Made by a program: the position numbers and the translations under genes
Notes under the pieces: generated by a model
What the model was told of the DNA's origin: nothing
The model's database searches: none
What the model saw: the letters and a program-made list of their open reading frames with translations, nothing else
Assembly (NCBI GenBank): GCA_035526025.1
Contig: DATLDE010000018.1
Coordinates: forward strand, 11,292-75,291
Reading direction: 5' to 3'
DNA: 64,000 nt
Origin: Candidatus Limnocylindrales bacterium
GTDB taxonomy: Bacteria > Patescibacteriota > Microgenomatia > Levybacterales > UBA12049
In this document: piece after piece, positions 1-64,000 of the stretch
Numbering within the stretch: position 1 is the stretch's first letter
Layout of the letters: each line of letters opens with the position of its first letter

Positions 1-2
1 GG

Positions 3-662
3 GGTAATTTTTCGGGGTGGGAGAAATGGAATGGATATGCAAAGATTGATAGAGAAACACATATTCAAAAAACTAAAAATTTTATTGAAAAAAATCCTGG
101 ATTATTTCAGGACGGCGATTTATTCAGTTCATGTCCGGAGTGTGAAAACGGGGAAAAATTGGACAGAAGTAACCCTATTCAGATTAATGAATACCGAACA
201 TTTTTGATCAAAGAGTATAATGTTACAAAAGAAGCTTTTAAAAACATTAATAAACAAGTTCCATCTAATTACTATTCTATGAACGGTGATATAGCATTTC
301 TTATGATGGATCGAAAAACAACAGCAGCATTTGACGGGTTGGTGGTAATTGATCATTATGTCAAAGATACAGCACGTCTTGAGCGTGATATTAAGGCTTT
401 AGCTCTGAAAAGTGGTGGAAAAATAGTATTGGGTGAATTTGGCGCTCCAATTCCTGGTATACACGGTAGTATGGATGAAAGGGTCCAAAAAAAGTGGATA
501 GAAGATGCTTTACAAAAAATATCAGGCATTCCTGATCTTATTGGTATCAATTATTGGGTAGGAACAGATGGATCAACAGCTATATGGAAAGACAATGGGG
601 TCCCAAAGCCAGCAGTCGAGGTACTCACCCGTTATTATAAGGCTTCAAATTCTTCAGATTGA
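3..662 (+). CDS. 5'-truncated glycoside hydrolase, clan GH-A-like C-terminal fragment (open to window edge)
   Basis: Frame 3 is open from nt 3 with no upstream stop, so the gene starts outside the window. The GEFGAP motif resembles the nucleophile region of the full-length paralog at 57020-58183 (FITETGW). Confidence 0.45.
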   Translation, partial: GNFSGWEKWNGYAKIDRETHIQKTKNFIEKNPGLFQDGDLFSSCPECENGEKLDRSNPIQINEYRTFLIKEYNVTKEAFKNINKQVPSNYYSMNGDIAFLMMDRKTTAAFDGLVVIDHYVKDTARLERDIKALALKSGGKIVLGEFGAPIPGIHGSMDERVQKKWIEDALQKISGIPDLIGINYWVGTDGSTAIWKDNGVPKPAVEVLTRYYKASNSSD

Positions 663-738
663 TTATAGTATATAACTATTGACACTTCTTTAAATTTGTG
701 ATATAGTCCATAAACATCTACATAGATGTCTAAACCCT

Positions 739-1281
739 ATGTTAAAAAAAAGAATTACATTTGCTATAAGTCTTATTCTGTTAACAATTTTGTCGGCATT
801 TCCTGCGCATGCTGAAAGACTCCCAAATTTTGGATCATGTCTTAATCCTCAAGGTAAAGTGCTTGCGAGTTATGAAACAGGAAAACATGGTATTGTTGGA
901 AGAAAAGATCTGGTAACAGGATCCGACAGCGTTTATCAGTCTTCTGACAAGGGTGTTACACAATGTTTTTGTCCGCTAGATGGGAATGGAATTCAAACAA
1001 ATTGGTTTGATGTATCAAAGCTGAAATCAGCTGATATAGAAACACTTAAAAAAGAAGGCTGGACATATTTTGCAACAGGATCTGACTGGGGACTCAAGGA
1101 TGTTCCATACCTAGCCAAAAATACAGACTATGCATGCAAAAAAACTGCACAAAAAAAAGGAGACGTTCAAAAAGTCCTAAGTCTTGCAAGCACCGGTGAT
1201 TCTTTGACTATCTATATATTTATTCTTTCAGGGGCTACATTTCTAATAAGCGGGATGGTCCTTCGAAAAGTTAGTAAATAA
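739..1281 (+). CDS. secreted protein with C-terminal sortase sorting signal LASTG, a hydrophobic segment and a basic tail (RKVSK)
   Basis: N-terminal signal peptide (AHA cleavage-like). C-terminal tripartite sorting signal. Lies immediately upstream of the sortase gene. Confidence 0.6.
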   Translation: MLKKRITFAISLILLTILSAFPAHAERLPNFGSCLNPQGKVLASYETGKHGIVGRKDLVTGSDSVYQSSDKGVTQCFCPLDGNGIQTNWFDVSKLKSADIETLKKEGWTYFATGSDWGLKDVPYLAKNTDYACKKTAQKKGDVQKVLSLASTGDSLTIYIFILSGATFLISGMVLRKVSK

Positions 1282-1286
1282 TTCAT

Positions 1287-1826
1287 ATGAAACTGCTCTC
1301 AAAACTGTTCATATTTATTGGTATCCTCTGTTATATCCTCGGTATTTATAATATATGGCTAATCAATGATCCAAAGCGTTTGTCCTTTCAGAATTATACT
1401 TATGCTCAAGTACCTCAAAGCGTTGAGAAAGTGCTTCCAACTAAAATAAGTATAAGTAATGTAAATATTACTCTTCCTCTGATTCCATCGTCAATTATTG
1501 ATGACAAATGGGAGACTACAGATATCGGAGCCTCTTATCTTTCTTCATCTCCTGTTCCTGGGGAAGTGGGAAATAGTGTGATATACGGGCATAATTGGGC
1601 GAGTATTTTCGGAAACTTGATTAGTATAATGCCGGGTGATGAGGTATTGATTGAATATCAAGATAAAACCACCAAAACATTCATCGTGAAATATACCTCA
1701 ACTGTAAAACCAGAAACTACTAGTATTTTGGCACCTACTTCTGACAAGAGAATTACTTTATATACCTGCAGTGGATTTCTGGATTCTGAAAGATTTGTAG
1801 CAGTCGCTATCCTCAAAGACAACTAA
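1287..1826 (+). CDS. sortase family transpeptidase
   Basis: N-terminal TM anchor. Conserved His in IYGHNWASIFGNL and catalytic Cys in the TLxTC motif (ITLYTCSG). About 180 aa. Confidence 0.8.
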   Translation: MKLLSKLFIFIGILCYILGIYNIWLINDPKRLSFQNYTYAQVPQSVEKVLPTKISISNVNITLPLIPSSIIDDKWETTDIGASYLSSSPVPGEVGNSVIYGHNWASIFGNLISIMPGDEVLIEYQDKTTKTFIVKYTSTVKPETTSILAPTSDKRITLYTCSGFLDSERFVAVAILKDN

Positions 1827-1827
1827 A

Positions 1828-1862
1828 AAGCCCCGCAGTATGGGCAGGGCTTTTTCTAAATT
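1828..1862. terminator. bidirectional intrinsic terminator between convergent genes
   Basis: Sequence aaaaagCCCCGCagtatgGGCAGGGCtttttc: a GC-rich imperfect hairpin flanked by an A-run and a T-run, between the sortase stop (1826) and the minus-gene stop (1874). Confidence 0.5.
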
Positions 1863-1873
1863 AGATTTCTATA

Positions 1874-2200
1874 TTAGTTGGCAACATTTGCGTTGGCAAC
1901 GCTAGTTATAGAAACACTTGAGCTTGAACTACCTGTAAGAATCAATGTACTTCCTCCAGTATTAAAGCTTGAGCTGTTATTTCCTGTATTGGAATTGGCA
2001 TTTACATAGTTGAGTAACACAGCTGTATTGCTCTGTGTAACACTCTTACTCCAATTATTAGTAACATTTACTGTATTTACAGAAAAAGCGCCATTTCCTT
2101 TGATCTTAACGGTAGTTGCAGCAAATGCGGGCATTGCTGATACAGCAAAAAGTGATGCTGCAGCAAGCGCTGAACCGATTTTAATAGTTAATTTATTCAT
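1874..2200 (-). CDS. small secreted Asn/Ser/Thr-rich protein (possible fibre/adhesin subunit)
   Basis: Signal peptide ending AFA. Mature part of about 80 aa is a low-complexity, beta-strand-like N/S/T/V repeat. Strong SD (GGAGGTG) 9 nt upstream of the ATG. Confidence 0.55.
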   Translation of the reverse strand: MNKLTIKIGSALAAASLFAVSAMPAFAATTVKIKGNGAFSVNTVNVTNNWSKSVTQSNTAVLLNYVNANSNTGNNSSSFNTGGSTLILTGSSSSSVSITSVANANVAN

Positions 2201-2266
2201 ATATTATCACCTCCTTTCAAATTGGTCTTCCCGCTATCACTCACGACAGCGGGAGAAAATACTGCA

Positions 2267-3415
2267 CTACAGCTCGCATTGCGTTATCGCTTCTGCCGTA
2301 CAAGTATCTGTGTTAGCGCCACCATCAGCAGCGTCACTACCGGCTTGACCATCTAATGTGTCATCGCCATCTTCACCTTTCAAAGAGTCGCTATCAGCGC
2401 CCCCATAGAGTTTGTCATTACCCGTTCCTCCGGCTAATGCGTCAGATCCTCCTTGGCCTAGCAGGACATCGTTTCCTGCTCCACCTATTAGATTGTCGGA
2501 ACTATCTCCACCGACTATACAGTCAGCGCCTCCTTTTCCATCGACATAATCACTTCCACCTTTGGCCAGGATTAGGTCATTTCCTTCTGTGCCGATTATG
2601 TAATCACTTCCGTTTGTTCCTTCTATTTTGTTATATACAAGATTTTGATTACATTCTGTGGGTACTGGGAATGCATTCACTGGATTTGCTACTACTGTTA
2701 TTTTGTAGACGTTTCCAGCTCCGTTACTCCATGCAGATTCCTCAAATAGAGCATTTCTTGCCCTAACTCTCAGATAATAGTCCCCAGGTGGTGTTCCCGG
2801 AGTTGGAATCTCAGAAGCTGTTAACCAACCGCTTTGAAACACAGAGGTTGTATATCCTGCGTCAGAAAAAGCTTCATATTGGTATTGAAACGGTGGATTA
2901 GAGCCTACTGAATCAGTCCAATCTACCTTAACTAGAGCTGCCTGTGTGACAGTTGCTCCATTTGCCGGAGTGTGAATCCTAGGAACTGATATTCCTTTTG
3001 TTATACTCCAGGTTCCGCTTCGTGGTCCACCGAAATTATCTGTCCAGGTTCCACTCACAGTACCATTTGCAGCAATCGTACCTACCATATTCATAGTTGT
3101 TCCTACTGCGCCCACATCATATACAGCTGTGAGATTTATTGAATTTCCTGTTTGGCTACCAGATGTAACATTCCAATGATAAGTATCTCCGCCTGTTGCC
3201 GGATACCCGCCATTGCCTGTTACAGCAGTGCCGGATTGGGCAAGAGTAGCATGGTGAACGTAAGGCGTAACTGAAGTATCAGGATTCAAAAAGAAACTGA
3301 TTTCGTAATTACCCGTTACATTCCATGGCGCTGCAGCGAAAGCTGGCAACACCGAAACAGCAACTAGCACAATCGATGCTATCATAGCTGTAAAAAGTTT
3401 TAAAATTTTATTCAT
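2267..3415 (-). CDS. secreted protein with C-terminal RTX/hemolysin-type Ca-binding GGxGxD repeats
   Basis: Signal peptide. C-terminal tandem repeats GGSDYVDGKGGADCIVGGDSSDNLIGGAGNDVLLGQGGSDALAGGTGNDKLYGGADSD. Start moved to the internal ATG (MNKIL) because it has the GGAGGTG SD at correct spacing. Confidence 0.65.
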   Translation of the reverse strand: MNKILKLFTAMIASIVLVAVSVLPAFAAAPWNVTGNYEISFFLNPDTSVTPYVHHATLAQSGTAVTGNGGYPATGGDTYHWNVTSGSQTGNSINLTAVYDVGAVGTTMNMVGTIAANGTVSGTWTDNFGGPRSGTWSITKGISVPRIHTPANGATVTQAALVKVDWTDSVGSNPPFQYQYEAFSDAGYTTSVFQSGWLTASEIPTPGTPPGDYYLRVRARNALFEESAWSNGAGNVYKITVVANPVNAFPVPTECNQNLVYNKIEGTNGSDYIIGTEGNDLILAKGGSDYVDGKGGADCIVGGDSSDNLIGGAGNDVLLGQGGSDALAGGTGNDKLYGGADSDSLKGEDGDDTLDGQAGSDAADGGANTDTCTAEAITQCEL

Positions 3416-3548
3416 TTCTATCACCTCCTTTCACCCGCTGAATCTTTACGCGAAAGCGGGTTTCGCTCAAAATTTCGACTATTCGTTCATGATAGTTTTC
3501 ACAGATATCAGTCAGGTTAGGATAACCTAATAAACTCGTAAGAGTAAT

Positions 3549-4463
3549 TTATTCACCTGCGAAATTTGACTCTTCTTTTGTTGTCACAGAAATATTAGTA
3601 TTTATATTGCCTGTAATCGCTGTTGAATTGTGGCTAGTAGTATTTAGTATAATATTATTGCCTGTGTAAGAAACAGTATTTATGGCGTTGTTAACGCTTG
3701 TATTATTTGTTTGATTTATAACAGTCATGCAATTTGAGGAGACATCAACAGTGTTATTTGATCCCGCGCCATTATCGCTGATTTCAATATTAGTATCTTC
3801 TCCACAATCTGAAGCATCAGGTTTTGAAACTACTGTAAATTTATTTACTGTCAAATTTGCACTGTCTGACAATAATGCGCTAGTTGGCTGAAGATGTCCC
3901 GATAGAATCATTGATATTGGCAATAGGATAAATAGCGTTTGTCCCTCCCTTGCAATAAAAGTCCTCGCTTTTCGAAATTTTATTAAATTAAATATGTTTG
4001 AAATTTCCATGTAAATGATAATAACAGACGGGATAAGAATAAAAAGCGCGATTCCGATTTTTGTTTTGGTAAAAGAAAGTATATAGCCCAATGCAGGAAT
4101 AGAAGCTACAACCTTGCCAACGACTCCCCCACCAGCCAGAACCCAGGGATCGTTTGAATTATTATGATCCCCCCTTGTCTTGACAATTGTTAAATCCTTA
4201 CTTTTTGATAAATCAACTATTCGGTGCGTGATAAATTCTCTGTCTCTTGAGGGCCGAATAAATGTAATAACATCGCTCAATTTTAAGTTATCGGGGTGAA
4301 TACTTTTTGTAATTACAAGTGAGCCTGTACCAATTGCCGGTTCCATTGACCCGGACATGACAGTAAATGCACGGAAGCCTCCTATATGATGAGATAGCAA
4401 AAAAATGCTAATTCCAAAAAACAAAACAACACCTAGCAGGAGGAATTTAATAAGATTTTTCAT
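3549..4463 (-). CDS. ER/archaeal-type signal peptidase I (S26B, SipW-like) with a second TM helix and a roughly 110 aa Asn/Ser/Thr-rich C-terminal extension
   Basis: N-terminal TM. Catalytic Ser box VMSGSMEP, His in ITHRIVDL, GDHNNSNDPW box. The extension after TM2 begins TSALLSDSANLTVNKFTV. Confidence 0.7.
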   Translation of the reverse strand: MKNLIKFLLLGVVLFFGISIFLLSHHIGGFRAFTVMSGSMEPAIGTGSLVITKSIHPDNLKLSDVITFIRPSRDREFITHRIVDLSKSKDLTIVKTRGDHNNSNDPWVLAGGGVVGKVVASIPALGYILSFTKTKIGIALFILIPSVIIIYMEISNIFNLIKFRKARTFIAREGQTLFILLPISMILSGHLQPTSALLSDSANLTVNKFTVVSKPDASDCGEDTNIEISDNGAGSNNTVDVSSNCMTVINQTNNTSVNNAINTVSYTGNNIILNTTSHNSTAITGNINTNISVTTKEESNFAGE

Positions 4464-4571
4464 ACTTTTTTTGTGTATTCTCAGCCTTCCCCCCTCAAAA
4501 TTTTGGTGAGGGGGAGAGGTCGAGATGCTGCTGAGTTCTGCACTTCTGAGAATCCAACAATTAATTTATAT

Positions 4572-5132
4572 TTATTGTGCTGGAACCACCTCTGTCCCTG
4601 TAAACACAAAATTAAAAACAGCACTGCCATCTACAGTTATTCCACTGTTCATAGTGATACCCATTTTGTATCTTTGGGTTCCGCTTTGCGCAAGATTATA
4701 CTCCGCAGGATATCCATATGGAAGCAAAGTTTCCCATTGTGCTAATGTTGCGGTTGCAATAGGCGCTCCTACGATTGCAGAGCCGTCTGTATTGACCGGT
4801 GTAAACGAAACTACAACCTGATCTTTTGTAATATCAGTTACGGTTATGTCTGTTGCCTGTCCTGATAATGACAACGCAACATCAGTAGTTACATTTCTTA
4901 GGTAAACATCAAAGAATTTCGTTTGTCCAGGTCTAACACCACTTGTATAACCGGCTGTGGACACTGTACTAAAAGTAGAGCCTGTCTTAGACACCCTAAG
5001 ATCAACGGTTCCAGTACTAAATGTGTTTGATGTCAAAGCAGCAGTATCGGAAAGCAATGCTTGTGTTCCCATAACAGCACTTCCTGAAACTCCGGCAATT
5101 ATCAATAAACTCAAAATTATTCTTTTTATCAT
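4572..5132 (-). CDS. TasA/camelysin-like (SipW-cognate type) secreted protein
   Basis: Signal peptide followed by GTQALLSDTAALTSNTFSTGTVDL. This resembles the TasA/CalY N-terminus (AAFND...ATFASGTLDL). SD GGAGGTG 9 nt upstream of the ATG. Confidence 0.55.
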   Translation of the reverse strand: MIKRIILSLLIIAGVSGSAVMGTQALLSDTAALTSNTFSTGTVDLRVSKTGSTFSTVSTAGYTSGVRPGQTKFFDVYLRNVTTDVALSLSGQATDITVTDITKDQVVVSFTPVNTDGSAIVGAPIATATLAQWETLLPYGYPAEYNLAQSGTQRYKMGITMNSGITVDGSAVFNFVFTGTEVVPAQ

Positions 5133-5230
5133 TTTTATTCACCTCCCAACTTTTAAGTTTCTATCATAAATAACTTTGCCGGTGGTGGGGTAGCGAATCT
5201 GCCCGACAGCCGTTCCCCACCACTAGCAAT

Positions 5231-5279
5231 TTTTACACAAAAAACCTCTTGAATTCTCCCAAAAACAGAACTCAAGAGG
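5231..5279 (-). terminator. intrinsic-terminator-like hairpin plus T-run on the minus strand
   Basis: Minus-strand read CCTCTTGAGTTCTGTTTTTGGGAGAATTCAAGAGG followed by TTTTTTGTGTAAAA. No annotated minus-strand gene ends upstream of it. Confidence 0.35.
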
Positions 5280-5510
5280 TTCACCTGCACGGTACTTACC
5301 ATGTACCAAAAATCGATTTGGACAGCTGTTCATTTGCCTGAAGGACTATCACATTACTAGTTTTTTTGTCGCTAGTGATGTTAACTTAATTTAAAATATG
5401 AAAAGTGCCTTGTCAATTGATGCAAATAGATGTAAAGATAATATAACTATATCAATATTAAATATAACTGCTAAATTGACAACCATTTGTTACTTTGCGA
5501 TACTTATTTA

Positions 5511-6245
5511 ATGAAAAAAATTATTCCCCCCGATCACTGGCTCCGAACACGTCCGATAGCGCACAGAGGGCTACATGACATAAATAAAGGAATTCCTGAG
5601 AACTCCATATCTGCATTCGAAGAAGCATGTCAAAAAGGATTTCCGATTGAGCTAGACGTACGAATTACGGGAGACGGTAAAGCAGTTGTATTTCATGATT
5701 TTTTGCTTAAAAGATTGGTGGGTATAAATAAGTGGGTAAGTAGCATGTCAGCAAGCTCACTTGGAAAACTAAAAATTCTTGATACCGGAGAAAAAATCCC
5801 ACTTCTTGATGAGGTTTTGGAGCATATTAATGGCCGGGTACCTGTTTTAATTGAGATCAAAAGAAATTTATTACCAGGAATTTTTGAAAACCTGGTGGTA
5901 AGCTCACTTAAAAATTATAATGGTGAATTTGCAATACTGACTTTCAATCCAATAGCTCTTCGTTATTTGCATCACCAAGTACCTGATTATATCAGTGGAA
6001 TAAATATAGGAAATGCTGAAAAGTTTTTATTTAAAATATCTTCTTTTAATAATTTTGTAAATAATTTTTGTGCTCCCCAATTTATAAGTTATTCCTTAAG
6101 AGGCAAAGTTCCTGATTTTTCTGCTAAATACTTTAATGCTCAAAATTTGCCTATATTAGCTTGGACAGTGCATTCGCATGAGGAGGAAAAATTTGCTCGA
6201 CAATTTGCAGACAATATAATATTTGAACAATATTTACCTGAATGA
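5511..6245 (+). CDS. glycerophosphodiester phosphodiesterase (GDPD/UgpQ family)
   Basis: HRG motif (IAHRGLH), E...D in PIELDVRITGDGKAVVFHD. Start set at the ATG (MKKII); the ORF-track start is an upstream TTG. Confidence 0.8.
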   Translation: MKKIIPPDHWLRTRPIAHRGLHDINKGIPENSISAFEEACQKGFPIELDVRITGDGKAVVFHDFLLKRLVGINKWVSSMSASSLGKLKILDTGEKIPLLDEVLEHINGRVPVLIEIKRNLLPGIFENLVVSSLKNYNGEFAILTFNPIALRYLHHQVPDYISGINIGNAEKFLFKISSFNNFVNNFCAPQFISYSLRGKVPDFSAKYFNAQNLPILAWTVHSHEEEKFARQFADNIIFEQYLPE

Positions 6246-7213
6246 AGAAATTTATTTTGAATTTTTTAGCTGTGATCCTTTTATCTCTTGGGTTTGCAGG
6301 CTTTTTATATTTTTTTATAGAAATTGATGGTAGGCGGGACGAAAACTCGGTATCTCCTCTACCTGAATTTTTAACCCTAAGCAAGAATAATCAAGTTAGA
6401 TTTCTTGATTTGTGGTTCCCAAAATTTGATTCATCTGAAAAAGCAGTATTGGGTGCCAATGATATTACTGCTAAATCAGCTTTGGTATATGACCTATCAA
6501 ATAATCAGACAATTTATGAAAAATCTGCATCTACTAAGCTTCCAATGGCATCACTTACCAAGATAATGACTGCTATTATTGCACTTGAAAATAAAAGAGT
6601 AGATGATAGTTATGTTGTAACTGCAAAGGATTTAGTAGGCGAAGATAGTATGGGATTAACTGAGGGTGAAGTTATATCTTTTGATGAGCTATTGCATGGT
6701 CTTATGCTCCCATCCGGCAATGATGCTGCTGAAGTATTTGCAAACAATCATCCGACTGGCCGCGATGGATTTATTCTGGATATGAATCAAAAAGCAAAGT
6801 CACTTGGCCTTAAAGATACCAATTTTGTAAACCCATCCGGACTTCAGGGAGACGGAGACCAACACACCACAACCTATGATTTACTTGTTATTACCCGCTA
6901 TGCTCTTGAAAATTTTCCGGAATTTGCAAAAGTTGTTGCAACTGCTGAATACTCAATTCCTCAAAATTCATTTCATAAAGCATTTGATCTGTATAACGAA
7001 ACAAATCTCCTGACCACCTATGAGGGCGTCAGAGGTGTCAAGACAGGTTATACACCTGAAGCGGGGCTTTGCCTTGTCACATATCTTGACTATGGAGGAC
7101 ACAAGATAATAGGTATAATATTAAATAGTGAGAATCGTAGAACCGAGATGAAGACATTGCTTGATTATTCATTAAGAAAGTACGGTATTGCTCCACCAGA
7201 GTATAAAGGATAG
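6242..7213 (+). CDS. D-alanyl-D-alanine carboxypeptidase (S11, PBP5/DacA-like)
   Basis: SxxK (ASLTK), SGN (LPSGND), KTG (GVKTGYT). N-terminal TM/signal. Confidence 0.8.
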   Translation: MKKFILNFLAVILLSLGFAGFLYFFIEIDGRRDENSVSPLPEFLTLSKNNQVRFLDLWFPKFDSSEKAVLGANDITAKSALVYDLSNNQTIYEKSASTKLPMASLTKIMTAIIALENKRVDDSYVVTAKDLVGEDSMGLTEGEVISFDELLHGLMLPSGNDAAEVFANNHPTGRDGFILDMNQKAKSLGLKDTNFVNPSGLQGDGDQHTTTYDLLVITRYALENFPEFAKVVATAEYSIPQNSFHKAFDLYNETNLLTTYEGVRGVKTGYTPEAGLCLVTYLDYGGHKIIGIILNSENRRTEMKTLLDYSLRKYGIAPPEYKG

Positions 7214-7215
7214 TT

Positions 7216-7680
7216 ATGAGTAATATTACTGACTCATTAGAATCAAAATTTGATATTGAAAGCGCATTGGCAGCTAGAGATAAAGGGTTGCTAAAAGAAT
7301 GGGTTATAGAATTATTAAAAAGTGAGGGAAGTTATGAACTCGCTGAAAAGATCAGCTCAGAGAAAACTGCGGCAATTAAAATGTATAACTATCCCCTAAC
7401 ACTTCTCAAAAAAATTCAGGGTCCAGAAGAGAATGAAATACATAGACAGTCCCCGCAGGTTTGGGAAGATAAAGTAAAAAAACTTGCTAAAAAAATAGAA
7501 AACGGTTTTATCTCCGCTCCTTTAATAGTAACGGATTTTTGGAATTATTTTGAAGTTGCAGATGGCAATCATAGACATGAAGCACTTGAGCGAAAAGGAA
7601 TAAAATCATACTGGACAATATTTTTTATAAAACACCAGGCAGGAGTTGAATACCTCAAAGATATTATGAAATCAAAATGA
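7216..7680 (+). CDS. ParB/Srx-fold (DGQHR-like) domain protein
   Basis: C-terminal APLIVTDFWNYFEVADGNHRHEAL resembles the ParB-like nuclease domain DGxHR motif. Confidence 0.4.
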   Translation: MSNITDSLESKFDIESALAARDKGLLKEWVIELLKSEGSYELAEKISSEKTAAIKMYNYPLTLLKKIQGPEENEIHRQSPQVWEDKVKKLAKKIENGFISAPLIVTDFWNYFEVADGNHRHEALERKGIKSYWTIFFIKHQAGVEYLKDIMKSK

Positions 7681-8276
7681 AGATAAAAGTGATTCTTACT
7701 GACGTAGGCGGTGTTTTGGTCAGAACTGAAAATACTCTTTTGAGAAGAGCTTGGGAAGATAAACTTGACCTAAAACCTCGAACACTCACAAGAGAAATAC
7801 AAAAAATACAGCCGGCAAAAGAGGCTACTATTGGACTAGTGAGCGCTGAAAATATCTGGCAAAATATATCCCAGAAATATTCTCTGGATCCGAGAGAGTT
7901 ACAACTTCTTAAGCATGACTACTTTGCAGGAGAAAAACTCAATCAAAAATTTTATGAATACCTTGAAAAAATTCATAAATCTTATAAAATCGTAATTTTT
8001 AGCAATGCCTGGGATGATGGACGTGAGGTCTATACTAAAAAATTTCATTTGGATAAAATAACTGACCAGATGATTATCTCAGCTGAAGAGGGCATGAGAA
8101 AACCACATAAGAAATTCTATCAACAAGCATTAAAAAAGTTGGGAGTATTGCCAGAGGAGATTTTATATCTGGATGATAGAATGGAAAATATAAAGGTTGG
8201 CAAAGCCATAGGATTCAATTCTATTCTTTTTAATTACACAGGCCACGTGATTGACCAGATCAACGAAATACTTTAA
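7677..8276 (+). CDS. HAD-superfamily hydrolase
   Basis: Motif I ILTDVGGVLV and motif IV LDDRMEN. Start overlaps the upstream stop by 4 nt. Confidence 0.65.
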   Translation: MKIKVILTDVGGVLVRTENTLLRRAWEDKLDLKPRTLTREIQKIQPAKEATIGLVSAENIWQNISQKYSLDPRELQLLKHDYFAGEKLNQKFYEYLEKIHKSYKIVIFSNAWDDGREVYTKKFHLDKITDQMIISAEEGMRKPHKKFYQQALKKLGVLPEEILYLDDRMENIKVGKAIGFNSILFNYTGHVIDQINEIL

Positions 8277-8281
8277 TTGAG

Positions 8282-8354
8282 TCGGGGTGAGAGGATTCGA
8301 ACCTCCGACCTCACGGTCCCAAACCGCGCGCTCTACCAACTGAGCCACACCCCG
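8282..8354 (-). tRNA. tRNA-Pro (anticodon TGG)
   Basis: Hand-folded cloverleaf of 73 nt. Anticodon loop TTTGGGA with G37. Confidence 0.85.
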
Positions 8355-8364
8355 TTATACATAT

Positions 8365-8450
8365 TGGTGCCGCGGGAGAGAGTCGAACTCTCATATCATT
8401 GCTGACAGAGGCTCTTAAGGCCCCCGTGTATACCATTCCACCACCGCGGC
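8365..8450 (-). tRNA. tRNA-Leu (anticodon TAA), class II with 15-nt variable arm, CCA encoded
   Basis: Acceptor GCCGCGG/CCGCGGC, anticodon loop CTTAAGA, T-arm GAGAG-TTCGACT-CTCTC, terminal ACCA. Confidence 0.8.
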
Positions 8451-8504
8451 TTACAGGTATATGCTATTTTAACCTAAAAAGGGATATTTATTCAACAGTG
8501 AAAG

Positions 8505-8792
8505 TTAGGCGGATTTTAGAAGGTGTGCTTTTTTGATATCAGCCTTTTTCTGAAGATTTTCGGCAACTCTGTCTTCTCTGTCACTTTTTATCTTATCTCT
8601 TTTTGCTTTTTGTGCTGAAAGCTCTTTATCAACTACTTTTTGGCATTCTTTATCAGGACATACATTAAGTGTGCGAATTACTGAAATTGTATTACCTGAA
8701 AAAGTAACAGTTTTTTCTTTCCACTTTTTTGTCTGAATTCTTTCTTTTCCACATCTGGTGCAGGGGTTAGTGTACTTGTTATTCATTGCCAT
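8505..8792 (-). CDS. small zinc-ribbon protein (CxxC...CxxxxC), Lys-rich C-terminus
   Basis: 95 aa ORF between tRNA genes with two Cys pairs. No recognised family. Confidence 0.45.
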   Translation of the reverse strand: MAMNNKYTNPCTRCGKERIQTKKWKEKTVTFSGNTISVIRTLNVCPDKECQKVVDKELSAQKAKRDKIKSDREDRVAENLQKKADIKKAHLLKSA

Positions 8793-8855
8793 ATGTTTAT
8801 GGGGAAATTATACCAAAAATAAGCTTAAAAGTCAAATAGTGGGGCTAGGATTTAG

Positions 8856-8926
8856 AGCGGGTGAAGGGAATCGGACCCTCGTATCAACTTTGGAAAAGTT
8901 GTGTTCTACCATTGAACTACACCCGC
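8856..8926 (-). tRNA. tRNA-Gly (anticodon TCC)
   Basis: GCGGGTG acceptor, discriminator U, anticodon stem CAACT/AGTTG with loop TTTCCAA. The T-loop reads TCCGATT (C at position 55), which is slightly atypical. Confidence 0.7.
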
Positions 8927-9049
8927 ATTTAAGAGAGTTAAGTATAACAAAAATATGGTATTACCTCAAGTTCATAGCAAGCCTTACTTGCATACGAATG
9001 TTAATGGGATTAAAATCACAGAACAGGTGTTAATATCTGGTCATAATTT

Positions 9050-9670
9050 ATGAGTAAAATGCTTACAACGGACAACTATGAAAAAAACACTGTAGGTGCC
9101 TCTTTAAGGAAATTTTCTTTTTTACAACGATTTCTTATAGATAACTTCAATAAAATTCTTATTTCTGAAGTAAAAAAGTTAAAACCCTCAAGCATTCTTG
9201 ATGCAGGGTGCGGAGAAGGTTTTACATTGAAAAGACTTAAAGACGCAGGAATAGGCAAGAAATTGGAGGGATTTGACTATTTGGACCGCGCGGTGAAATT
9301 GGGAGCCAAACAGTATCCTGGGCTAAATATAAAAAAGGGTGATATCTATAAAATTAATAGCAAGGCCAATAGTTTTGATGTCGTGATCTGCAGTGAGGTT
9401 CTTGAGCATCTTGAGAGACCAGAGGATGCAATACGTGAGCTCATACGGGTTTCTAAGCGCTATTTGGTGCTATCTGTGCCACAAGAACCTTTATTTATGC
9501 TGGGAAATTTATTAAGAGGGAAAAATGTTAGAAGGTTTGGAAATGATATAGAGCATATAAATCACTGGAGTAACGGTTCATTTGTTAAATTTGTAAGCAA
9601 ACATCTGAAGGTAAAACAAAATATAACTCCCCTGCCATGGACATTACTCGTTGCAGAGAAAAAAATGTGA
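9050..9670 (+). CDS. class I SAM-dependent methyltransferase
   Basis: Motif I ILDAGCGEGF, acidic motif II, motif post-II VVICSEVLEHL. Confidence 0.7.
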   Translation: MSKMLTTDNYEKNTVGASLRKFSFLQRFLIDNFNKILISEVKKLKPSSILDAGCGEGFTLKRLKDAGIGKKLEGFDYLDRAVKLGAKQYPGLNIKKGDIYKINSKANSFDVVICSEVLEHLERPEDAIRELIRVSKRYLVLSVPQEPLFMLGNLLRGKNVRRFGNDIEHINHWSNGSFVKFVSKHLKVKQNITPLPWTLLVAEKKM

Positions 9671-9674
9671 AATT

Positions 9675-10664
9675 TTAATTTTTGGACTCAAGACTTTTAA
9701 ACAAAACTACAATAAACGATATAAATGGAATAGCAAGTAGCGCCCCGGAAATGCCCATCAAATTTGTACCAATCATAATACCGAGAATTACAACAACCGG
9801 ATTTAAGCCTACTGCTTTTTGCATAACTTTAGGAACAAGAATCTGATTCTCCACAGCCTGAATCAAGACGTATAGTGTAACTACTGCCATTGCCTTGGTT
9901 GGAGAAATGGTAAGTGCGATAACAATAGCAGGAATAGATGAAAGTATAGGTCCGATTGTGGGAACAACTTCAAGTAAGCCGGCAAACAAAGCAAGTGGAA
10001 GTGCATAGGGAAGACCCAAGATAGTAAGACCTATCCAGGAAAACAAACCTATAAATACACAGAGTTGTATTTGCCCTCGAAGCCACGCGCCTAACTTAAA
10101 GTTAATCTGATCCAAAGTTACCAATGCTTTTTCACGAGCATCTTTATGAAACAGATTAGCTACAAATCTTTTAAATGTGTCTTCATACATCAAGAAATAA
10201 AGACTTACTACAGCAACTGTGATAATGGAAAACAGTCCCCCGAACACTTTTGTAGTTACATTAAATGCACTTTTGCCAAAAGTCTCAAATTCGGTACTGA
10301 TATATCTCTCGATTTGTTTAGGGTTGATAGAAACTCCAAATACATCAGCTGATCTGTCGATAAATTTGGGAAAATTTGTGACAAGAGACTGGATCTGATT
10401 TGCGACAAATGGGACAAGGGGGAGAATAAGAAGAAATATCGCAATAATTATCCCAAAATAGGGTATCAAAACTGCTACTACTTTATTTACCCCTCTTTTT
10501 CTAAGATATTCAACCATAGGGAGAACTGCTGCCATGATAATATATGAAAGAAAAATGGAAACAATTATTTCTCTTGTTTGAACAACAAACCAAATTGAGG
10601 CAATAATAAATAAGGCAAAAATCACCTGATTTTTTAATAAATACTTAATGAATTGATGAAACAT
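9675..10664 (-). CDS. AI-2E family transporter (UPF0118/PerM)
   Basis: About 330 aa with 7-8 TM helices and typical AI-2E layout. Paralog at 33700-34683. Confidence 0.8.
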   Translation of the reverse strand: MFHQFIKYLLKNQVIFALFIIASIWFVVQTREIIVSIFLSYIIMAAVLPMVEYLRKRGVNKVVAVLIPYFGIIIAIFLLILPLVPFVANQIQSLVTNFPKFIDRSADVFGVSINPKQIERYISTEFETFGKSAFNVTTKVFGGLFSIITVAVVSLYFLMYEDTFKRFVANLFHKDAREKALVTLDQINFKLGAWLRGQIQLCVFIGLFSWIGLTILGLPYALPLALFAGLLEVVPTIGPILSSIPAIVIALTISPTKAMAVVTLYVLIQAVENQILVPKVMQKAVGLNPVVVILGIMIGTNLMGISGALLAIPFISFIVVLFKSLESKN

Positions 10665-10788
10665 GCTCTTACTTCAAACTATAATACATATACATTTTGA
10701 ATTCAATAAGAAGTATTTTAAAATTTAAATATATGTAAATTGCACAATGTCTGCTTAATTGATAAAATAGAGTTCTGCTTTGCATGAA

Positions 10789-10861
10789 GCGCCCATAGCT
10801 CAGCTGGATAGAGCACGTCGGTTCTAACGACATGGTCGGGGGTTCGAATCCCTCTGGGCGT
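10789..10861 (+). tRNA. tRNA-Arg (anticodon TCT)
   Basis: GCGCCCATAGCTCAGCTGGATAGAGCA start typical of Arg. Anticodon loop GTTCTAA. One C-A mismatch at the top of the anticodon stem. Confidence 0.75.
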
Positions 10862-10874
10862 ACTAATCCAAGAT

Positions 10875-11579
10875 ATGAACTCAAAGCTTATTAAATTCAT
10901 AAATGAAATACCTGGTTGGCTTAGTGAGAAGGAAGCTATATTTTTGTCACAAGTTGCTAAAAATAGCCAGAAATATAAGGGTGATATAGTTGAAATTGGA
11001 AGCTTTCATGGCAAATCAACAATTTGCCTAGCACAGGGAAAGGGAAAAGTGTATGCAATCGACCCACATAAAGGATATGTTGAAGCGAATAAGGTCTTTC
11101 CTTCCAGTTATACTAAATTTTTAAAAAGCATTAATGAAGCCCGAGTTAATAAAAAAATTGTTCCTCTTGTAATGAAATCCAAAACAGCCTCCAAAACATG
11201 GAAAAGGAAAATCAGATTACTTTTTATAGACGGCCTTCATGATGAGAAAAACGCTTTCCAGGACTATGAACTTTTCAACAATTATGTAATTGAAAACGGA
11301 ATAGTTGCAGTTCATGATAGTTTTCTGAGATGGTGCGGTTCAGAAAAAATGGCAATGAAAAAAATTGTAAATTCTTCAGAGTATTATAAGATTGGAATCG
11401 TAGGGTCAATTATTTATGGTGTTAAAGGTCAGGGTACTCTCTCAGATAAAATTATAAAATTAGCCTTGAGTGTGGCAATCAATACATTAGTTAAATTAAA
11501 TCACCTAAAACTAACAATCTTTAACCTGCCTGAGATACTAAAAACAAAAATTCTCCCTCGTTACAATATAGACCTATAG
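10875..11579 (+). CDS. class I SAM-dependent methyltransferase (Methyltransf_24 / TylF-like)
   Basis: VEIGSFHGKST glycine-rich motif and LLFIDGLHDEKNAFQDYE (DGxH) motif. Confidence 0.55.
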   Translation: MNSKLIKFINEIPGWLSEKEAIFLSQVAKNSQKYKGDIVEIGSFHGKSTICLAQGKGKVYAIDPHKGYVEANKVFPSSYTKFLKSINEARVNKKIVPLVMKSKTASKTWKRKIRLLFIDGLHDEKNAFQDYELFNNYVIENGIVAVHDSFLRWCGSEKMAMKKIVNSSEYYKIGIVGSIIYGVKGQGTLSDKIIKLALSVAINTLVKLNHLKLTIFNLPEILKTKILPRYNIDL

Positions 11580-11617
11580 TTGCAATATTCTCTGATTTTT
11601 GGTATACTGATTTAATT

Positions 11618-12166
11618 ATGCGCATTGCAGAAGTTAATCTTATCGTACATCCAGATTATGATGCTCTTTATAACGGGGACACATCAGCAACCTTGCACCC
11701 TTTGCAGAAGGGCTTAAGAGCTGCATGGTCCCAACGTACATCAGAGATAGCATTAAGAGAGAATTCATTATTAATTTATGTATCCGCACTACAAGCAAAA
11801 GACTTAAGAAAGCCACGCTCATACCTTAAAGGAATAAAGAAAGATGATGTGAGTAGAATATCGGATTGGAGAAAAATGCTAGGAGATAGATTAATCGTTT
11901 TTCCAAAAGAACCTTCTGTAACACGCACAGTGCTAGCAGATACTTTTAATCAAAGAGGGTATTCCTTGGATCAGGAAAATGCAATTTTAGTAGCTTACGG
12001 TGAATATGAGGAATTATGCGTTAAGGGTGAGAGTGAATTATTTCAAGATAGTCTGGGAATTCCAGATTCAAGAACATTTATAGACAGAAGACAATCATTA
12101 GCTTATTGTGATTATGATGCTGAAGCACAAATGATATCACCACGTAGACAGAAGGAATATGTCTAA
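11618..12166 (+). CDS. hypothetical protein
   Basis: 182 aa ORF in the operon. No recognisable motif. Confidence 0.4.
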   Translation: MRIAEVNLIVHPDYDALYNGDTSATLHPLQKGLRAAWSQRTSEIALRENSLLIYVSALQAKDLRKPRSYLKGIKKDDVSRISDWRKMLGDRLIVFPKEPSVTRTVLADTFNQRGYSLDQENAILVAYGEYEELCVKGESELFQDSLGIPDSRTFIDRRQSLAYCDYDAEAQMISPRRQKEYV

Positions 12167-12181
12167 TAAATTATTTTAATT

Positions 12182-13420
12182 ATGCTAATCAACAATATAC
12201 ATGTATCTAAAAGTAAAAACCTGATTCATTTGTCAGCCAATATTAAATTTAAGAACCAAAAAGCCGACCGAATGTATTTTTCTACGAGTAGCATAAATGC
12301 TTCTTTAATTTCTTATGACTACTCCCCTTTTCTGGCAAGTGTACTTTTGCCATGCATGAAAAAAGGTGAAGATATAGTTATTGACGGAACTGTCTCAAAA
12401 AAACTACTGGTAAATATTGAAAAGATTATGGATCTTGTCACCTCATGGGGCGTAGGGTTTAAACATATTAATATTCAATCAGGGATTACAAATCACGCTT
12501 ACTTAAAAAACAAAAGAACTTCTGCTGCTTTTTTCTCAGCAGGAGTTGACTCTTTTTATACGTATCTAAAACATAAAAAAACAAATAGTAAAATACAAAA
12601 TCTTATTCTTATCCACGGGTTTGATATACCTCTTGAAAATAAAAATCTATTTACAAAGACAAAAAAAATAGTTGAAAGTATTGCCCTTGAAGAAAAGATC
12701 AAAGCAATTTCTGTCACAACCAACGCCGGGGAAATTGTCGAAAAAGTGCTGATATGGGATCTTTCGCATGGAGGAGTTCTAGCTGCAGTTGGATTATTTT
12801 TGGGAAAAGGAATAGGAAGAGTCTATATCCCGGGGGGTTTGAAAAAAAGTGAACTATTTCCCTACGGAACATATCCCGAATTAGATAAACTATGGTCAAC
12901 TGAGAAAACCCAATTTTTGCATGATGGCACAGAGTACAATAGATTGGGAAAAATTATGCACGTTGTTTCTAAATCTGATTTGGCACTTAAGCACTTGAGA
13001 GTATGCACGCAAAATATAAAAGGTAACTATAATTGCTCGCGATGTTATAAATGTCTCATCACTATGATAGGGCTAGTCTGTTCCAATTCCCTGCAAAGTG
13101 CAAAAACTTTTAAAAAGCTTGATCTTAATAATGTTAAAAATATGTACTATGATTACAGGTTGAAATATAATCTACAAGGCGAGGCGAATTTAGAAATATT
13201 GAAAAAAGAAAATAGAGAACATGAATTGCAGGAAGCAATCAAATACAGTCTTGAGAATTCAAAAAAGCAAAAAATTCACAAAAAGTTATTTGAAGTAATC
13301 GCTTCATTTGATCAAAAATATAATGAAAGAAGACTATATAGATTTGTTTTTAAAATGAATAAAAAGCAGGATAGAAATTTGATCTTTAAAACACTTGGGA
13401 AGATAGGAGCGTTAAAATGA
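12182..13420 (+). CDS. PP-loop ATP pyrophosphatase, QueC-like with Cys4 zinc cluster, atypically long (412 aa)
   Basis: PP-loop SAGVDS (FSAGVDSFYTYL) and a C-x9-C-x2-C-x2-C cluster (CTQNIKGNYNCSRCYKC) matching QueC zinc-ligand spacing. It carries roughly 110 aa extensions at both N- and C-terminus. Confidence 0.5.
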   Translation: MLINNIHVSKSKNLIHLSANIKFKNQKADRMYFSTSSINASLISYDYSPFLASVLLPCMKKGEDIVIDGTVSKKLLVNIEKIMDLVTSWGVGFKHINIQSGITNHAYLKNKRTSAAFFSAGVDSFYTYLKHKKTNSKIQNLILIHGFDIPLENKNLFTKTKKIVESIALEEKIKAISVTTNAGEIVEKVLIWDLSHGGVLAAVGLFLGKGIGRVYIPGGLKKSELFPYGTYPELDKLWSTEKTQFLHDGTEYNRLGKIMHVVSKSDLALKHLRVCTQNIKGNYNCSRCYKCLITMIGLVCSNSLQSAKTFKKLDLNNVKNMYYDYRLKYNLQGEANLEILKKENREHELQEAIKYSLENSKKQKIHKKLFEVIASFDQKYNERRLYRFVFKMNKKQDRNLIFKTLGKIGALK

Positions 13421-13968
13421 ATAGCTTGCTAGTAATGTTATTAACTATAGGAATAATACTTATTAAAATATTCTGGATTAATACAGAAATCAGATATTTC
13501 AAGAATAGATTGAACTTTGAGATGTTCAAAACAAATTTTATCGAACTTGTTATTCTGGTCTCACAAATTTTTGTAGTTTATTATTTTCCGCTTCCTAGAA
13601 CACCTTATGATTTTGTTATCTCGTCGCTTGGAATCATAATGTACGTATTAGGTATGGGATTTGCTGTATGGGCAAGAATTACTATGAATAAGGTGTGGGG
13701 CGTGCCTGGTGAATTCTCTCAAAATCAAACTCATTTCGTTACAACCGGCCCATTTCAGATCTCAAGAAATCCAATTTATCTAGGTTTTATATTTATTTAT
13801 TTTGGATTTGCTATAGCTATTAATAGCTGGCTGATTTTTCTAAGAATTCCACTGTTAATTTACTTTTATAAAGCAGCAAAAATTGAGGAAAAGATACTGG
13901 AGAAGAAATTTGGGAAAAAATACCTTACGTATAAATCTAAAACTCCCCGATTTTTACTTGGTGTCTAA
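13417..13968 (+). CDS. isoprenylcysteine carboxyl methyltransferase (ICMT)/PEMT-family membrane methyltransferase
   Basis: Polytopic membrane protein with GPFQISRNPIYLG motif. Start overlaps the upstream stop. Confidence 0.65.
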   Translation: MNSLLVMLLTIGIILIKIFWINTEIRYFKNRLNFEMFKTNFIELVILVSQIFVVYYFPLPRTPYDFVISSLGIIMYVLGMGFAVWARITMNKVWGVPGEFSQNQTHFVTTGPFQISRNPIYLGFIFIYFGFAIAINSWLIFLRIPLLIYFYKAAKIEEKILEKKFGKKYLTYKSKTPRFLLGV

Positions 13969-13970
13969 TT

Positions 13971-15317
13971 TTATTTAAAACGCTTTTTGATTTCAATTGT
14001 CAGAAACCAGGGAATTGTCATAGCTAAGATCAGGAGATCCAACCCAATTAATCTTGAGATAAGTAATTGTCTGCTATATAGTCTATACGCCCTGTCATAA
14101 GTTATGGTGCCATGAGCGATAAGAATATATAGAGGAGGTAACCATAGCTTGGGGAAAAACCTATTTAATATAGTATCTACTTTATCTTTGATAATAAAGT
14201 ATAATGATCTGCTTTTATCACGAAGTTCTATGAAGTTATCTCTTGCCAAGATCGCCAATGTATCTGTATCTATTTTTCGATTTTCCTCAAACTCTTTAAA
14301 TGCATGAGTTAAATTGTGGCTGTACTTTTTCATAAGCTCTGACACCATCAGACAATCCTCCATTGCTGCACATACTCCCTGGCCATAAAAAGGAATCACA
14401 CCGTGCGCCGCGTCCCCAATTAGTAAAATAAAATCTCTATAGTGCCAGGGATTGGTAAGAATTGTAGTAAATTTCCCAGTTGGTTTATTTAGAAATGAAT
14501 TAACTATTTCAGGGAGCAAAAATTTTAAGTCAGGAAAATTCTTAACTATATACTTTGTAACTATGTCTTTGCTCTTTAGAGTTTCAAAACTATTCTCACC
14601 CTTAAGTGGTAAATTTATCATCAGTGTATTTGATTTATCAGGATTTGGAAAAGCGATAAATAGCGAATTTCTGCGAGGCCATGTATGAGTGGCTGAAGAT
14701 TTTAGCTTTAACAATTTACTTTTTTGAGGGGTTACCTGAACCTCTTTATACCCCCAGTTTTCAAGGGCCAGGACATTTTTTTCATTCTTCTTGTTATTTA
14801 TTATCTTTCTAACAGTAGAATTAACTCCATCAGCACCGATTACAAGATCTGTTAATTTGGTGAACTTTCGTTTTGAAAGGATATTTCGTAACGTGATTTT
14901 TTTATTTGCTTTATCTATGTTCTCCAGTCGAGTATTAAAATTAATTTTTATATTGGAATTTTTTTCAACAATATCTAAAAGCTTACTGTTTAGAATATTA
15001 CGGTTTACAGTGTAGAGGACCTCAGTATCATTTGAGTCATATGGATCATATATATTCCGATTATCAAGATAATGCGCAACATTCCCTTTTGTCAGAACAG
15101 ATATTTTTTTAATATCTTTCCACAGGTCAATTTTCTGAAGAGCTATGATACCTCTTGTGTAAAGAGTGATGTTAAATGATCTGCCGGAGCTCTTTTTTTG
15201 TTTTCTGATATCTGACCTTGCTTCATAAATATCTATTTTATAATCTTCTTTTGCAAGACAAAGCGCCATCAGACACCCTGACATTCCAGACCCGATTATG
15301 GATATATGCTTTTTCAT
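13971..15317 (-). CDS. FAD-dependent monooxygenase, kynurenine 3-monooxygenase (KMO)-like
   Basis: N-terminal GxGxxG (IIGSGMSG), GDAAHGVIPFYGQGVCAAMEDC motif, C-terminal hydrophobic anchor as in KMO. Confidence 0.7.
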   Translation of the reverse strand: MKKHISIIGSGMSGCLMALCLAKEDYKIDIYEARSDIRKQKKSSGRSFNITLYTRGIIALQKIDLWKDIKKISVLTKGNVAHYLDNRNIYDPYDSNDTEVLYTVNRNILNSKLLDIVEKNSNIKINFNTRLENIDKANKKITLRNILSKRKFTKLTDLVIGADGVNSTVRKIINNKKNEKNVLALENWGYKEVQVTPQKSKLLKLKSSATHTWPRRNSLFIAFPNPDKSNTLMINLPLKGENSFETLKSKDIVTKYIVKNFPDLKFLLPEIVNSFLNKPTGKFTTILTNPWHYRDFILLIGDAAHGVIPFYGQGVCAAMEDCLMVSELMKKYSHNLTHAFKEFEENRKIDTDTLAILARDNFIELRDKSRSLYFIIKDKVDTILNRFFPKLWLPPLYILIAHGTITYDRAYRLYSRQLLISRLIGLDLLILAMTIPWFLTIEIKKRFK

Positions 15318-15385
15318 TCAGGATATAATTATATCATGTTACTATAGGTCTGTCAATTAATTAAAGTATAATTTATAATCCTTTT

Positions 15386-15754
15386 ATGAATGAGTTATTC
15401 AGGTTTACAGGAATAGTAATAAGAGGTAAAAACCGGGGAAAAGCTCTGGGTTTCCCGACAGCTAATACCGACATAAGTAAATCTGCAATGCCTGGGATAT
15501 ACATATCAAAAACTATTTACGACAAAAATGAATTTTCATCAATAACATTTATAGGCGAGGTTAAGACTTTTAATGAAAGTAATTTCGCAGCCGAAACATA
15601 TATACTTGATTTCAATCAGGATATATATGGTGAAGAAATTCAAGTTCATATTCTGAAAAAGCTACGTGATAATCAAAAATTTGAATCTGTTGAAAACCTG
15701 ATCCTCCAAATGAAAGAAGATGAAAAACAGACTAGAAAGTATTTCAGAGAATAA
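15386..15754 (+). CDS. monofunctional riboflavin kinase (RibF C-terminal-like domain only)
   Basis: GKNRGKALGFPTAN motif. The 122 aa length leaves no room for an FAD synthetase domain. Confidence 0.7.
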   Translation: MNELFRFTGIVIRGKNRGKALGFPTANTDISKSAMPGIYISKTIYDKNEFSSITFIGEVKTFNESNFAAETYILDFNQDIYGEEIQVHILKKLRDNQKFESVENLILQMKEDEKQTRKYFRE

Positions 15755-15792
15755 AACAATAGTTATTAGTTATATTGTATAATACATAAAAT

Positions 15793-16458
15793 ATGTTCCC
15801 TTTATCTGATTCAATTAAAGCTAATCGCTTTCCATTTCTTAACTATATATTAATTGCGATAACTGTATTTGTTTTTATTCAACAATTGGGAAATCCGGAT
15901 GGAATTATTGCAAGCTATGCGCTCATTCCCGCAAAAGTGGTACTTGGTGATTTCACAACTTTTCTACCATTTATTACTGCGATTTTTCTTCACGGTGGAT
16001 TTTTACATATCATATCCAATATGTGGTTTTTAAAGGTATTTGGAGATAATGTAGAAGGGGTACTGAATCCGCTTGCTTTTTTGCTCTTATATTTTATCGC
16101 AGGAATTGCAGGAAATGTCGTGCAGTTTCTTTTCATGTCAAATAGCGCGATACCTATGCTTGGCGCATCAGGCGCAGTAGCCGGCATACTGGGATGTTAT
16201 TTGATACTTTTCCCACATGCAAAAATCAAAACACTTCTTTTTATTTTCTTTTTCGTAACTATCACAAGAATAAGTGCTACATTCATGCTTGGGTACTGGT
16301 TCCTTCTTCAAATTATCTCTGCAATCGGGTCAATTCCTGAAATGGGTAATCAAGGAGGAGTTGCATTTTTCGCTCATGTAGCAGGGTTTGTGGTAGGTAT
16401 CATATTTGGAAAGATCTACAAATCCAAAGCCCAGTCCTACGAGGTGCATTATGAGTAA
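15793..16458 (+). CDS. rhomboid family intramembrane serine protease
   Basis: GASGAVAGILG (GxSG) and AHVAGFVVG (catalytic His) in a 6-TM protein. Confidence 0.8.
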   Translation: MFPLSDSIKANRFPFLNYILIAITVFVFIQQLGNPDGIIASYALIPAKVVLGDFTTFLPFITAIFLHGGFLHIISNMWFLKVFGDNVEGVLNPLAFLLLYFIAGIAGNVVQFLFMSNSAIPMLGASGAVAGILGCYLILFPHAKIKTLLFIFFFVTITRISATFMLGYWFLLQIISAIGSIPEMGNQGGVAFFAHVAGFVVGIIFGKIYKSKAQSYEVHYE

Positions 16459-16606
16459 TGATCTGGAAAAAAACTTGATATTAATTGGATTAATTGTAGT
16501 TGGGATTGGTTTATTCATGACTTTTTTTCAAAAAGGAGGATCAATTCTTAAATTACCTGGAGATATTACGATCAAAAAAGAAAATTTCGCCTTTTATTTT
16601 CTCTAA
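16451..16606 (+). CDS. DUF2905-like small membrane protein
   Basis: Roughly 50 aa with one TM and an LPGDI motif. Start set at the internal ATG (MSNDLEK). Confidence 0.45.
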   Translation: MSNDLEKNLILIGLIVVGIGLFMTFFQKGGSILKLPGDITIKKENFAFYFL

Positions 16607-16672
16607 CAAGCTCTCTAATTATCAGTGTGGGTATTTCGGTAATATTTTACTTGTTTTTTAGAAAATAAATGT

Positions 16673-17182
16673 TTATGCGTCCACGAATTCATATAATTCA
16701 CTAAATGTTTGTGGAAGTCTTTCTGAGACATCATCATCAAAGTACTCTCCTGAGTCATCAACAAGGGCTAAATTCCCATCAAGGTATCGAGTAATGTTTC
16801 CTTCTTCGTTTATAAGATATGAAGTTGATCCGTTAAATATTGCAGGTTTATCGATTTGACCCTTAGAAGTTTTAGTAAGCTCCATTTCCATTTCCACGCT
16901 ATATGATTCAGTCAAATCTACGTCTATGTGATGTCTCCTTTTCTGCACAATTGCCATTTTATACCCTGAATTACCGACGTTGAATGTAATTCCCGCTGGG
17001 AGACTAATTCTTGTTCTTCTAGAATCCAAAGCTTCTTTTTCCCATAAATCGAACATAGTCGATCTAAAATCAGCATTTGAGAATACTTTCTGAAATGTGT
17101 TTACTATAACATCTCGTGCAACATTTCCAAACTCTGGGTTCAATGGCAACTCCCCATTTTTTCTTAGTTCTGTTCTGTTCAT
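16673..17182 (-). CDS. hypothetical protein
   Basis: 169 aa ORF with no recognised motif. Confidence 0.4.
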   Translation of the reverse strand: MNRTELRKNGELPLNPEFGNVARDVIVNTFQKVFSNADFRSTMFDLWEKEALDSRRTRISLPAGITFNVGNSGYKMAIVQKRRHHIDVDLTESYSVEMEMELTKTSKGQIDKPAIFNGSTSYLINEEGNITRYLDGNLALVDDSGEYFDDDVSERLPQTFSELYEFVDA

Positions 17183-17308
17183 ATGGATAAATTAATGCAA
17201 AAAGTCTAAGGGTAATGTCAGGTACAGATTATACATGAGACGGAGAAATTATGAAACCACTTTATTGCTAATGCAAAATAACAATATTCATATACAATTT
17301 TCAAGTAT

Positions 17309-17716
17309 TTACTTCAATTTTTTTAAAACCCCCTTGCGTTTAACGATATTTTTATAATCCCACTGAATCTCTCTGGCCTTTTTGAGCCAGCGGTGTAGAT
17401 CCTTAATATTTACTTGATCAATTTGTGTATATCGAACGTCCGCTGCTTTGAATGACCCCCCATTTTGAAGACCTGGCTCATCAAATGACTGACCACTCCA
17501 AAAAAGCAATCTGACGCTATCTCTTAACTTGCTATAACCGACAACTGGATTACCCTCCAAAAACCAGACCGGATGAGCATGCCAGATCTTGCTTTCTGCT
17601 TCAGGAAGAATAATGTTGATTTCTTTTTGCAGTAACTCACAAATTTCTTTGTCTGAATTACTTTGTAAATTATTGTATTCTTGTATATTTTTATTCATGC
17701 CGCAAGAAGTGCCCAA
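17309..17716 (-). CDS. DUF1801 (YdhG-like) domain protein
   Basis: WHAHPVWFLEGNPVVGYSKL pattern. Markedly GC-richer than its surroundings. Confidence 0.45.
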   Translation of the reverse strand: MGTSCGMNKNIQEYNNLQSNSDKEICELLQKEINIILPEAESKIWHAHPVWFLEGNPVVGYSKLRDSVRLLFWSGQSFDEPGLQNGGSFKAADVRYTQIDQVNIKDLHRWLKKAREIQWDYKNIVKRKGVLKKLK

Positions 17717-18240
17717 TTCTTCGAGACATATGGCTCGCTACATAGACTTCGATTAAAACAACATGGTCTTCTCATTCCGCGGTTGAGCTTATCAAGCATC
17801 ACATCAATGTGTTTCTGACGGGTTTCAGAAGTCTTAACGGCACGTATCCAGCGTATCCAATCCCACCTGGCACTGGGTGTAATGTCATTCCATAAATCTT
17901 GAGCTTTGGGTGATGAAGACAGTGCTTTTTTTACATCTTCGGGCACAACTGGCTCTATCCAATCCTTGGTCGATTGAAGTGAGACCTGTACGGTATCGCC
18001 TGCCCCGGCGTGAGCGTCCTTGAGCAACTTTTCATCAGGTCGGAACCAATGACTCGGCTTTAACCCTGGGCCGTACCTGCCATCAGGCTCGAGCAAAGCT
18101 TTAAAAGGAACTCCGTTAATTGTTCCCTTAACCATAGTCATACCACGGGACGGGAGCTGTGCGGAGGCGTCCTCAGGCAGCCAGAGGATAGTCCAGGAAT
18201 TTATTTTAAATAATTTTCCTGTGAAAGTGATTTTAGACAT
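17695..18240 (-). CDS. DUF1905 + YdeI/OmpD-associated family protein
   Basis: N-terminal DUF1905-like beta domain and C-terminal YdeI-like region (DLWNDITPSARWDWIRWI). GC-rich. Confidence 0.55.
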   Translation of the reverse strand: MSKITFTGKLFKINSWTILWLPEDASAQLPSRGMTMVKGTINGVPFKALLEPDGRYGPGLKPSHWFRPDEKLLKDAHAGAGDTVQVSLQSTKDWIEPVVPEDVKKALSSSPKAQDLWNDITPSARWDWIRWIRAVKTSETRQKHIDVMLDKLNRGMRRPCCFNRSLCSEPYVSKNWALLAA

Positions 18241-18295
18241 ATATTATAGTATTATATCATTCCACTATTAAATAAACCGTATTAAACTTATAGTA

Positions 18296-18324
18296 TTGAC
18301 TTTTTAAAAATATTATGCTACAAT
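18296..18324 (+). promoter_or_regulatory. sigma70-like promoter (TTGACT, 17 nt spacer, TACAAT)
   Basis: Read directly from the sequence, about 40 nt upstream of the 18362 gene. Confidence 0.4.
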
Positions 18325-18361
18325 CACCTCACAAAATTAGGTAAGAGTATAGCTAACAAAT

Positions 18362-19501
18362 ATGAGAGAAGCAGATATTCCACGCTTCAACATTGAACAA
18401 GTTACTTCACCCGATGTTCGAAATCTAAGAACAAATACTCCAAATTATTTTATTGAACTTATAGAGCTGGGATTCTTAGAAAATGTTTCTTCAATAAGAG
18501 ATGTTGCTCCAGGAAGTATGGTGGCAATGAATGGACTAAGTAATGCATCTTATTTTTTCCGAGATAATCGCTCTCCAAGAGTAGTTAAATTTGGCCATTT
18601 TTCGGCTACTGCCGAAGCGAGAATGCTTAATTTGTTGAGGGAAAAACAAGTCTCAGTTCCCCAAGTCTTAGGATCAGGTATAGTGCCAAGTACAGAAGGC
18701 AAAGGTAAACCTGTCGAGTACATTGTATTAGAAGGAATTGAGAAAGATGGACAACCAGCTCCAACCGGATACGGATATTTAGAGAAACAACAAGATCAAG
18801 AAACAGCAATTGATCAGGCATGGATATTAGGTGAATGTATGGCTGATGAACTTGTAAAAGTGCACAATGTTGCTCCAGACGATATGGTAATTGGAGGGGT
18901 TTTAGACACACCTGATGGCACAGCTGAAACGATTTATGATTATTTTACAAAAAAAATTGACGACCCAGGCTCCACAAACCTTCTAAATTCACTTGGGATA
19001 GACATAAATCGGATGAAAGCTGCATTTGAGACAACACAATTTCCAGAAACTGGAAGTATGGTTTTTGGTGATTTCCTTCCATACAATGTAGTTGTAGAAT
19101 CAGAATCCCCGTCACTTACAATTAAAATACTTGACCCAACACCCTCTACCAATGATCCATACTGGGATATTGCCAGATTTGTAAATACATTTGATTTGAC
19201 AGAAGCGCTTACAAGAGATCATCCTAAAAATCAAGAATATTCAGACAAGCTGGAACAAGAGAAACACTTAAGGGACGGATTTTTGGGGAGGTATGTAGTT
19301 CAAGCTGGTGAGCTGGATCCAAAACGATTGCTGGCAAACCAAATTATTTTTGCAGTCGGACACATTCAACGCAGAGAAGCACGTGCAGATACAATAGGAA
19401 GCGCTGGACTCGCTCAAATACCTTTTGAGAAAGAACGCGTAGTAGATTTAATGAAAGAATTGCTGAAGGAGTATATTGCTGAATTTATGGAACTCACTTA
19501 A
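18362..19501 (+). CDS. aminoglycoside/choline phosphotransferase (APH)-family kinase-like protein
   Basis: Brenner-like motif VFGDFLPYNVVV and ILDPTPSTNDPYWDIARF (D...N / DxxR region). Confidence 0.5.
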   Translation: MREADIPRFNIEQVTSPDVRNLRTNTPNYFIELIELGFLENVSSIRDVAPGSMVAMNGLSNASYFFRDNRSPRVVKFGHFSATAEARMLNLLREKQVSVPQVLGSGIVPSTEGKGKPVEYIVLEGIEKDGQPAPTGYGYLEKQQDQETAIDQAWILGECMADELVKVHNVAPDDMVIGGVLDTPDGTAETIYDYFTKKIDDPGSTNLLNSLGIDINRMKAAFETTQFPETGSMVFGDFLPYNVVVESESPSLTIKILDPTPSTNDPYWDIARFVNTFDLTEALTRDHPKNQEYSDKLEQEKHLRDGFLGRYVVQAGELDPKRLLANQIIFAVGHIQRREARADTIGSAGLAQIPFEKERVVDLMKELLKEYIAEFMELT

Positions 19502-19541
19502 AAAAATCAGTTCCATTCACCTGAAAAGTATTACAAATTTG

Positions 19542-19616
19542 GGTGGCGTACCGGTCTCGAACCGGCGACCTCCAGCTCCACAAGCTAGCGCTCTAACCAA
19601 CTGAGCTAACGCCACC
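19542..19616 (-). tRNA. tRNA-His (anticodon GTG) with genomically encoded G-1
   Basis: Extra 5' G pairs with discriminator C. Anticodon loop TTGTGGA. Confidence 0.85.
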
Positions 19617-19660
19617 AAATATAGCATTGAGTATATCAGTTTTGAGGATAATTGGGAAGA

Positions 19661-19891
19661 TTAAAGAGGGTAACCGCCACTTGGAGGCTCATTGGATTCA
19701 TCCATTTCAGAATATATCATATTGCTGTCTGTTGTTTCCCCATCATCATATTTGTATTCTTTATCATCTTCATCAGACTCTTTTAAATGAGTCTTGATAC
19801 CTGTGTACAGAATGTGAGCCGCTTGTTCTTTATTTTCATTGAATGTATAAAAAACCTTAGAGCAATAAGAACAAGATTGTGAATAATACAT
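19661..19891 (-). CDS. small acidic hypothetical protein with N-terminal CxxC
   Basis: 76 aa ORF, no motif. Could be spurious. Confidence 0.3.
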   Translation of the reverse strand: MYYSQSCSYCSKVFYTFNENKEQAAHILYTGIKTHLKESDEDDKEYKYDDGETTDSNMIYSEMDESNEPPSGGYPL

Positions 19892-20000
19892 ATTAAGAGC
19901 AGTATAATACTTTTATTTGAAAATGCAATACATAATTTTGATATAAAAAGAATCTCTTTGTCCTCTTGATATTCGTATAAATTTTACATATCCTTAAAAG

Positions 20001-21248
20001 GTGCAAAGGATCATCCTTCATATAGATTTTGACTCGTTTTTTGCAAGCGCTGAGCAGCAATTCAATCCCCTTTTAAGAGGCAGGCCAATAGGTGTAACGG
20101 CAACCAACGGTAGAACGTGCATCATTGCAGCAAGCCGTGAAGCAAAGGCACTCGGAATTAAATCCCCAACACGTACTTTTGAAGCTCAACGAATATATCC
20201 CTCGATCATTTTTGTACCTGCGCATTTTACCAAATACTGGGAAGTTAGCAAAATATTTGTGAATGCATGCAAGGACTTTTCACCATTAGTTGAAATTTTT
20301 TCACTGGACGAAGTATTTATGGATGTTACGAGGACAGCAGAACTCTTTGGAGGCACTCTTCCGCTCATTGAGAAAATCAAAAGCCGTTTACAAGTGGAAA
20401 TCGGAGAATACATCACAGCTTCCTTTGGAATTTCTCATAATAAGTTACTGGCAAAGCTCGCATCAGGCCTTGAGAAGCCCAATGGCGTTGTAATGATAAA
20501 ACCTGAAGATGTCCAATCGATATATCAAACCACAAAATTAACTGATATTTGCGGAATTGGCTACAGAATCGAAGCAAGACTCAATCAAATGGGTATTTAC
20601 AAACTTACTCAGTTAAGCGCTGCTCCTCTGCAGGCTTTGATTGCAGAATTTGGAAACGTGGAAGGGATTTTTCTACATCAGGTAGGACAGGGACTGGACA
20701 CACGCGAGGTTATTCCCCATACACAAGATCCGGGGGTCAAATCAGTAGGAAGGAATTACTGTCTTCCGGCAAATGAATATAGCAAGCGAAAGGTATTACA
20801 AAACGTATTTGAGCTTTGTGAGGAAGTCGGAATAAAGCTTAGAAGGCTCAATAAAAAAGCACGAAATGTTGGGATATTTCTCAGGGGTGATGAGAATGTA
20901 TATGGCAGAAAAACCTATTCATATTTCATGGATTCAGGAAAAGATCTTTTTGATGCATGCCACTCTTTGTTGACCGTATTCCCGGATTATACCCGTCAAA
21001 TCGGTATTTGGGCTTCATATCTTGAAGATAGTGACAAAATTCCGAGTTCCTTATTTGATACTGAAAAAAAGAGGAAGTTGCGCACAACAATTGACCAGAT
21101 TAATGAAAGATTTGGAGATCACACCATCCGTAACGGATTCCTGCTGGATTCTCCTAAATTGACTACCGTTCCAAACGGGTTTATGGCAGATAGATTTGAA
21201 AGAGAAAAATTTGCCAAGGAACAAAAAATAATTGAATCCCTTGCGTAA
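20001..21248 (+). CDS. dinB: DNA polymerase IV (Y-family)
   Basis: HIDFDSFFASAEQ catalytic motif, SLDEVFMDVT, and little-finger domain. GTG start. Confidence 0.9.
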   Translation: MQRIILHIDFDSFFASAEQQFNPLLRGRPIGVTATNGRTCIIAASREAKALGIKSPTRTFEAQRIYPSIIFVPAHFTKYWEVSKIFVNACKDFSPLVEIFSLDEVFMDVTRTAELFGGTLPLIEKIKSRLQVEIGEYITASFGISHNKLLAKLASGLEKPNGVVMIKPEDVQSIYQTTKLTDICGIGYRIEARLNQMGIYKLTQLSAAPLQALIAEFGNVEGIFLHQVGQGLDTREVIPHTQDPGVKSVGRNYCLPANEYSKRKVLQNVFELCEEVGIKLRRLNKKARNVGIFLRGDENVYGRKTYSYFMDSGKDLFDACHSLLTVFPDYTRQIGIWASYLEDSDKIPSSLFDTEKKRKLRTTIDQINERFGDHTIRNGFLLDSPKLTTVPNGFMADRFEREKFAKEQKIIESLA

Positions 21249-21254
21249 AACAAC

Positions 21255-21283
21255 AAAACAGGTCGGATTATTAAAATCCGACC
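21255..21283. terminator. intrinsic terminator (perfect 9-bp hairpin CAGGTCGGA/TCCGACCTG), T-run on the minus strand
   Basis: Lies between the dinB stop and the stop of the convergent GlsB-family gene. Confidence 0.5.
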
Positions 21284-21306
21284 TGCTTATGGCTCTTCTT
21301 CAGAAA

Positions 21307-21582
21307 CTAGATACTCCTTCTATGAGTAAATGTTTTGTAGATCCATATCGTTATAACAGCTCCCAAGATTGCAACAAATGTACTGTAAAAGTTAAAACCT
21401 GTTACTCCTGGTTGGCCGATAGCGTTCATAACCAGACCGCCTAAGAAGGCACCAATGATACCAACAATTATGTTTCCCATTGCTCCTTGCTCAGCGTCAT
21501 TGCCCATAACCATAGAGGCAATCCATCCTGCGAGAGCTCCAAAAACTATCCAAACTAAAAAATTCATAATATTAAATTTCAC
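21307..21582 (-). CDS. GlsB/YeaQ/YmgE family stress-response membrane protein
   Basis: Sequence AGWIASMVMG...GIIGAFLGGLV is typical of the transglycosylase-associated protein family. Confidence 0.8.
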   Translation of the reverse strand: MKFNIMNFLVWIVFGALAGWIASMVMGNDAEQGAMGNIIVGIIGAFLGGLVMNAIGQPGVTGFNFYSTFVAILGAVITIWIYKTFTHRRSI

Positions 21583-21659
21583 CTCCTTTCATCTTAATCT
21601 TCTTTTAAGCCCTGATTAAGTATTGGGCTGTTGGAGGCCAAGCCTCCTATATACTTTGG

Positions 21660-21878
21660 TTAAGGTTGTTGTTTTACATTTACATCAACTTTATCCGGTA
21701 CGTTTACCTGCGGTGCTTGTACTCCTGCGTTACTTGCAGTGTTGTTAAGCATTGGTAAACCATAAAATACAAATAAAATCACAAAAACAATAAGTACGAT
21801 TATTCCTAATAAAAATCCGCTACCCCCTCCTCCTTCTGATGGAGCTGCTGCTGGTGGATTATTAACTACTGTTGCCAT
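21660..21878 (-). CDS. small single-TM membrane protein
   Basis: 72 aa with a Gly-rich N-terminus and one TM. Confidence 0.4.
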   Translation of the reverse strand: MATVVNNPPAAAPSEGGGGSGFLLGIIVLIVFVILFVFYGLPMLNNTASNAGVQAPQVNVPDKVDVNVKQQP

Positions 21879-21991
21879 ATATTATTCACCTCCTTTCAAG
21901 ATAAAAAAATTAGATGTCTTGAATTGTTTACAGTATATGGAGCGGCAGTAAAAAACAAATGATAGAAGTGTAAGAAAGCGATTAGAGAAAT

Positions 21992-22822
21992 TTAGCCTTG
22001 CTTACATACAAAATTAACCTCAGCAATTACATTTTTGTAGTCATTTTCTGACAGATATAAGGTTTTTATCAGTGAATTATCCTTGTATATTTCCTTACAT
22101 AACACTATGTGGTTATTGAGAAGGATGCGCTTGTGACCTGATGATAGAGACGAAAGCATAGTAACAGGATACAAACGTAATCTCTCAATCATATCCCGCA
22201 GACTATTCCCTTCCGGGTAACTCCAGCTAATTGCCTTCATGTTCTTGCACTGCGCATAGGCATTTACTTCAGTTGTTGTTTTGGTGTTGGTTATAATCCA
22301 TGCTTCATCAATATGATTTTTATTTTTTATATCTACAAATCTAGCTTGAGTATAAAGTGCTACATGGACTTGTGAGCGAATACCCGGGCTGTTATGATAC
22401 TTTGCTTCTATCATTGCTGATTTACCACCTTTTTCAGCAATTACATCTATCTCATGCGTTATGCACTCTCCTCTTAATACTTGACGCACTTTTGTGTGGT
22501 AGCCTTCCTCTTGAAGTAATTTCGATATAAAATCTTCAAAAGGATAACCTGTCGGGCCGAGATTCATTATGGCTTCTTTCAAGCTGTAGCGTGCTTTGGC
22601 ATAGTGATCGCCTGTATCTCCTAAGAATTCAGTGATGTGGTGATAGATTTCTCTAGTTGTTATCCCATCATACATCTTATTATTTACATGTGCCAATACC
22701 TTTCCTTGAATGGAGTGATGGATATGCGCACGTCGTATAGAATCAATTACTTTTTCTTCACTGTATGGTTCAAAAGTTTTATTTGCTTTTTGGACAGAAT
22801 ACATATTACTAGTATATCTCAA
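21992..22822 (-). CDS. ATP-cone domain fused to PD-(D/E)xK (Mrr-like) restriction endonuclease domain
   Basis: N-terminal NrdR-type ATP-cone-like region. The PD-(D/E)xK core reads HEIDVIAEKGGKSAMIEAKYH. Confidence 0.5.
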   Translation of the reverse strand: MRYTSNMYSVQKANKTFEPYSEEKVIDSIRRAHIHHSIQGKVLAHVNNKMYDGITTREIYHHITEFLGDTGDHYAKARYSLKEAIMNLGPTGYPFEDFISKLLQEEGYHTKVRQVLRGECITHEIDVIAEKGGKSAMIEAKYHNSPGIRSQVHVALYTQARFVDIKNKNHIDEAWIITNTKTTTEVNAYAQCKNMKAISWSYPEGNSLRDMIERLRLYPVTMLSSLSSGHKRILLNNHIVLCKEIYKDNSLIKTLYLSENDYKNVIAEVNFVCKQG

Positions 22823-24584
22823 ATGATTCCAGAAGTTTTTTATTTCCTGTAATTTGATAATTAAGAAGATCCTGATATAACCCTTTTCTCAGGGAAAGCT
22901 CCTTTGGTGTTCCAGCATCTGATATCCGACCATTTTCAATCACGATGACCTTGTCTACATTTTGAATAGTTGAGAACCTATGCGCAATAATGATAGTCAA
23001 CCTATCTTTCATCAGGTTCTCCAACGCGTCCTGGACTTCTTTCTCGGACTTGGCGTCAAGTGATGAAGTCGCTTCATCCAAAATAAGTATTGGAGCGTTC
23101 TTCATTATCGCACGTGCTATCTGAATTCTCTGCTTCTGTCCGCCTGACAACCTGACACCCCGCTCTCCAACTTCACTATTGATTTTCTTTGGAAGTTTAT
23201 TTACAAATTCCAGAGCATTTGCAAGCCTTAAAGCATTAATTACATCAGCATCTTTTGCACTATTTTGCCCATAAGCAACATTTTCTCTGATGGTTGATGA
23301 GAATAATTCATTTTCCTGAAAAACAAGTGAAATATTTTGTCTCACAAAATTATAATCTAATTCTGAATAGTTTTTTCCGTTCAGATATATCCCACCGCTT
23401 GTCGGTAGATAAAACTTTAGTATCAAATTGGCCATTGTCGACTTACCTGCGCCACTATGTCCAACCAAAGCCACTGTTTCACCTTTTCCTATCTTAAATG
23501 ATACGTTATTTAATACATTTGCAGATTTTTCGTAATTGAATGATACTTTTTTGAACTCTATTTCTGGATCCTTGATTCTTTCCATATCAGACTTCCTTTT
23601 ATAATCTTCAGTTGATTTGAGTGACAGAACTTCAAAGTACTCTTTAGATCCACTTTCTGCAGTCTGAATCTGTGTCAATATAAATGACATCGCAAATAGA
23701 GGAATCCTCGCCTGATTAAACAACTGCAGGATCAGAACCATCTCACCGATACTCAAATTTCCCAAGAAAGTATTATAAAACACCAAAACATTTACGGTAA
23801 AAAGGATTAGATTTAGAGAAAGCCCCCGAAAAAAATCAAATATATGATACGTTTTGCTTTGGCGCGCATAAATAATATTGCTTTCTCCTAGTTTTTTTGA
23901 AACCAATTCATACTCGCGTTTTTCATTTGTAAAACTTTTAACAAGGATCATGTTGGAAATCACTTCTTGTATGCGGCCACGAGTTATATCCTCAATTTTA
24001 TTTTTCTTTACTTCCTCTTTCCCCCATTTAACAGTTGAGTAATAGCTTAGCGATAGATAGACCGGAAATAAAAGAAATGTAAAAAACGCAACCGGCAGGC
24101 TGTAATATGCAAGAACTGCAATTGTAAATATGCTTTGGATAAATGTCGGCAATATGAAATTTGAGGAGGTATTTAAAAACGAATGAATCGATACAATACC
24201 TCTGGATAACTGATTTACAATTTTTCCGGATATCTCTGAGTCAAAATAAGATTGTGGGAGAGTGAGGACTTTATCGTAAAACTTTTCTGTAAGAAATTTT
24301 CTCAATTGTCCCGCAAAATGATCCCCCAATCTATCCGATATGCTTGTGACTGCAAGGCCTAGTAAATTTGCTCCAAATGCAAAAAGTATGAGAGTGATCA
24401 GGCGCCTTATATCTCCCCCTTTGTTCTGTACATTCTGGACTATTTCATCAACAATAAATTTTGACAGAATTGGCGCAATCAAAGAAAGAACAGATGAGAC
24501 GAGGATAAACACAGCAATAATAATTGCCAGGGGATGTAATGGTTTGGAGATCTTTAATATTTTAAATATATTTTTCATATGCAA
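22809..24584 (-). CDS. ABC transporter, fused permease/ATPase (type I exporter, MsbA-like)
   Basis: Six-TM N-terminal half. Walker A GHSGAGKST, signature LSGGQKQR, Walker B ILILDEATS. Confidence 0.85.
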   Translation of the reverse strand: MHMKNIFKILKISKPLHPLAIIIAVFILVSSVLSLIAPILSKFIVDEIVQNVQNKGGDIRRLITLILFAFGANLLGLAVTSISDRLGDHFAGQLRKFLTEKFYDKVLTLPQSYFDSEISGKIVNQLSRGIVSIHSFLNTSSNFILPTFIQSIFTIAVLAYYSLPVAFFTFLLFPVYLSLSYYSTVKWGKEEVKKNKIEDITRGRIQEVISNMILVKSFTNEKREYELVSKKLGESNIIYARQSKTYHIFDFFRGLSLNLILFTVNVLVFYNTFLGNLSIGEMVLILQLFNQARIPLFAMSFILTQIQTAESGSKEYFEVLSLKSTEDYKRKSDMERIKDPEIEFKKVSFNYEKSANVLNNVSFKIGKGETVALVGHSGAGKSTMANLILKFYLPTSGGIYLNGKNYSELDYNFVRQNISLVFQENELFSSTIRENVAYGQNSAKDADVINALRLANALEFVNKLPKKINSEVGERGVRLSGGQKQRIQIARAIMKNAPILILDEATSSLDAKSEKEVQDALENLMKDRLTIIIAHRFSTIQNVDKVIVIENGRISDAGTPKELSLRKGLYQDLLNYQITGNKKLLESFEIY

Positions 24585-24593
24585 TACTAATAA

Positions 24594-26930
24594 CTATTTT
24601 ACATTTTTTTTTCTGAATATAACAAAAGAACCTTTTTCGGTAATGATTTCATATCGATTATCGTGGCGTATTTTCTCTAGTTGTAATTTTTGAGCAATTA
24701 GAGATTGTGGCTGTTCATTTTTATTTGGATAAAATACAAGCACATCTGCTTTCTCAAGTCCTAGAGGAAGTGTAAATAGCTCAAGCCTATGGGCTAAATG
24801 AGAACCTACGTTATTTGAAGCTGCTACGCTTAAATGGGGTGGAATGTCTGATAATTTCTGTTCTAAAAATTTGTAGTCTGGTAATTGTTTATTGATCATT
24901 TCCAGATTTGCATCTTTTGAGCCAGGTAACACTCCTAGCTTATAAGCACTCATCAGGCTTGTTATTAAAATAAAGATTGGCAAAACAAATAGATACTTTT
25001 CCTCTATATATTTTTTGATAATATTCATCCCAAAAATGGCGCTAATAAAAATAAACGGGGTAATTGCAGCGGTATATTGATAATAGATTTGGTGAAGCTG
25101 AGCGTTGTTACTCAAGAGATTAATAGTCAAATCAGCTCCTGCCAATATCAAAAAGAAAGGATATATAAATGATAGATATCCAAGTGGTGAAAAAAGTTGA
25201 GCCAGATAATCAATCTTTTCTTTTTGATAAATTATCTCAAAAACTTTCTGAGGTGAAAATAATATGTTTTTCGCAATTGAAAGCGGACCATCCCCAAAAT
25301 CTGAGTAATAATCAATTGCAAAATGAGACGCACCTAAAGCCTGTGGAATTGCAACAGAAATGAGATAGTAGAATATTCCAAAAGACACAAAAAATATAAG
25401 ACTTCCGAATAATCTTTTTTTGTGATTGAAAAACAACATAACACCAAATAAAGCTATGATCAGCCATATTTGTTCTTTACTGATAGCAGCAAGTAACGCA
25501 AAAATCATAAACAAAACATATTTTTTTCTACTATAGAAATAGTATGTTCCGAGGAGAAAAGTAGTTGCTAGAGTGACTGCGTGAAAGTCATATAGATTTG
25601 CCCTTTGAACACTTGGATTTATAAGATATGCAAAAGCAAATGCAAGTGACAAATTTTTACTGGTAAGCTTGTCTTTGGCAATTAAATAAACAAATATGCT
25701 GCCAAGCGCTACGACAAATGTCTGGATGAATAAAAGCGTTTTAGGATTGGGAAACAATGCGTAAAAAGGAGCGAGAAGAATCAAAAGAAAATCTGCATGA
25801 AATGCAAGGCGTGAGACCATGTCTGCGCCATCAGGATTGGTAAATTGAAATATACGTCCTTGTGTGGTATTCCAGACTGTTTGGGCCATATTTCCTAGAT
25901 CAAACCTGCCTGTATAAAAATGGTCATACCGCAGGAAGCTGATCCAGGAAAAATACGCTATATATATAATTATCAATCCCAAAAGCACAGCTTCATGTTT
26001 GTGATTTGCAACAAGATTGCTAAGTTGACTAACTTTTTTACTTTTTGATTTAAAATATAAATAAGTTATACCCAAAAATATTATCTCAGAAATTATAAGT
26101 ATTATTCTTGAAAAAAGTGCTATGAATGCACCAATTGATGAATTTACAATTTTCGACAATCCGGCAATAATAATTCCTTCTCGTACACCAAATCCAGCGG
26201 GTGTTAAAAGAGAAAGATAACCAATAAGTACTGACAAGACAAAAAACCCACTGAGTTGAAAAAACAATTCAATTGGCAGAATAATTACTGAGCTAATTAC
26301 GAAATAGTTTGCAACCCCAAACCAAAGCAAGGCACATGTACTTAATGCCACCAAGTTCGCATTTTCTGATCTTTCAAATTTAGGTATAAATTTTAAATTC
26401 TGTTGAAAAAATATATATAACAAAACACCAATCAAAACTATGAAAATTATTAATTTTTGAGAAAAATCAGGGACGAAATTGCTAAAACTTGAAAGAACAA
26501 AGGGAAGTGATAAAAGAGAAATAACTGCACACCCAATAACAAAGATTCCAGCTTCAGTTACGATAAGCTTACCCACATTCTTTTTAGGAATACCTTGTTC
26601 TGAAAATGCAAAAGCTCTTCCGAGAAAAGATACTATGCTTCCTGGAATATATCTTTTAAATTCAGATACAGAATAATGATAAGCAGATTGTTTGTAAGTT
26701 ATTTTATTTGAATAAACCTTAAGAAGTCTATGCCAAATATAGCTTCTGAGGAAATAATACACTAGAAAACTAAATATCCCTATCATTAATAAAACTGGAT
26801 TTGCAGCATAAAGCTTACTGGTAAATTCCGGAATTCTTGGAGCTACGAGCTTGATAATAAAGAATAATGCGAGAATAGAAAACGGCCATCCTAAAGCGTA
26901 TTTGAGAATTGAGAATAGTCGGTTCTGCAT
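24594..26930 (-). CDS. large polytopic membrane protein, C-terminal half DUF2079-like
   Basis: 778 aa with more than 20 predicted TM segments. RYDHFYTGRFDLGNMAQTVWN resembles the DUF2079 core. Confidence 0.5.
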   Translation of the reverse strand: MQNRLFSILKYALGWPFSILALFFIIKLVAPRIPEFTSKLYAANPVLLMIGIFSFLVYYFLRSYIWHRLLKVYSNKITYKQSAYHYSVSEFKRYIPGSIVSFLGRAFAFSEQGIPKKNVGKLIVTEAGIFVIGCAVISLLSLPFVLSSFSNFVPDFSQKLIIFIVLIGVLLYIFFQQNLKFIPKFERSENANLVALSTCALLWFGVANYFVISSVIILPIELFFQLSGFFVLSVLIGYLSLLTPAGFGVREGIIIAGLSKIVNSSIGAFIALFSRIILIISEIIFLGITYLYFKSKSKKVSQLSNLVANHKHEAVLLGLIIIYIAYFSWISFLRYDHFYTGRFDLGNMAQTVWNTTQGRIFQFTNPDGADMVSRLAFHADFLLILLAPFYALFPNPKTLLFIQTFVVALGSIFVYLIAKDKLTSKNLSLAFAFAYLINPSVQRANLYDFHAVTLATTFLLGTYYFYSRKKYVLFMIFALLAAISKEQIWLIIALFGVMLFFNHKKRLFGSLIFFVSFGIFYYLISVAIPQALGASHFAIDYYSDFGDGPLSIAKNILFSPQKVFEIIYQKEKIDYLAQLFSPLGYLSFIYPFFLILAGADLTINLLSNNAQLHQIYYQYTAAITPFIFISAIFGMNIIKKYIEEKYLFVLPIFILITSLMSAYKLGVLPGSKDANLEMINKQLPDYKFLEQKLSDIPPHLSVAASNNVGSHLAHRLELFTLPLGLEKADVLVFYPNKNEQPQSLIAQKLQLEKIRHDNRYEIITEKGSFVIFRKKNVK

Positions 26931-27033
26931 TTAGCTATTTTACTAGAAATATCATTTTATTCATAGCTTATGATATATATAATATGTATATTTGTACATT
27001 GTATGGGGGTCTGATAAAATCAATTTAAATAAC

Positions 27034-27106
27034 GCACCCGTAGCTCAGTGGATAGAGCACTTCGCTTCGGACGAAGGGGTCGGGGGTTCGAATCCCTCCG
27101 GGTGCA
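27034..27106 (+). tRNA. tRNA-Arg (anticodon TCG)
   Basis: Anticodon stem CTTCG/CGAAG with loop CTTCGGA, T-arm GGGGG-TTCGAAT-CCCTC. Confidence 0.8.
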
Positions 27107-27110
27107 CTAA

Positions 27111-27497
27111 TTAATCAAAAGCTTTAACTAATAAAAATGATAAATCAGCTGCAAATTTAAATCCTTTTTCCCGGGCTATGTCTGAGCAATCTTCTGGATC
27201 CCGAGCCGCAGCAATCCTCTTCTGCGTAATTCGAGCGGCCAACACAGCTTTTGCATCTGTTGCTTCCCATCTACTTCTTGCTCTTCCTAAAATATCACTT
27301 ACTTTACCAAACTTTATATCCAAACCTCTCAATTTGTTAGGTCCTGTACTAAATGCTAATTGTCCTGGGATATATACATCCACTGCTTGAGCATATTTTG
27401 TGATTTCATCATCATTTGCCGTCAGAATTTTCGACGCAGTAAATGCAGCCTGATCAGCAAGACCAATATCTCCCTTAGGGCGAAATGTTCTTGCGTA
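27111..27497 (-). pseudogene. hypothetical ORF, probable 3' fragment of a disrupted gene (same frame as 27555-28094)
   Basis: The frame is open from 27497 but has no ATG. It continues the frame of the upstream ORF across in-frame TAA (27555-57) and TAG (27498-500). Confidence 0.3.
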
Positions 27498-27554
27498 CTA
27501 CATTCCGCTCGTGTAAAACATCAATTGTTGTCCCTCTAATTGCTCTTTCATAAT

Positions 27555-28094
27555 TTATGGTGCAGGTATTTTTCTAAGAGTACCATCAGTTAGCTTGTTC
27601 ACAACATCTTTTGCAAAAAAGTTAACAATTTCAAGTCTTGGCTTTGCCAATCTCTCGCTACTTACAAGTAAATTGCTTCCTGAGAGTTCATTTCTCACAA
27701 CTCGCGGCGCCAATGCCAACTTTAATTGTTTTACTGCCTCTAATTCAGCTCTTTCAACAGGCGTGTCTATATCAAGATATGCCTGCCTTACAGAATTGTG
27801 AAATCCAATGTATGTAGGATAAACCGTTTTTTCATTTTCGGATATTTCTGTTGGATTTTTATCCAGTTCAAATGCCAAGCTTAGTGTTTCTGCTGGTGAG
27901 GCCACGACAAGTCTTGAAACTCCGGGAATTACCATATGAACTAAATGGCTTCTTAGTCTACCTTCCTCACTTGAAATTTTAGATTCCTTACTAGTTATCA
28001 AGTCTGTAGTAAATTCACCTGCATAACTCCTTATTGAAGCTTCAACATAATCTAGTTCTAAAAGCGGATCAAGTAATTTTTTTGTTTCTGTCAT
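27555..28094 (-). CDS. hypothetical protein (possibly 5' part of a disrupted gene)
   Basis: 179 aa, GC-richer than the genome, no motif. Confidence 0.4.
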   Translation of the reverse strand: MTETKKLLDPLLELDYVEASIRSYAGEFTTDLITSKESKISSEEGRLRSHLVHMVIPGVSRLVVASPAETLSLAFELDKNPTEISENEKTVYPTYIGFHNSVRQAYLDIDTPVERAELEAVKQLKLALAPRVVRNELSGSNLLVSSERLAKPRLEIVNFFAKDVVNKLTDGTLRKIPAP

Positions 28095-28189
28095 GATTTA
28101 AAATATTCATTAGCTATAAAATAAGTTTTTCTATGCTTAAGTGAATCTTAATATTAAATAGTCATTTTGTTGCATAAATTATATATTGT

Positions 28190-28717
28190 CTATGCTTCAC
28201 GTGGTAAAAATCTACTGTTCACGGCTTCTTGGAGCATTGTGAAGTGTGGATTTTGGATAATAGAATCAAAACTTGACGGATCATCAGGTTGTGCTTCAGG
28301 ATTAAATCCCAGAGCCATTGAACCGTATTTTCTGGCGATTTTGCCACTCAACCTTCTTCGCAATTCCTTATTCACTGAATCATCTAATGCTTGCCCGCTA
28401 GTGCCTATAAGCTCCTGACTCATTCTAAAAGAACTTACTTCATGGAAAATACCACCATATACCGATCTATCTCTATCTAAGTATTCATCATTATTTTGAT
28501 TCCGTTCAATGGTCATTGCGCGCTCAAATATATCTATATTATTACCGCTTTCAACAATAGACAGAATTTTTACTGCGGCATTCTTAAAACTCATAGGCAA
28601 ATCCGGCGTAGTTGACTCTACATGTTCTCTCAGCTCGATCGTCTCCTCGCTACCTGGGAATAACAAATCGATATATTGGAGTGCGTCTTGTAATCTTTCT
28701 GATGCATTTGCCGCCAT
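28190..28717 (-). CDS. hypothetical protein
   Basis: 175 aa, GC-richer, no motif. Confidence 0.4.
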   Translation of the reverse strand: MAANASERLQDALQYIDLLFPGSEETIELREHVESTTPDLPMSFKNAAVKILSIVESGNNIDIFERAMTIERNQNNDEYLDRDRSVYGGIFHEVSSFRMSQELIGTSGQALDDSVNKELRRRLSGKIARKYGSMALGFNPEAQPDDPSSFDSIIQNPHFTMLQEAVNSRFLPREA

Positions 28718-28808
28718 ATGAGGTATTATAGTATATTTATCCAGCCTTGTCTATGGTAAGTGGTGGCTGACTTACATATCAAATTTTGGTAGAATAGATA
28801 AGTTAATC

Positions 28809-28880
28809 GGGCCGCTAGCTCAATGGTAGAGCAGTACCCTCTTAAGGTATTTGTTCCGGGTTCGAGTCCCGGGCGGCTCA
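28809..28880 (+). tRNA. tRNA-Lys (anticodon CTT)
   Basis: Anticodon loop CTCTTAA, T-arm CCGGG-TTCGAGT-CCCGG. Confidence 0.8.
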
Positions 28881-28953
28881 CAAATAATTAAAATATTATA
28901 CTTAAATTCTTTTTATATTTTATGAGAGGAAAGTGTAGCAATTGCCAAGGAGA

Positions 28954-30675
28954 TTAGCTTCTTACGAGTAATTTTTGTGCTTTATTGAATTTCCTTTGCT
29001 CATTCTCAAACCATTTTTGATCCTCTGCCATTGCTTTTGCTATTTTTTTATCAAATTTATCATTTGTTTTTCTTTCTACTTTAGCTTTTGCACGTCTCTC
29101 GGTTTCCATATCTTGTCGTGCTTCGTCGATTATGCGAGCATCTTTTCTTGCTTGTCTTGCTTCTTTACTAAACGTCCTACTTGCTCCGACTGCAACTAAT
29201 GCAGCACCTACAGCAACCACGCCTCCTCCTGCTCCAGCAAGTGGGAGGAGATAATCACCTGCGCCTGTTCTCGCAAGATACATATCTGGCACACCTACCG
29301 TAGCAACTACTGGTGCTTGATAAACAACAACTACTGCGGGCGCTGTGGTGGGGGTTACAATTATCTCAGGCGCAGGGGGAGGAGTCACCACTTCTGGTAC
29401 TGTTACTGGTGGTACTGTTACTGGTGGAATAGTTGTGTCAGGAGTTGTTGTAGGTACTGTTGTCACTGGTGGTTTAGTTGTTGGAGTGGTAGTCGTGGTT
29501 GGTTTTTCATCATCTGGAGGACAAGTAGTAGTGGTAGTAGCCATTTTTTCTTCATCTTTCTTATCATCTTTCTTGTCTTTACCTTTATCTCCTTTTTCTA
29601 TAACCTTTCCATTTGCATCCTCCACTGTGGTCTCATCTCCATCACCACCGAGTGCTTTATCAATAGGTACATATACTTTATCATGCAAAATAGGACCGAC
29701 TACTGGCTTTAGCGATTCTGGCGTATTGTCATAAGCAATCTGTCCTGCATCAGTTACTACTTTAATCGCCGCAGGCCTAACGCTATCTAACGCATTGTCG
29801 ATAATTTGTGCATTTGGACTAGTGCTAGGCACTACAGCTGGAGATACTGCTACTTCAGGTGTAGCTTTTGCTACAGGTGCTAATTGTCTAGCTTCAGGAT
29901 GCAGAACTGCAACTGTTTGCGCTGCACGGCCTCCATCTGATGAGACTGCAGGCTGTTGCGCAATTACGGGCTCAGGTGTTGCAGCTGATCCTCTTGAACT
30001 ACTGATATCCTTACCGGATACTGCTGTCGCTTGTGCTAGAGCAGCATCAATTGCAGAACTAGCTGATGTTGCTGGTGCTTCAGCTGCAGCAGCTGATGTT
30101 GCGCCTGCTACTAATCCTACGAATAGAAGTGCTCCGCCTTCAGAAACTTTTACAACGGTCTTAAAATTTCTTCTTTTTGCTACTTCATCTGCCTGATCTG
30201 CTTCATTTTGTGCGTTTAATTTTTCAGCTCTTTTTCGAAGCTTGCTCTTTTCTGATAGTACTTTTCCTTCTAGTAACTTTTTGGCTTCTGGATGCGCATC
30301 AAAATATTTACCAGTTAATTTTGAAGAATCGATCTGGCCATTTTCCCCAACATGTTCAGGACGAAGTACTCTATTTCTCACCATTGCACCGATTTTTCCA
30401 TTCTCTGATCTCTTTTGTGCTTTTAACTGCTCAGGAGTTTGAGTTGGCTTTTCTTTTCTGAGTAACTGAAATCTTCTTGCGGGACTTGCTTCTGTAACTG
30501 GAGTTACAAATAATTCTCTTCGGTGAGTGCCTCCTAAACGGTGGAACAAACTTGGGGTATGTGCTTCAGGTGCTCCATGAACTGCATCAGTGCTTCTGGA
30601 TTTTCGTCCATGCATTTCAGGCGCTTGGAGTGGACCTCGATCTTTATTTGAAATTTTTCTTAATGCTTCTCTCAT
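28954..30675 (-). CDS. cell-surface protein: charged N-terminal region, TM, extracellular domain, Pro/Thr-rich linker, LARTG sorting motif, TM, long charged cytoplasmic tail
   Basis: Sequence TTTTTCPPDDEKPTTTTTPTTKPPVTTVP...DMYLARTGAGDYLLPLAGAGGGVVAVGAALVAVGASRTFSK. GC-richer than the genome. Confidence 0.55.
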   Translation of the reverse strand: MREALRKISNKDRGPLQAPEMHGRKSRSTDAVHGAPEAHTPSLFHRLGGTHRRELFVTPVTEASPARRFQLLRKEKPTQTPEQLKAQKRSENGKIGAMVRNRVLRPEHVGENGQIDSSKLTGKYFDAHPEAKKLLEGKVLSEKSKLRKRAEKLNAQNEADQADEVAKRRNFKTVVKVSEGGALLFVGLVAGATSAAAAEAPATSASSAIDAALAQATAVSGKDISSSRGSAATPEPVIAQQPAVSSDGGRAAQTVAVLHPEARQLAPVAKATPEVAVSPAVVPSTSPNAQIIDNALDSVRPAAIKVVTDAGQIAYDNTPESLKPVVGPILHDKVYVPIDKALGGDGDETTVEDANGKVIEKGDKGKDKKDDKKDEEKMATTTTTCPPDDEKPTTTTTPTTKPPVTTVPTTTPDTTIPPVTVPPVTVPEVVTPPPAPEIIVTPTTAPAVVVVYQAPVVATVGVPDMYLARTGAGDYLLPLAGAGGGVVAVGAALVAVGASRTFSKEARQARKDARIIDEARQDMETERRAKAKVERKTNDKFDKKIAKAMAEDQKWFENEQRKFNKAQKLLVRS

Positions 30676-30821
30676 GTTTATAATTTTTGTTTCGAAATTA
30701 AATTTTTTGTTTTGTCAGTAACGTAAAACATTTCGAGGTAATGTTGGCATTATACACTACATCTTATATAAGTCAAGTAGGAAAAGTGTAAGAGAGTGGA
30801 TTTAGCAATCCAAATAGGATT

Positions 30822-31271
30822 TTAGGCAGGTTTTTCGTATTTCAAATCGCGGTCTATAGTAGTCGCAGGATTCTTTTCAGAGAGCAACACAAGACTCCCA
30901 GCAATCAAAACAAGATTTTTCAATACACTTTCCCCAACTATAGAAAGTACTGGAAATCTCGGATCAAATCCATGAATGATAAGTAATAAAACTGTAGAAA
31001 TTGAAAGGTAAATAACTGTAACCAAAGATGCCAGCCTATCCATTTTATTGATCAAAAATGATATACCAATCCATATTTCAGTAAGCGCTACCAAAAATCC
31101 AAACATCACTGATTGTCCCAGAACTGGCGGTACCGAGCTTTGTAGAATTCCAAGCGAGGAACTAACTGCAAATAGCTTTAAGACTCCAAACCAAAGCATG
31201 CAGATCCCGAGTGATACACGAAGAATTGACAATGATTTTCTACTAATTATATCCACGTTCATATTATACAC
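30822..31271 (-). CDS. DoxX-like membrane protein
   Basis: 4-TM protein of 149 aa with LRVSLGICMLWFGVLKL typical of the DoxX/DUF417 families. Confidence 0.5.
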   Translation of the reverse strand: MYNMNVDIISRKSLSILRVSLGICMLWFGVLKLFAVSSSLGILQSSVPPVLGQSVMFGFLVALTEIWIGISFLINKMDRLASLVTVIYLSISTVLLLIIHGFDPRFPVLSIVGESVLKNLVLIAGSLVLLSEKNPATTIDRDLKYEKPA

Positions 31272-31285
31272 TTATTTTTGCCGCA

Positions 31286-31837
31286 TCAGCGAAGTAGAAC
31301 AGGCACTATTAATGTTTCATCATTCTCTGTAAGTCCTGATGGGTTTGCCTTCTCAAGAATCAACTTCCCTTTTGCGCTGCTACTGGCCACAAATTCTATC
31401 TCTCCACTGAATGGTACAAATTTCTCTGTCATCCACTCCTTATCAGTCGTCATAATTCCCTCTCCTATTATTTCCCCCTTCTCTCCAAGTAGTTTGGCCG
31501 TAAATTGTGCTTCAAAAAACCAATTGCCTCTTGCTTCACCAGTTATTTTTAGAGGGCTAACAATTTTTTCAACAGGTCTTGGAGAAATGATTTTGATTTT
31601 GTCATTTAATGTATTTTCATTTCCTATATTTTGCGTGATGAGCTTGCCCTCTTTGGTCCGGCATGACGGTGGATAGCTTTCAAGAACAGGATTGCCTTCT
31701 TTAACACATTCATCAAATGTGCCAGCAGCTTTGACTTCTTTATCATCAACTGTCGAACCATCAGGATTTGGTTGAAGTCTCCAAGCGATAATGAGAGCTA
31801 ATATAATAACAGCAGATAATAATATAAGTTTTTTCAT
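31286..31837 (-). CDS. secreted Gmad2-like immunoglobulin-like domain protein
   Basis: Signal/TM anchor. C-terminal ITGEARGNWFFEAQFTAKLLGEKGEIIGEG resembles the Gmad2 domain. Confidence 0.45.
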   Translation of the reverse strand: MKKLILLSAVIILALIIAWRLQPNPDGSTVDDKEVKAAGTFDECVKEGNPVLESYPPSCRTKEGKLITQNIGNENTLNDKIKIISPRPVEKIVSPLKITGEARGNWFFEAQFTAKLLGEKGEIIGEGIMTTDKEWMTEKFVPFSGEIEFVASSSAKGKLILEKANPSGLTENDETLIVPVLLR

Positions 31838-31960
31838 ACTTCGATTAACTCAGTATGATCTCTTCGAGCCTGAGCCTCAGAGCCGATGGCCTGAGCAATG
31901 CCGAAGGATCATATGCATATTATACACAATAAAATCTTTGGTATTTGACGAATTTGTTAA

Positions 31961-32467
31961 ATGGTGTATTATATAAAAATGATAAAAGATATTCTTATAA
32001 TGATAGTAATAGGTATTATTTTCCTAGGCACTGTTTTATTTTTCTCACTAAGAGTCAGTAGCAAACCAAACATCGGCACGTCAAACACATCAACACCTGA
32101 AACAGCCAATACCGCGGATGCTCCTCAAGTAGAAGTAAAAATCCCTGACAATTTAAAAATCGACGATTCAGTTGAGGGTACAGGACCAGCCGTAAAATCA
32201 GGTGATACCATCACTATTCACTATGCAGGAAGGCTTGAGGATGGTACGCCATTTGACAGTTCATATGATAGAGGCGAGCCATTTACCACCCAGATAGGTG
32301 TCGGACAAGTTATAAAAGGATGGGATCTGGGAGTAGTTGGTATGAAAGTAGGCGGAAAACGAAAACTTACTATCCCACCAGATCTAGGCTATGGAGATCA
32401 GGATCAAGGCAAAATTCCCCCAAACTCCACACTCATTTTTGATGTTGAGCTGATGGAAATAAAATAG
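31961..32467 (+). CDS. FKBP-type peptidyl-prolyl cis-trans isomerase, membrane-anchored
   Basis: N-terminal TM. FKBP core GDTITIHYAGRLEDGTPFDSSYDRGEPF...VIKGWDLGVVGMKVGGKRKLTIPPDLGYG. Confidence 0.85.
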   Translation: MVYYIKMIKDILIMIVIGIIFLGTVLFFSLRVSSKPNIGTSNTSTPETANTADAPQVEVKIPDNLKIDDSVEGTGPAVKSGDTITIHYAGRLEDGTPFDSSYDRGEPFTTQIGVGQVIKGWDLGVVGMKVGGKRKLTIPPDLGYGDQDQGKIPPNSTLIFDVELMEIK

Positions 32468-32509
32468 AACATGTTTTTTTGCATATATAAAATTAGCTAA
32501 ATTTTTTTT

Positions 32510-32713
32510 ATGTCACAAGGTGAAACATTCATTACCATTCTCCTCGCTGTCATCGCGTACTTTCTATACCTAATAACCAAACAGTTGTCGTACCTGAGTG
32601 GAAAAAGAATTAGATTTGGCTTTAAGTTACCCGAATTCCAAGCAAAAAGGTATAAAAGTGATCATTCGACAGGAACATTGCAGCCTAAAAAAGAACCCAA
32701 ACTCCCCAACTAA
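32510..32713 (+). CDS. small membrane protein, hypothetical
   Basis: 67 aa with one TM. Confidence 0.3.
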   Translation: MSQGETFITILLAVIAYFLYLITKQLSYLSGKRIRFGFKLPEFQAKRYKSDHSTGTLQPKKEPKLPN

Positions 32714-32830
32714 TTTCATCCAAACTTCCTACTTCCCAAATCCCCAATTTTGGGAGTAAAATATTAAATAGGTACTTGATCAAAATTTAGCACTGGACAT
32801 TTATAAAATCTTATAGTATAATTACCCATC

Positions 32831-32989
32831 ATGATTGATTACGACGAACTAAACGACCGAGAAAAATCAGTGGATTACCCTGAAGAATTTATCGAAGAAC
32901 TTCGAGCAGAATTTCGCTCAGGTGATACACATGAAGCGCTTGCGCGTGCTGAAAAACAGAATATCGACATACAGCAAATCATTGAGTAA
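32831..32989 (+). CDS. small acidic hypothetical protein (52 aa, not in ORF track)
   Basis: ATG-initiated ORF MIDYDELNDREKSVDYPEEF... found by eye. Below the track's 60 aa cutoff. Confidence 0.25.
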   Translation: MIDYDELNDREKSVDYPEEFIEELRAEFRSGDTHEALARAEKQNIDIQQIIE

Positions 32990-32994
32990 CTTCT

Positions 32995-33210
32995 TTAGTT
33001 ATTTATTATTACATCCTCGTCATCATCTGTTTTATCTACTACTGTTGTTTCTGTAATTTTTTCGACGAATGGCTGTCCTTTCATAGTGCAGACATCTGCG
33101 CCGCAAGCTGTAAGCCCGCCATCATACTGTTCCTGAGATATCTCAGCATGACACGAACCAGAACATGCATATGATTTTTTTGTAGTCTGTGTTGTTTGGA
33201 TAATATCCAT
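32995..33210 (-). CDS. small Cys-rich protein (CSGSCH...CGADVC)
   Basis: 71 aa with five Cys. SD-like AAAGGAGGTGA upstream. Confidence 0.35.
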   Translation of the reverse strand: MDIIQTTQTTKKSYACSGSCHAEISQEQYDGGLTACGADVCTMKGQPFVEKITETTVVDKTDDDEDVIINN

Positions 33211-33299
33211 ATCAAATCACCTCCTTTAAAATGACTTTTGTATTACTATTTTTCAGTGTTATCATTGAAGAAATATCTCTAACGAAAAGCAGAATTCTA

Positions 33300-33653
33300 T
33301 TATTTTATTCCTAGAAGTTCTACTTCAAAGATAAGTGTCGCGTCCCCTGGTATATCAGGATCTACTCCATAACGACCATATGCAAGCTCAGGTGGTATAG
33401 TCAATTTTCTAACCCCCCCGACTTTCATGCCAGGAACTCCCATATCCCATCCTTTTATTACATATCCTGCTCCAATTCTTACTTCAAATGGGGCGTCACG
33501 ATCAACAGAACTATCAAATTTGGTACCATCCTCTAGCCATCCAGTGTAGTGAATTGAAACAAGATCATTTTCTTTTGCAACTTGTCCAGTTCCCATTTCA
33601 ATATCTTCGATTTTAAGTTTCTTGGCATCAGCCATAATTATATTATAAAGCAA
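33300..33653 (-). CDS. FKBP-type peptidyl-prolyl cis-trans isomerase (cytoplasmic)
   Basis: FKBP core IHYTGWLEDGTKFDSSVDRDAPFEVRIGAGYVIKGWDMGVPGMKVGGVRKLTIPPELAYG. Confidence 0.85.
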   Translation of the reverse strand: MLYNIIMADAKKLKIEDIEMGTGQVAKENDLVSIHYTGWLEDGTKFDSSVDRDAPFEVRIGAGYVIKGWDMGVPGMKVGGVRKLTIPPELAYGRYGVDPDIPGDATLIFEVELLGIK

Positions 33654-33699
33654 TAGCTTTAATTTGGTGGTAAGAATTGTGTAAGCTCAAATAATAGTT

Positions 33700-34683
33700 T
33701 TACTTGTCATCCATCTCGTCATGCATAAAATCAGTTATTGCAGGGAGACTAGCAGCAAAAGGAAGTGCCAAGAATGCTCCAACAATTCCAAATAACGAAC
33801 TGCCTATCAGTACAGCCAAAAATCCAAGAGCGGGTGACAGCTTAAGTGCTTTATTGTAAATCGCAGGCGCTATTACAGTCCCTTCCAATTGTTGATAAAT
33901 GAGATAGAGTGCGAGTGTCAAAAATCCGGTAAGAGGAGAAACAGAAAATGCCAAGATCACAGCAGGAATTGCACCAATAGAGGAGCCCACAAGTGGCAAT
34001 AGATCAAATATTGCTGTGAAAATAGCCAACGGCATAGCATATGGGACTTGCAAAATCAGAAGGCCTGTATAAATTATCACACCGCAGATGAGTGAAATTA
34101 GCAAATTTCCTCTTATGTATTGACCGTTGATTTCTCCCAATTTTATTAATAAGCTTTTTACCCTTGCCCGAGTTGACCTATCAAACAATGAAAGAAATAT
34201 AGATGTTAAACGCTCTGAATCAACCAGCAAAAAAAATGTCAATACAAATATAGCAATTGCCGAGCTAATGATATGTGTAATTAATCCTGTTGATTCAAGA
34301 ATATATTTCCCTCCCCTTTCAACATACTGATTGAAGTCAATATTTCGAAGTGACTCAGGAAGAAATAATGAATCGTTTAACAACGAATTCACCTTCTTCA
34401 ACAAGTCAGGAAATTCTGAAATCAAACTTGGGAGCGCTGTTGCTCCGATTAAGAAAAAAGGCAGCACAAGTAAAAGCACAACAAGAAGCGCTGAAATACC
34501 TAAAGGCAATTTTTGATTCACTTTCTTAACGACAGGAAATAATGCAGTCGCAAGCATTATGGAAATAAGAATAACCAGAAGAATACCCGAAGCTTTCCAA
34601 ATAAGATATACGGCGACTAAAGAAACTACTATCCTTATTATTGCTCCAAAACTAAATGGATGCTCCTGAAACTTTACAATCAT
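33700..34683 (-). CDS. AI-2E family transporter (second paralog)
   Basis: 327 aa polytopic protein with the same architecture as 9675-10664. Confidence 0.8.
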   Translation of the reverse strand: MIVKFQEHPFSFGAIIRIVVSLVAVYLIWKASGILLVILISIMLATALFPVVKKVNQKLPLGISALLVVLLLVLPFFLIGATALPSLISEFPDLLKKVNSLLNDSLFLPESLRNIDFNQYVERGGKYILESTGLITHIISSAIAIFVLTFFLLVDSERLTSIFLSLFDRSTRARVKSLLIKLGEINGQYIRGNLLISLICGVIIYTGLLILQVPYAMPLAIFTAIFDLLPLVGSSIGAIPAVILAFSVSPLTGFLTLALYLIYQQLEGTVIAPAIYNKALKLSPALGFLAVLIGSSLFGIVGAFLALPFAASLPAITDFMHDEMDDK

Positions 34684-34731
34684 AACTGCATTATAAACTA
34701 TGGCTACTTATTATAAAAGAGTTCTGATAAA

Positions 34732-35751
34732 ATGCAGGTTATGCAATATAAATTTCAGCATTCAGTTGTTGGCGGCACTTTTGATAGATTTCATGTTGGG
34801 CACAAAAAACTATTTACTGAAGCTTTCAAATTATCTGATGAAGTTATTATAGGGATTTCAACTTCTAAACTTTATAGTAACAAACCATATTCCCATATTG
34901 TTGAGGACTATCAGGCCCGTAAAACCTTAGTTGAAAACTATCTAAAAAAATATGATTTGTCAGAAAGATCATCAATTGTCCCGATTGATGATATATATGG
35001 GAATACTTTATCAAATGTAAATATTGAAGCAATTTTTGTGACTGACGACACCATAAGTGCAGCTCAAGCTATTAATGCCAAGAGACTTTCATCTGGATTT
35101 GCGGCACTTAAGATTGAAAAAGTTGAATTTGTCCTGGCTGATGACTTGGAAAAAGTATCATCAGAACGTATAAGAAAAGGAGAAATTGACAGAGATGGAA
35201 ATTCATACCATATGCTTTTCTTTGATAAAAAAAGGCTTATTCTTCCTGAAGAATTACGAAGCGATCTTAAAAAACCCTTTGGAAAAGTTATTAAGGATCT
35301 CTCAGAAATTGAGAAATTTATTGATAAAAAAAATATGCTTTTTGCAGTAGGGGACATTATCGTTATGAATTTATATAAAATGAATATAAATCCCGATATA
35401 AGTATAATAGACTATAAAACAAGACGGCATGCTCTTAACGTTGAGGATAAGATGCTACTTGAATCAATATCTAAAAAGGAGAATGTACTTAATGCTGAAA
35501 ATACCCCCGGAACAATTGAAAGACGCGCAGTAGGAATAATCAGAAGAGCCTTTGAGGATTTATCAAAAACAAATCGCCAACAAATGATAATAGTAGATGG
35601 TGAAGAAGATCTGCTGACACTCCCAATTATTGCCTTATCCCCTCTTGACTCAATAGTCCTATATGGCCAACCAGACAAAGGAATAGTTATGGTAAAAGTA
35701 ACTGAAAAAAAGAAAAAAGAAGTAAAATATTTTTTGAGCAAAATGCGCTGA
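34732..35751 (+). CDS. fusion: archaeal/eukaryal-type phosphopantetheine adenylyltransferase-like nucleotidyltransferase + DUF359 (GTP-dependent dephospho-CoA kinase-like)
   Basis: N-terminal GGTFDRFHVGH (HxGH nucleotidyltransferase). C-terminal AVGDIIVMN...DYKTRR resembles the DUF359 core. Confidence 0.5.
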   Translation: MQVMQYKFQHSVVGGTFDRFHVGHKKLFTEAFKLSDEVIIGISTSKLYSNKPYSHIVEDYQARKTLVENYLKKYDLSERSSIVPIDDIYGNTLSNVNIEAIFVTDDTISAAQAINAKRLSSGFAALKIEKVEFVLADDLEKVSSERIRKGEIDRDGNSYHMLFFDKKRLILPEELRSDLKKPFGKVIKDLSEIEKFIDKKNMLFAVGDIIVMNLYKMNINPDISIIDYKTRRHALNVEDKMLLESISKKENVLNAENTPGTIERRAVGIIRRAFEDLSKTNRQQMIIVDGEEDLLTLPIIALSPLDSIVLYGQPDKGIVMVKVTEKKKKEVKYFLSKMR

Positions 35752-35805
35752 TTGATAATCCTAAAAATTTCCTCTATAATAAATGATCGCTGAAATCAGA
35801 CGATT

Positions 35806-38748
35806 ATGGAATCAATTAACGTAAAAGGAGCAAGAGAACACAACCTCAAAAATATAGATTTGGTTATCCCCAAAAACAAACTAGTCATATTTACGGGCCT
35901 TTCAGGAAGTGGTAAATCATCACTTGCTTTTGATACTGTCTATGCTGAAGGACAACGCCGTTATGTAGAAAGTCTATCATCTTACGCTAGACAATTTCTG
36001 GGGACTATGAAAAAACCAGATGTTGATCTTATCGAAGGACTTTCCCCAGCCATTTCAATTGATCAAAAATCCACATCCAGAAATCCCCGCTCAACTGTTG
36101 GAACAGTAACGGAAATATATGATTATATGCGATTGCTTTTTGCGAGAGTTGGGCATCCCCACTGTCCTAATTGCGGACGGGAAATCGCCAGTCTTTCCAA
36201 AGAGCAAATCGTAAATTCTATTCTCGACATGCCAGATAAATTTAAGGATAAGTCAATCAAGCAACACAGAGTACTACTTCTGGCACCAATCGTGAAAGAC
36301 AGAAAAGGTGAATATAATGAATTATTTAAAGACCTAAAAAAAAGAGGATATAGCAAAGTAAGAATAGATAGAAAAATTTATGATTTAACAGATGACGTTG
36401 TTCTTATCAAGACAAATAAGCATTCAATTGATCTCGTCATCGACGCTATCACAATCACCAAAGAAACAGATCGACTAAGACTTTCAACTGATGTTGAACA
36501 GGCACTTAAATTTGGAGACGGCGAAATGATAGTGTCTAGAATACTTGATGCATCTTTATCTATGCCTGAAAAGCCTGAAAAACTGGAAGACCATCTTTTT
36601 TCTGAAAAGTTTGCCTGTCCAATTTGTAATATTTCTCTCCCTGAAATAGAACCGAGAATTTTTTCATTCAATACTCCTCATGGTGCATGCCCGACATGCT
36701 CAGGGCTTGGAAGAATACTGGATGCTGATCCTGAGCTTGTTTTTAATGAAAATCTTTCAATCAATGAAGGAGGAATTACGCCTTTTTTCAACACTATAAA
36801 TAATGACACATGGTTCGCAAGAACTCTTAAAACTTTTGCGCAAGAACACAATATCCCACTAGACAAGCGTTTTTCTGAAATTTCCAAACAACATAAAGAA
36901 CTTCTCTTGAATGGAACAGGCGAAAAAGAATACTTTGTTGAGGGAGAGAATCGGTGGGGTAGATCAACAGTGATAAGTGAACCATTTAGAGGCATTGCTG
37001 GGGAATTGAAGAAGAAATATAACGAATCCGATTCACAATACTTAAGAACTCAAATTGATAAGTTCATGCGCTATGAAGTGTGTGACAGATGCAATGGTGG
37101 ACGACTTAAAAAAGAAGCTTTTTCTGTAACTATTGATGGGAAATCAATTGTCGAAGTGTCCAATTTACCGATCGAGAAAGCTTTAGATTTTATAACAAAC
37201 CTGCCAAATGTATTGAGTGCAAGGGAACAAGAAATAGGAAAAATGATTTTAAGAGAAATTATTGAACGGGTGTCATTTTTAAAAGATGTAGGCCTTGAAT
37301 ATCTGACACTTGCCCGCTCAGCTGGATCTCTGTCAGGAGGTGAGGCACAAAGAATAAGACTGGCATCACAAATTGGAAGTGGGCTGACAGGAGTTCTATA
37401 TGTACTGGACGAACCATCAATAGGACTTCATCAAAGGGATAATTCCAAACTTATTGAGACTCTAAAGAAATTGAGAGATCTTGGAAATACAGTACTAGTT
37501 GTTGAACATGATCAAGATACGATGGAAGCAAGTGATTATATTTTTGATTTCGGGCCGGGAGCCGGAGTAAATGGTGGAAATATTATTTCTCACGGCACAA
37601 TTGATCACATCAAAAATGATAAAAACTCAATTACAGGACTTTACCTTTCTGGAAAAAAGAAGATAAAAGTCGATAAAGCAAATACTGACACCTCTCCTGC
37701 TATTGCAAATAGCTTGTCAAAAAATAACGTTAGCAATGGAACAAATAATCTTCCAAAAAATTTAAGTATAATCGGAGCAAGTGAACATAATCTCAAAAAT
37801 ATTAATGTTGAATTTCCTCTAAATAAACTTGTAGTTGTAACAGGAGTATCAGGTTCTGGAAAATCGACCCTGATAAATGATATTTTATTCCACGCATTGA
37901 TGCAAATGAAAAATGCGTATCATCCACAAAAACCGGGCAAATTTGAGACCTTAAAGGGAGCAGAAAATATCCGAAGCGTATTTGCAATTGACCAGTCCCC
38001 AATCGGTCGAACTCCTCGATCAAATCCTGCTACATATACTGGTGCATTTACATATATGAGGACTTTATTTGCATCTACAAAAGAAGCCAAACTCAGAGGA
38101 TATGGTCCCGGAAGATTTTCCTTCAATGTAAAAGGGGGCAGGTGTGAAGCTTGTGAGGGCGAAGGGCAAATTAAAATTGAGATGCAATTCATGCCTGATG
38201 TGTACATAGCGTGCGAAGTATGTGAAGGAAAACAATACAATCATGAAGCGCTTGAAGTACTTTTCAATGGCAAAAATATAGCTGAGGTACTGGATATGAC
38301 GGTTGCAGAAGCTGTAAATTTCTTTTCTTTCGTACCCCCACTTGCAAGAAAGCTCGCAACCCTGAACGATGTAGGCCTATCATACATAAAACTCGGACAA
38401 CCAGCTCCTACTCTGTCAGGTGGAGAAGCACAGCGAGTAAAACTCGCTACAGAGCTGTCGAAAAAAGGAAGAGACGCTTTATATCTGCTTGATGAACCAA
38501 CAACAGGACTCCACTTTGCAGATTTGGAAAAACTTCTGTATGTGTTAAGAGGACTTGTAGATGCTGGAAATTCCGTGTTGGTGATCGAACATAATCTTGA
38601 TGTTATTAAAAATGCAGATTATATAATTGATTTGGGACCGGAAGGTGGCGAAAAAGGTGGTCAAGTTGTTGCAACAGGAACTCCTACAGAAATTGCTTCC
38701 AATACCAATTCCTGGACAGGAAAATTTCTCAAAAAAGTACTAGAATAG
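35806..38748 (+). CDS. uvrA: excinuclease ABC subunit A
   Basis: Two ABC ATPase modules ([18 protein letters not shown]), zinc fingers CPNCGR/CxxC and LSGGEAQR signatures. 980 aa. Confidence 0.95.
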
Positions 38749-38830
38749 TTATAGTTAATTTTAATTTTCAGTTTTCAATTTTTAATGAAATCCGGAATTT
38801 AAATTTAAATTTTAAATAATTGAAAATTCA

Positions 38831-40576
38831 ATGAAAATTGTAAATTTTAAATTGAAAATTTGTGTCGTCTTACTATTCGTAGTAATATCATTCATATTTT
38901 CATCTCCTGCTTCTGCATCTTCAAATTTTATTACTGATTATAAAGTTATATACAATATTGAAAAAACAGGTCAGACATTAGTGAACATTGAAATTTCACT
39001 AACAAATAAAACTTCTAAAAACTTTGCAACTGAGTATCAAATGAATTTGGGTTTTGATGATATATCAGATTTTAAATCCTCTGATGTACAAGGAAATATA
39101 AATGCAAAACTACAAAAAAAGGAAAATGGGTATGATGCAATTTTGCCCTTGAATAGAAAATCTGTTGGTGAAGGGAAAAAAAATACTTTTAATATTTCTT
39201 TTCTTACGAAAAGCATTACAAAAAATAACGGAGACATCTGGGATATTAACATTCCCGGAATTTCCAACCCATCAGATTATAATAAGTTTGAAGTTGTGGT
39301 AAAACATCCTGATTCTTTTGGAAAACCTACATATATAAAACCAAATTTTGGTAATGATTCCCTTATTTTCGACAAAGAATCATTAGGTAAATCAGGAATT
39401 TCTATCGGTTTTGGTAAGGAGCAAAATTATCAGTTTGACTTAACTTATCATTTAAAAAATCCCAACCTTTACCCAATCAAAACTAAAATTGCACTACCCC
39501 CCGATACTGGCTACCAAAGAGTTTTCATTAAAGATATAAATCCCAGGCCTAAGAGCATCAGCATTGATCAAGACGGGAATTGGCTTGCAGAATACTCTCT
39601 GTCTCCTGCACAAAAATTAGATATAACTGTTCGTGGAAATAGCATTATCCAACTCAATCCAAAATCAAGTGAGCTAACTGCAATCGAAAATGATTTATAT
39701 ACCAGATCAACAAAATTTTGGCAAACTGAAGATAAAAATATTGAAAAACTTGCTACAGAACTAAAAACACCGGAAAGAATTTATGATTATGTTGTAAAAA
39801 CACTTAAGTACGACTTCTCAAGAGTTAGTGAAAACAAATCCAGAAAGGGAGCCGTGAATGCTTTATTACCTCCCAACTCAGCAGTTTGTCGTGAATATAC
39901 AGATCTTTTTATTGCAATAACACGGGCTGCAGGAATTCCCTCCAGAGAAATAAACGGCTACGCTAACACAGGCAGTACAAAAAACCGACCGCTTTCTCTT
40001 GTAAAAGACGTTCTGCATTCCTGGCCTGAGTATTATGATGTTACAAACAAGTCATGGATTATGGTTGATCCGACATGGGGGGCAACAACAGGCGGAGTAG
40101 ATTATTTCGATACGCTGGACTTTGATCATTTCGCCTTTGTCGTAAAAGGAGAAAGTGACAGCTATCCTATTCCGGCAGGTGGATATAAATCAGACAAAGA
40201 AAGAAACTTTAAAGATGTAAAAGTAATTTATAGCAAAAGTGACTTTGACCAACAAGAAAAATTACAGCTAAATGCTCCTGTCAGTAATAAATATATTGCG
40301 GGAACTCCAATAAATATAAATGTTGAAATTACGAACGGTGGTCCAGGAGCGATTCTTCCGCAAGATTTTCATGTTTCATCAAATGAACTAAGTCCTAATG
40401 ATCAAATTTCAGAAATACCTCTGATTCCACCGGGCGGAAAACATATTGTAAAGCTTAGATTTATGCCTACAAATATTTTGACAAAAAAGTCGGCTTTGTT
40501 TACAATTCGTTTTGGAGACAAAAAAATTGAACAGAGAGTAAATATTATTCCATTATTTTTATATCCTTGGAATTAG
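38831..40576 (+). CDS. secreted transglutaminase-like domain protein
   Basis: Signal peptide. TGase core Cys (AVCREYTDLF), His (HSWPEYY) and Asp (VDPTWG). Confidence 0.65.
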   Translation: MKIVNFKLKICVVLLFVVISFIFSSPASASSNFITDYKVIYNIEKTGQTLVNIEISLTNKTSKNFATEYQMNLGFDDISDFKSSDVQGNINAKLQKKENGYDAILPLNRKSVGEGKKNTFNISFLTKSITKNNGDIWDINIPGISNPSDYNKFEVVVKHPDSFGKPTYIKPNFGNDSLIFDKESLGKSGISIGFGKEQNYQFDLTYHLKNPNLYPIKTKIALPPDTGYQRVFIKDINPRPKSISIDQDGNWLAEYSLSPAQKLDITVRGNSIIQLNPKSSELTAIENDLYTRSTKFWQTEDKNIEKLATELKTPERIYDYVVKTLKYDFSRVSENKSRKGAVNALLPPNSAVCREYTDLFIAITRAAGIPSREINGYANTGSTKNRPLSLVKDVLHSWPEYYDVTNKSWIMVDPTWGATTGGVDYFDTLDFDHFAFVVKGESDSYPIPAGGYKSDKERNFKDVKVIYSKSDFDQQEKLQLNAPVSNKYIAGTPININVEITNGGPGAILPQDFHVSSNELSPNDQISEIPLIPPGGKHIVKLRFMPTNILTKKSALFTIRFGDKKIEQRVNIIPLFLYPWN

Positions 40577-40589
40577 GGGGGAAATTTAT

Positions 40590-41879
40590 TTGATATATTC
40601 ACCTTCAAAATACTCAACTCTTCCTGAAAAAGCAGGAGTATATATCTATTCAGATAGAAATAATAAAATTCTTTACGTTGGAAAAGCGAATAACCTCAGA
40701 TCGCGCGTTTCTTCATACTTTGTAAAAAGCGCTAAATTAGGAGAAAAAACAAGGATGCTTGTTGAACAGGTTGTAAAAATTAGAATAATAATTGTTGAGT
40801 CAGAACTTGAAGCATTACTTCTAGAAGCATTCTATATAAAGAAATACCGTCCTAAATATAATATAAGATTGAGTGACGACAAGTCTTACGTCAGAATTCG
40901 AATAACCATAAAAGATAAATATCCTGTCGTGATGTTAGCCCGCAGAGAAGATGACTCGGACTCTATTTATTTTGGGCCTTACCCAAACTCCTGGGCGGTT
41001 AAGCTTGTTCTTAAAACAATCAGAAAAGTCTTCCCGTATCAATCAGCACCAAATCATCCAAGGCGGATCTGTCTATATAATCATTTGGGTCTTTGTCCCT
41101 GTCCACCAATTTTTGACTGTGCTGATTTAAGAAAAAATTATAAAAAAAACATAAAAGGTATCATTAGAATTTTAGAGGCTCAATCTTCTAAGATATTACA
41201 GGAACTTGAAAAAAAACGGGACATCTTAAGCAAAAATGAAATCTATGAAGAAGCTAATCTAGTTCAAAAAAAAATAAATGCACTACGCATAATCACAGAA
41301 CCATTTCATAAACCATTTGAGTATGATGTAAATCCAAATCTCAGAATTGATCTGAGAAAAATTGAAACTGATGAATTAAGAAACCAACTTAATGAAAACG
41401 GAATGAATATTCATACGCTCCATAGAATTGAATGTTATGATATCTCCAACACACAAGGAACTCATGCAACCGGTTCTATGGTAGTTTTTACGGAAGGCGA
41501 GAAAGACTCATCGCAATACAGAAGATTTAAAATAAAAAAAGATGGCATCCCAAATGATTTTGCCATGATGGAGGAAATGCTGACCAGAAGATTTAAAAGA
41601 GACGGTTGGGAAATGCCAAGCCTTGTAATAGTTGATGGCGGTAAGGGACAAATTACATCAGCAATGAAAGCACTTGTTGTTAATAACATAACTGTTCCGT
41701 TGATAGGTCTTGCAAAAAGAGAAGAAACAATCATTATTCCAACTGTTGACAACTTTAAAGAGCTCTCGCTTCCAAAGAATTCAAAGTCATTGCATCTTGT
41801 CATGCGAATAAGGGATGAAGCGCACAGATTTGCAATAACTTATCATCGATTACTAAGATCAAAATCTAGTTTCGAGTGA
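40590..41879 (+). CDS. uvrC: excinuclease ABC subunit C, compact form without C-terminal (HhH)2
   Basis: GIY-YIG (GVYIYSD...ILYVGKANNLRSR), Cys motif CLYNHLGLCPCP, and EAHRFAITYHR in the endonuclease region. It ends after 429 aa. Confidence 0.75.
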   Translation: MIYSPSKYSTLPEKAGVYIYSDRNNKILYVGKANNLRSRVSSYFVKSAKLGEKTRMLVEQVVKIRIIIVESELEALLLEAFYIKKYRPKYNIRLSDDKSYVRIRITIKDKYPVVMLARREDDSDSIYFGPYPNSWAVKLVLKTIRKVFPYQSAPNHPRRICLYNHLGLCPCPPIFDCADLRKNYKKNIKGIIRILEAQSSKILQELEKKRDILSKNEIYEEANLVQKKINALRIITEPFHKPFEYDVNPNLRIDLRKIETDELRNQLNENGMNIHTLHRIECYDISNTQGTHATGSMVVFTEGEKDSSQYRRFKIKKDGIPNDFAMMEEMLTRRFKRDGWEMPSLVIVDGGKGQITSAMKALVVNNITVPLIGLAKREETIIIPTVDNFKELSLPKNSKSLHLVMRIRDEAHRFAITYHRLLRSKSSFE

Positions 41880-43239
41880 TTGTGTATTCGTACGGAAAAT
41901 AGAAAAATGATGCCGGCATGTCTTCAATTAAAAATCGTTGAAAATCTGCGTATATCCTCTTTCGCTCATTGATATCTATAGTTTTTCGACCATCTTCTAA
42001 GAGCTTATCAATTCTCAAATTTTTGTATCTTGTGATATTGCTATTTTGTCCTGTATGCCAAAGCGCGTACTGATCTGGATCTTTGGGAACATTAAAATCT
42101 CCTAAAAATATCTGGTATCTATCAGGCACCTGGTCAACTTCTTCAATTTTGGTAGCGATCCCTACTTTTTTCCACTCTGACTCAACAATTTTTGCTATAT
42201 TTGAGTATTTTTTTAAAGTTGAAATAGTTAACTGAGGCTTTGAATCAAGCAACAGAAGCTTTGCATGATCAAAATCCTGTTTCCTCTCTGCAACCTCTTT
42301 ATTAAAATAAATTGAAGTTGGAGCATATGGTAAGTACGCACTTTTTCCCAATTTATCATTTGAGGGTAATGCATAATTAAGCGCAAGCCTGACCTTCCTA
42401 TCAGAAAGTGTAGGATCAGTTGTATTGTAAAACAATGTTACTAAGCTTGAATAATTTATATCTTTTTTAATAGTAGTTTTTGGAAATTTCTCAAACGAAA
42501 TATTTTGAAAATCTATACTTAACACCCCGCTTGCTTGAGTAATCTCTCCCAATGCAAAGGCAGTTTTTAATGCATTTTCAGTAGGATAGAAGATAAAACG
42601 GGTCTTCTCAAATCTTTTGTTTTTCGAACCAAGAGTCAAATTTTGAACGAAATTTCCGTTAAGCTTAATATCTTTTATATAGAAATCTCCGACACCGACG
42701 TAGCCCTTCTTAAACACAGGCTGAGATATGGTCACAAGGAAAGGTGCATAAGAATCTTTTAATTTAAAAATAATTTTGTTCTTTTCTGGCCTCTCAATTT
42801 TTACATCTGAGAAATTATAAAATAAATCTTTTGATTCAAATTTACTCCCATCATTAAATCGCTGATCATTTTTAAGTATAAATGTATAGGTTTTACCTTT
42901 ATTCTCAATCGTGTAGTCAGATGATAAATTTTTTGTTATTTCTCCATTCTCTTCAACCTTTGTTAATCCTCCTGACAATTTATTCTCAATAATTGATGGG
43001 AGATTATCGCGTTCATATGAACCAACTACTCCAATTACCGGTTGCCTTTGAAATGTTAAGATTGCAGTTAGATATTTTCCGCCGAATATAATTCCGAAGA
43101 AAATAAGTAAACCTGCCAGAAAGGAAAATAATATGGTCTTCTTAGATTTCTTAATGTAGGCTTTTATCAGCCAAAAAATGAGCCTCCGTCTTACAACTAC
43201 CATAATATGTTTACTTGAACTGCGGGAAAAGAAGAGCAA
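41866..43239 (-). CDS. ABC transporter substrate-binding protein, family 5 (peptide/nickel type), TM-anchored
   Basis: KTYTFILKNDQRFNDGSKF resembles the SBP_bac_5 signature. The real start may be the ATG at 43203, which avoids overlap with secG. Confidence 0.55.
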   Translation of the reverse strand: MLFFSRSSSKHIMVVVRRRLIFWLIKAYIKKSKKTILFSFLAGLLIFFGIIFGGKYLTAILTFQRQPVIGVVGSYERDNLPSIIENKLSGGLTKVEENGEITKNLSSDYTIENKGKTYTFILKNDQRFNDGSKFESKDLFYNFSDVKIERPEKNKIIFKLKDSYAPFLVTISQPVFKKGYVGVGDFYIKDIKLNGNFVQNLTLGSKNKRFEKTRFIFYPTENALKTAFALGEITQASGVLSIDFQNISFEKFPKTTIKKDINYSSLVTLFYNTTDPTLSDRKVRLALNYALPSNDKLGKSAYLPYAPTSIYFNKEVAERKQDFDHAKLLLLDSKPQLTISTLKKYSNIAKIVESEWKKVGIATKIEEVDQVPDRYQIFLGDFNVPKDPDQYALWHTGQNSNITRYKNLRIDKLLEDGRKTIDINERKRIYADFQRFLIEDMPASFFYFPYEYTITRN

Positions 43240-43453
43240 TTGATAAGATAACTAGAAGTACTGCGAGGATAATTGTAGAAGTTACTAAAAATTTTTCTAC
43301 ATTCCTTTTACTTCTGTACATTTCTCCCCCACCACCAAAAACAGGCGATAAGCCTTCTTCAGGAGCTTGAAGCAAGATGCTAGCGATTAGTAAGATAGCA
43401 ACAATCAATTGTGCTATTGTAAGAATATTTCCAATCATATTTTCTACATACAA
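43211..43453 (-). CDS. secG: preprotein translocase subunit SecG
   Basis: 80 aa, two TM, LLQAPEEGLSPVFGGGGEMYRSKR motif. Confidence 0.75.
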   Translation of the reverse strand: MYVENMIGNILTIAQLIVAILLIASILLQAPEEGLSPVFGGGGEMYRSKRNVEKFLVTSTIILAVLLVILSIALLFPQFK

Positions 43454-43483
43454 TTATATAACCTGATAGAGAGATATGCAAGC

Positions 43484-43885
43484 TTATTCCATAAGCCATG
43501 AAAGAATCGAAACAATAAGCGAAATCACAACTGCGCTGATTACATAGGCTAAATAAATGTTAAAACTCACACCTGGTGTTGAAAAACCTAAAAAACTGAC
43601 TTCCGGATATTCAAAGGGATTTATCGTAATTCCCTCGACAAACATAGTCATTAGATACAGAATAAATGCATTTGAAATCACTGAAAATAAACCCAAAGTA
43701 ACTAGTCTTATCGGAAAACTAATTATATTAATAATCGGCTTCAAAACTAAGAACATCAAAGCAAGAAGTGCACCACCTATAAAAATAGTTTCGAGTCCAC
43801 CTGCAATTTTAACTCCAGGAACAACTGAGGGAAGAGCAAAAAGCGCAAAAGTATAAACTGCTATTTTTCGAAGAATAGTTTTCAC
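43484..43885 (-). CDS. DUF360 / phage-holin-family-4-like membrane protein
   Basis: 4-TM protein of 133 aa with LVTLGLFSVISNAFILYLMTMFVEG resembling the DUF360 core. Confidence 0.5.
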   Translation of the reverse strand: MKTILRKIAVYTFALFALPSVVPGVKIAGGLETIFIGGALLALMFLVLKPIINIISFPIRLVTLGLFSVISNAFILYLMTMFVEGITINPFEYPEVSFLGFSTPGVSFNIYLAYVISAVVISLIVSILSWLME

Positions 43886-44023
43886 TAATAAAAGCCTATC
43901 AGATGAAGCTTTACAGTGTCAATTTAAAAATACCCTAGACATCTCGATAAAGGGTCTATTAGTGTTTGTATAATATATCAATTCACGATAAATACTTGCA
44001 GAATCGGGAATCACAGAGTAAGA

Positions 44024-45220
44024 TTGTATTTACGAAATATGAACACGGTTATATGTCCTCATTGCAAAAAAGATGTAGAAATCACACAAGCACTCAAGCA
44101 TGAATTAACTGAAAAAGAAAGAACTAAGCTTCAGGCAGAGTTCAAAAAAGAACTTGAGGAAACAAAGCAACAAGCAATATCAAGCTCTGAAAAAAAGATA
44201 AAGGAACAATTTGCACTTGAAATAAAGCTGGCAAAAGAAGACACAGAAGCCAAAGGGAATCGTATTCAAAAATTAATTGATCAAATAACTCAGCTTACAC
44301 GCGACTTGAGTCAATCAAAAGTTGAAAAACAAGAAGCTGAGATGGAGATGAGAAAAAAATTAGCCGTAGAAGAAAATAAAATTCGTCTTGATGCCCGGAC
44401 AAAAGCTGAGGAAGAACAACATCTAAAAATGCTAGCAAAGGATAAGCAGCTCCAGGATATGCTTAAGGAGCTTGAAGATGCAAAGAGAAAACTTGAACAA
44501 GGCTCTCAACAGACACAAGGAGAAGTATATGAACTTGAATTTGAAGAAATACTCAGACGGGAATTTCGACATGACAAAATCAAACCTGTCGCAAAAGGCG
44601 TAAAAGGAGCTGACATTATCCAGGAAGTGTGGGATGCACGCGGTAATTACAATGGTAAGATACTCTGGGAATTAAAGAATACGAAGCCACCATGGAAAGA
44701 GGATTGGGTCACAACACTTAAGAAGAATAAGCGTGAGATAGGAGCTGAAGAAGCAGTGTTGATATCAGAAGTACTTCCAAAAGAATTAAAAACAGCAGGT
44801 TTCAGGGAAGGAATCTGGGTAACAGAGCGAAATTTTGTAATTGGCCTTGCTTCAGCTCTTCGTGCAAGTCTTATCCAAATTTTTTATGTAAAAGAGGCAG
44901 CCAAAGGAAAAGACGAAAAAGTTGAGATTCTCTACTCCTATCTTTCAGGAGTAGATTTTAAACACAGAATCGAAAGTATTGTTGACTCCTTTACCGGAAT
45001 GCAGAATGAAATCGAAAAAGAAAAGAGGTATTTCTCGGGTAAATGGTCAAGAGACGAGAAAAACTTACGTCGCGTGCTTGACAACACATTTGGAATGCAT
45101 GGCGACTTTAAGCACATTATGGGAAATAAACTGCCTGAAATCAAAGGCTTTGATGAAGAGTCCGTTGAATCCCCCAGTATTCTAGAGGAAAAAGTTCAAC
45201 AGAATCTTCTTGAAGATTGA
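44024..45220 (+). CDS. DUF2130-like protein (N-terminal zinc ribbon + coiled coil + C-terminal domain)
   Basis: CPHCKK...(zinc ribbon), long Glu/Lys coiled coil, and a conserved C-terminal region. Confidence 0.5.
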   Translation: MYLRNMNTVICPHCKKDVEITQALKHELTEKERTKLQAEFKKELEETKQQAISSSEKKIKEQFALEIKLAKEDTEAKGNRIQKLIDQITQLTRDLSQSKVEKQEAEMEMRKKLAVEENKIRLDARTKAEEEQHLKMLAKDKQLQDMLKELEDAKRKLEQGSQQTQGEVYELEFEEILRREFRHDKIKPVAKGVKGADIIQEVWDARGNYNGKILWELKNTKPPWKEDWVTTLKKNKREIGAEEAVLISEVLPKELKTAGFREGIWVTERNFVIGLASALRASLIQIFYVKEAAKGKDEKVEILYSYLSGVDFKHRIESIVDSFTGMQNEIEKEKRYFSGKWSRDEKNLRRVLDNTFGMHGDFKHIMGNKLPEIKGFDEESVESPSILEEKVQQNLLED

Positions 45221-45516
45221 AACTTTTACTACTGGTTGCTCCTTTATATTTTCTTTATTTATCAGTAATTCTAGCCATTTATTAGATTGTTTGAACATAA
45301 TATTTACCTCCATCTACGAATTATTATATAGATTACGGATGATTCAACTTGATTTTAACCTTATATCTTTATGACAGCCTGCAATTACGCATTTAGTTTT
45401 GTAAGGATTTTATCAAGTTGATTACGAATTTCTGGAATATAATTCCGATAGTTTGCATATAAAGCTTTCAAGTTTTATAATCAGGCTGCAATATATGCTA
45501 ACTATTAATAATACTT

Positions 45517-47025
45517 ATGAAAGAATCAGGAAGATCAGCATTTGCATCAAGACCCATGGGGGCTGTAAGCACATTATCAAGAGGAACTAGCTCTGAAAGA
45601 GGTGCCAGAATTTCCGCGTCTACTTTTTCTAATCGCTCACTTGGAAGATCATTTGGACCAACCAGAGCATTTTCAACAAAAGATTTTGTTTTTTCATCAC
45701 CCAAAAGCGAAAGTACCCAACCCAGCAAGATAAACCTAGGAAATTTGAGAGAATTCACCATACCCGGAATGGCTATTCCAAAAGAAAGCTCCGCAGCAGA
45801 ACCAGGCATGACCACTTCTCCTGAAGCTATAATAAAACCTTTCGCGGCACCGGAAAATGCAAGACGCCATCACAGACGCAGACCCAACAGGCCATCAAGA
45901 GCTCATTCAGAAATTCATCGTCCTGATATACCAAGAATTGAACCATCTAACAATCCTGTTGATATGAAAGTAGAATTTCCAACTCTGGAAAAACCCAGAA
46001 CAACGACATCTATTAGATTGAGCCGCAAGCCCTCAGTTGGAGAAAGTGCCTTCATCTCGCTAAGGGATATAGCCGTAAAGCGGAATAGGATGGCTTCTGT
46101 TTCGGAAACTCCTTCAGTTGCTAAAATGGAAAACGCAGAAACTCACGCTCTTGAAGCAGTTCTGGCAGAACAATACGTATCAAGTAGAGTTGTGTCATCA
46201 ATTCAAGAGGCGCGTGCAAAAGTAGAAAGACTAATAGAACTCAAATCCGCTCCGGAAGCTACAGAAGACGTAAAAATTGATGCTCAAATAATAACTGCCG
46301 AGGCTATGAACATCGATACCCGTATGCCTGCCCCTTCTGTAGTACCGCAATTAGAAACCATACATACCGTTATGCCCGCTTTGACTACTACCCATGCAGT
46401 TGACCAAGCATCGGTTGCCCGAAGACTTTTCGCAGTACCAAGACTAAAACAATTTAAACTAACTACTGAGGAAGAAGTAGATATAGATGAGGAAAAAACA
46501 AGAGTTCTTTCATCAATATCTACAAAAGCTGAGAAAACAAAAACTATTGAAAGAACAAAAAATAAAGTTGTTGAAATGATATTAACGAGATTGGAAAAGA
46601 AGAACGCAGTAAAAACAACAAATGAATCTCAAAAAAAGAAATTTAAGAAAATTAAATATGTTGTTGATAACTCAACTAATAAAGCAAGGCTAGATGTAAT
46701 TGGAAAGATAAGAAAATTTGTTGTAAAAAGTAGCGAAACTCGTGATCAGAAGCCAACATGGAGTGAAGTCGTAAACCTACTTCCTAAAAAACCCGACAAA
46801 CAACTGATAAGCGAACTAGTTCGTGGATTTCAAGACAATGATGGGTCATGGTCTGATGTTAAAGATACCCTCAAAGAAAGTGGGGATATATTTCCCCATG
46901 CAAAAATTGATCCTATTGTTCGGTCAATCCCAGCAGTTAAGGCCAGTGAACATGCAATAGAAGAGGTTACAGAGCGTGATGTAAATCGTGTTTTGGGACG
47001 AGATACTTATAGAGAAGCTGCTTAA
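45517..47025 (+). CDS. hypothetical protein, largely low-complexity/disordered (Ser/Arg/Thr/Pro-rich N-half)
   Basis: 502 aa ORF with no motif. The antisense ORF 45498-45815 is probably spurious. Confidence 0.35.
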   Translation: MKESGRSAFASRPMGAVSTLSRGTSSERGARISASTFSNRSLGRSFGPTRAFSTKDFVFSSPKSESTQPSKINLGNLREFTIPGMAIPKESSAAEPGMTTSPEAIIKPFAAPENARRHHRRRPNRPSRAHSEIHRPDIPRIEPSNNPVDMKVEFPTLEKPRTTTSIRLSRKPSVGESAFISLRDIAVKRNRMASVSETPSVAKMENAETHALEAVLAEQYVSSRVVSSIQEARAKVERLIELKSAPEATEDVKIDAQIITAEAMNIDTRMPAPSVVPQLETIHTVMPALTTTHAVDQASVARRLFAVPRLKQFKLTTEEEVDIDEEKTRVLSSISTKAEKTKTIERTKNKVVEMILTRLEKKNAVKTTNESQKKKFKKIKYVVDNSTNKARLDVIGKIRKFVVKSSETRDQKPTWSEVVNLLPKKPDKQLISELVRGFQDNDGSWSDVKDTLKESGDIFPHAKIDPIVRSIPAVKASEHAIEEVTERDVNRVLGRDTYREAA

Positions 47026-48269
47026 GCTGATTCTTCAACAGGAATTATTTCTGCAACATCCACAAATACCTTGTCACCTTCTTTTTTCATAACACCTTTT
47101 ATGCGGGCAAAACCATCTATCACCTCTTTCCCAGAATAATATCCGAGAGTCGGCCCATTATCATCTGTAAGCGTGAGAACTAGCGTATTGTTGATTTTGT
47201 CTTCCGCTTGTTTTTTTACAAAAAATTCTTTGTCTACCTTCTCTTCGGGTGCATCAACCGGAACTACATTGGCATCTGCTTCTGTATTTTTATGCAGCAT
47301 TCTTGCAAAAAAATCTACTGCCTTTTGGCGTTTCCAAATAGCAAAAACTATGATTAATATCAGAAATAAGATTATAAATATCAACAAAACTATTTTACCG
47401 ATGCCATTTCCCTTAGGCTGTTCTTCCATCACTGTTTTTTCAGGAACTGGTGTACTTGTGGGTTTTTTTATTACTGAAGTAGGTTTTAAACTCGGTGTTG
47501 GGGCAAAAAATGAAGGGACAGGTTTTCCAAGGGATAGGAGTATCTTGAAACTCCCGAACATCAAATTATAATCGACTCCATCAATTTTTCCATCATCATC
47601 CAAATCAGTATTTCTAAAATCCCTACATGATGGACCTTCTGCTTTTGTGCCAAAACAACTTACCAACTCATTATAGTCATTTATGTCCATGACATTGTCT
47701 CCTTTTATATTTGGATAAATGTCCCCAATTAATACATCCCCCGCATCGATTTCTATTGGTGATGAGTACTTACCTCTTATTTCATATATTTTTCCACTGA
47801 TATCGGCCGAGTCTAATTTTATTAATTTGGAAAGTGACTGCTCGGCTTTGACTGCAATTTGGTATTTACCCTCTGGAACTTTATCACCCAAATCAATTGA
47901 TGAATTAACAAACTTTCCGTAAGTTGCGCTTTGAGCATCAGAATCAAAGGTCAGATTACTCTCAATTATCCTAAGTGGCTTTGTTGAAGCATCCTCAGCG
48001 TTAATCACTGAACTATATAGATATATACTAATTTTTCTAACAACATTTCGTGGAGTCTGGTTTCCGCTTTCTCCCCCAATCCCTGGAATTTTCAGCACAA
48101 CACTAATCAATTGACCTGACGGAGAGGGTACTGGAGCTTCAGATTCCGGACTTATCGTGACCTGAGGTATGCTAGGACTAGGCGATTGCGCAAAAACTTC
48201 TGAAATACTAAAAATCTTAAGAGGAAGAATAATCAGAATAAGTGTTATTACAATTTTCTTTAAATTCAT
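47022..48269 (-). CDS. type I membrane protein with extracellular dockerin-like Ca-binding module
   Basis: Signal peptide, TM near the C-terminus (IVLLIFIILFLILIIVFAIW). Dockerin-like DINDYNELV...DLDDDGKIDGVDYNLM. Confidence 0.5.
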   Translation of the reverse strand: MNLKKIVITLILIILPLKIFSISEVFAQSPSPSIPQVTISPESEAPVPSPSGQLISVVLKIPGIGGESGNQTPRNVVRKISIYLYSSVINAEDASTKPLRIIESNLTFDSDAQSATYGKFVNSSIDLGDKVPEGKYQIAVKAEQSLSKLIKLDSADISGKIYEIRGKYSSPIEIDAGDVLIGDIYPNIKGDNVMDINDYNELVSCFGTKAEGPSCRDFRNTDLDDDGKIDGVDYNLMFGSFKILLSLGKPVPSFFAPTPSLKPTSVIKKPTSTPVPEKTVMEEQPKGNGIGKIVLLIFIILFLILIIVFAIWKRQKAVDFFARMLHKNTEADANVVPVDAPEEKVDKEFFVKKQAEDKINNTLVLTLTDDNGPTLGYYSGKEVIDGFARIKGVMKKEGDKVFVDVAEIIPVEESA

Positions 48270-48305
48270 ACTTCATGATTTGTTGAAATTTCTCTTTTTA
48301 TCATC

Positions 48306-49505
48306 TCAATCTCCCTCAAGGCGCTTAAAAGAAGCTAAAAATATATTGTAGTCTATAACATTTGCTGCAGAATCATCATTAAAATCGATGAGATCAGCTG
48401 TTTCACATTTCTTATCTTGAAAACATGGGAGTGCGATATTAAAATCTTTTATATTGATAATGTTATCATTATTCAGATCTCCTTGAATTAAAGTAACTGC
48501 CGGCAAATTATTTATACTTTGATGATTGATGGTCTGGAATTCGGGCACTATCAGGGAGATTAATGTTCCAAGTATTGAAACTTTTACATAGTAAACTCCA
48601 TTTGCTAACTGACCAAGGTTTATAACGCCTTCAAACCCATCCTTTCCATTGTATTTTAGAAATCCACTCCCTGATAATATTTTTTTATTATCTAAATCAA
48701 ATATCCCCACATTTGATTGTCTGGTAAGATGCTTCGGCAATTTATTACCTGATATTCCAATTCCGGGAAGTTTTACGACTATTTTTATCTGGGTATTTGT
48801 TGGATTTAAAATTATACTTGGCGATGACGAAATAGTCGGTGTTACCGAAATTGTTGGAGATAATGTTGGGATAAGTGGTGTAAGGCCAGCAGTCGGGACC
48901 ACTCCATTTGTTGGCGAAACGGGAATCGATGAAGAAGATCCTAAGTCCAGTGTCCAGTAATTCCCTTTCAAAGCTATACCAGCCTCTTTATATGACGGAT
49001 TAAGCATATTTGCATTGTGGGGAGCTGAGTTTTTCCAGGCATCAAAGGCTGCTTGCGGATCAGAGCTATTTGGGAAGATATTTTCACCAAAATTAGTCCA
49101 TATATATCCACATTGTGTTAACCGGACGCCTGGCTCACGCCCTAACGAATCAGTATGATTAAATCGATTATTTGTAAACATGTCATTGCTCATCCATGCA
49201 GCTGCAAGTTTTAGACTTGAAGACCATGATAATGGAGCTAAACTATTTTGCTGTCTATGTGCGTTTATTAAGTTAAGAAGTGTTTGATCGCTTGCAGTCT
49301 GGGTAAGAAAAGCGGTATTTACTGTGCAATTTGTCGTCTGAGTCTGCGCTTGAGTAGGAAAAATGAATATTGAAAGCAAGAAAAATAAACCTACCAAACT
49401 TGTTATTCCTAGCTTCAGAAATATTATATTGATTGTTTTATTTTTTTTACGAAAAGACACATTACCTCCTACTAAAATAGTATACGTTTTGCGTAGGAGA
49501 ATCAA
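48306..49505 (-). CDS. secreted CAP/SCP/PR-1 domain protein with Pro/Thr linker and C-terminal dockerin-like module
   Basis: CAP motifs (LINAHRQQN..., APHNANML, GENIF). Dockerin-like DLNNDNIINIKDFNIAL...DLIDFNDDSAANVIDYNIF. Confidence 0.6.
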   Translation of the reverse strand: MILLRKTYTILVGGNVSFRKKNKTINIIFLKLGITSLVGLFFLLSIFIFPTQAQTQTTNCTVNTAFLTQTASDQTLLNLINAHRQQNSLAPLSWSSSLKLAAAWMSNDMFTNNRFNHTDSLGREPGVRLTQCGYIWTNFGENIFPNSSDPQAAFDAWKNSAPHNANMLNPSYKEAGIALKGNYWTLDLGSSSSIPVSPTNGVVPTAGLTPLIPTLSPTISVTPTISSSPSIILNPTNTQIKIVVKLPGIGISGNKLPKHLTRQSNVGIFDLDNKKILSGSGFLKYNGKDGFEGVINLGQLANGVYYVKVSILGTLISLIVPEFQTINHQSINNLPAVTLIQGDLNNDNIINIKDFNIALPCFQDKKCETADLIDFNDDSAANVIDYNIFLASFKRLEGD

Positions 49506-49590
49506 CCCTGGTCACATCAAGTCATAACTATTATAGTAGGCAGCATAAATTCAGCTGGGTTTTATGCAATCCAACTGAATTTATGTATTT

Positions 49591-50175
49591 TTAGACTTGA
49601 GCACTTGCATGATTGTCTACATGCTGTTGCTCTTTTGTTTCTATACTTTTAACTTGTTCGGCGCCATGTTCACGAAGGATTGCGCTTGCCTCCCGATGCT
49701 CACTAGATAAAGCAGGCACTGCTACCAAAATTGCACCACTTTTAACGCGGTCCTCATATACACGAGCGTCTTCTTCTGGAACTCCTATTCCAGTAAGTGC
49801 ACCTATAAGACCACCTGCAAGCGCTCCTGTGGCTGCACCTGAGACTGTTGCAGCAGTTGCGCCTGTTAGTCCGAGCGCTGCTGCTATTGGTCCACCGATT
49901 AGTAATGCACCTATTCCAGGAATTGCTATTGCTCCAAGTCCTATTAGAAGACCAGCTAGACCTCCAATTGCAGCCCCAGTGGCTGCGCCTGATACTGCAC
50001 CATCTGCAACACCTGCGCCTGTATTCTCATGTAATACCTGTGCGTCTTCTTTGTTTTGCATTACAATAGAAATATCTTTCGGATTGAATCCTGAGTCTTC
50101 AAGTTCGTTTATAGCTGATTCTGCGTTTTCGCGAGTCGCGAAAATTCCAAATACCATTTTTGACATATTATTCAC
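49591..50175 (-). CDS. YflT-like general stress protein with central Gly/Ala-rich glycine-zipper region
   Basis: N-terminal VFGIFATRENAESAINELEDSGFNPKDISIV and C-terminal EEDARVYEDRVKSGAILVAV. SD AAGGAGGTG upstream. Confidence 0.55.
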   Translation of the reverse strand: MNNMSKMVFGIFATRENAESAINELEDSGFNPKDISIVMQNKEDAQVLHENTGAGVADGAVSGAATGAAIGGLAGLLIGLGAIAIPGIGALLIGGPIAAALGLTGATAATVSGAATGALAGGLIGALTGIGVPEEDARVYEDRVKSGAILVAVPALSSEHREASAILREHGAEQVKSIETKEQQHVDNHASAQV

Positions 50176-50300
50176 CTCCTTTCATTAGAAACTCTTAACG
50201 AGCGTCACGAGTTCTAGGGTTTCAGTGCCCGCCAATTAAGCCCTCCCCGCCAATCGCTTACGCTCAAGGCGTATGCAGGCGGGGCTCTTTACGTCTTGTA
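50176..50300 (-). promoter_or_regulatory. GC-rich structured 5' leader / candidate cis-regulatory RNA upstream of the stress-protein gene
   Basis: Hairpin GCCCCGCC...GGCGGGG with internal near-palindrome GCGTAAGC/GCTTACGC and a second GGCCAATTAA repeat, in an otherwise AT-rich intergenic region. Confidence 0.25.
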
Positions 50301-50463
50301 CGAACAGTATTGAAAGACTTAAAGCAAGCTTAGGTGGGCCAATTAATATTATGCAGTAACTATATTGTTTTGGAATGAAAAAAAGGTAAATCTTCTGTAA
50401 ACGAAGTGTAATAAAACAGATTGTCAAACTTAGCTATTTTGGCATTGTGCGAGGAAAATGTTC

Positions 50464-51591
50464 TTATATAATCAAACTTTTATAAATGCGTGTTTTAATC
50501 TCTTCAATACCCTCTTCGTTTTCAACTGATATAAAAATAGGTGAGAAATCCTGATAGTTTTCGTAAAGTTCTTGTTTATTTATATTTTCTTTGAGATCAA
50601 TCTTATTAAAAATATAGATAACATTCCCTGTATTTCTTCCCAATTCTTTTAAAATATCATCAACTACTTTTATTTTTAGATTTACTTCAGGATCAGAAAC
50701 ATCGATTACGTGTAGGAGCACATCTGCATGAATTGACTCCATCAGAGTTGACTTGAAAGCACTGACAAGTAATGGTGGTAAGTCTCTTATAAAACCAATC
50801 GTATCTGTAACCAACACTTCTGAGTGCAAATCCTGAATGTATATTTTCCCGACACTGCTATCAAGCGTTGCAAATAATTCATCTTTTGAAATATGTTTTT
50901 TTCCAGTTAGCAGATTGAATAGAGAACTTTTACCAGCATTTGTGTACCCGACAATAGATACTGTTTTAAATCCGATTCTCTTGCGCCTATCAAATTGCTG
51001 GCCACGTGCATTGCCGATTTTTTCTAATTGATCAGTTATTTTTTTTCTTGCATCTCGCCAGTGACGCTTCATCAGCTCTGTATTGGTCTCCCCAGCACCA
51101 AGCGAACCTATTCCTCCTCCTTGGCGGGACAATACATATCCCATTCCATAAATCCTAGGCCCCATATAGCTCATGCGCGCGAGTTCAATTTGCAATTTTG
51201 CTTCCTGAGTCATTGCGCGTTTGTCGAAGATATGTAAGATAAGATCGACCCTATCCCATACTTCGATTTCAGATTTAATCTTCTGCAACTGCGTCTTAAG
51301 TGCGTGGACTTGTCGGGGCTTTACCATTGCATTGAGAACTACAACATCAATGTTCTCACTTTGGATCACTTCTGCAATCTCATCAATCTTTCCACGCCCT
51401 ACATATGTTGCATTATTTGGCTTATCAAGCTTTTGGATAATACGTGTCGGAATAATAGCCCCAACTGTTGCGATAAGTGACTCCAGCTCTTCACCGATAT
51501 TTATAGCTTTTTCAGATTCAAGTCGGGGATTTATCAAATGAACGGGTAGTATACGAAGTGTATGTTTCAAATCCAACATGTATGAGCCCAT
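50464..51591 (-). CDS. hflX: GTPase HflX
   Basis: HflX N-domain plus G1 GYTNAGKSS, G3 DTIGF, G4 NKID. Confidence 0.9.
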   Translation of the reverse strand: MGSYMLDLKHTLRILPVHLINPRLESEKAINIGEELESLIATVGAIIPTRIIQKLDKPNNATYVGRGKIDEIAEVIQSENIDVVVLNAMVKPRQVHALKTQLQKIKSEIEVWDRVDLILHIFDKRAMTQEAKLQIELARMSYMGPRIYGMGYVLSRQGGGIGSLGAGETNTELMKRHWRDARKKITDQLEKIGNARGQQFDRRKRIGFKTVSIVGYTNAGKSSLFNLLTGKKHISKDELFATLDSSVGKIYIQDLHSEVLVTDTIGFIRDLPPLLVSAFKSTLMESIHADVLLHVIDVSDPEVNLKIKVVDDILKELGRNTGNVIYIFNKIDLKENINKQELYENYQDFSPIFISVENEEGIEEIKTRIYKSLII

Positions 51592-51638
51592 TATACCCTA
51601 CGGGTTTGAATCTTGCTTGCACTGAGCTTGCCGAAGTG

Positions 51639-51710
51639 TGATCCGGGCGGGATTCGAACCCGCGACCAAGAGCTTAAAAGGCTCCTGCTCTACCGCTGAG
51701 CTACCGGACC
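51639..51710 (-). tRNA. tRNA-Lys (anticodon TTT)
   Basis: Anticodon loop CTTTTAA, T-arm GCGGG-TTCGAAT-CCCGC. Confidence 0.85.
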
Positions 51711-51904
51711 GATTGTTTTACAAAATCTAAAATTTAATTCTCTGAACAAAAAAAGAACTCCCATTCGTTCTTAGTTCAAAATTTCTTATTTAATGTATGC
51801 CAGAATGGCATATTAGCATTATATCAACCAACATAACCATTGACAAGCGAAATGACAAAGGAATAAACTATTTATAGTTTAGGCCAGGGGGAGGTGATAT
51901 ACAT

Positions 51905-52570
51905 ATGATGGAATCTAACATCACAGACACTTTTCTTAACTCGCTGAATAAAGGCATCTTCAGCGCCGCAGCATTTTTTCCCAACTTCTTAATAGGTATT
52001 GTCATTTTCCTAATTGGAATTATTATTTCCTCAATTGTTAAACGTATAATAATTGAAGTACTTAACATATTAAAAGTTGAGTCATATCTAAAGCGTTACG
52101 GAGTACCGGAAGCGAAAAAAGATTTTACCTGGACCAATATTCTGGCTGAGATTGCAAGATGGTTTGTAATTATTCTATTCCTTATTCCTACAGCCGACAT
52201 ATGGGGACTTCCCCAAGTGACTGTAGTTCTTAATACATTCCTTTTGTATTTGCCAAATGTTTTTGCTGCTGCAATTATGGGGCTTGTGGGCCTGGTGTTT
52301 GCCAGACTTGCATCTGATTTGGTTCGCGCATCAACGACAACTTTATCAAATGATGCTTCACGAACGATAGCATCCGTTACCAGAGTTGCAATTACGGTAT
52401 TCGTGCTACTTGCAGTTCTAAATCAATTAGGCGTTGCACAGGATTTGGTTAGGATACTATTTACTGGAGTAGTCGCGATGATTGCATTAGCGGGCGGCAT
52501 TGCATTTGGCCTGGGTGGTCAAAATGCAGCACGGGAATTGCTTGATACAGCCAAGAAAAAATTGAAATAG
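51905..52570 (+). CDS. membrane protein with two conserved-TM-helix repeats (MscS N-terminal-like, PF05552-type)
   Basis: Repeated xxPNxxxxxxxxLxGxxxx pattern (FFPNFLIGIVIFLIGII and YLPNVFAAAIMGLVGLV). Confidence 0.4.
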   Translation: MMESNITDTFLNSLNKGIFSAAAFFPNFLIGIVIFLIGIIISSIVKRIIIEVLNILKVESYLKRYGVPEAKKDFTWTNILAEIARWFVIILFLIPTADIWGLPQVTVVLNTFLLYLPNVFAAAIMGLVGLVFARLASDLVRASTTTLSNDASRTIASVTRVAITVFVLLAVLNQLGVAQDLVRILFTGVVAMIALAGGIAFGLGGQNAARELLDTAKKKLK

Positions 52571-52573
52571 AAC

Positions 52574-53491
52574 TCAATCTTGCAGAAATTTATCAATAAG
52601 CTTTGTTACATTATCAGCTTTTTCAAATAACACGGCATGTCCTGCCTCTGGTATTAAGAAAAGTTCGGATTTTGGAATAAGTGATGCGACATATTTCGCA
52701 TTGTCTGGAAGAATAAGTTTGTCATTTTCACCTGAGATTAATAAGGTAGGTATCTGTATCATGGGGAGATTTGAAGTTCTTAAATTTTCTTCTTTTTCAT
52801 TATCAAATGCCTGCTCATGAGCAATTTTGGCGTTTATGTCTTCTTGGGGACCTCTTGATATTTCACCTGATACTTGAGCGACACGCATACGAAATAGATA
52901 CATATTCTTTGCAGTTTTGGAATAAAATAATTGTGGAACAAATGCTTCTTCCCACTTATCATTAAGTTTCTGCTGGACATCTTCACCAACATTTTCATTA
53001 TTTTCCCTGATCTGCTTATTTCCAGGTGCTGTGCTTATCAAAATCAAACGATTGACTCTTTCCGGATACTTTTCAGCAAGCAATTGCCCGACAAAACTTC
53101 CAATTGACCAACCTAAAACATTTGCTTTTTTTATTTCCAGAGCATCCATCAGTTTTATAACATCATCAGTCATTTGTTGTGAAGTGTTTTGAGCATTTCC
53201 TGAAGAACTTCCAACTCCTTTATAGTCAAACATGATCAATTTATTTTTTTTTGAGAGTTTGTCGAGCAATAATGGATCCCAATGCTGCATAGTCATTCCA
53301 AACCCAGGAAGCATAATCAATGGATATCCTTCACCCTTAATATAATAAGCTATTTCCGCATTAGAAATGCTGACAGACCTTACATCTGCTCTGAAGGAGA
53401 AAAAGAATAGCTTCAATAGAAATATTATTATGATAAACCCAACAAAAGTGGCAAAATAAATATAAAGATTTTTTTTATTTTTATACATCAC
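52574..53491 (-). CDS. alpha/beta hydrolase
   Basis: N-terminal TM. Nucleophile elbow GWSIGS (GxSxG), HG-like region, C-terminal Asp/His. Confidence 0.8.
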   Translation of the reverse strand: MMYKNKKNLYIYFATFVGFIIIIFLLKLFFFSFRADVRSVSISNAEIAYYIKGEGYPLIMLPGFGMTMQHWDPLLLDKLSKKNKLIMFDYKGVGSSSGNAQNTSQQMTDDVIKLMDALEIKKANVLGWSIGSFVGQLLAEKYPERVNRLILISTAPGNKQIRENNENVGEDVQQKLNDKWEEAFVPQLFYSKTAKNMYLFRMRVAQVSGEISRGPQEDINAKIAHEQAFDNEKEENLRTSNLPMIQIPTLLISGENDKLILPDNAKYVASLIPKSELFLIPEAGHAVLFEKADNVTKLIDKFLQD

Positions 53492-53560
53492 TATTGATTA
53501 TATCACTGATAATACTGACAAATGTGGATACATTTGATACAATTAACATTGTTGTGTACA

Positions 53561-53634
53561 GGCCCCATCGTCTAGCGGCCTAGGACGTCGGGCTTTCATC
53601 CCGAAAATCACGGGTTCGATTCCCGTTGGGGTCA
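53561..53634 (+). tRNA. tRNA-Glu (anticodon TTC)
   Basis: Anticodon stem TCGGG/CCCGA with loop CTTTCAT, T-arm ACGGG-TTCGATT-CCCGT. Confidence 0.85.
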
Positions 53635-53670
53635 CACAAAAACATTATATGTTAATCACAGGGGAAAGTT

Positions 53671-54369
53671 TCATGCAGCCTCATGCTGTTCTGAATCAAT
53701 TATTTCTTCGTCATCTGATATTTTTCTAAATTTATTAGAATAAATAACTTTTCCTTCGACAATAGGAGTTTCATGCGGTGCTTTATCCCTTTCAGTTTCT
53801 GCTGTATCAAATATCACATTCTCCCCTCTAATCTCTTGTGTCATTTTTCTTTCGGTGCCATCTGATGACTTAACGTAAATATCCACAACTTTTTTGTGGC
53901 CGAGCTCCTTATCTGTATCTGCTTCCTGCATTATTCTTTTAACTGTGTGGCCATCAATTATTCTTTCTTCCTCAAGTCTTACTGCAACTGCATTTACGCT
54001 GTGTGTCTGACCACTTAACATGCTTTTTGCGGCGCTTGCTGCAGCATCTGAATTACCAGTGAAATATTCAACCTTACTAACATCACTCCACGTTCCAGAG
54101 CTTCCATGTGCATGAGGTGCCATCGCTGCTGCTGCGTCAAATCTACTAAGCCTCGTCACTCCAAGAGCATTACCACTTTTAATTATTGAAACATCGATGA
54201 CATCTGTTCCACCAAGGATTGCTGTTACTGCATGCTGTGCTTCATGAACTGCTGTACTGTTAGTTGAGGTCTTTTGTTGATGCGTTGAAACTGTTACCAC
54301 ATAGTAGCGGGCACCATTCTCCGTGTATGTTGTTTTATTTATAGGAATTGATATCTCTTTTCCTCCCAT
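53671..54369 (-). CDS. hypothetical protein with HExxH motif (possible zinc metallopeptidase)
   Basis: VHEAQHAV (HExxH). No other motif recognised. Confidence 0.35.
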   Translation of the reverse strand: MGGKEISIPINKTTYTENGARYYVVTVSTHQQKTSTNSTAVHEAQHAVTAILGGTDVIDVSIIKSGNALGVTRLSRFDAAAAMAPHAHGSSGTWSDVSKVEYFTGNSDAAASAAKSMLSGQTHSVNAVAVRLEEERIIDGHTVKRIMQEADTDKELGHKKVVDIYVKSSDGTERKMTQEIRGENVIFDTAETERDKAPHETPIVEGKVIYSNKFRKISDDEEIIDSEQHEAA

Positions 54370-54425
54370 AACACCTGCATTATGATCTTATTTCGGGATT
54401 ATTTCAAGGAGAATTAGAATGCGGC

Positions 54426-54887
54426 CTAGACTTGTTTTGAGTAGTGCTTTGTTGAGGATGGGAAAATTCGCTCAAAAAAGGATGGCTTGTGTGTTACCTC
54501 ATGATACTCAGTATCAGAATGATTATTGTGATCAATATTAGAGTGCTTATTTTCTACAACAACTTCACGATTTTCTTTATTATGTCTAAGGCTTGCGTTT
54601 TCCACTTCTAGTTTTTTTATCCTATCCTCCATTTGAGCAATTGACTTTCTATCATCTTTTATAACGCTGTCTTTTCTTCTTATATTCATGAAATGCGACA
54701 TTCCCTCTATCGCACTTATGAACCATGCCATTAATATACCAACTAGCAATGAAACAATCACAACCAAATACACTGGCGTGTTTGGGAGGAAAAAATTGCC
54801 TAATACAATTGGAACACCTGCTGCGTTTTGAAAAGCGAAGAATGTAATACTTAGGCCAAACAATATGGCGACAATCAAACTGAACAT
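54426..54887 (-). CDS. LapA/DUF1049-like membrane protein with coiled-coil tail
   Basis: Two N-terminal TMs followed by a coiled coil (IAQMEDRIKKLEVENASLRHNK). Confidence 0.5.
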   Translation of the reverse strand: MFSLIVAILFGLSITFFAFQNAAGVPIVLGNFFLPNTPVYLVVIVSLLVGILMAWFISAIEGMSHFMNIRRKDSVIKDDRKSIAQMEDRIKKLEVENASLRHNKENREVVVENKHSNIDHNNHSDTEYHEVTHKPSFFERIFPSSTKHYSKQV

Positions 54888-54955
54888 GAAATAATCATAC
54901 CTGCTTTTAAACTGAATTGGGTTAAAAACATGTAAGGGATATGCAAGAGGACTGA

Positions 54956-56002
54956 CTATTTAGCTGTTGCGCTACCAATAGTCACGATAACATCAGAACT
55001 TCCACTAGCTACTTTGTTAACAGTACCTACAGTATATGTTCTTGAAAGAACCTCATTCAATTTATCCAGATAATCTTTGCTTACCTTATCCGATGCTGAT
55101 ATTTGTGTTTTTTCAAAGTCATTTGTTTTCGCGTTTCCGACAGAACTTACTTTAAAACCTTCTGCCGTTAACTGCTCGCGTGCTTTGGCTGCAACTCCTG
55201 AAGTACTTGTCCCATTCAGCACTTGAATACTATAAAGCGCCAAATCTACAGGTTTTTTTGTCGGCTCCATTACAACAGGTGCGTCAGTAACTTCTGCTAC
55301 TGGTTTTTTAGAGGATGGAAATAGGACTGCCTTATTGGTAACTGCATAATAGACTCCCGCAAAAAATACCAACCCTACTATAAATGTGATAATTAAAACT
55401 CTTATGAAATAAGGAAACATGCTTTTTTTCTTATCATAATCATCAGGTGGTGCATTAAAAAAATCTTTTTTATCTTCAACCGGCTGCTCTTCAGCAATTT
55501 CATCTTTTTCTGAAGTTAGTTCTTCAACTTCATCATTTTCTTCAACAGATTCAGCTTCGCTCTGAGAAACCCCATCCCCTACTACTTCGCTTACTTCAGC
55601 TGACTCATCTGATTGCGCGTCTTTTGTTTCACTCGTTTTTACCTCTTCGGCTTCATCTGCACTTTCTTGTGGTTCATCATTAATAACTGACTTATCTTCT
55701 AGTTCCTCAGGAGGTGAATCATCTGAAATTTCTTTTATATCTATAGTCTGAGTGGTTGATGTGATGTGTGCTTCCAAACCATGTGTTGTATGTTTTGAAT
55801 CACTTGCTGGCTGATTTGAATCTTTCTCAGTAGAGATATCTTTCTCCGAAGATGCAACAGATTCCTCTTCATCAGTTGGTTTTACTTCATCATGAGATAC
55901 ATGTTGTGTTTTGTGTTCTTCTTTACCAGTTGAGCCAAATCTTACGGGTTTTGCACGCTTTTTTGTCTGCATATATTTCCTCTCGTTATAATTTAAGAAC
56001 AA
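54956..56002 (-). CDS. membrane-anchored protein with acidic disordered N-region and C-terminal LytR_C domain
   Basis: LYSIQVLNGTSTSGVAAKAREQLTAEGFKVSSVGNA pattern after a single TM. Confidence 0.55.
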   Translation of the reverse strand: MFLNYNERKYMQTKKRAKPVRFGSTGKEEHKTQHVSHDEVKPTDEEESVASSEKDISTEKDSNQPASDSKHTTHGLEAHITSTTQTIDIKEISDDSPPEELEDKSVINDEPQESADEAEEVKTSETKDAQSDESAEVSEVVGDGVSQSEAESVEENDEVEELTSEKDEIAEEQPVEDKKDFFNAPPDDYDKKKSMFPYFIRVLIITFIVGLVFFAGVYYAVTNKAVLFPSSKKPVAEVTDAPVVMEPTKKPVDLALYSIQVLNGTSTSGVAAKAREQLTAEGFKVSSVGNAKTNDFEKTQISASDKVSKDYLDKLNEVLSRTYTVGTVNKVASGSSDVIVTIGSATAK

Positions 56003-56041
56003 TTGAATACATTTGTCAATCGATTATATCTCTAGTAGTAT

Positions 56042-56407
56042 ATGTATATGGATCAAATTCACTATGGAGGCGCAATATGGACAAATCATGCTCTCTCAAG
56101 GCTCGATGAACGCGGATTGTCACAGGCTATTGCGTCACTTGCTTTTAATAACCCCGAAAGGACTTCGTCAGGTCGGGAATCAGGAACCAAACAGTATCAA
56201 AGAAGGTTTGGAAAGTCATTGGTTACTGTGGTTGCCAAACAAAACGAAAGGTCTGAATGGCTTATCATCTCCTGCTGGGTGGACCCACCAATATCAGGAA
56301 GTGTTGATTACAAAAAAAGACAAGCGTATCATAAATTTCAGAAAGCTTCTTTTTGGGGGAAAATTTGGATTACTTTAAAAAACCAGCTTGGATTAGGCAA
56401 TTTCTAG
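56042..56407 (+). CDS. DUF4258-like small protein
   Basis: IWTNHALSRLDERGLSQAIASLAF...SLVTVVAKQNERSEWLIISCWV fits the HA..R..ERG pattern of DUF4258. The overlapping ORF 56013-56378 in another frame looks non-coding. Confidence 0.4.
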   Translation: MYMDQIHYGGAIWTNHALSRLDERGLSQAIASLAFNNPERTSSGRESGTKQYQRRFGKSLVTVVAKQNERSEWLIISCWVDPPISGSVDYKKRQAYHKFQKASFWGKIWITLKNQLGLGNF

Positions 56408-56969
56408 CATAGTTAACAACACTCTTTCGAAACAGAAAGTAGAAAAAGTTAGCAAATAATCCAAAAAGGATTGTTAAGATAATCAATTCTGGTTTGGTAA
56501 TAATATTAAAAGTTGAGTACACTATGCTTATTGGGTCAGCAATAATCTCCCATGAATTCACCCTTTCTGTACGCCCTAATGTAATTCCAAATCCAATAAT
56601 AAAATTTAGAACTATTAAATATCTATCAGTTCCTCCATTTTTCTTAACCCAATCCAGAGTATTTAGGAATTTTTCCAGTGGATAAAGTGCCAAAATAGAA
56701 GTTACAAAACCCACAATGATAAGTACTGAATATTGAAAAATAAATACCAATCGCTCAAAAGGACCAACTAAAATCCACTGTCTCATTAAATTAATCAGGT
56801 CTGTAAAAAGATAAATTGAGTTTGGCAAAAAAATTAACCAAAAAAATCCAATAATTGTTTTTAGATATTTGTTTTTGGTGAAAAGAAAAATCCATCCAAG
56901 TACAATCGGAAGAATTGCTAAAAAAATATTAAAACTCATCCACACAAAGTTGTACTGAATTAAATGCAT
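56370..56969 (-). CDS. DUF1361-like polytopic membrane protein
   Basis: WMSFNIFLAILP...LPNSIYLFTD pattern. Confidence 0.45.
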   Translation of the reverse strand: MHLIQYNFVWMSFNIFLAILPIVLGWIFLFTKNKYLKTIIGFFWLIFLPNSIYLFTDLINLMRQWILVGPFERLVFIFQYSVLIIVGFVTSILALYPLEKFLNTLDWVKKNGGTDRYLIVLNFIIGFGITLGRTERVNSWEIIADPISIVYSTFNIITKPELIILTILFGLFANFFYFLFRKSVVNYARNCLIQAGFLK

Positions 56970-57019
56970 TTCTTAATCATAACAAATTTACATAACATAG
57001 TGCTATAATTAATAACTGC

Positions 57020-58183
57020 ATGGTATTAAATGTGCTTTTTAGCTTCATAATCTCCATAACTTTATTAATTTGCATTCCAGGGTATGTGAGTGCTGCTGAG
57101 AGCCCGCTAAATACTTCCAATAACAAAGCTGGTGTGCACATTCTTTTTCCAGATGAGGTGGAAGATGCTGCAAAATTGATCAATAGTAGTGGTGGTGATT
57201 ATGGGTACGTAACTATTGCAATTCAATCCGGTGACAAAGATATTGAAAAATGGCAAAATTTTCTGGATAAATGCAAGAGGTTGCATGTCGTCCCTCTGAT
57301 TAGGATCGCAACTGAAAGTAATCCTTTTAATACTGCAGTATGGAGTAAACCAACAGATTACGATATCATAGATTTTGCAAATTTTTTGGATTCACTTAAT
57401 TGGCCATATAAAAACAGGTATATTATCGTCTATAACGAGGTAAATCGCGGTGATGAATGGGGAGGAAATCTTGATGCTTCCGAGTATGCCCGCATATTGA
57501 GTTTTGCTGTAACTGTTTTCAAATCCAAAAGTCCTGATTTTTTTATAATTTCTGCCGGTCTTGATAACGCATCTCCTGATAAAGCTACTCAGTATATGAA
57601 CCAATATAATTATATGCAGCAAATGAATAGAAGTGTTCCTGGAATTTTCAATCAAGTAGACGGATTATCATCGCATTCGTACCCTAATCCCGGATTTTCA
57701 CAACCCCCGACTGCCAACTCGCCAACTAGCATAAATAGCTTTCAATATGAGAAAGCCTATGTCAAAGCTTTGGGATCAAAAGATCTTCCTATATTTATAA
57801 CTGAAACAGGATGGTCAACTGAGGTTCTATCTGATAACTTGGCAGCGAGTTATTATATAACAGCATTTAACACGACATGGAACGATTCCAATATAGTCGC
57901 TATAACGCCATTTCTTTTACAAGGCAGAGGTGGCCCATTCCAAAAATTTTCATTAATTGGCGATGGGAGCAAATTCACCCAACAATATAATGCGATCAAA
58001 AATCTTAAAAAAGTAAAAGGAAATCCCAAGATTTCCACAAGCGTTCTATCAGCTTCAACAAATACAATTGCTAAAAAAGACAAAGAAATTGTAGATTTCT
58101 CAAAAAGCGATTATGACATGAAAACAGCAACAATCTCTGGCGAATTAAAAACAGTATTTAAGTGGCTTTTAAAAATTGAGTAG
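57020..58183 (+). CDS. secreted glycoside hydrolase, clan GH-A (TIM-barrel)-like
   Basis: Signal peptide. Acid/base NEVN and nucleophile ITETGW motifs. Paralogous to the truncated ORF at the window start. Confidence 0.55.
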   Translation: MVLNVLFSFIISITLLICIPGYVSAAESPLNTSNNKAGVHILFPDEVEDAAKLINSSGGDYGYVTIAIQSGDKDIEKWQNFLDKCKRLHVVPLIRIATESNPFNTAVWSKPTDYDIIDFANFLDSLNWPYKNRYIIVYNEVNRGDEWGGNLDASEYARILSFAVTVFKSKSPDFFIISAGLDNASPDKATQYMNQYNYMQQMNRSVPGIFNQVDGLSSHSYPNPGFSQPPTANSPTSINSFQYEKAYVKALGSKDLPIFITETGWSTEVLSDNLAASYYITAFNTTWNDSNIVAITPFLLQGRGGPFQKFSLIGDGSKFTQQYNAIKNLKKVKGNPKISTSVLSASTNTIAKKDKEIVDFSKSDYDMKTATISGELKTVFKWLLKIE

Positions 58184-58205
58184 ATTATTATGAATAGATA
58201 ATATT

Positions 58206-58583
58206 ATGGAATGGAACGACGCAAAAGACGTAGAAAAAGACTTGATTAAAGTATTGAATATTATTGATTTGCCGTATATTGATAAAAAAAAGATTCATTG
58301 CTACCGTACGACAGGATCCAAAACACGGGCATATGCAAGAACTTGGGCTTTTCCCAAAATTTTTCAACGCGCATTGAGTGTTGAACCTGCATATGTAATA
58401 GAGGTCTTGTCAGATCATTATGACAAACTCGATCATGATGCTAAAATGAAAGTCTTAATTCACGAACTTCTCCATATACCCAAAAACTTTTCTGGGGCAT
58501 TACTTCCACATAAGACTAGAAGCCGTAATCTTCATACTCTCGCAAACCAACTATATAAAGAATATAAAAGTAAAACAAAATGA
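58206..58583 (+). CDS. SprT/WLM-like small HExxH protein
   Basis: VLIHELLHIP (HExxH) in a 125 aa protein. Confidence 0.4.
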   Translation: MEWNDAKDVEKDLIKVLNIIDLPYIDKKKIHCYRTTGSKTRAYARTWAFPKIFQRALSVEPAYVIEVLSDHYDKLDHDAKMKVLIHELLHIPKNFSGALLPHKTRSRNLHTLANQLYKEYKSKTK

Positions 58584-59272
58584 TCACAATAATTCATGGT
58601 ACGGATTCCGCAGCTTCTCGGAAATATTTTTTAGATTTAAAACAAAAATCCAAAGACTCCGTGCTTATAAATGGTCAGACTGTGACTATTACTGATCTTG
58701 TTCAAGCATTTGAGGGAGGTGGATTATTTTCAGAAAGTAAAAGTTTTTTTATTGAACAACTATTATCCAAAAAGAAGAAAAGTCGCGATTTAACTCAATT
58801 AATTGACTACGTGATAAATAACTCATTCGAAAATAATATTTATCTATGGGAAGAAGGTGAATTAACCAAACCTACTCTTAACAATTTCAAAAATCCTATT
58901 ATAAAATTATTCAAATTACCCCAAACACTTTTCCAATTCCTGGAAAACATAAAACCCGGAAAATCAAGAGAGTTAATCTCGTTATTTCATCAAACAATTG
59001 AATCAGCAGATGCAGAGATGGTATTTTTTATGATAGTCCGCCAAGTACGTCTACTTTTGGGACTTTCAGAAATAGTAAGTAACCCGATTGATGAAATAAA
59101 AAGAATGGCACCATGGCAGCATCAAAAGGTGCAGAGCCAAGCTGATGCATTTGAGATACAAGATTTAAAAATACTTTATTCTAAGTTATTTGCAATTGAA
59201 AAAGGAATGAAAACAGGAACACTTACCTCCCCTCTTATAACTACCATTGACTTATTACTTCTTGATATTTAA
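58580..59272 (+). CDS. DNA polymerase III delta subunit-like (HolA-like), short
   Basis: N-terminal MITIIHGTDSAASRKYF resembles the HolA N-terminus. Overlaps upstream stop (operon). Confidence 0.4.
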   Translation: MITIIHGTDSAASRKYFLDLKQKSKDSVLINGQTVTITDLVQAFEGGGLFSESKSFFIEQLLSKKKKSRDLTQLIDYVINNSFENNIYLWEEGELTKPTLNNFKNPIIKLFKLPQTLFQFLENIKPGKSRELISLFHQTIESADAEMVFFMIVRQVRLLLGLSEIVSNPIDEIKRMAPWQHQKVQSQADAFEIQDLKILYSKLFAIEKGMKTGTLTSPLITTIDLLLLDI

Positions 59273-59284
59273 TATAGATTATAA

Positions 59285-61108
59285 ATGATTGACGAAAAAA
59301 TCTCTACCAATCTCTCCAAAGCGCTTCAAGATAAAAAAATAAATAAAAAAGCACATGATGAAATCATAAAGTGGCTAATTGTCGATGAATTCAAGGAATT
59401 CGTTCCCCAACTTACTTCTGAAATAAACAATGCCAACTGGGACAAATTAATGGATTGTTTTTATAGAGTTGTGATATTCGGAACAGGTGGAATCAGAGGA
59501 ATAATGGATCTTGGAACCAACAGAATAAATAATTACACTATCCGATGGGCTTCTCAAGCATACTCACAATATTTGTTAAAAACATATACAGACGTAAAAG
59601 AGAAAGGAGTTGCCTTAGCATATGATAGTCGAAATCATTCTGAGGAATTTATGAAAGAAACAGCTCGAGTACTTGCAGCAAATGGGATTCCAGTACATAC
59701 TTTCAGCTATTATAGAGCAACACCTGAATTATCTTTCACAGTTCGTGAGCTTGGGTGCAAAGGAGGGATTGTTATAACAGCGAGTCATAATCCTCCACAA
59801 TTTAATGGCTATAAGGTATATGACGAGAACGGTGTTCAGGTTCTGCCAGACATGGGTATAGAGATAGAAAATGAATTTAAAACAATTAAAGAAATTAAAA
59901 AAATGAATTTTGATGATGCAGTCAAAAATGGATTTATTAAATATATCGGAGAAGAGATTGATAAAAAATTTGCAGAATCTGCAAAAGCTGCATCAATATA
60001 TAACGAGCGAAATATAAAAATTGTTTATTCCCCAATGCATGGTGTGGGCTCACAATCAGTTCTTCCCGTTTTGAAAGAGCTGGGATTTAAAGATATCGTG
60101 CTTGTTGAAGACCAGATGAGCATGGACGGTAATTTTCCAAATGTTGAGGGACAATTCCCAAATCCCGAATTCCCAATTGTATACATAAAAGCTATTGAAT
60201 TAGCAAAAAAAGTAAGCGCAGACATTGTTTTGCTATCTGATCCGGATGCAGATAGATTGGGAATGGCTATACCTGATAAAGTTGGTAATTGGACTCCACT
60301 AAATGGCAATCAGGGTGCTGTAATAATGACATATTTCATACTTGATACTCTATCAAAAAATAAATTACTGCCAAAAAACCCTGTTATGGTAAAAACATCA
60401 GTCACAACTGATCTATTTAGAGATATAGCAGAAAGTTTTGGAGTAGAGGTAATTGGTGATCTATTAGTTGGATTTAAATTTATAGGCGACAGGATTCAAA
60501 ACTTGCCTGCTGACAAAAACTTCATTTTTGCAGCAGAAGAAAGTGTCGGCTATCTTTCAGGCACGGCATATCGGGATAAAGGAGCTGAAACCCCGGCTGT
60601 GATAGCGGCTGAAATGGCTGCATATTGTAAAAACAACAATTTAGCCCCGATGGATCTTCTTGAAAATATCTATAAAAAATACGGTTATTATGCAGAAAGA
60701 CTCTACTATAAAGCTATTGAGGGATTTGGAGCATTTGAACAGATGAATATGTCCATGGAAAAATTACGAGAAAAACTCCCAACTGAAATAGCTGGGCGAA
60801 AAGTAATAAAAGTACTGGATAGGCTAACTGGTGAAATAAGAAACGGACAAACTGGTAAACTTATAGAAACCCGTGAGTGGGACAAGGGCGATATGCTTTC
60901 ATTCTTCTTTACTGAGGACGAGCGAACCGTTGTCCACGCAAGACCATCAGGCACAGAAGCAAAAATGAAATACTATACAGCGGTTAAGGGAATGCTAACT
61001 GAAAAATCAAAAGATGAATTAAATTTAGAAGCTGAAAAGATTGAAGTCGCCATGGCTCAAATATTTGAAAATATTTTAAAATCTATAAAAATTGATGTCT
61101 TCAAATAA
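59285..61108 (+). CDS. phosphoglucomutase/phosphomannomutase family protein
   Basis: Active-site TASHNP (GGIVITASHNPPQFNGYKV), metal-binding DPDADR, and a sugar-binding loop. Confidence 0.85.
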   Translation: MIDEKISTNLSKALQDKKINKKAHDEIIKWLIVDEFKEFVPQLTSEINNANWDKLMDCFYRVVIFGTGGIRGIMDLGTNRINNYTIRWASQAYSQYLLKTYTDVKEKGVALAYDSRNHSEEFMKETARVLAANGIPVHTFSYYRATPELSFTVRELGCKGGIVITASHNPPQFNGYKVYDENGVQVLPDMGIEIENEFKTIKEIKKMNFDDAVKNGFIKYIGEEIDKKFAESAKAASIYNERNIKIVYSPMHGVGSQSVLPVLKELGFKDIVLVEDQMSMDGNFPNVEGQFPNPEFPIVYIKAIELAKKVSADIVLLSDPDADRLGMAIPDKVGNWTPLNGNQGAVIMTYFILDTLSKNKLLPKNPVMVKTSVTTDLFRDIAESFGVEVIGDLLVGFKFIGDRIQNLPADKNFIFAAEESVGYLSGTAYRDKGAETPAVIAAEMAAYCKNNNLAPMDLLENIYKKYGYYAERLYYKAIEGFGAFEQMNMSMEKLREKLPTEIAGRKVIKVLDRLTGEIRNGQTGKLIETREWDKGDMLSFFFTEDERTVVHARPSGTEAKMKYYTAVKGMLTEKSKDELNLEAEKIEVAMAQIFENILKSIKIDVFK

Positions 61109-61880
61109 AAACTCTGACTACCAATCTCGTGAACTGAAAACTGCGATTAAAGCCGCAAAAATTGGTGCGGCAAAAGCAAAAAAGTACTTTGACAACAAAA
61201 CTGATCTTAACCAGAAAACGAAATTAGATAATACTCCGGTAACAATTGCCGATCCCGCAACAGAAGAGGTTATTAAGAAATTTATTCTTTCAAAGTTTCC
61301 TAATGCAAATATCATTGGTGAGGAGACAGGTGGATCAATGACAAATGAAACATTTTGGGTGATCGACCCAATTGATGGAACCAGAAGCTTTATCCGTGGA
61401 ATTCCAACATGGGGAGTACTGATTGCTTTTTGTAAAAATAATCAGTTTCAAATTGGAGTGTGCTATTTCCCCCTTCTTGATGTGATGATTTGGGCCGAAA
61501 CCGGGCAGGGAGCATTTCTAAATGGTAAAAAAATAAATGTATCAAAAGTTAAAAATTTAAATAAAGCTTATGTATCAACAGGTAATATAAAGCATTTTGA
61601 AAAAAAACAAGTGATTTTTGATCTAGCTGATGCGAGTTACGTTTTAAGATGTCCAGAAGCTACCTATGCAACTTACTTAGTTGTATGCGGCAAAACAGAT
61701 GCACTTGTTGACGTAAAAGCATCCCTATGGGATTATGCACCATTTATAACGATTGCAAAAGAAGCTGGTGGCAAGATATCCAATACAAAAGGCGACCCAT
61801 TAAAGCTTACAGACAAAGGATATGTAGTCACAAATGGATTATTGCACGATGATGTGATAAAGATTGTAAATAAATACTAA
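61092..61880 (+). CDS. inositol monophosphatase family protein (IMPase/SuhB/HisN-like)
   Basis: GEE motif IGEETGG, WVIDPIDGTRSF, and a C-terminal WDYA motif. Confidence 0.85.
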   Translation: MMSSNKNSDYQSRELKTAIKAAKIGAAKAKKYFDNKTDLNQKTKLDNTPVTIADPATEEVIKKFILSKFPNANIIGEETGGSMTNETFWVIDPIDGTRSFIRGIPTWGVLIAFCKNNQFQIGVCYFPLLDVMIWAETGQGAFLNGKKINVSKVKNLNKAYVSTGNIKHFEKKQVIFDLADASYVLRCPEATYATYLVVCGKTDALVDVKASLWDYAPFITIAKEAGGKISNTKGDPLKLTDKGYVVTNGLLHDDVIKIVNKY

Positions 61881-61899
61881 ATAGTGGTATTATTACAGT

Positions 61900-62928
61900 A
61901 TGAATAACTCAAAAGATCCATCAGATCTACGTAAAGTTCTTCTTGAAAGCCCGGACCAATTTAAAGTTGGCTTTGATCTCGCAAAAAACATAAAAATAGA
62001 CGGAGAATTCGATAAGATAATGATTTCAGGAATGGGTGGGTCAGCACTTCCTGGTAATCTTCTAAGAATTTATCTACAAGACTTACATAGACAAAAAAAA
62101 TCCAAACCGACAGCGATATTCCAAAATAGATTTTACTCACTTCCACATGAATCATATGACAAATGCCTTAACATAATTTCCTCATTCTCCGGAACAACTG
62201 AGGAAGCCATCTCATCTTTTAAAGAGGCGCTTGAAAACAAATTACCTTGCATTGGCATATCAAGCGGTGGGGATATTGAAAAAATGTGTCATGAAAATAA
62301 TATCCCACACGTCAAACTCCCAGTTCCCTACCCAAATTTTCAACCCAGAACTGCAACAGGTTATTTCTTTGCTTCAATTCTTCAAATTCTCATAAATCAA
62401 AACCTCGCACCTGATGTAACTGAAGAAATTCTAAATATGAGCGGCAAACTAAAACAAGAATTACCCAACATTGAATCAGCTGGAAAAGAACTTGCTAAAA
62501 AAATCGTAGGTAAGACTCCTGTAATATACGCATCTGCCAAATACAAGGGAGTTGCAATGGTCTGGAAAATAAAATTCAACGAACATTCTAAGACTCCCGC
62601 CTTCTGGAACTTCTTTCCTGAATTAAATCATAATGAAATGATTGGATACACCAATCCCCAAAGCAAATTCTTTATTCTCATGCTTAGAGACCCACAGGAC
62701 AATCCCAAAAATCTCAATCGTTTTGAAGCAACTTCAGGTCTGTTGAGGGACAAAGGAATAGATGTACAGATTATTGATTTTCAAGGAGATGATGTGTTCT
62801 ACAAAATCTTTCACTCCCTCATACTAGGAGATTTCTCAGCCTATTACCTTGCCCTTGAATACGGACAGGACCCAACACCCGTTGACATGGTCGAACAACT
62901 CAAATCCATCTTGGCCGAAATGAAATAA
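61900..62928 (+). CDS. bifunctional phosphoglucose/phosphomannose isomerase (archaeal-type PGI/PMI, SIS domain)
   Basis: ISGMGGSALPGNLL SIS motif. About 340 aa with the family-typical layout. Confidence 0.6.
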   Translation: MNNSKDPSDLRKVLLESPDQFKVGFDLAKNIKIDGEFDKIMISGMGGSALPGNLLRIYLQDLHRQKKSKPTAIFQNRFYSLPHESYDKCLNIISSFSGTTEEAISSFKEALENKLPCIGISSGGDIEKMCHENNIPHVKLPVPYPNFQPRTATGYFFASILQILINQNLAPDVTEEILNMSGKLKQELPNIESAGKELAKKIVGKTPVIYASAKYKGVAMVWKIKFNEHSKTPAFWNFFPELNHNEMIGYTNPQSKFFILMLRDPQDNPKNLNRFEATSGLLRDKGIDVQIIDFQGDDVFYKIFHSLILGDFSAYYLALEYGQDPTPVDMVEQLKSILAEMK

Positions 62929-64000
62929 TTATTTTTGCTGATCGTGGGGAACTATTACATTTACTGACTCGCTCGCTTTATTTCCTGCCATATCTTCAGT
63001 TGATGCTTCAACGCTATAAATTCTGCCATTTTTATCATCACCATTTCTTTTTGCCTGAAGCTTTATCGTTTGGTTAAAACTTGTCAAAACAGGCTCTACC
63101 AAATTATATTCATCAGTAACTTTAAATTTGGTGTTATATGGATTTACTTCCGCAACATCTCCTGAGATCCTTACATCAACCATTTTTCCGTTTGGTGGCC
63201 AAATGTATTGTGGGGTTGCACCAATAGAAATTGCAGGTGGTGTTTTATCAATTTTTATGATCATGCTCCTGGCCTCTTCTTTATTACCGGCAATATCTTC
63301 AGAGTAATACAATAATTTATATTCACCTTCTTCATTAAAAATAAGTGGTTCCAAATATTCAGAGTAATTTACACCATTGTCGATGGAATAATAAGAAGTT
63401 TTGTAACCTGATCCTTCATCATTACCAGTTAACGATATCTCAACATTGCTCCTGTACCAATTTTCCCGGCCTCTTAATCCTGAGGTGTAGACAATTGTAC
63501 TCGGAGATATTTTGTCTATCTTAATAGAAAGTTTTTTTGCTATCTCTACATTTCCAGCTTTGTCTACAGATCGGTATAATATTTCTGTTTTACCTTCCTT
63601 GCTGATCTTAATTTGCCCAGTGTAAGCCTGATATTCCTCACTGTCACCCAAAGCATACTCTGATCTTGAAACACCAGATCTATCGTCATGTGAAACTAAA
63701 AACACTTCTACGTCCGATACATACCATCCATTCTCTCCTTTTGTACCGGCTGTCCCAGCTGAGGTGCTTGGCGAAGTTTTATCAATACTAAATTTCTTGG
63801 TTTTTCTGTCTTCGTTATTATTTGCCTTATCAAATGATTGATAACTAATCTGATGATTTCCTTCTTCCTCAACATTTATTGGCACCAAATACTCAGACCA
63901 TTCATTATCGTCAAAAGAATTTAGCACATACTGCATGCCAAGACCTCCATCGTTGTCCATTCCGTTTAATTCTATCGCGACTGTTGATCTGTACCATTCA
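62929..64000 (-). CDS. secreted tandem Ig-like/beta-sandwich repeat protein, 5'-truncated at the window end
   Basis: Repeats DKxSPST...G.NGWY..DVEV.L...D..SGV..S.Y. The ORF runs off the 3' edge of the window, so the N-terminus is missing. Confidence 0.5.
   Translation of the reverse strand, partial: EWYRSTVAIELNGMDNDGGLGMQYVLNSFDDNEWSEYLVPINVEEEGNHQISYQSFDKANNNEDRKTKKFSIDKTSPSTSAGTAGTKGENGWYVSDVEVFLVSHDDRSGVSRSEYALGDSEEYQAYTGQIKISKEGKTEILYRSVDKAGNVEIAKKLSIKIDKISPSTIVYTSGLRGRENWYRSNVEISLTGNDEGSGYKTSYYSIDNGVNYSEYLEPLIFNEEGEYKLLYYSEDIAGNKEEARSMIIKIDKTPPAISIGATPQYIWPPNGKMVDVRISGDVAEVNPYNTKFKVTDEYNLVEPVLTSFNQTIKLQAKRNGDDKNGRIYSVEASTEDMAGNKASESVNVIVPHDQQK

Follow-up and report, generated by a model that had tools for sequence, protein, structure and literature searches.

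A 412-residue protein with the QueC fold, here called PP412, appears with moderate confidence to be an ATP-dependent adenylating and amidating enzyme that tailors cell-envelope polysaccharides, in a family whose most frequent partner is a pyruvyl transferase, rather than an enzyme of 7-deazaguanine synthesis. The gene lies in the 64-kb stretch of DNA that was analyzed (the window), and the protein belongs to an unnamed family, so far annotated as hypothetical, of about 8,900 clusters at 50% identity from bacteria and some archaea. Here, we describe the locus, compare PP412 with known PP-loop enzymes and consider what its relatives suggest about its substrate.

The locus and its variable neighbors

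The features discussed below are as follows, with positions numbered in the window.

10789-10863, plus strand: tRNA-Arg(TCT) (ARAGORN; Rfam tRNA, 58.8 bits)
10875-11579, plus strand: Methyltransf_24-family class I SAM methyltransferase, 234 aa (Pfam PF13578, 2.1e-17)
11618-12166, plus strand: 182-aa protein directly 5' of the PP412 gene, with no Pfam, NCBIfam, PADLOC or PDB match
12182-13420, plus strand: PP412, a 412-aa QueC-fold PP-loop protein of a large unnamed family
12182-12496, plus strand: N-terminal domain of PP412, aa 1-105
12536-12553, plus strand: PP-loop motif of PP412, S119-A-G-V-D-S124 (read from the sequence; fits the SGGxDS consensus)
13004-13054, plus strand: Cys4 cluster of PP412, C275-x9-C285-x2-C288-x2-C291, a putative QueC-type zinc site
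13417-13968, plus strand: ICMT/PEMT-family integral-membrane SAM methyltransferase, 183 aa (Pfam PEMT, 1.4e-15)
13971-15317, minus strand: kynurenine-3-monooxygenase (KMO)-like FAD monooxygenase, 448 aa (PDB KMO 6fox/5fn0; Pfam FAD_binding_3)

The preliminary description placed four tightly spaced or overlapping plus-strand genes after the tRNA-Arg(TCT) gene, and all four are present. The first of them does adjoin the tRNA, at a measured distance of 11 nt rather than the 14 nt given earlier; the next gaps are 38 nt and, before PP412, 15 nt. The PP412 stop and PEMT start codons overlap as ATGA, with a GGAG 8 nt 5' of the PEMT start, and this overlap suggests that the two genes are translationally coupled. 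A promoter-like sequence (TTGCAA-17-TATACT, a consensus match only) precedes the 182-aa gene at 11580-11608, and promoter-like matches in the region run modestly over the shuffled expectation. No intrinsic terminator was predicted across the region, the tRNA was the sole RNA (and there was no riboswitch) in a permissive Rfam search of 10400-15500, and PADLOC defense models matched none of the five genes. Envelope genes occur nearby in the window, namely those for a sortase, a D-Ala-D-Ala carboxypeptidase and a GDPD.

How much of this arrangement is conserved? The four genes and the tRNA do not recur together: among relatives the conserved part consists only of the PP412-PEMT pair and the convergent monooxygenase gene, and the other neighbors (the tRNA and the Methyltransf_24 and 182-aa genes) vary. 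A PEMT gene lies directly 3' of the PP412 homolog in nine Levybacteria loci (L001-L009), and the KMO-like gene is kept in the same nine; KMO-like genes are also found within 6 kb of PP412 homologs in L045 and L028. The full PP412-PEMT and KMO-like arrangement is confined to Levybacteria relatives with at least 53% identity.

The tRNA adjoins the operon in three of ten related loci (L001, L007 and L010), in both orientations, and is a variable neighbor with no functional part in the unit. We considered and rejected the idea of a genomic island linked to the tRNA, since no integrase is present, L001 and L007 retain the flanks, and most related loci have no tRNA. The Methyltransf_24 gene, whose assignment agrees with the earlier one (Pfam, 2e-17), is a variable accessory gene with homologs in two of the ten loci (L002 and L010). 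The best PDB match of its product is 6g7d (5.6e-11), entitled 'Methyltransferase domain protein', which we take to be a mycobacterial mannoside methyltransferase; a literature search for the code 6G7D returned no paper. The 182-aa gene occupies the same position in three of the ten loci (L001, L002 and L007). Its product, a near-orphan with just two matches among 5.8 billion proteins and none in a profile search of the PDB, is a lineage-specific, variable neighbor of PP412. The idea that it is a degenerate pyruvyl transferase was dropped, as a pyruvyl-transferase HMM found no match in the window.

The membrane methyltransferase that had been recognized beside PP412 scores 58.1 bits against PEMT (PF04191; gathering cutoff, 25). 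Matches to the ICMT profile (2.9e-4, under the gathering score) and to the NCBIfam isoprenylcysteine methyltransferase model (8e-10, under the cutoff) are weaker, and the equivalogs for isoprenylcysteine methyltransferase, LmtA and MddA all fall far under their cutoffs. The PDB ICMT structure 4a2n is matched at 3e-3, and the C-terminal SAM-binding region, GPFQISRNPIY...EEKILEKKFGKKY, aligns with that of a solved homolog. An identical longest-contig figure suggests that at least 16 PP412 and PEMT homologs share contigs. PEMT is nevertheless rejected as a family-wide partner, because PEMT homologs of about 40% identity sit in unrelated contexts.

The flavin monooxygenase reported on the opposite strand is indeed there and is, more exactly, a kynurenine 3-monooxygenase homolog (5.7e-65 against PDB 6fox/5fn0 over aa 3-411) with a hydrophobic C-terminal tail. 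Its best NCBIfam equivalog, VioC, reaches 158 bits against a cutoff of 760. The gene is convergent with that for PEMT, the two stop codons being separated by 2 nt, and the role of its product falls outside the glycan-tailoring model developed below.

Motifs and fold of PP412

Both motifs that had been noticed in PP412 are present, the SAGVDS PP-loop at aa 119-124 and the C-x9-C-x2-C-x2-C cluster with QueC-like spacing at C275, C285, C288 and C291. Across 71 relatives from many phyla, G121, D123 and the four cysteines never vary and S124 is kept in 97%, and the motifs are thus not chance occurrences. The family PP-loop reads SGGVDS in 60 of 111 sequences and SAGVDS in 21; PP412 itself has Ala in place of the first Gly. 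The x9 spacing of the cysteines occurs in 103 of the 111, close to the zinc-binding QueC hallmark C(x)8CxxCxxC (PMC13329287), which QueC sequences in the PDB also display. Judging from this pattern, the Cys4 site of PP412 probably binds zinc, although it could instead hold an Fe-S cluster. Such a cluster is the core of one alternative, in which PP412 would be a sulfur-inserting enzyme of the TtuA, NcsA or LarE type that thiolates an adenylated substrate with the help of a [4Fe-4S] center. The invariance of the four cysteines fits this proposal, but their spacing is that of the QueC zinc site and not the dispersed three-Cys Fe-S motif of LarE-like proteins (PMC13329287), and no cysteine desulfurase, TusA or ThiS-like genes were seen among the neighbors. 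We regard sulfur insertion as highly unlikely.

No established Pfam or NCBIfam family claims PP412. The QueC profile PF06508 gave no match at E <=0.1, nor did any other Pfam model, and precomputed Pfam domains are absent from all 120 PP412 homologs listed. The one NCBIfam match is at chance level (13.9 bits against a cutoff of 500). Searches of the PDB with the single sequence and with a 38-sequence profile returned no QueC and a few chance RING-finger matches. When aligned to PDB QueC sequences with hhalign, PP412 matched over 19 PP-loop residues with a probability of 2% and over no other stretch.

The AF2 prediction (pLDDT 93.3; pTM 0.92) divides PP412 into an N-terminal domain of 105 aa, a central domain at about aa 110-300 and a tail of helices at the C terminus, bearing out the statement that PP412 is almost twice the length of QueC, with extra regions at both ends. 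The central part is an alpha/beta domain of the Rossmann-like kind in which the PP-loop follows the first strand, as in the PP-loop ATP pyrophosphatase superfamily (adenine nucleotide alpha hydrolases), and in its fold this catalytic domain is of the QueC type. Foldseek placed the QueC-like proteins ArtA, YcfA and Cap9 among the first matches, and many fold neighbors are tRNA-modifying PP-loop enzymes. The N-terminal domain, of topology beta-beta-beta-alpha-beta-alpha, is conserved throughout the family and peculiar to it. No close structural relative of it was found; its topology weakly resembles RNase H-like and ASKHA-like folds, at 6-14% identity, which offered no functional lead.

Could PP412 then modify tRNA? 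In such a scheme the N-terminal domain, with its RNase H-like topology, would hold the RNA while a base is adenylated by the PP-loop domain in the manner of TilS, ThiI or MnmA, and the adjacent tRNA gene, found in the window and three related loci, would be meaningful. The tRNA-modifying enzymes among the fold neighbors are consistent with this idea. However, seven other Levybacteria loci have no tRNA and its orientation flips among the carriers, the likeness of the N-terminal domain is topological only, and the residues conserved in that domain across the family (F50, M59, S72 and W89) are not an acidic catalytic set. Considering also that the family keeps glycan enzymes as its partners and fusion domains, we find a role in tRNA modification extremely improbable.

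The resemblance to QueC itself (PF06508; PDB 3bl5, 2pg3) comprises an SGGxDS-type PP-loop, which in QueC is N-terminal, a C-terminal Cys4 cluster with CxxCxxC and a nearly equal first spacer. QueC-family proteins have been repurposed repeatedly (PMC13329287), and PP412 might therefore be a divergent preQ0 synthase, or a Cap9/QatC-like enzyme that carries out deazaguanylation with 7-carboxy-7-deazaguanine. It is difficult to reconcile either role with the remaining evidence, and we give them scarcely any credence. Sequence similarity to QueC is undetectable past the PP-loop, the first spacer has nine residues (x9) instead of eight (x8), and PP412 is about 190 residues longer, with an N-terminal domain and a helical tail. 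The YxQxHxxE motif, which in QueC lies at the entrance to the 7-deazaguanine pocket (PMC13329287), occurs in none of the 111 family sequences, and the corresponding stretch of PP412 reads HGFDIPLEN. Whereas QueC is partnered by QueD, QueE and FolE, the partners of PP412 are glycan enzymes; no queD, queE, folE or tgt gene was seen among the annotated ORFs of the window (small ORFs past about 24.5 kb were scanned in part) or among the neighbors in 80 related loci. PP412 thus stands outside the queuosine operon, as the preliminary description held, because PF06508 is unmatched and que genes are unseen in the window.

Cap9 and QatC, from type IV CBASS and QatABCD defense, provide a precedent for a QueC scaffold that has extra domains and joins a carboxylate to an amine different from ammonia (PMC13329287). 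The QatC cysteine motif, C(x)19CGxCxxRR (PMC13329287), differs from the Cys4 cluster of PP412. Unlike these proteins, PP412 has no PADLOC match and no neighbors resembling Cap10, QatA, QatB or QatD, and its conserved partners are not deazaguanine or defense genes.

Glycan enzymes around the relatives of PP412

Outside the Levybacteria, a polysaccharide pyruvyl transferase gene lies within 6 kb of the PP412 homolog in 34 of 70 loci and is directly adjacent in 20; PS_pyruv_trans accounts for 19 of the 54 same-strand adjacent neighbors of PP412 homologs. In relatives 48% and 42% identical to PP412, overlapping or abutting genes run in the order GT4, pyruvyl transferase, PP412 and GT2. Other neighbors in the family include flippases, GT2, GT4, PMT_2/DUF2206, epimerases, DegT aminotransferase and asparagine synthase. 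The PP412 domain is fused to PS_pyruv_trans in three proteins (P0167, P0177 and P0241), to GT2 in one (P0184) and to Methyltransf_11 in another (P0224). One relative of 50% identity (P0065) has neither pyruvyl transferase nor PEMT as a neighbor. The window contains no pyruvyl transferase or glycosyltransferase cluster, so that the glycan link comes from relatives of at most 48% identity. Literature searches for QueC-like proteins with polysaccharide, or for pyruvyl transferase with PP-loop or QueC, found nothing relevant.

The preliminary description left the pathway as one of small-molecule, lipid, glycan or nucleoside modification. Of these options the glycan is now favored, with relatives beside or fused to pyruvyl transferases, glycosyltransferases and flippases; a glycan rather than a nucleoside is the most likely substrate because relatives adjoin or are fused to the pyruvyl transferases of sugar polymers.

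The closest known analog of PP412 in biological role is the N-acetyl sugar amidotransferase (TIGR03573; WbpG/LfnA; PDB 8wex), likewise a PP-loop enzyme, which is encoded in gene clusters for surface polysaccharides and uses ATP in a tailoring step of the amidation type. Perhaps PP412 is itself an enzyme of this WbpG, LfnA or PseA type, which would convert the acetamido carbonyl of a nucleotide sugar or glycan, rather than a carboxylate, to acetamidino. The occurrence of the family in polysaccharide clusters, at times next to DegT aminotransferase and epimerases or dehydratases, agrees with such an activity. TIGR03573, however, gave no match to PP412 in NCBIfam at E <=0.1, the amidotransferase shows no QueC-type Cys4 alignment and has other partner genes, and the repeated partner of PP412, fusions included, is a pyruvyl transferase, which makes a carboxylate and not an acetamido group. 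We judge the amidotransferase assignment to be quite unlikely.

A proposed reaction and its significance

How might a QueC-like enzyme act on a pyruvylated glycan? The fold, the conserved motifs, the size of the family, the gene neighborhoods and the fusions are observed, whereas ATP use, zinc binding, substrate identity and the chemistry of PP412 are inferred. By analogy with QueC, PP412 would adenylate a carboxyl group with ATP, releasing PPi, and ammonia or an amine would then displace AMP to turn the carboxylate into an amide. The most likely substrate would be the carboxylate of a pyruvate ketal that the partner transferase has added to a glycan unit, either nascent or lipid-linked. To our knowledge, no glycan modification of the amidated pyruvate ketal kind is known.

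A chemical parallel exists in the MurA-MurB-MurC steps of peptidoglycan synthesis, where enolpyruvyl transfer from PEP gives a sugar-linked carboxylate that is then used in ATP-dependent amide formation. The likeness would be one of analogy only, with pyruvyl or enolpyruvyl transfer from PEP followed by conversion of a carboxylate to an amide in both cases: MurC is an ADP-forming Mur ligase of unrelated fold, whereas PP412 would be an AMP-forming PP-loop protein acting on a ketal-linked pyruvate.

In the Levybacteria clade, where the pyruvyl transferase is missing from the neighborhood, PP412 would be coupled instead to the ICMT/PEMT-type membrane methyltransferase. Because of this coupling to a membrane protein, a membrane-anchored substrate is proposed, and the arrangement suggests that the PP412-PEMT pair works at the inner membrane face. 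A more specific version, which is possible but on balance doubtful, is that the PP412 family carries out an undescribed ATP-driven conversion of the pyruvate-ketal carboxylate on surface polysaccharides to an amide, an amine conjugate or a nitrile, and that the Levybacteria have re-partnered the enzyme with an ICMT-type methyltransferase and a KMO-like oxygenase. The nitrile is included by analogy with the second step of QueC.

Pyruvylation is widespread: it adds charge to capsules, exopolysaccharides and the secondary polymers of the cell wall, and it anchors S-layer proteins. If the proposal is true, formation of an amide, conjugate or nitrile would neutralize or functionalize the charge that pyruvylation brings, and a dedicated ATP-dependent enzyme, coupled and at times fused to pyruvyl transferase, would point to a further tailoring step, uncatalogued in glycan chemistry. 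The family, which spans thousands of lineages, most of them bacterial and some archaeal, would extend the re-uses of the QueC scaffold past nucleoside synthesis and phage defense, and about 9,000 hypothetical protein clusters would gain a name and a testable function. For bacteria of the Candidate Phyla Radiation, about whose envelopes very little is known, the family would mark a conserved envelope-modification module.

Gene layout and conservation at the tRNA-Arg locus

The main subject of this analysis is a 412-residue QueC-fold PP-loop protein, here called PP412, whose gene lies downstream of a tRNA-Arg gene in the following arrangement.

Features at the tRNA-Arg locus (window coordinates; the tRNA from ARAGORN, the four ORFs from ORF calling)
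10789-10863, plus strand: tRNA-Arg(tct)
10875-11579, plus strand: ORF of 234 aa
11618-12166, plus strand: ORF of 182 aa
12182-13420, plus strand: ORF of 412 aa, PP412
13417-13968, plus strand: ORF of 183 aa
13971-15317, minus strand: gene of 448 aa, its stop 2 nt beyond the operon end

The first three intervals, from the tRNA to the PP412 gene, measure 11, 38 and 15 nt, and the PP412 and 183-aa genes are joined by an ATGA overlap preceded by GGAG. A promoter-like site, recognized purely by its match to the consensus, lies directly 5' of the 182-aa gene; the operon region yielded no terminator and no riboswitch or other RNA. Two minus-strand ORFs of 60-71 aa (10669-10900) overlie the tRNA-Arg gene and are almost certainly spurious.

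The 234-aa protein matches Methyltransf_24 in Pfam (2e-17), and among solved structures its best match is methyltransferase 6g7d (5.6e-11). The 183-aa protein belongs to the PEMT/ICMT family of membrane methyltransferases (PF04191, 58 bits) and retains the C-terminal SAM-binding region, with all substrate-specific NCBIfam models falling under their own cutoffs. The 182-aa protein has no match in any library searched; two hits were recovered among 5.8 billion proteins, along with three syntenic homologues. On the minus strand, the 448-aa protein is homologous over its full length to solved kynurenine 3-monooxygenases (5.7e-65) and is referred to as KMO-like. It carries a hydrophobic C-terminal tail, adjoins a stand-alone flavokinase-domain gene (122 aa, 15386-15754, plus strand), and is hosted by a Levybacteria genome of reduced metabolism.

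ORFs were called and clustered in 80 related loci, ten from Levybacteria (L001-L010) and 70 from outside that clade. The order PP412, PEMT and convergent KMO-like gene is kept in all nine Levybacteria loci that reach past PP412 (L001-L009). The preliminary description spoke of a tRNA-adjacent operon of four genes, and conservation of such a unit is not supported: the Methyltransf_24 gene occurs in two of the ten Levybacteria loci, the 182-aa gene in three, and a tRNA in three, in both orientations. Genes farther upstream differ from locus to locus (2-hydroxyacid dehydrogenase, beta-CASP nuclease, MarR, HlyD, polysaccharide deacetylase). The conserved unit in the window is PP412 with PEMT, and the KMO-like gene is possibly a member; two further loci (L045 and L028) likewise have a KMO-like gene no farther than 6 kb from a PP412 homologue.

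The remainder of the window is ordinary Candidate Phyla Radiation chromosome, which also encodes a sortase, D-Ala-D-Ala carboxypeptidase, UvrA, UvrC, HflX, phosphoglucomutase and PGI. Its nearest relatives are Levybacteria. The NCBI bin label, 'Candidatus Limnocylindrales', is at odds with these Patescibacteria relatives and with the gene content. The Levybacteria-type locus is also present in several related bins with Gammaproteobacteria or Lysobacterales labels (among L003, L005, L006, L010 and L012), and these look mislabelled.

A large family on the QueC scaffold

PP412 has no match in Pfam or PADLOC, its sole NCBIfam match is at chance level (13.9 bits), and single-sequence and profile searches against PDB sequences returned no related structure. 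The family itself is very large and lacks annotation. A word-indexed search found more than 1,000 homologues; among the matches listed, none contains a Pfam domain and every named one is 'hypothetical'. An exhaustive profile search gave 8,886 clusters at 50% identity for an E cutoff of 1e-3, of which 3,462 also pass a cutoff of 1e-30. Genome scanning identified 551 relatives, carried by Patescibacteria, Actinomycetota, Campylobacterota, Cyanobacteria, Acidobacteriota, Planctomycetota, Desulfobacterota, Chloroflexota and one Bathyarchaeota archaeon.

The AlphaFold2 model of PP412 is confident (pLDDT 93.3, pTM 0.92), and Foldseek agrees qualitatively with a QueC-like assignment. On the strength of the model and the Foldseek result, the central domain (about residues 110-300) is assigned as a predicted PP-loop ATP pyrophosphatase domain to which QueC comes closest; the C-terminal 110 or so residues form a helical region of lower conservation. 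In most family members the PP-loop is SGGVDS or SAGVDS, C-x9-C-x2-C-x2-C spacing is found in 103 of 111 sequences, and nine residues are invariant in 71 diverse members (G121, D123, K257, C275, N284, C285, C288, K290 and C291). PP412 thus has a PP-loop domain of the QueC fold that carries an invariant Cys4 site. The preliminary observation is borne out, and its description of an atypical QueC-like PP-loop protein was correct as far as the fold goes. Fe-S-dependent thiolation, a reaction that would call on the conserved cysteines, is possible but less likely than the reaction proposed below.

A survey of PF06508 defined the hallmarks of QueC (7-cyano-7-deazaguanine synthase) as SGGxDS, a zinc-binding C(x)8CxxCxxC and YxQxHxxE (PMC13329287). 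PP412 has the first and a one-residue variant of the second, but YxQxHxxE is lacking in PP412, as in every one of the 111 family sequences inspected. When two QueC sequences from the PDB were compared with PP412, profile against profile, the alignment was confined to the PP-loop. PP412 uses the QueC scaffold yet falls outside the QueC family by the membership test. No que genes were found among the window ORFs scanned, which bears out the earlier view that this is not a queuosine operon; that PP412 is a true deazaguanine enzyme is the less likely reading, though a possible one. Among the PP-loop/QueC-fold enzymes PP412 represents a new family, new also in domain architecture and biological context, and our searches found no literature on it.

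Association with polysaccharide pyruvyl transferases

Outside Levybacteria the PEMT gene is absent from all 70 loci, and PEMT homologues of about 40% identity are found in unrelated contexts. The recurrent partner there is polysaccharide pyruvyl transferase (PF04230), which accounts for 19 of the 54 same-strand adjacent neighbours; an HMM places it no more than 6 kb away in 34 of the 70 loci, 20 of which have it as the immediate neighbour. Other neighbours include flippases, GT2, GT4 and PMT_2/DUF2206 membrane glycosyltransferases, sugar epimerases/dehydratases, DegT aminotransferase, asparagine synthases and GH5/GH39-like hydrolases. In relatives at 48% and 42% identity, the genes for GT4, pyruvyl transferase, PP412 and GT2 follow one another, abutting or overlapping. 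In ten long proteins scanned, the PP412 domain is joined to pyruvyl transferase in three, GT2 in one and Methyltransf_11 in one. The family is thus tied by adjacency and fusion to pyruvyl transferases and glycan-assembly genes, and its family-level unit is PP412 plus pyruvyl transferase, although the 64-kb window contains no pyruvyl transferase. A nucleic-acid target for PP412 is possible but less likely in such company.

In each of the remaining five long proteins two stretches match and no further domain is present, consistent with tandem duplication; P0121, P0127, P0172, P0204 and P0220 are probably fused duplicates of this kind within single proteins. Paralogues also stand in tandem as separate genes, with two or three adjacent copies in L014, L024, L059, L062 and L069. 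These tandem and fused copies hint at a dimeric or heterodimeric enzyme.

A sortase gene and two small Pfam-less proteins (159-1826, plus strand) lie about 10 kb upstream of PP412, adjoining a 385-aa protein with RTX calcium-binding nonapeptide repeats (2267-3424, minus strand). The sortase gene and the two small proteins are found again next to polysaccharide clusters of the PP412 type in other Microgenomates (L035, L039, L041, L050 and L082), and in the window they may be what is left of a larger envelope locus. A 778-aa membrane protein (24594-26930, minus strand) with an LPG_synthase_TM region and DUF2079 may be an enzyme that modifies envelope lipids or glycans. In another locus (L085, 4076-5549), a Peptidase_M48 (Ste24-like) gene abuts an ICMT-like methyltransferase gene, a pair that resembles the eukaryotic CAAX-processing enzymes.

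A proposed glycan-tailoring reaction

By analogy with QueC, PP412 would adenylate a carboxylate with ATP, and ammonia or an amine would then take the place of AMP. The most economical candidate substrate would be the carboxylate of the pyruvate ketal that the partner transferase produces. An acetamidino-forming, amidotransferase-like reaction is a possible but less likely alternative to this adenylation route. In Levybacteria, PP412 appears to be translationally coupled to the ICMT/PEMT membrane methyltransferase, and we therefore read its substrate there as membrane-anchored. Though the chemistry is inferred, the size of the family and its specific coupling to pyruvylation lead to a concrete prediction that can be tested, namely a new step in glycan tailoring.

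Follow-up and report, generated by a model that had tools for sequence, protein, structure and literature searches.

Orphan genes between tRNA-Arg and tRNA-Lys in a Levybacteria genome: probable resident cargo of a variable slot

Gene content and composition of the segment

In a Levybacteria genome (candidate phyla radiation), a 1.7 kb stretch has a tRNA gene on each side. It lies in a window of 64,000 nucleotides, by which the whole stretch of DNA analysed here is meant. The left edge of the slot is an intact tRNA-Arg gene (anticodon TCG; 27034-27107, plus strand), and the right edge is an intact tRNA-Lys gene (anticodon CTT; 28809-28881, plus strand). Both had been read as such in the initial annotation, and both were recovered by ARAGORN and by Rfam (71.1 bits with RF00005 and 66.9 bits, respectively). 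The tRNA-Arg is 76-99% identical to its counterpart in related Levybacteria loci, and the tRNA-Lys is kept in relatives. A consensus scan gave a promoter-like site for each: TGTACA-16-TAAAAT, with TG ahead of the second hexamer, on the 5' side of tRNA-Arg (26993-27020, plus strand; pattern match only), and CTGACT-17-TAGAAT, also with TG, for tRNA-Lys (28767-28795, plus strand). The closest relative, L001, shares the former region. The -10 part of the latter falls within 28 nt conserved with the same relative (alignment A1). No further RNA families were found between 26800 and 31000. The variable, lineage-specific part of the stretch comprises 1668 nt (27113-28780), as delimited by blastn against L001 and confirmed by alignments A1 and A2.

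The GC content of the interval between the two tRNA genes (27108-28808) is 37.1%, compared with a window mean of 36.4% (s.d. 2.4%), and 40% of equal-sized windows match or exceed it. It is above that of the left neighbour, a membrane-protein gene (32.6%), and below that of the right neighbour (43.2%). The GC content distinctly higher than that of the flanks, as first described, does not hold, since the segment is richer than its left neighbour only. In its tetranucleotide usage, the segment is nearer the window average than 82% of equal-sized windows are; its dinucleotide usage is typical for the window, and the codon usage of its ORFs is typical of the host. In other words, the composition shift proposed earlier appears in none of these measures, and the segment DNA bears no compositional mark of recent foreign origin. 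GC contrast with one neighbour alone, in this case a membrane-protein gene rich in AT, is a poor pointer to foreign DNA.

The three minus-strand ORFs of the segment (ORF175, ORF179, and ORF3) have in-frame codon-usage log-odds of 0.20, 0.33, and 0.25-0.30, respectively, and host genes score 0.26 ± 0.07; the remaining frames score far below. The GC3 values are 0.22-0.33 against 0.28 ± 0.03. Frames of at least 175 codons are expected by chance at 0.05 per shuffled window, so that open frames of the length of ORF175 and ORF179 are not due to chance. Judged by frame length and frame-specific codon bias, the three ORFs are real genes.

Two intact orphan genes and one broken frame

ORF175 (28190-28717, minus strand) is an intact orphan gene, which encodes a soluble protein of 175 residues (pI 4.8) predicted to be all-helical. 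It is present as listed in the initial annotation, as is ORF179. Its codon-usage score is 0.204 and its GC3 is 0.33. Among 5.8 billion proteins, it matched only itself. An exhaustive HMMER search of 1.84 billion representatives returned itself and one protein of 1356 residues with near-identical tandem repeats (P0004). This match was rejected as spurious, because its E-value sums seven copies of one weak match. The AlphaFold model, made with no alignment, is of low confidence (pLDDT 56), and Foldseek with this low-confidence model gave no match below E = 1.4 in PDB and BFVD. A PDB sequence match to DNAJC5 (E = 0.019) raised the question of a J domain. The hallmark of the J domain (DnaJ) is a His-Pro-Asp motif between helices II and III. 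There is no HPD in the ORF175 sequence, and Pfam DnaJ did not match its C-terminal part even at E ≤ 10; the match was judged to be due to chance. Paralogy of ORF175 and ORF179 was also unconvincing (local alignment, p = 0.036 by shuffling; BLAST, E = 0.05).

A near-consensus promoter, TAGACA-17-TATAAT (11 of 12 positions; consensus scan), is found at 28725-28753 on the minus strand, within the variable segment. Its -10 box ends 7 nt ahead of the ATG of ORF175. This implies that the mRNA would be leaderless, as predicted for many native genes here: of 52 native genes, 19 show the same -10-to-start geometry (random positions, 7%), and only five have a Shine-Dalgarno-like motif.

ORF179 (27555-28094, minus strand) is likewise an intact orphan gene, and its product is a soluble protein of 179 residues (pI 5.7). 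Its codon-usage score is 0.333 (host, 0.26 ± 0.07) and its GC3 is 0.23. A search of 5.8 billion proteins, by a word-indexed method that can miss remote relatives, gave only the protein itself, and the AlphaFold model (no alignment; pLDDT 34) was unusable. A promoter-like pattern, TTACCA-18-TATAAT, was picked up by the consensus scan alone within the 3' end of ORF175 (28178-28207, minus strand) and precedes the start codon of ORF179 by 83 nt. As a whole, the promoters of the segment are candidates by consensus match, and expression and function of its genes are predicted.

The translations gave ORF3 as a frame of 146 codons (27111-27551, minus strand) with an in-frame TAG at 27498-27500. An ATG is located at 27549-27551, 17 codons upstream of the TAG and 3 nt past the stop codon of ORF179. 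The longest canonical ORF starts from the GTG at 27383 and encodes 90 residues; only this part is given in the source record. Upstream of the GTG, the frame is open for 38 more codons, as far as the TAG. The codon-usage log-odds of these 38 codons is 0.426, a value reached by 0.2% of off-frame chunks. The in-frame stop and the coding-like codons upstream fit a decaying gene. The third gene had been described at first as an intact frame of about 130 residues, which has to be replaced by the 146-codon frame with its TAG and the annotated 90 residues. The accompanying suggestion that the segment is possibly decaying is consistent with the in-frame stop, in so far as one gene of three is concerned.

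The product of ORF3 is basic (pI 9.0). Among 5.8 billion proteins it matched only itself, in the same word-indexed search, by which remote relatives may be overlooked. Its C-terminus contains a Nif11-like stretch (PF07862), which scored 22.5-23.6 bits, below the cut-off of 23.8, and covered profile positions 20-45 only. In a Nif11-type RiPP precursor, the leader is N-terminal, and a Gly-Gly site separates it from the core peptide. In ORF3, there is no GG, the Nif11-like stretch is C-terminal, and 7 residues come after it; the score with TIGR03798 was 14.8 against 32.3. A PIN domain, suspected by eye at the N-terminus, was rejected: its motifs are separated by about 30 residues, not by about 90, and Pfam gives no support.

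Apart from the sub-threshold stretch in ORF3, no family match was obtained for the three ORFs in Pfam, PHROG, NCBIfam, and PADLOC, in agreement with the initial description of proteins with no recognisable motif. No paralogues were found elsewhere in the window, and exact-sequence look-ups of contigs with ORF179 or the neighbouring ORF573 gave no record. A PDB sequence match to dodecin (E = 0.12), which has no Pfam backing, was judged to be due to chance. HK97-fold or encapsulin-like proteins had also been suggested. The HK97 fold is mixed alpha/beta and usually comprises more than 250 residues. ORF175 and ORF179 comprise 175 and 179 residues and are all-helical in predictions from low-confidence models (pLDDT 56 and 34), and the ORFs matched no capsid or encapsulin family in Pfam and PHROG. 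The suggestion is left with no support from size, predicted structure, or family and fold matches.

The slot in related genomes

Related loci were found via the neighbouring DUF2079 gene: there were 87, with phylum-level names mostly Levybacteria. In addition, UvrA is 80% identical to that of a Levyibacteriota MAG. On the basis of the DUF2079 loci and UvrA, the genome is assigned to Levybacteria (Microgenomates, candidate phyla radiation). Both flanks of the segment belong to one syntenic Levybacteria neighbourhood.

The slot was compared in the 31 related loci that have both tRNAs. The spacer between tRNA-Arg and tRNA-Lys ranges from 11 to 4068 nt over these relatives. It is at most 100 nt in 13 of the 31 loci and 239-358 nt in eight; in the other ten it exceeds 1.5 kb (1.6-4 kb) and holds unrelated cargo. 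Among this cargo are a GIY-YIG gene, VKOR, DUF4153, an ABC transporter operon, and an aminotransferase. A tblastn search with the three ORFs gave no match in any of the 87 loci. An acquired island, as proposed in the initial annotation, would not be expected to recur as the same syntenic genes in all relatives, and the segment is absent from all the relatives found. Since the tRNAs are mostly adjacent there, this absence indicates insertion into a tRNA-flanked variable spot.

The junctions were defined by blastn against L001. Homology ends at 27112, 5 nt past tRNA-Arg, and resumes at 28781, 28 nt ahead of tRNA-Lys; in place of 27113-28780, L001 carries 311 unrelated nt. From these two breaks, 27113-28780 is taken to be an insertion specific to this lineage, within a variable slot. 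In the neighbouring gene, the amino-acid identity to the closest sampled relative is 68%, and a metagenome scan for closer relatives gave none above 54% identity. Because the best relative stands at 68%, the time and the direction of change (gain here or repeated loss elsewhere) are inferred by parsimony. The segment is ordinary genome variation, that is, the lineage-specific filling of a slot that varies among related genomes.

Origin of the cargo

The segment is probably resident orphan cargo in a variable tRNA-flanked slot and not a recognisable mobile element. The tRNA-Arg(TCG) and tRNA-Lys(CTT) genes would be an ancestral tandem pair with the variable slot as their spacer, filled here by 1668 nt with two intact orphan genes, ORF175 and ORF179, and the nonsense-disrupted ORF3. 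With host codon usage and its own host-style expression signals, the cargo would be a part of the chromosome that has been resident for a long time or is matched in composition. ORF175 would be expressed from a leaderless mRNA, divergent from the transcription of tRNA-Lys. ORF179 and ORF3, 3 nt apart, would be a coupled pair served by the promoter-like site in the end of ORF175. The cargo might have entered the spacer by recombination; the donor, such as another Levybacterium or its element, would be unsampled and similar in composition. The route might be crossovers in or beside the two highly conserved tRNA genes, or an event whose traces have since been eroded. The products would be accessory proteins, soluble, cytoplasmic, and dispensable, and one would already be in decay.

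Alternatively, the segment might be an eroded integrase-mediated element (a prophage, an integrative island, or a tycheposon-like element), which entered at the 3' end of tRNA-Arg or beside tRNA-Lys and has lost its integrase and att repeat. Its position exactly between two tRNA genes, its absence from relatives, and its left junction, no more than 5 nt from the 3' end of tRNA-Arg, are consistent with such an origin; so are the nonsense codon in one gene and the orphan genes, which are typical of phage-derived DNA. However, Pfam detected no integrase or recombinase among the ORFs of at least 100 residues from 20001 to 41879 (-7/+13 kb). Repeats of tRNA fragments, searched over the whole window with k-mers of 12-22 nt and 0-3 mismatches, fell in other tRNA genes only, except for an isolated 15-mer with one mismatch at 13913, and direct repeats of either tRNA end were AT-rich chance matches only. 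These Pfam and repeat searches agree with the initial annotation, in which no integrase or flanking direct repeat was seen. Furthermore, tblastn with ORF175 and ORF179 against 50,697 phage and 72,556 plasmid records gave no match, and the same was true of PHROG, of IMG/VR scans with the three ORFs and the neighbouring ORF573, and of the PADLOC search for defence families. Composition and codon usage are fully host-like. An eroded element seems unlikely from these results. Of the horizontally acquired island proposed initially, the insertion in a tRNA-flanked variable spot is retained; the mobile character is not, as no integrase, att-like tRNA repeat, or phage or plasmid homology was found and the composition is not atypical. 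A similar picture is obtained by comparison with integrase-mediated islands in tRNA and tmRNA genes according to the Islander definition (PMC4383910). Like these islands, the segment adjoins a tRNA 3' end and is missing from relatives; unlike them, it has no tyrosine integrase and no displaced tRNA fragment at the far end, is far smaller (1.7 kb), and is not atypical in composition.

It might also be supposed that no insertion took place, and that the three genes are old natives of the lineage, often lost elsewhere or evolved past recognition. The host-like codon usage, GC3, and promoter architecture would suit this, as would the poor sampling of close relatives. On the other hand, 13 diverse Levybacteria loci have the tRNAs at most 100 nt apart and eight more have them less than 360 nt apart, so that the loss must have been repeated and complete. 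Unrelated cargo lies at the same site in other loci, and there is no homologue among the 5.8 billion proteins or the 87 syntenic loci. Old native genes are regarded as quite improbable. Still less credence, indeed very little, is given to the idea that the ORFs are not genes or that the assembly is chimeric here, with the segment joined in at conserved tRNA sequences. In its favour, the contig was assembled from a metagenome and its taxonomic label is doubtful, tRNA conservation is sufficient to mis-join strains, and the proteins have neither homologues nor a confident fold. Against this stand the frame lengths, not expected by chance, the frame-specific codon bias, which equals that of host genes, the match in composition between the segment and the rest of the contig, and the origin of both flanks from the same syntenic neighbourhood.

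The preferred reading, resident cargo in a variable slot, can be compared with the additive flexible genomic islands, or integration hotspots, beside tRNA genes in Alteromonas pangenomes (PMC4898812). In both cases, one tRNA-marked site with syntenic core flanks holds different, unrelated cassettes in each genome, many of which encode hypothetical proteins. The present slot differs in that it is very small (0-4 kb) and is enclosed by two tRNA genes instead of following a single one. In addition, it has no tRNA-fragment direct repeat, and its cassette is common to no other genome, so that recurrence in unrelated backgrounds is not seen; the comparison here was made at genus- or family-level divergence, not among strains. 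ORFans, or singletons, are taxonomically restricted orphan genes of prokaryotic accessory genomes, and many recently acquired orphans are AT-richer than the host. The ORFs of the segment resemble ORFans in that they are short, homologue-free in very large databases, and located in a variable region, with one decaying. Unlike many recently acquired orphans, they are fully host-like in codon usage and GC3. By itself, the locus matters little: tRNA-flanked variable slots and orphan proteins are already known in very large numbers, and it adds one of the former and three of the latter. It should be mentioned that a streamlined candidate-phyla-radiation genome of about 1 Mb still has a defined hotspot, the tRNA-Arg(TCG)/tRNA-Lys(CTT) spacer, where cargo turns over with no visible integration machinery and where the codon usage and promoter architecture of the orphan cargo are entirely those of the host.

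The layout of ORF179 and ORF3 is that of a type II toxin-antitoxin system: the genes are small, adjacent, co-directional, and predicted to be coupled, and the acidic ORF179 (pI 5.7) is followed after 3 nt on the same strand by the basic ORF3 (pI 9.0). Unlike such systems, the pair matches none of the toxin, antitoxin, or defence families of Pfam, NCBIfam, and PADLOC, and no DNA-binding domain can be recognised in ORF179, which is larger than antitoxins usually are. The second gene of this pair, ORF3, is inactivated by its stop codon. There is a slight chance that ORF175, ORF179, and ORF3 represent a functional module not seen before and confined to an unsampled Levybacteria lineage, or recently arisen proteins. 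In the former case, ORF179 and the inactivated ORF3 could be a toxin-antitoxin-like or host-interaction pair, with ORF175 as a separate leaderless gene; in the latter, the proteins could have no ancestry in any sampled family. If so, the tRNA-tRNA spacer of a streamlined episymbiont would be a trial ground for new genes.

The spacer between tRNA-Arg and tRNA-Lys in Levybacteria

The segment between the two tRNA genes (27108-28808) carries orphan cargo confined to this lineage. Across Levybacteria, this tRNA-tRNA spacer serves as a variable slot; as a phenomenon, such cargo is ordinary. Both bounding genes of the initial annotation, tRNA-Arg(TCG) (27034-27107, plus strand) and tRNA-Lys(CTT) (28809-28881, plus strand), were found by ARAGORN, and Rfam agreed (71 and 67 bits, respectively), giving no further RNA family near either.

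Searching with the neighbouring DUF2079 gene yielded 47 loci in GTDB genomes and 40 in metagenomes; those meaningfully named are mostly Levybacteria/Levyibacteriota. The slot was compared in the 31 related loci where both tRNAs lie to one side of this gene. The two tRNAs are 11-89 nt apart in 13 of these, 239-358 nt apart in eight, and 1.6-4.1 kb apart in the other ten, where the cargo is unrelated (VKOR, DUF4153, a MacB-like ABC operon, an aminotransferase, and others). Seven of the eight intermediate spacers hold a single free-standing GIY-YIG gene of 81-97 aa (L035:4656-4910, L038:8997-9257, L039:66-311, L040:9054-9299, L041:8186-8479, L047:6774-7037, and L076:8894-9139), and in the eighth, that of the closest relative L001, lies an ORF of 99 aa that is unrelated. 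The GIY-YIG nuclease domain in L035 matches Pfam PF01541 with E = 3e-14. Such a gene might conceivably be a selfish element of homing type, aimed at the spacer and driving the turnover of its cargo. Comparison of this interval, proposed with the initial annotation, did not show the three minus-strand frames of the segment (ORF175, ORF179, and ORF3) in shared synteny: none of the 87 loci contains a relative of any of them.

The boundaries are sharp. The DUF2079 protein of L001 is 68% identical, and nucleotide homology to L001 covers the region upstream of DUF2079 and tRNA-Arg, ending at 27112. It restarts at 28781, 28 nt before tRNA-Lys, taking in the -10 box of the promoter-like site of this tRNA. 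Therefore, the lineage-specific segment is 27113-28780 (1668 nt), the counterpart of which in L001 is 311 unrelated nucleotides. Most parsimoniously, the tandem tRNA pair would be ancestral and the cargo an insertion.

Coding status and products of the three frames

ORF175 (28190-28717, minus strand, 175 aa) and ORF179 (27555-28094, minus strand, 179 aa) were present as initially annotated; the third frame, taken there as an intact one of about 130 aa, was not. The canonical part of ORF3 (27111-27383, minus strand) encodes 90 aa from a GTG start. Upstream of the GTG, 38 further codons are open up to a TAG (27498-27500), and 17 codons beyond the TAG lies an ATG (27549-27551), 3 nt past the ORF179 stop. 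These 38 codons have a codon-usage log-odds of 0.426 (trained on 30 long window genes), which only 0.2% of equal-length off-frame chunks attain. Because this stretch is coding-like, ORF3 is best read as a 146-codon gene broken by a single nonsense codon, although translation from the GTG or a non-canonical start may give a shorter product.

In-frame codon-usage scores are 0.20 for ORF175, 0.33 for ORF179, and 0.25-0.30 for ORF3, compared with 0.26 +/- 0.07 for the 30 training genes and 0.23 +/- 0.10 for 23 smaller genes outside the training set; the remaining five frames score much lower. The GC3 values are 0.33, 0.23, and 0.22, respectively, against 0.28 +/- 0.03. The three frames are real coding sequences, and their codon usage is that of the host. 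Two putative promoters were called as consensus matches. One is near-consensus (TAGACA-17-TATAAT, 11/12) and minus-strand, with a -10 box ending 7 nt before the ORF175 ATG; the other (TTACCA-18-TATAAT) lies within the final part of ORF175, at 83 nt from the ORF179 start on its upstream side. The geometry at ORF175, which would give a leaderless mRNA, seems typical of the genome: a -10-like hexamer ends 4-12 nt before the start in 19 of 52 window genes, as against 7% of random positions. Only 5 of the 52 have a Shine-Dalgarno-like motif, and from the two counts together leaderless mRNAs seem to be common.

As the initial annotation stated, no motif is recognisable: no family in Pfam, PHROGs, NCBIfam, or PADLOC matches above cut-off. 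The only sub-cut-off match is a Nif11-like stretch at the ORF3 C-terminus (22.5-23.6 bits, cut-off 23.8; half of the profile covered). This stretch, 'AARDPEDCSDIAREKGFKFAADLSF' (27111-27185, minus strand), resembles the second half of Nif11, one bit under the Pfam cut-off, and is placed C-terminally, unlike the N-terminal leader known from RiPP precursors. Among 5.8 billion clustered proteins, each of the three matches only itself; these self matches are singletons, all of them on a single contig of 78,271 bp. An exhaustive HMMER search of ORF175 against 1.84 billion representatives gave, beyond itself, one repeat-protein match, dismissed as spurious; phage and plasmid collections (tblastn) and IMG/VR (scans) gave none, and PDB sequence matches were at chance level. 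ORF175 and ORF179 share a weak, co-linear similarity (p = 0.036), which was unconvincing. The products of ORF175 (pI 4.8) and ORF179 (pI 5.7) are acidic and soluble, and that of ORF3 is basic (pI 9.0). In outline, the pairing of ORF179 with ORF3 resembles a toxin-antitoxin pair, but it matches no toxin-antitoxin family. The suggested HK97/encapsulin-like fold found no support in single-sequence AlphaFold models, which were poor (pLDDT 34 for ORF179; 56 for ORF175, all-helical), and Foldseek gave no fold with E below 1.4.

Composition and origin of the cargo

Contrary to what had been proposed, the segment is not GC-richer: its GC content is 37.1%, compared with an average of 36.4% over the window (sd 2.4%, equal-sized windows), and 40% of equal-sized windows reach or exceed it. 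The contrast exists only with the left neighbour (32.6%), which encodes a membrane protein of 778 aa (LPG-synthase/DUF2079) with a high content of Phe, Ile, Leu, and Tyr; the right neighbour (43.2%) is richer than the segment. Tetranucleotide usage is nearer the window average than in 82% of equal-sized windows, and the dinucleotide signature is unremarkable.

The horizontally acquired, possibly decaying island of the initial annotation stands in part: the cargo is absent from relatives and one gene is interrupted, but a composition shift and mobile-element hallmarks are lacking. The neighbourhood contains no integrase (as noted initially), transposase, or phage gene. Apart from matches in other tRNA genes, the window has no repeat of any part of the two tRNAs. 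In its behaviour, the segment resembles the small additive flexible islands at tRNA integration hotspots described in Alteromonas (PMC4898812), but without the tRNA-fragment repeat often present there and without a cassette common to several genomes. Integrase-mediated tDNA islands (PMC4383910) are defined by an integrase, a displaced tRNA fragment, and atypical composition, all of which the segment lacks. An eroded element of this kind, to which the tRNA-bounded position and the nonsense codon might be owed, is thus rather unlikely. Native genes lost elsewhere would match the host-like codon usage, but absence from all 87 loci makes this improbable. Non-genes or an assembly chimera would fit the lack of homologues; open frames of at least 175 codons number 0.05 per shuffled window and those of at least 128 codons 0.9, and this reading is highly improbable. 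There is likewise only a slim chance that this hotspot of a streamlined genome houses a novel functional module or proteins that arose recently.

The cargo would have entered through recombination, either in the tRNA genes or beside them; these genes share 76-99% identity between genomes with proteins only 40-60% identical. The source may be an unsampled donor of similar composition, or residence may have been long enough to erase a foreign signature. The products would be dispensable cytoplasmic accessory proteins.

Genes around the segment

To the left, synteny of DUF2079, an ATP-cone/Mrr-like gene, and DinB is kept. A 591 aa ABC exporter gene (22809-24584, minus strand) lies between the first two only in this window, these being directly adjacent in essentially all relatives; it is a second lineage-specific insertion, not far from the flagged segment.

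The right side is ordinary chromosomal: a 573 aa membrane/surface protein, DoxX, a Gmad2-domain protein, two FKBP isomerases, an AI-2E transporter, a cytidylyltransferase/DUF359 protein, UvrA, a transglutaminase-like protein, and UvrC. In tetranucleotide usage, no part of the window stands out more than the 573 aa ORF (28954-30675, minus strand; GC 43%) directly right of tRNA-Lys (L1 distance 0.43 against 0.239 +/- 0.034); this ORF fits "compositionally odd" better than the segment. Thr, Pro, Val, and Ala are abundant in it, and it has 15-nt periodic repeats at 29386-29497 and two hydrophobic stretches, the second preceded by an LARTG motif (LAxTG-like). It matches no Pfam family and has no relative in the 87 loci or viral contigs; its features suggest a surface protein restricted to this lineage.

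The source record (proteins VM077_06095-06105) bears the label 'Candidatus Limnocylindrales bacterium' (Chloroflexota), but the neighbourhood disagrees: UvrA is 80% identical to that of a Levyibacteriota MAG. Its gene content, its GC of 36%, and the whole set of syntenic relatives indicate Levybacteria of the candidate phyla radiation. Many related TPA assemblies are labelled Gammaproteobacteria, Lysobacterales, Methylomirabilota, and so on, which suggests mis-binning or mislabelling.

The two FKBP-type peptidyl-prolyl isomerase genes (31961-32467, plus strand; 33300-33653, minus strand) are 0.8 kb apart on opposite strands, and one product has an N-terminal hydrophobic stretch. Between them, at 32510-33210, are three small unannotated ORFs (52-71 aa).

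What the first reader, a model, noticed from the sequence alone, without database searches (positions are those of the whole stretch)
34732..35751. Single polypeptide combining archaeal/eukaryal-type PPAT-like domain and DUF359 (GTP-dependent dephospho-CoA kinase-like) domain
The N-terminus has GGTFDRFHVGH, the HxGH cytidylyltransferase-fold signature in the form typical of archaeal/eukaryal PPAT rather than bacterial CoaD (GSFDPITNGH). The C-terminal half has the GD and DxKTRR features of DUF359, the archaeal DPCK. A fusion of the last two CoA-biosynthesis steps of archaeal type in a bacterium would be notable, and would explain an apparent lack of coaD/coaE.
Basis: partly seen in the sequence, partly recalled or inferred. 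Interest (0 to 1): 0.55.

Follow-up and report, generated by a model that had tools for sequence, protein, structure and literature searches.

The report
Archaeal-type two-step CoA synthase fusion
This gene of an ultra-small (Patescibacteria/CPR) bacterium encodes one protein that joins the archaeal versions of the last two enzymes of coenzyme A synthesis; the design is already known from archaea and turns out to be common in this bacterial group, so it is real and useful for annotation but not a new kind of system.

Summary
ORF 34732-35751 (+), 339 aa (likely true start 34741, 336 aa), has an N-terminal archaeal-type phosphopantetheine adenylyltransferase (PPAT) domain. It scores 138.9 bits on NCBIfam NF001985 (cutoff 104), against 22.7 bits on bacterial CoaD. 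The C-terminal domain is DUF359, the GTP-dependent dephospho-CoA kinase (DPCK) family (Pfam E 1e-35; PDB 8JVC, TK1697, E 1e-24).

The HxGH and SSERIR motifs are present. So are the three Asp residues shown by mutagenesis to matter in TK1697 (here D208, D227, D293). All are invariant or nearly so across 70 homologues. An AlphaFold model (pLDDT 95.8) matches the TK1697 and archaeal PPAT structures.

The flanks are bacterial (UvrA, UvrC) and syntenic with a 1.14-Mb Patescibacteria-like contig. The public label 'Limnocylindrales' looks wrong.

This fusion was the clue that identified archaeal DPCK (Shimosaka 2019, marine group II archaea). I found hundreds of fused homologues, and every genomic context I checked was bacterial and CPR-like.

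The likely role is to turn 4'-phosphopantetheine into CoA. I saw no coaD, coaE, coaBC or panK in the 64 kb, but the whole genome could not be checked.

Verdict: a new (bacterial) member of a known kind, of moderate interest.

The parts
34732..35751 (+). Gene for the bifunctional PPAT-DPCK protein (339 aa; the probable real start is the ATG at 34741, giving 336 aa)
   Evidence: ORF list. A 100% identical 336-aa public protein, P0001. Homologue N-termini. GC and codon usage are typical of the window (GC z = -1.1; 12 of the 60 genes have a smaller codon-usage distance).
34753..35211 (+). PPAT (phosphopantetheine adenylyltransferase) domain of archaeal/eukaryal type, residues ~8-160
   Evidence: NCBIfam NF001985 scores 138.9 bits (cutoff 104) over residues 7-159. 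PDB 3DO8 matches at E 5.5e-18. Foldseek gives TM 0.78-0.84 to 3DO8, followed by dozens of bacterial PPAT structures.
34792..34803 (+). HxGH nucleotidyltransferase motif (H21-V-G-H24) inside GGTFDRFHVGH (34771-34803)
   Evidence: Read directly from the sequence. G15, F17, D18, H21, G23 and H24 are invariant in the 70-sequence alignment A1.
35158..35175 (+). SSERIR motif (residues 143-148), the second nucleotide-binding motif of this transferase superfamily
   Evidence: S144, R146, I147 and R148 are at least 90% conserved in A1. The motif aligns with ISSTRIK of 3DO8.
35212..35241 (+). Short linker (residues ~161-170) joining the end of the PPAT domain to the start of the kinase domain
   Evidence: The PDB alignments end at residue 157 (3DO8) and begin at residue 171 (8JVC). 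The model is confident throughout, with pTM 0.91.
35242..35745 (+). DUF359 / archaeal-type (GTP-dependent) dephospho-CoA kinase domain, residues 171-338
   Evidence: Pfam PF04019 at E 1.1e-35. NCBIfam NF041125 at E 1.6e-33 over residues 171-338. PDB 8JVC (TK1697) at E 1.1e-24. Foldseek TM 0.84-0.86.
35353..35355 (+). D208 (in VGD), equivalent to catalytic D48 of TK1697
   Evidence: Alignment to 8JVC. Mutagenesis is reported in PMC6650551. The residue is 100% conserved in 141 stand-alone and 152 fused sequences.
35410..35427 (+). D227-YKT-R-R232 motif; D227 is equivalent to catalytic D67 of TK1697
   Evidence: D227 and R232 are 99-100% conserved family-wide.
35599..35613 (+). GEEDL motif; D293 is equivalent to D125 of TK1697
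   Evidence: G-E-E-D-L is 98-100% conserved in both stand-alone and fused sequences.

Best explanation
The gene encodes a bifunctional 'CoA synthase' built from the two archaeal-type enzymes for the last two steps of coenzyme A synthesis.

**Step 1 (inferred from homology).** The N-terminal PPAT domain transfers AMP from ATP to 4'-phosphopantetheine. This gives dephospho-CoA and pyrophosphate, using the HxGH and SSERIR motifs.

**Step 2 (inferred from homology to TK1697).** The C-terminal DUF359 kinase domain phosphorylates the 3'-OH of dephospho-CoA to give CoA. It uses the Asp triad D208/D227/D293. GTP is the probable phosphate donor, as in Thermococcus.

The end-to-end fusion keeps the two activities at a fixed 1:1 ratio and close together.

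**Host and physiological role.** The host is a small-genome Patescibacteria (CPR) bacterium. In that group this fused gene is widespread and takes the place of bacterial CoaD plus CoaE. The most likely role (inferred, not shown) is a truncated pathway that turns scavenged 4'-phosphopantetheine, or pantetheine-derived material from a host cell, into CoA.
For: **Domain identity.** Pfam PF01467 and PF04019 both hit. NCBIfam archaeal PPAT is above its curated cutoff, and DPCK models hit at E 1e-33. PDB TK1697 DPCK matches at E 1e-24 and archaeal PPAT 3DO8 at E 5e-18.

**Catalytic residues.** D48, D67 and D125 of TK1697 were validated by mutagenesis. They align to D208, D227 and D293 and are 99-100% conserved in 293 family members. 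HxGH and SSERIR are conserved.

**Structure.** The AlphaFold model has pLDDT 95.8 and pTM 0.91. Foldseek gives TM 0.84-0.86 to TK1697 and 0.78-0.84 to 3DO8, and the next-best N-domain neighbours are almost all PPATs.

**The gene is native and bacterial.** Its neighbours are UvrA, UvrC, FKBP and AI-2E genes. It is syntenic with a 1.14-Mb contig. Its composition is typical of the window.

**Distribution.** 422 homologous proteins (representatives of 90% clusters) were found, and the top 120 are all two-domain. All eight contexts inspected are bacterial, with GreA, sigma-70, L7/L12, MurB and PBP genes.

**Truncated pathway.**
- No CoaBC, PanK, CoaD or CoaE was found in the 64 kb.
- Saccharibacteria are reported to lack complete CoA and pantothenate modules.
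- PPAT+DPCK-only scavenging of 4'-phosphopantetheine is an established proposal for mycoplasmas.
Against: No enzymatic activity has been measured for any bacterial member. GTP preference is extrapolated from a single archaeal enzyme.

The Thermococcales DPCK equivalog model is not reached (115.7 bits against a cutoff of 300), although that model is lineage-specific.

Only 64 kb of a genome of roughly 1 Mb was visible. Upstream CoA genes, or a canonical coaE, may exist elsewhere, so the scavenging role is unproven.

No transporter for 4'-phosphopantetheine is identified, and the gene has no conserved CoA-related neighbours.
Confidence: 0.8

Rival explanations
1. The enzyme identity is the same, but the protein is the end of a complete de novo or pantothenate-dependent CoA pathway. 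CoaBC and a pantothenate kinase would be encoded elsewhere in the genome, and the fusion merely replaces CoaD/CoaE.
For: Only 64 kb of the genome was available. [quoted passage not shown]
Against: No such gene was found in the window or in about 150 kb of related loci. Saccharibacteria are reported to lack CoA and pantothenate modules.
Confidence: 0.25
2. The two domains act on other substrates. The N-domain could be an FMN, NMN or sugar-phosphate nucleotidyltransferase, and DUF359 a kinase for another cofactor (it is distantly related to thiamine pyrophosphokinase).
For: There is a weak FAD_syn hit (E 0.003) and weak NMNAT hits (E about 1e-6). The window has a stand-alone riboflavin kinase with no FAD synthetase half. 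PF01467 is a broad superfamily.
Against: The PPAT subfamily model is the only one above its cutoff. Apart from a few two-domain transferases (3ELB, 4XSV, 1LW7), the structural neighbours of the N-domain are PPATs. In triple-fusion relatives a separate, clearly NMNAT-like domain sits in front of this PPAT domain, so the PPAT domain is not the NMNAT. All DUF359 family-invariant residues are kept. The fusion of two consecutive steps is itself functional evidence, and it was used successfully in archaea.
Confidence: 0.07
3. The gene is an artefact: an archaeal fragment mis-assembled or mis-binned into a bacterial contig, or a frameshift-fused pair of genes.
For: The public taxonomy labels of this and related contigs are inconsistent (Limnocylindrales, Lysobacterales, Xanthomonadales).
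Against: The same gene order (AI-2E, fusion, UvrA, transglutaminase-like, UvrC) recurs in an independent 1.14-Mb contig and in L001. Composition is typical of the window. Hundreds of independent fused homologues exist with conserved length.
Confidence: 0.01
4. Only one half is catalytically active, and the other serves as a regulatory or binding module.
For: No direct evidence; this is a generic possibility for fused enzymes.
Against: The catalytic motifs of both halves are invariant or nearly so across 70-293 sequences.
Confidence: 0.05

Closest known systems
Thermococcus kodakarensis TK1697, GTP-dependent dephospho-CoA kinase (DUF359 / arCOG04076; PDB 8JVC, 8JVF, 8JVG)
   Same: It is homologous to residues 171-338 (E 1e-24, about 33% identity) and has the same fold (TM 0.84-0.86). 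The three functionally tested Asp residues and all family-invariant residues are identical.
   Different: TK1697 is a stand-alone 19.7-kDa (175-177 aa) archaeal protein. Here the domain is the C-terminal half of a bacterial two-domain protein. The phosphate donor is untested here.
Archaeal PPAT (COG1019; T. kodakarensis TK2128, P. abyssi PPAT, A. fulgidus PDB 3DO8)
   Same: It is homologous to residues 8-160. The NCBIfam subfamily model is above its cutoff. The HxGH and ISSxRIR motifs and the fold are shared.
   Different: Those proteins are stand-alone and archaeal. The window protein continues directly into the kinase after the GEIDRxG end of the PPAT domain.
PPAT-arCOG04076 fusion of uncultured marine group II/III archaea (AIF21550.1 in Shimosaka 2019; the P0350 cluster here, Poseidoniales/Thalassarchaeaceae)
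   Same: The domain order and composition are the same (PPAT then DUF359, about 348 aa).
   Different: There is no special sequence affinity between the two fused groups.

- The window's kinase half scores 59.6 bits to P0350, against 92-114 bits to stand-alone archaeal kinases.
- Its PPAT half scores 64.9 bits to P0350, against 64-80 bits to stand-alone archaeal PPATs.
- P0350 falls outside the CPR clade in a neighbour-joining tree.

This suggests, but does not prove, independent fusions. The linker is about 25 aa in the archaeal protein and about 10 aa here.
Eukaryotic CoA synthase (COASY)
   Same: It is one polypeptide with PPAT followed by DPCK, and its PPAT is of the same archaeal/eukaryal class (from established knowledge; notes the eukaryotic fusion).
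   Different: The COASY kinase domain is a P-loop CoaE-type kinase, unrelated in fold to DUF359. The resemblance in architecture is therefore convergent.
Bacterial CoaD + CoaE
   Same: They catalyse the same two reactions. CoaD shares the nucleotidyltransferase fold (TM about 0.6-0.68).
   Different: The CoaD model scores only 22.7 bits against a cutoff of 103.3. There is no CoaE/P-loop similarity at all. In typical bacteria these are two separate genes.

Membership tests
Archaeal/eukaryal-type PPAT (NCBIfam NF001985 / PRK00777; COG1019) | Profile score at or above the curated cutoff | tested here: met
   138.9 bits against a cutoff of 104, residues 7-159
Archaeal/eukaryal-type PPAT (NCBIfam NF001985 / PRK00777; COG1019) | HxGH and ISxxRIR nucleotide-binding motifs | tested here: met
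   H21-V-G-H24 and S143-S-E-R-I-R148 are present. They are invariant or at least 90% conserved in 70 homologues.
Archaeal/eukaryal-type PPAT (NCBIfam NF001985 / PRK00777; COG1019) | Nucleotidyltransferase fold closest to PPAT structures | tested here: met
   Foldseek gives TM 0.78-0.84 to 3DO8, then dozens of CoaD PPAT structures.
Archaeal/eukaryal-type PPAT (NCBIfam NF001985 / PRK00777; COG1019) | Adenylylation of 4'-phosphopantetheine | not testable with these tools
   Needs an enzyme assay or complementation.
GTP-dependent dephospho-CoA kinase (Pfam PF04019 DUF359; arCOG04076) | Pfam score at or above the gathering cutoff | tested here: met
   122.5 bits against a cutoff of 25, E 1.1e-35
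GTP-dependent dephospho-CoA kinase (Pfam PF04019 DUF359; arCOG04076) | Asp triad shown by mutagenesis in TK1697 (D48, D67, D125) | tested here: met
   D208, D227 and D293 align to the triad and are 99-100% conserved in 293 sequences.
GTP-dependent dephospho-CoA kinase (Pfam PF04019 DUF359; arCOG04076) | Fold of the TK1697 crystal structure | tested here: met
   TM 0.84-0.86 and E 5e-16 to 8JVC/8JVG, from a model with pLDDT 95.8
GTP-dependent dephospho-CoA kinase (Pfam PF04019 DUF359; arCOG04076) | NCBIfam equivalog NF041125 (Thermococcales DPCK) cutoff | tested here: not met
   115.7 bits against a cutoff of 300. The model is lineage-specific, so this excludes close orthology to Thermococcales proteins, not family membership.
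GTP-dependent dephospho-CoA kinase (Pfam PF04019 DUF359; arCOG04076) | DPCK activity with GTP as the preferred donor | not testable with these tools
   Needs an enzyme assay. The paper on the ligand-bound structures was not available.
PPAT-DUF359 fusion proteins (first noted in marine group II/III archaea) | PPAT then DUF359 in one reading frame | tested here: met
   A single ORF with both domains. The same architecture appears in 120 of the 120 top homologues.
PPAT-DUF359 fusion proteins (first noted in marine group II/III archaea) | Common descent with the archaeal fused gene | tested here: inconclusive
   The archaeal fused protein P0350 lies outside the CPR clade, and both halves of the window protein score no better to it than to stand-alone archaeal enzymes. 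However, the NJ tree has no bootstrap support.
Bacterial CoaD (TIGR01510) and CoaE (P-loop DPCK) | Profile scores at or above the cutoffs | tested here: not met
   CoaD scores 22.7 bits against a cutoff of 103.3. There is no CoaE hit at E <= 1.

The most novel reading that the evidence does not exclude
Patescibacteria as a group have replaced bacterial CoaD/CoaE with an archaeal-type PPAT-DPCK fusion. This fusion arose independently of the one in marine group II archaea. In some lineages it is further fused to an archaeal-type NMN adenylyltransferase. It is their only route to CoA, working on 4'-phosphopantetheine taken from the host cell. If so, the 'CoA auxotrophy' reported for these bacteria in pathway-module surveys would be partly an annotation artefact, because pipelines name only the PPAT half.
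Probability: 0.4. Interest if true: 0.55.

Novelty: new member of a known kind. Interest (0 to 1): 0.4.

Why it matters
**Annotation.** The public copy of this protein and most of its relatives are named only 'pantetheine-phosphate adenylyltransferase' or 'cytidyltransferase-like'. The kinase half, and with it the ability to finish CoA, is missed in metabolic reconstructions of ultra-small bacteria.

**Biology.** The DUF359 kinase, described as an archaeal invention, is widespread in one large bacterial radiation. That adds to the list of archaeal-type enzymes in that group. It also points to a concrete, testable dependency: uptake of 4'-phosphopantetheine from a host, which could help in cultivating these organisms.

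**Limits.** The architecture and the chemistry are already known, so the gain is in distribution and annotation, not in mechanism.

Tried and rejected
- **Exact look-up of P0001.** The protein was not on record.
- **Cluster look-ups for names.** These were mostly empty. Only one search gave taxon names (Gottesmanbacteria, Poseidoniales).
- **Foldseek against afdb50.** I wanted organism names for full-length matches, but the library was unavailable.
- **Literature searches.** I searched for DUF359, arCOG04076, the KEGG orthologues K09735 and K02201, and CoA synthesis in CPR. No paper describes this fusion in bacteria. Absence from this open-access library is not proof of absence.
- **Paper on the TK1697 crystal structure.** It was not held, so GTP-binding residues could not be compared.
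- **Neighbour-joining tree of 293 DUF359 domains with 100 bootstraps.** CPR sequences cluster together (145 of 152 fused sequences in one clade), but the split has no bootstrap support. I do not claim monophyly or a donor lineage.
- **Second small PF01467 gene near the fusion in L008/L010 as a canonical coaD.** Rejected: it is RfaE-domain-II-like.
- **Recent horizontal transfer.** Rejected: GC and codon usage are typical of the window.
- **The 'Limnocylindrales' label.** Considered unreliable.

Full report
**Observation**

The window holds an uninterrupted ORF at exactly 34732-35751 on the + strand (339 aa).
- GGTFDRFHVGH at residues 14-24
- VGD at residues 206-208
- IDYKTRR at residues 226-232
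- GEEDL at residues 290-294

The second ATG, at 34741, is the more likely start. The identical public protein has 336 aa, and homologues have the same distance from Met to GGTFD. No Shine-Dalgarno-like sequence or terminator stands out.

**Domain identity**

Pfam finds CTP_transf_like (PF01467, residues 12-149, E 4e-13) and DUF359 (PF04019, residues 212-338, E 1.1e-35, 122.5 bits against a cutoff of 25).

NCBIfam places the N-terminal half in the archaeal-type PPAT subfamily NF001985 at 138.9 bits, above the curated cutoff of 104. Bacterial CoaD (TIGR01510) reaches only 22.7 bits against 103.3.

The C-terminal half hits the Thermococcales GTP-dependent DPCK model at E 1.6e-33 (115.7 bits). That is below its lineage-specific equivalog cutoff of 300.

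Against solved structures, the best sequence matches are:
- TK1697 DPCK (8JVC, E 1.1e-24, residues 171-337)
- the A. fulgidus PPAT-like protein 3DO8 (E 5.5e-18, residues 12-157)

**Catalytic residues**

Shimosaka et al. (PMC6650551) showed that D48A and D67A cripple TK1697 function in vivo, and that D125A does so more weakly. In the HMMER alignment these residues correspond to D208, D227 and D293 of the window protein.

I aligned 293 DUF359 domains (141 stand-alone, 152 fused). The G-D, D...R, N, GEEDL, YGQ and G positions are 97-100% conserved in both groups, and all are present here.

In a 70-sequence full-length alignment, G15, F17, D18, H21, G23 and H24 are invariant, and S144, R146, I147 and R148 are at least 90% conserved.

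**Structure**

AlphaFold2 with that alignment gives mean pLDDT 95.8 and pTM 0.91, with no low-confidence segment.

Foldseek against the PDB returns, in order:
1. the TK1697 structures (TM 0.84-0.86 normalised to the target)
2. 3DO8 (TM 0.78-0.84)
3. a long run of bacterial PPAT/CoaD structures (TM about 0.6-0.68)

So the N-domain's structural neighbours are PPATs, apart from a few two-domain transferases (3ELB, 4XSV, 1LW7), not NMN or FMN adenylyltransferases.

**Organism and context**

The flanking genes are bacterial. An AI-2E transporter is upstream and divergent, and uvrA is immediately downstream. A transglutaminase-like gene, uvrC and a solute-binding protein follow.

The rest of the window has sortase, DinB, HflX, phosphoglucomutase, a bacterial-type PGI, a stand-alone flavokinase, many unassignable ORFs and nine tRNAs. 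Gene GC averages about 37%.

The same gene order recurs on a 1.14-Mb contig (L002) and on L001.

Named close relatives are as follows:
- of the fusion protein: Saccharimonadales, Roizmanbacteria, Curtissbacteria, Gottesmanbacteria and 'Patescibacteria group'
- of UvrA: Roizmanbacteria, Levybacteria, Saccharimonadales and 'Patescibacteria group'

The label 'Candidatus Limnocylindrales' on the identical public proteins, and labels such as Lysobacterales, Xanthomonadales and Methylomirabilota on neighbouring hits, all come from 'MAG TPA' records. They conflict with all of this evidence, so I take the host to be a Patescibacteria (CPR) bacterium of uncertain class.

The gene's GC (32.8%, z = -1.1) and codon usage are typical of the window, so it is not a recent import.

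**Distribution**

The window protein retrieves 422 homologous proteins (representatives of 90% clusters), and all of the best 120 carry both domains.

TK1697 retrieves 2386 clusters at 50% identity, and 16 of the best 150 are fused.

I inspected eight fused-gene contexts. All are bacterial, with genes such as GreA, sigma-70, ribosomal protein L7/L12, MurB, class A PBP, TsaD and RecR. None contains a CoA gene next to the fusion.

A second small PF01467 gene near the fusion in two loci is RfaE-domain-II-like, not CoaD.

**Relation to the archaeal fusion**

The published archaeal fusion (marine group II/III) is represented here by the P0350 cluster, named Poseidoniales/Thalassarchaeaceae.

In a neighbour-joining tree of the kinase domain, 145 of 152 fused sequences fall in one clade. 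That clade also holds Gottesmanbacteria 'stand-alone' ORFs. P0350 falls outside it, but no deep split has bootstrap support.

Pairwise bit scores agree with this picture.

| Window half | Score to P0350 (archaeal fused) | Score to stand-alone archaeal enzymes |
|---|---|---|
| Kinase | 59.6 bits | 92-114 bits |
| PPAT | 64.9 bits | 64-80 bits |

The kinase half of P0350 is itself closer to stand-alone archaeal kinases (median 74.5 bits) than to CPR fused ones (median 60.8 bits).

This suggests independent fusions in the two domains of life. It could also reflect fast evolution in the marine archaea. I leave it open.

**Mechanism**

What is shown is homology, conserved catalytic residues and fold for both halves. 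The chemistry is inferred:
1. The PPAT domain makes dephospho-CoA from 4'-phosphopantetheine and ATP.
2. The DUF359 domain phosphorylates dephospho-CoA to CoA, probably with GTP.

The physiological setting is also inferred. No CoaBC, PanK, CoaD or CoaE is present in the 64 kb, including the gaps between the called genes. Saccharibacteria are reported to lack complete CoA and pantothenate modules. A PPAT+DPCK-only route that scavenges 4'-phosphopantetheine has been proposed for mycoplasmas.

**Comparison with what is known, and novelty**

The PPAT-arCOG04076 fusion in uncultured archaea was the published clue that led to the identification of archaeal DPCK. The architecture and chemistry are therefore known.

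That paper reported that PSI-BLAST found only archaeal members. None of my searches of the open-access library found a paper describing the fusion, or DUF359, in CPR bacteria.

Databases do contain the proteins. NCBI and JGI mostly name only the PPAT half, or call it 'cytidyltransferase-like'. One JGI name and one UniRef name recognise the DUF359/DPCK part.

I therefore rate this as a new (bacterial) member of a known kind. Its value lies in annotation and in understanding what ultra-small bacteria must take from their hosts.

**Limits**

- There is no enzymology for any bacterial member.
- The phosphate donor is unknown.
- Taxonomy rests on sparse names and gene content.
- The phylogeny is distance-based and unsupported.
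- The genome-wide absence of other CoA genes is untested.

Noticed in passing
Related proteins P0041, P0064, P0076, P0082, P0086, P0089, P0094, P0101, P0102, P0113, P0115, P0116, P0117; locus L005 10001-11506: Relatives of about 500 aa carry a third, N-terminal domain (GRFQPFHKGH...) that scores as archaeal-type NMN adenylyltransferase (NF002243 123 bits, TIGR01527 111 bits). This gives an NMNAT-PPAT-DPCK triple fusion that would finish both NAD and CoA. In L005 it lies next to NAD synthase, thiamine pyrophosphokinase and thiamine-transport genes.
   Followed up: partly
window 15386-15754 (+): A stand-alone riboflavin kinase, 122 aa, matches only the C-terminal half of bacterial RibF. No FAD synthetase half was seen anywhere in the window.
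   Followed up: partly
whole window; L001; public proteins P0001 and P0393: The identical public contig is labelled 'Candidatus Limnocylindrales bacterium' and L001 'Lysobacterales bacterium'. Other near-identical UvrA hits are labelled Xanthomonadales, Methylomirabilota or Acidoferrales. All are 'MAG TPA' records. Gene content, about 36% GC, synteny with a 1.14-Mb contig and consistently named relatives point to Patescibacteria, so these labels look like binning or classification errors.
   Followed up: partly
P0333, P0344, P0372 (Candidatus Gottesmanbacteria) and their cluster members P0514, P0519: Some Gottesmanbacteria records have a 'stand-alone' DUF359 ORF of 183-190 aa, while members of the same 90% clusters are 345-355 aa and fused. 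These are either genuinely split genes or gene-calling/frameshift artefacts. UniRef already names one of them 'GTP-dependent dephospho-CoA kinase'.
   Followed up: no
L008 5656-6264 (-) and L010 2297-2779 (-): A second small cytidylyltransferase-family gene sits in a conserved VanW / this gene / DUF192 / TsaD block near the fusion. It is RfaE-domain-II-like (105-110 bits) and not CoaD. Its substrate is unknown.
   Followed up: partly
window 31961-32467 (+) and 33300-33653 (-); 9675-10664 (-) and 33700-34683 (-): There are two FKBP-type prolyl isomerase genes and two AI-2E family transporter genes in the window, one of each close to the fusion gene. The same FKBP/AI-2E neighbourhood recurs in L002.
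   Followed up: no
window 43484-43885 (-) and 58206-58583 (+): There is a phage-holin-family (Phage_holin_4_2) gene and a 'putative phage metallopeptidase' gene. The holin-like gene is also conserved next to secG in L002, so it is probably a resident membrane protein rather than a prophage remnant.
   Followed up: no
window 2267-3424 (-), 1287-1826 (+), 62929-63960 (-): Three cell-surface genes are present: an RTX calcium-binding repeat protein, a sortase and a bacterial Ig-like domain protein. They fit an attached, epibiotic lifestyle.
   Followed up: no
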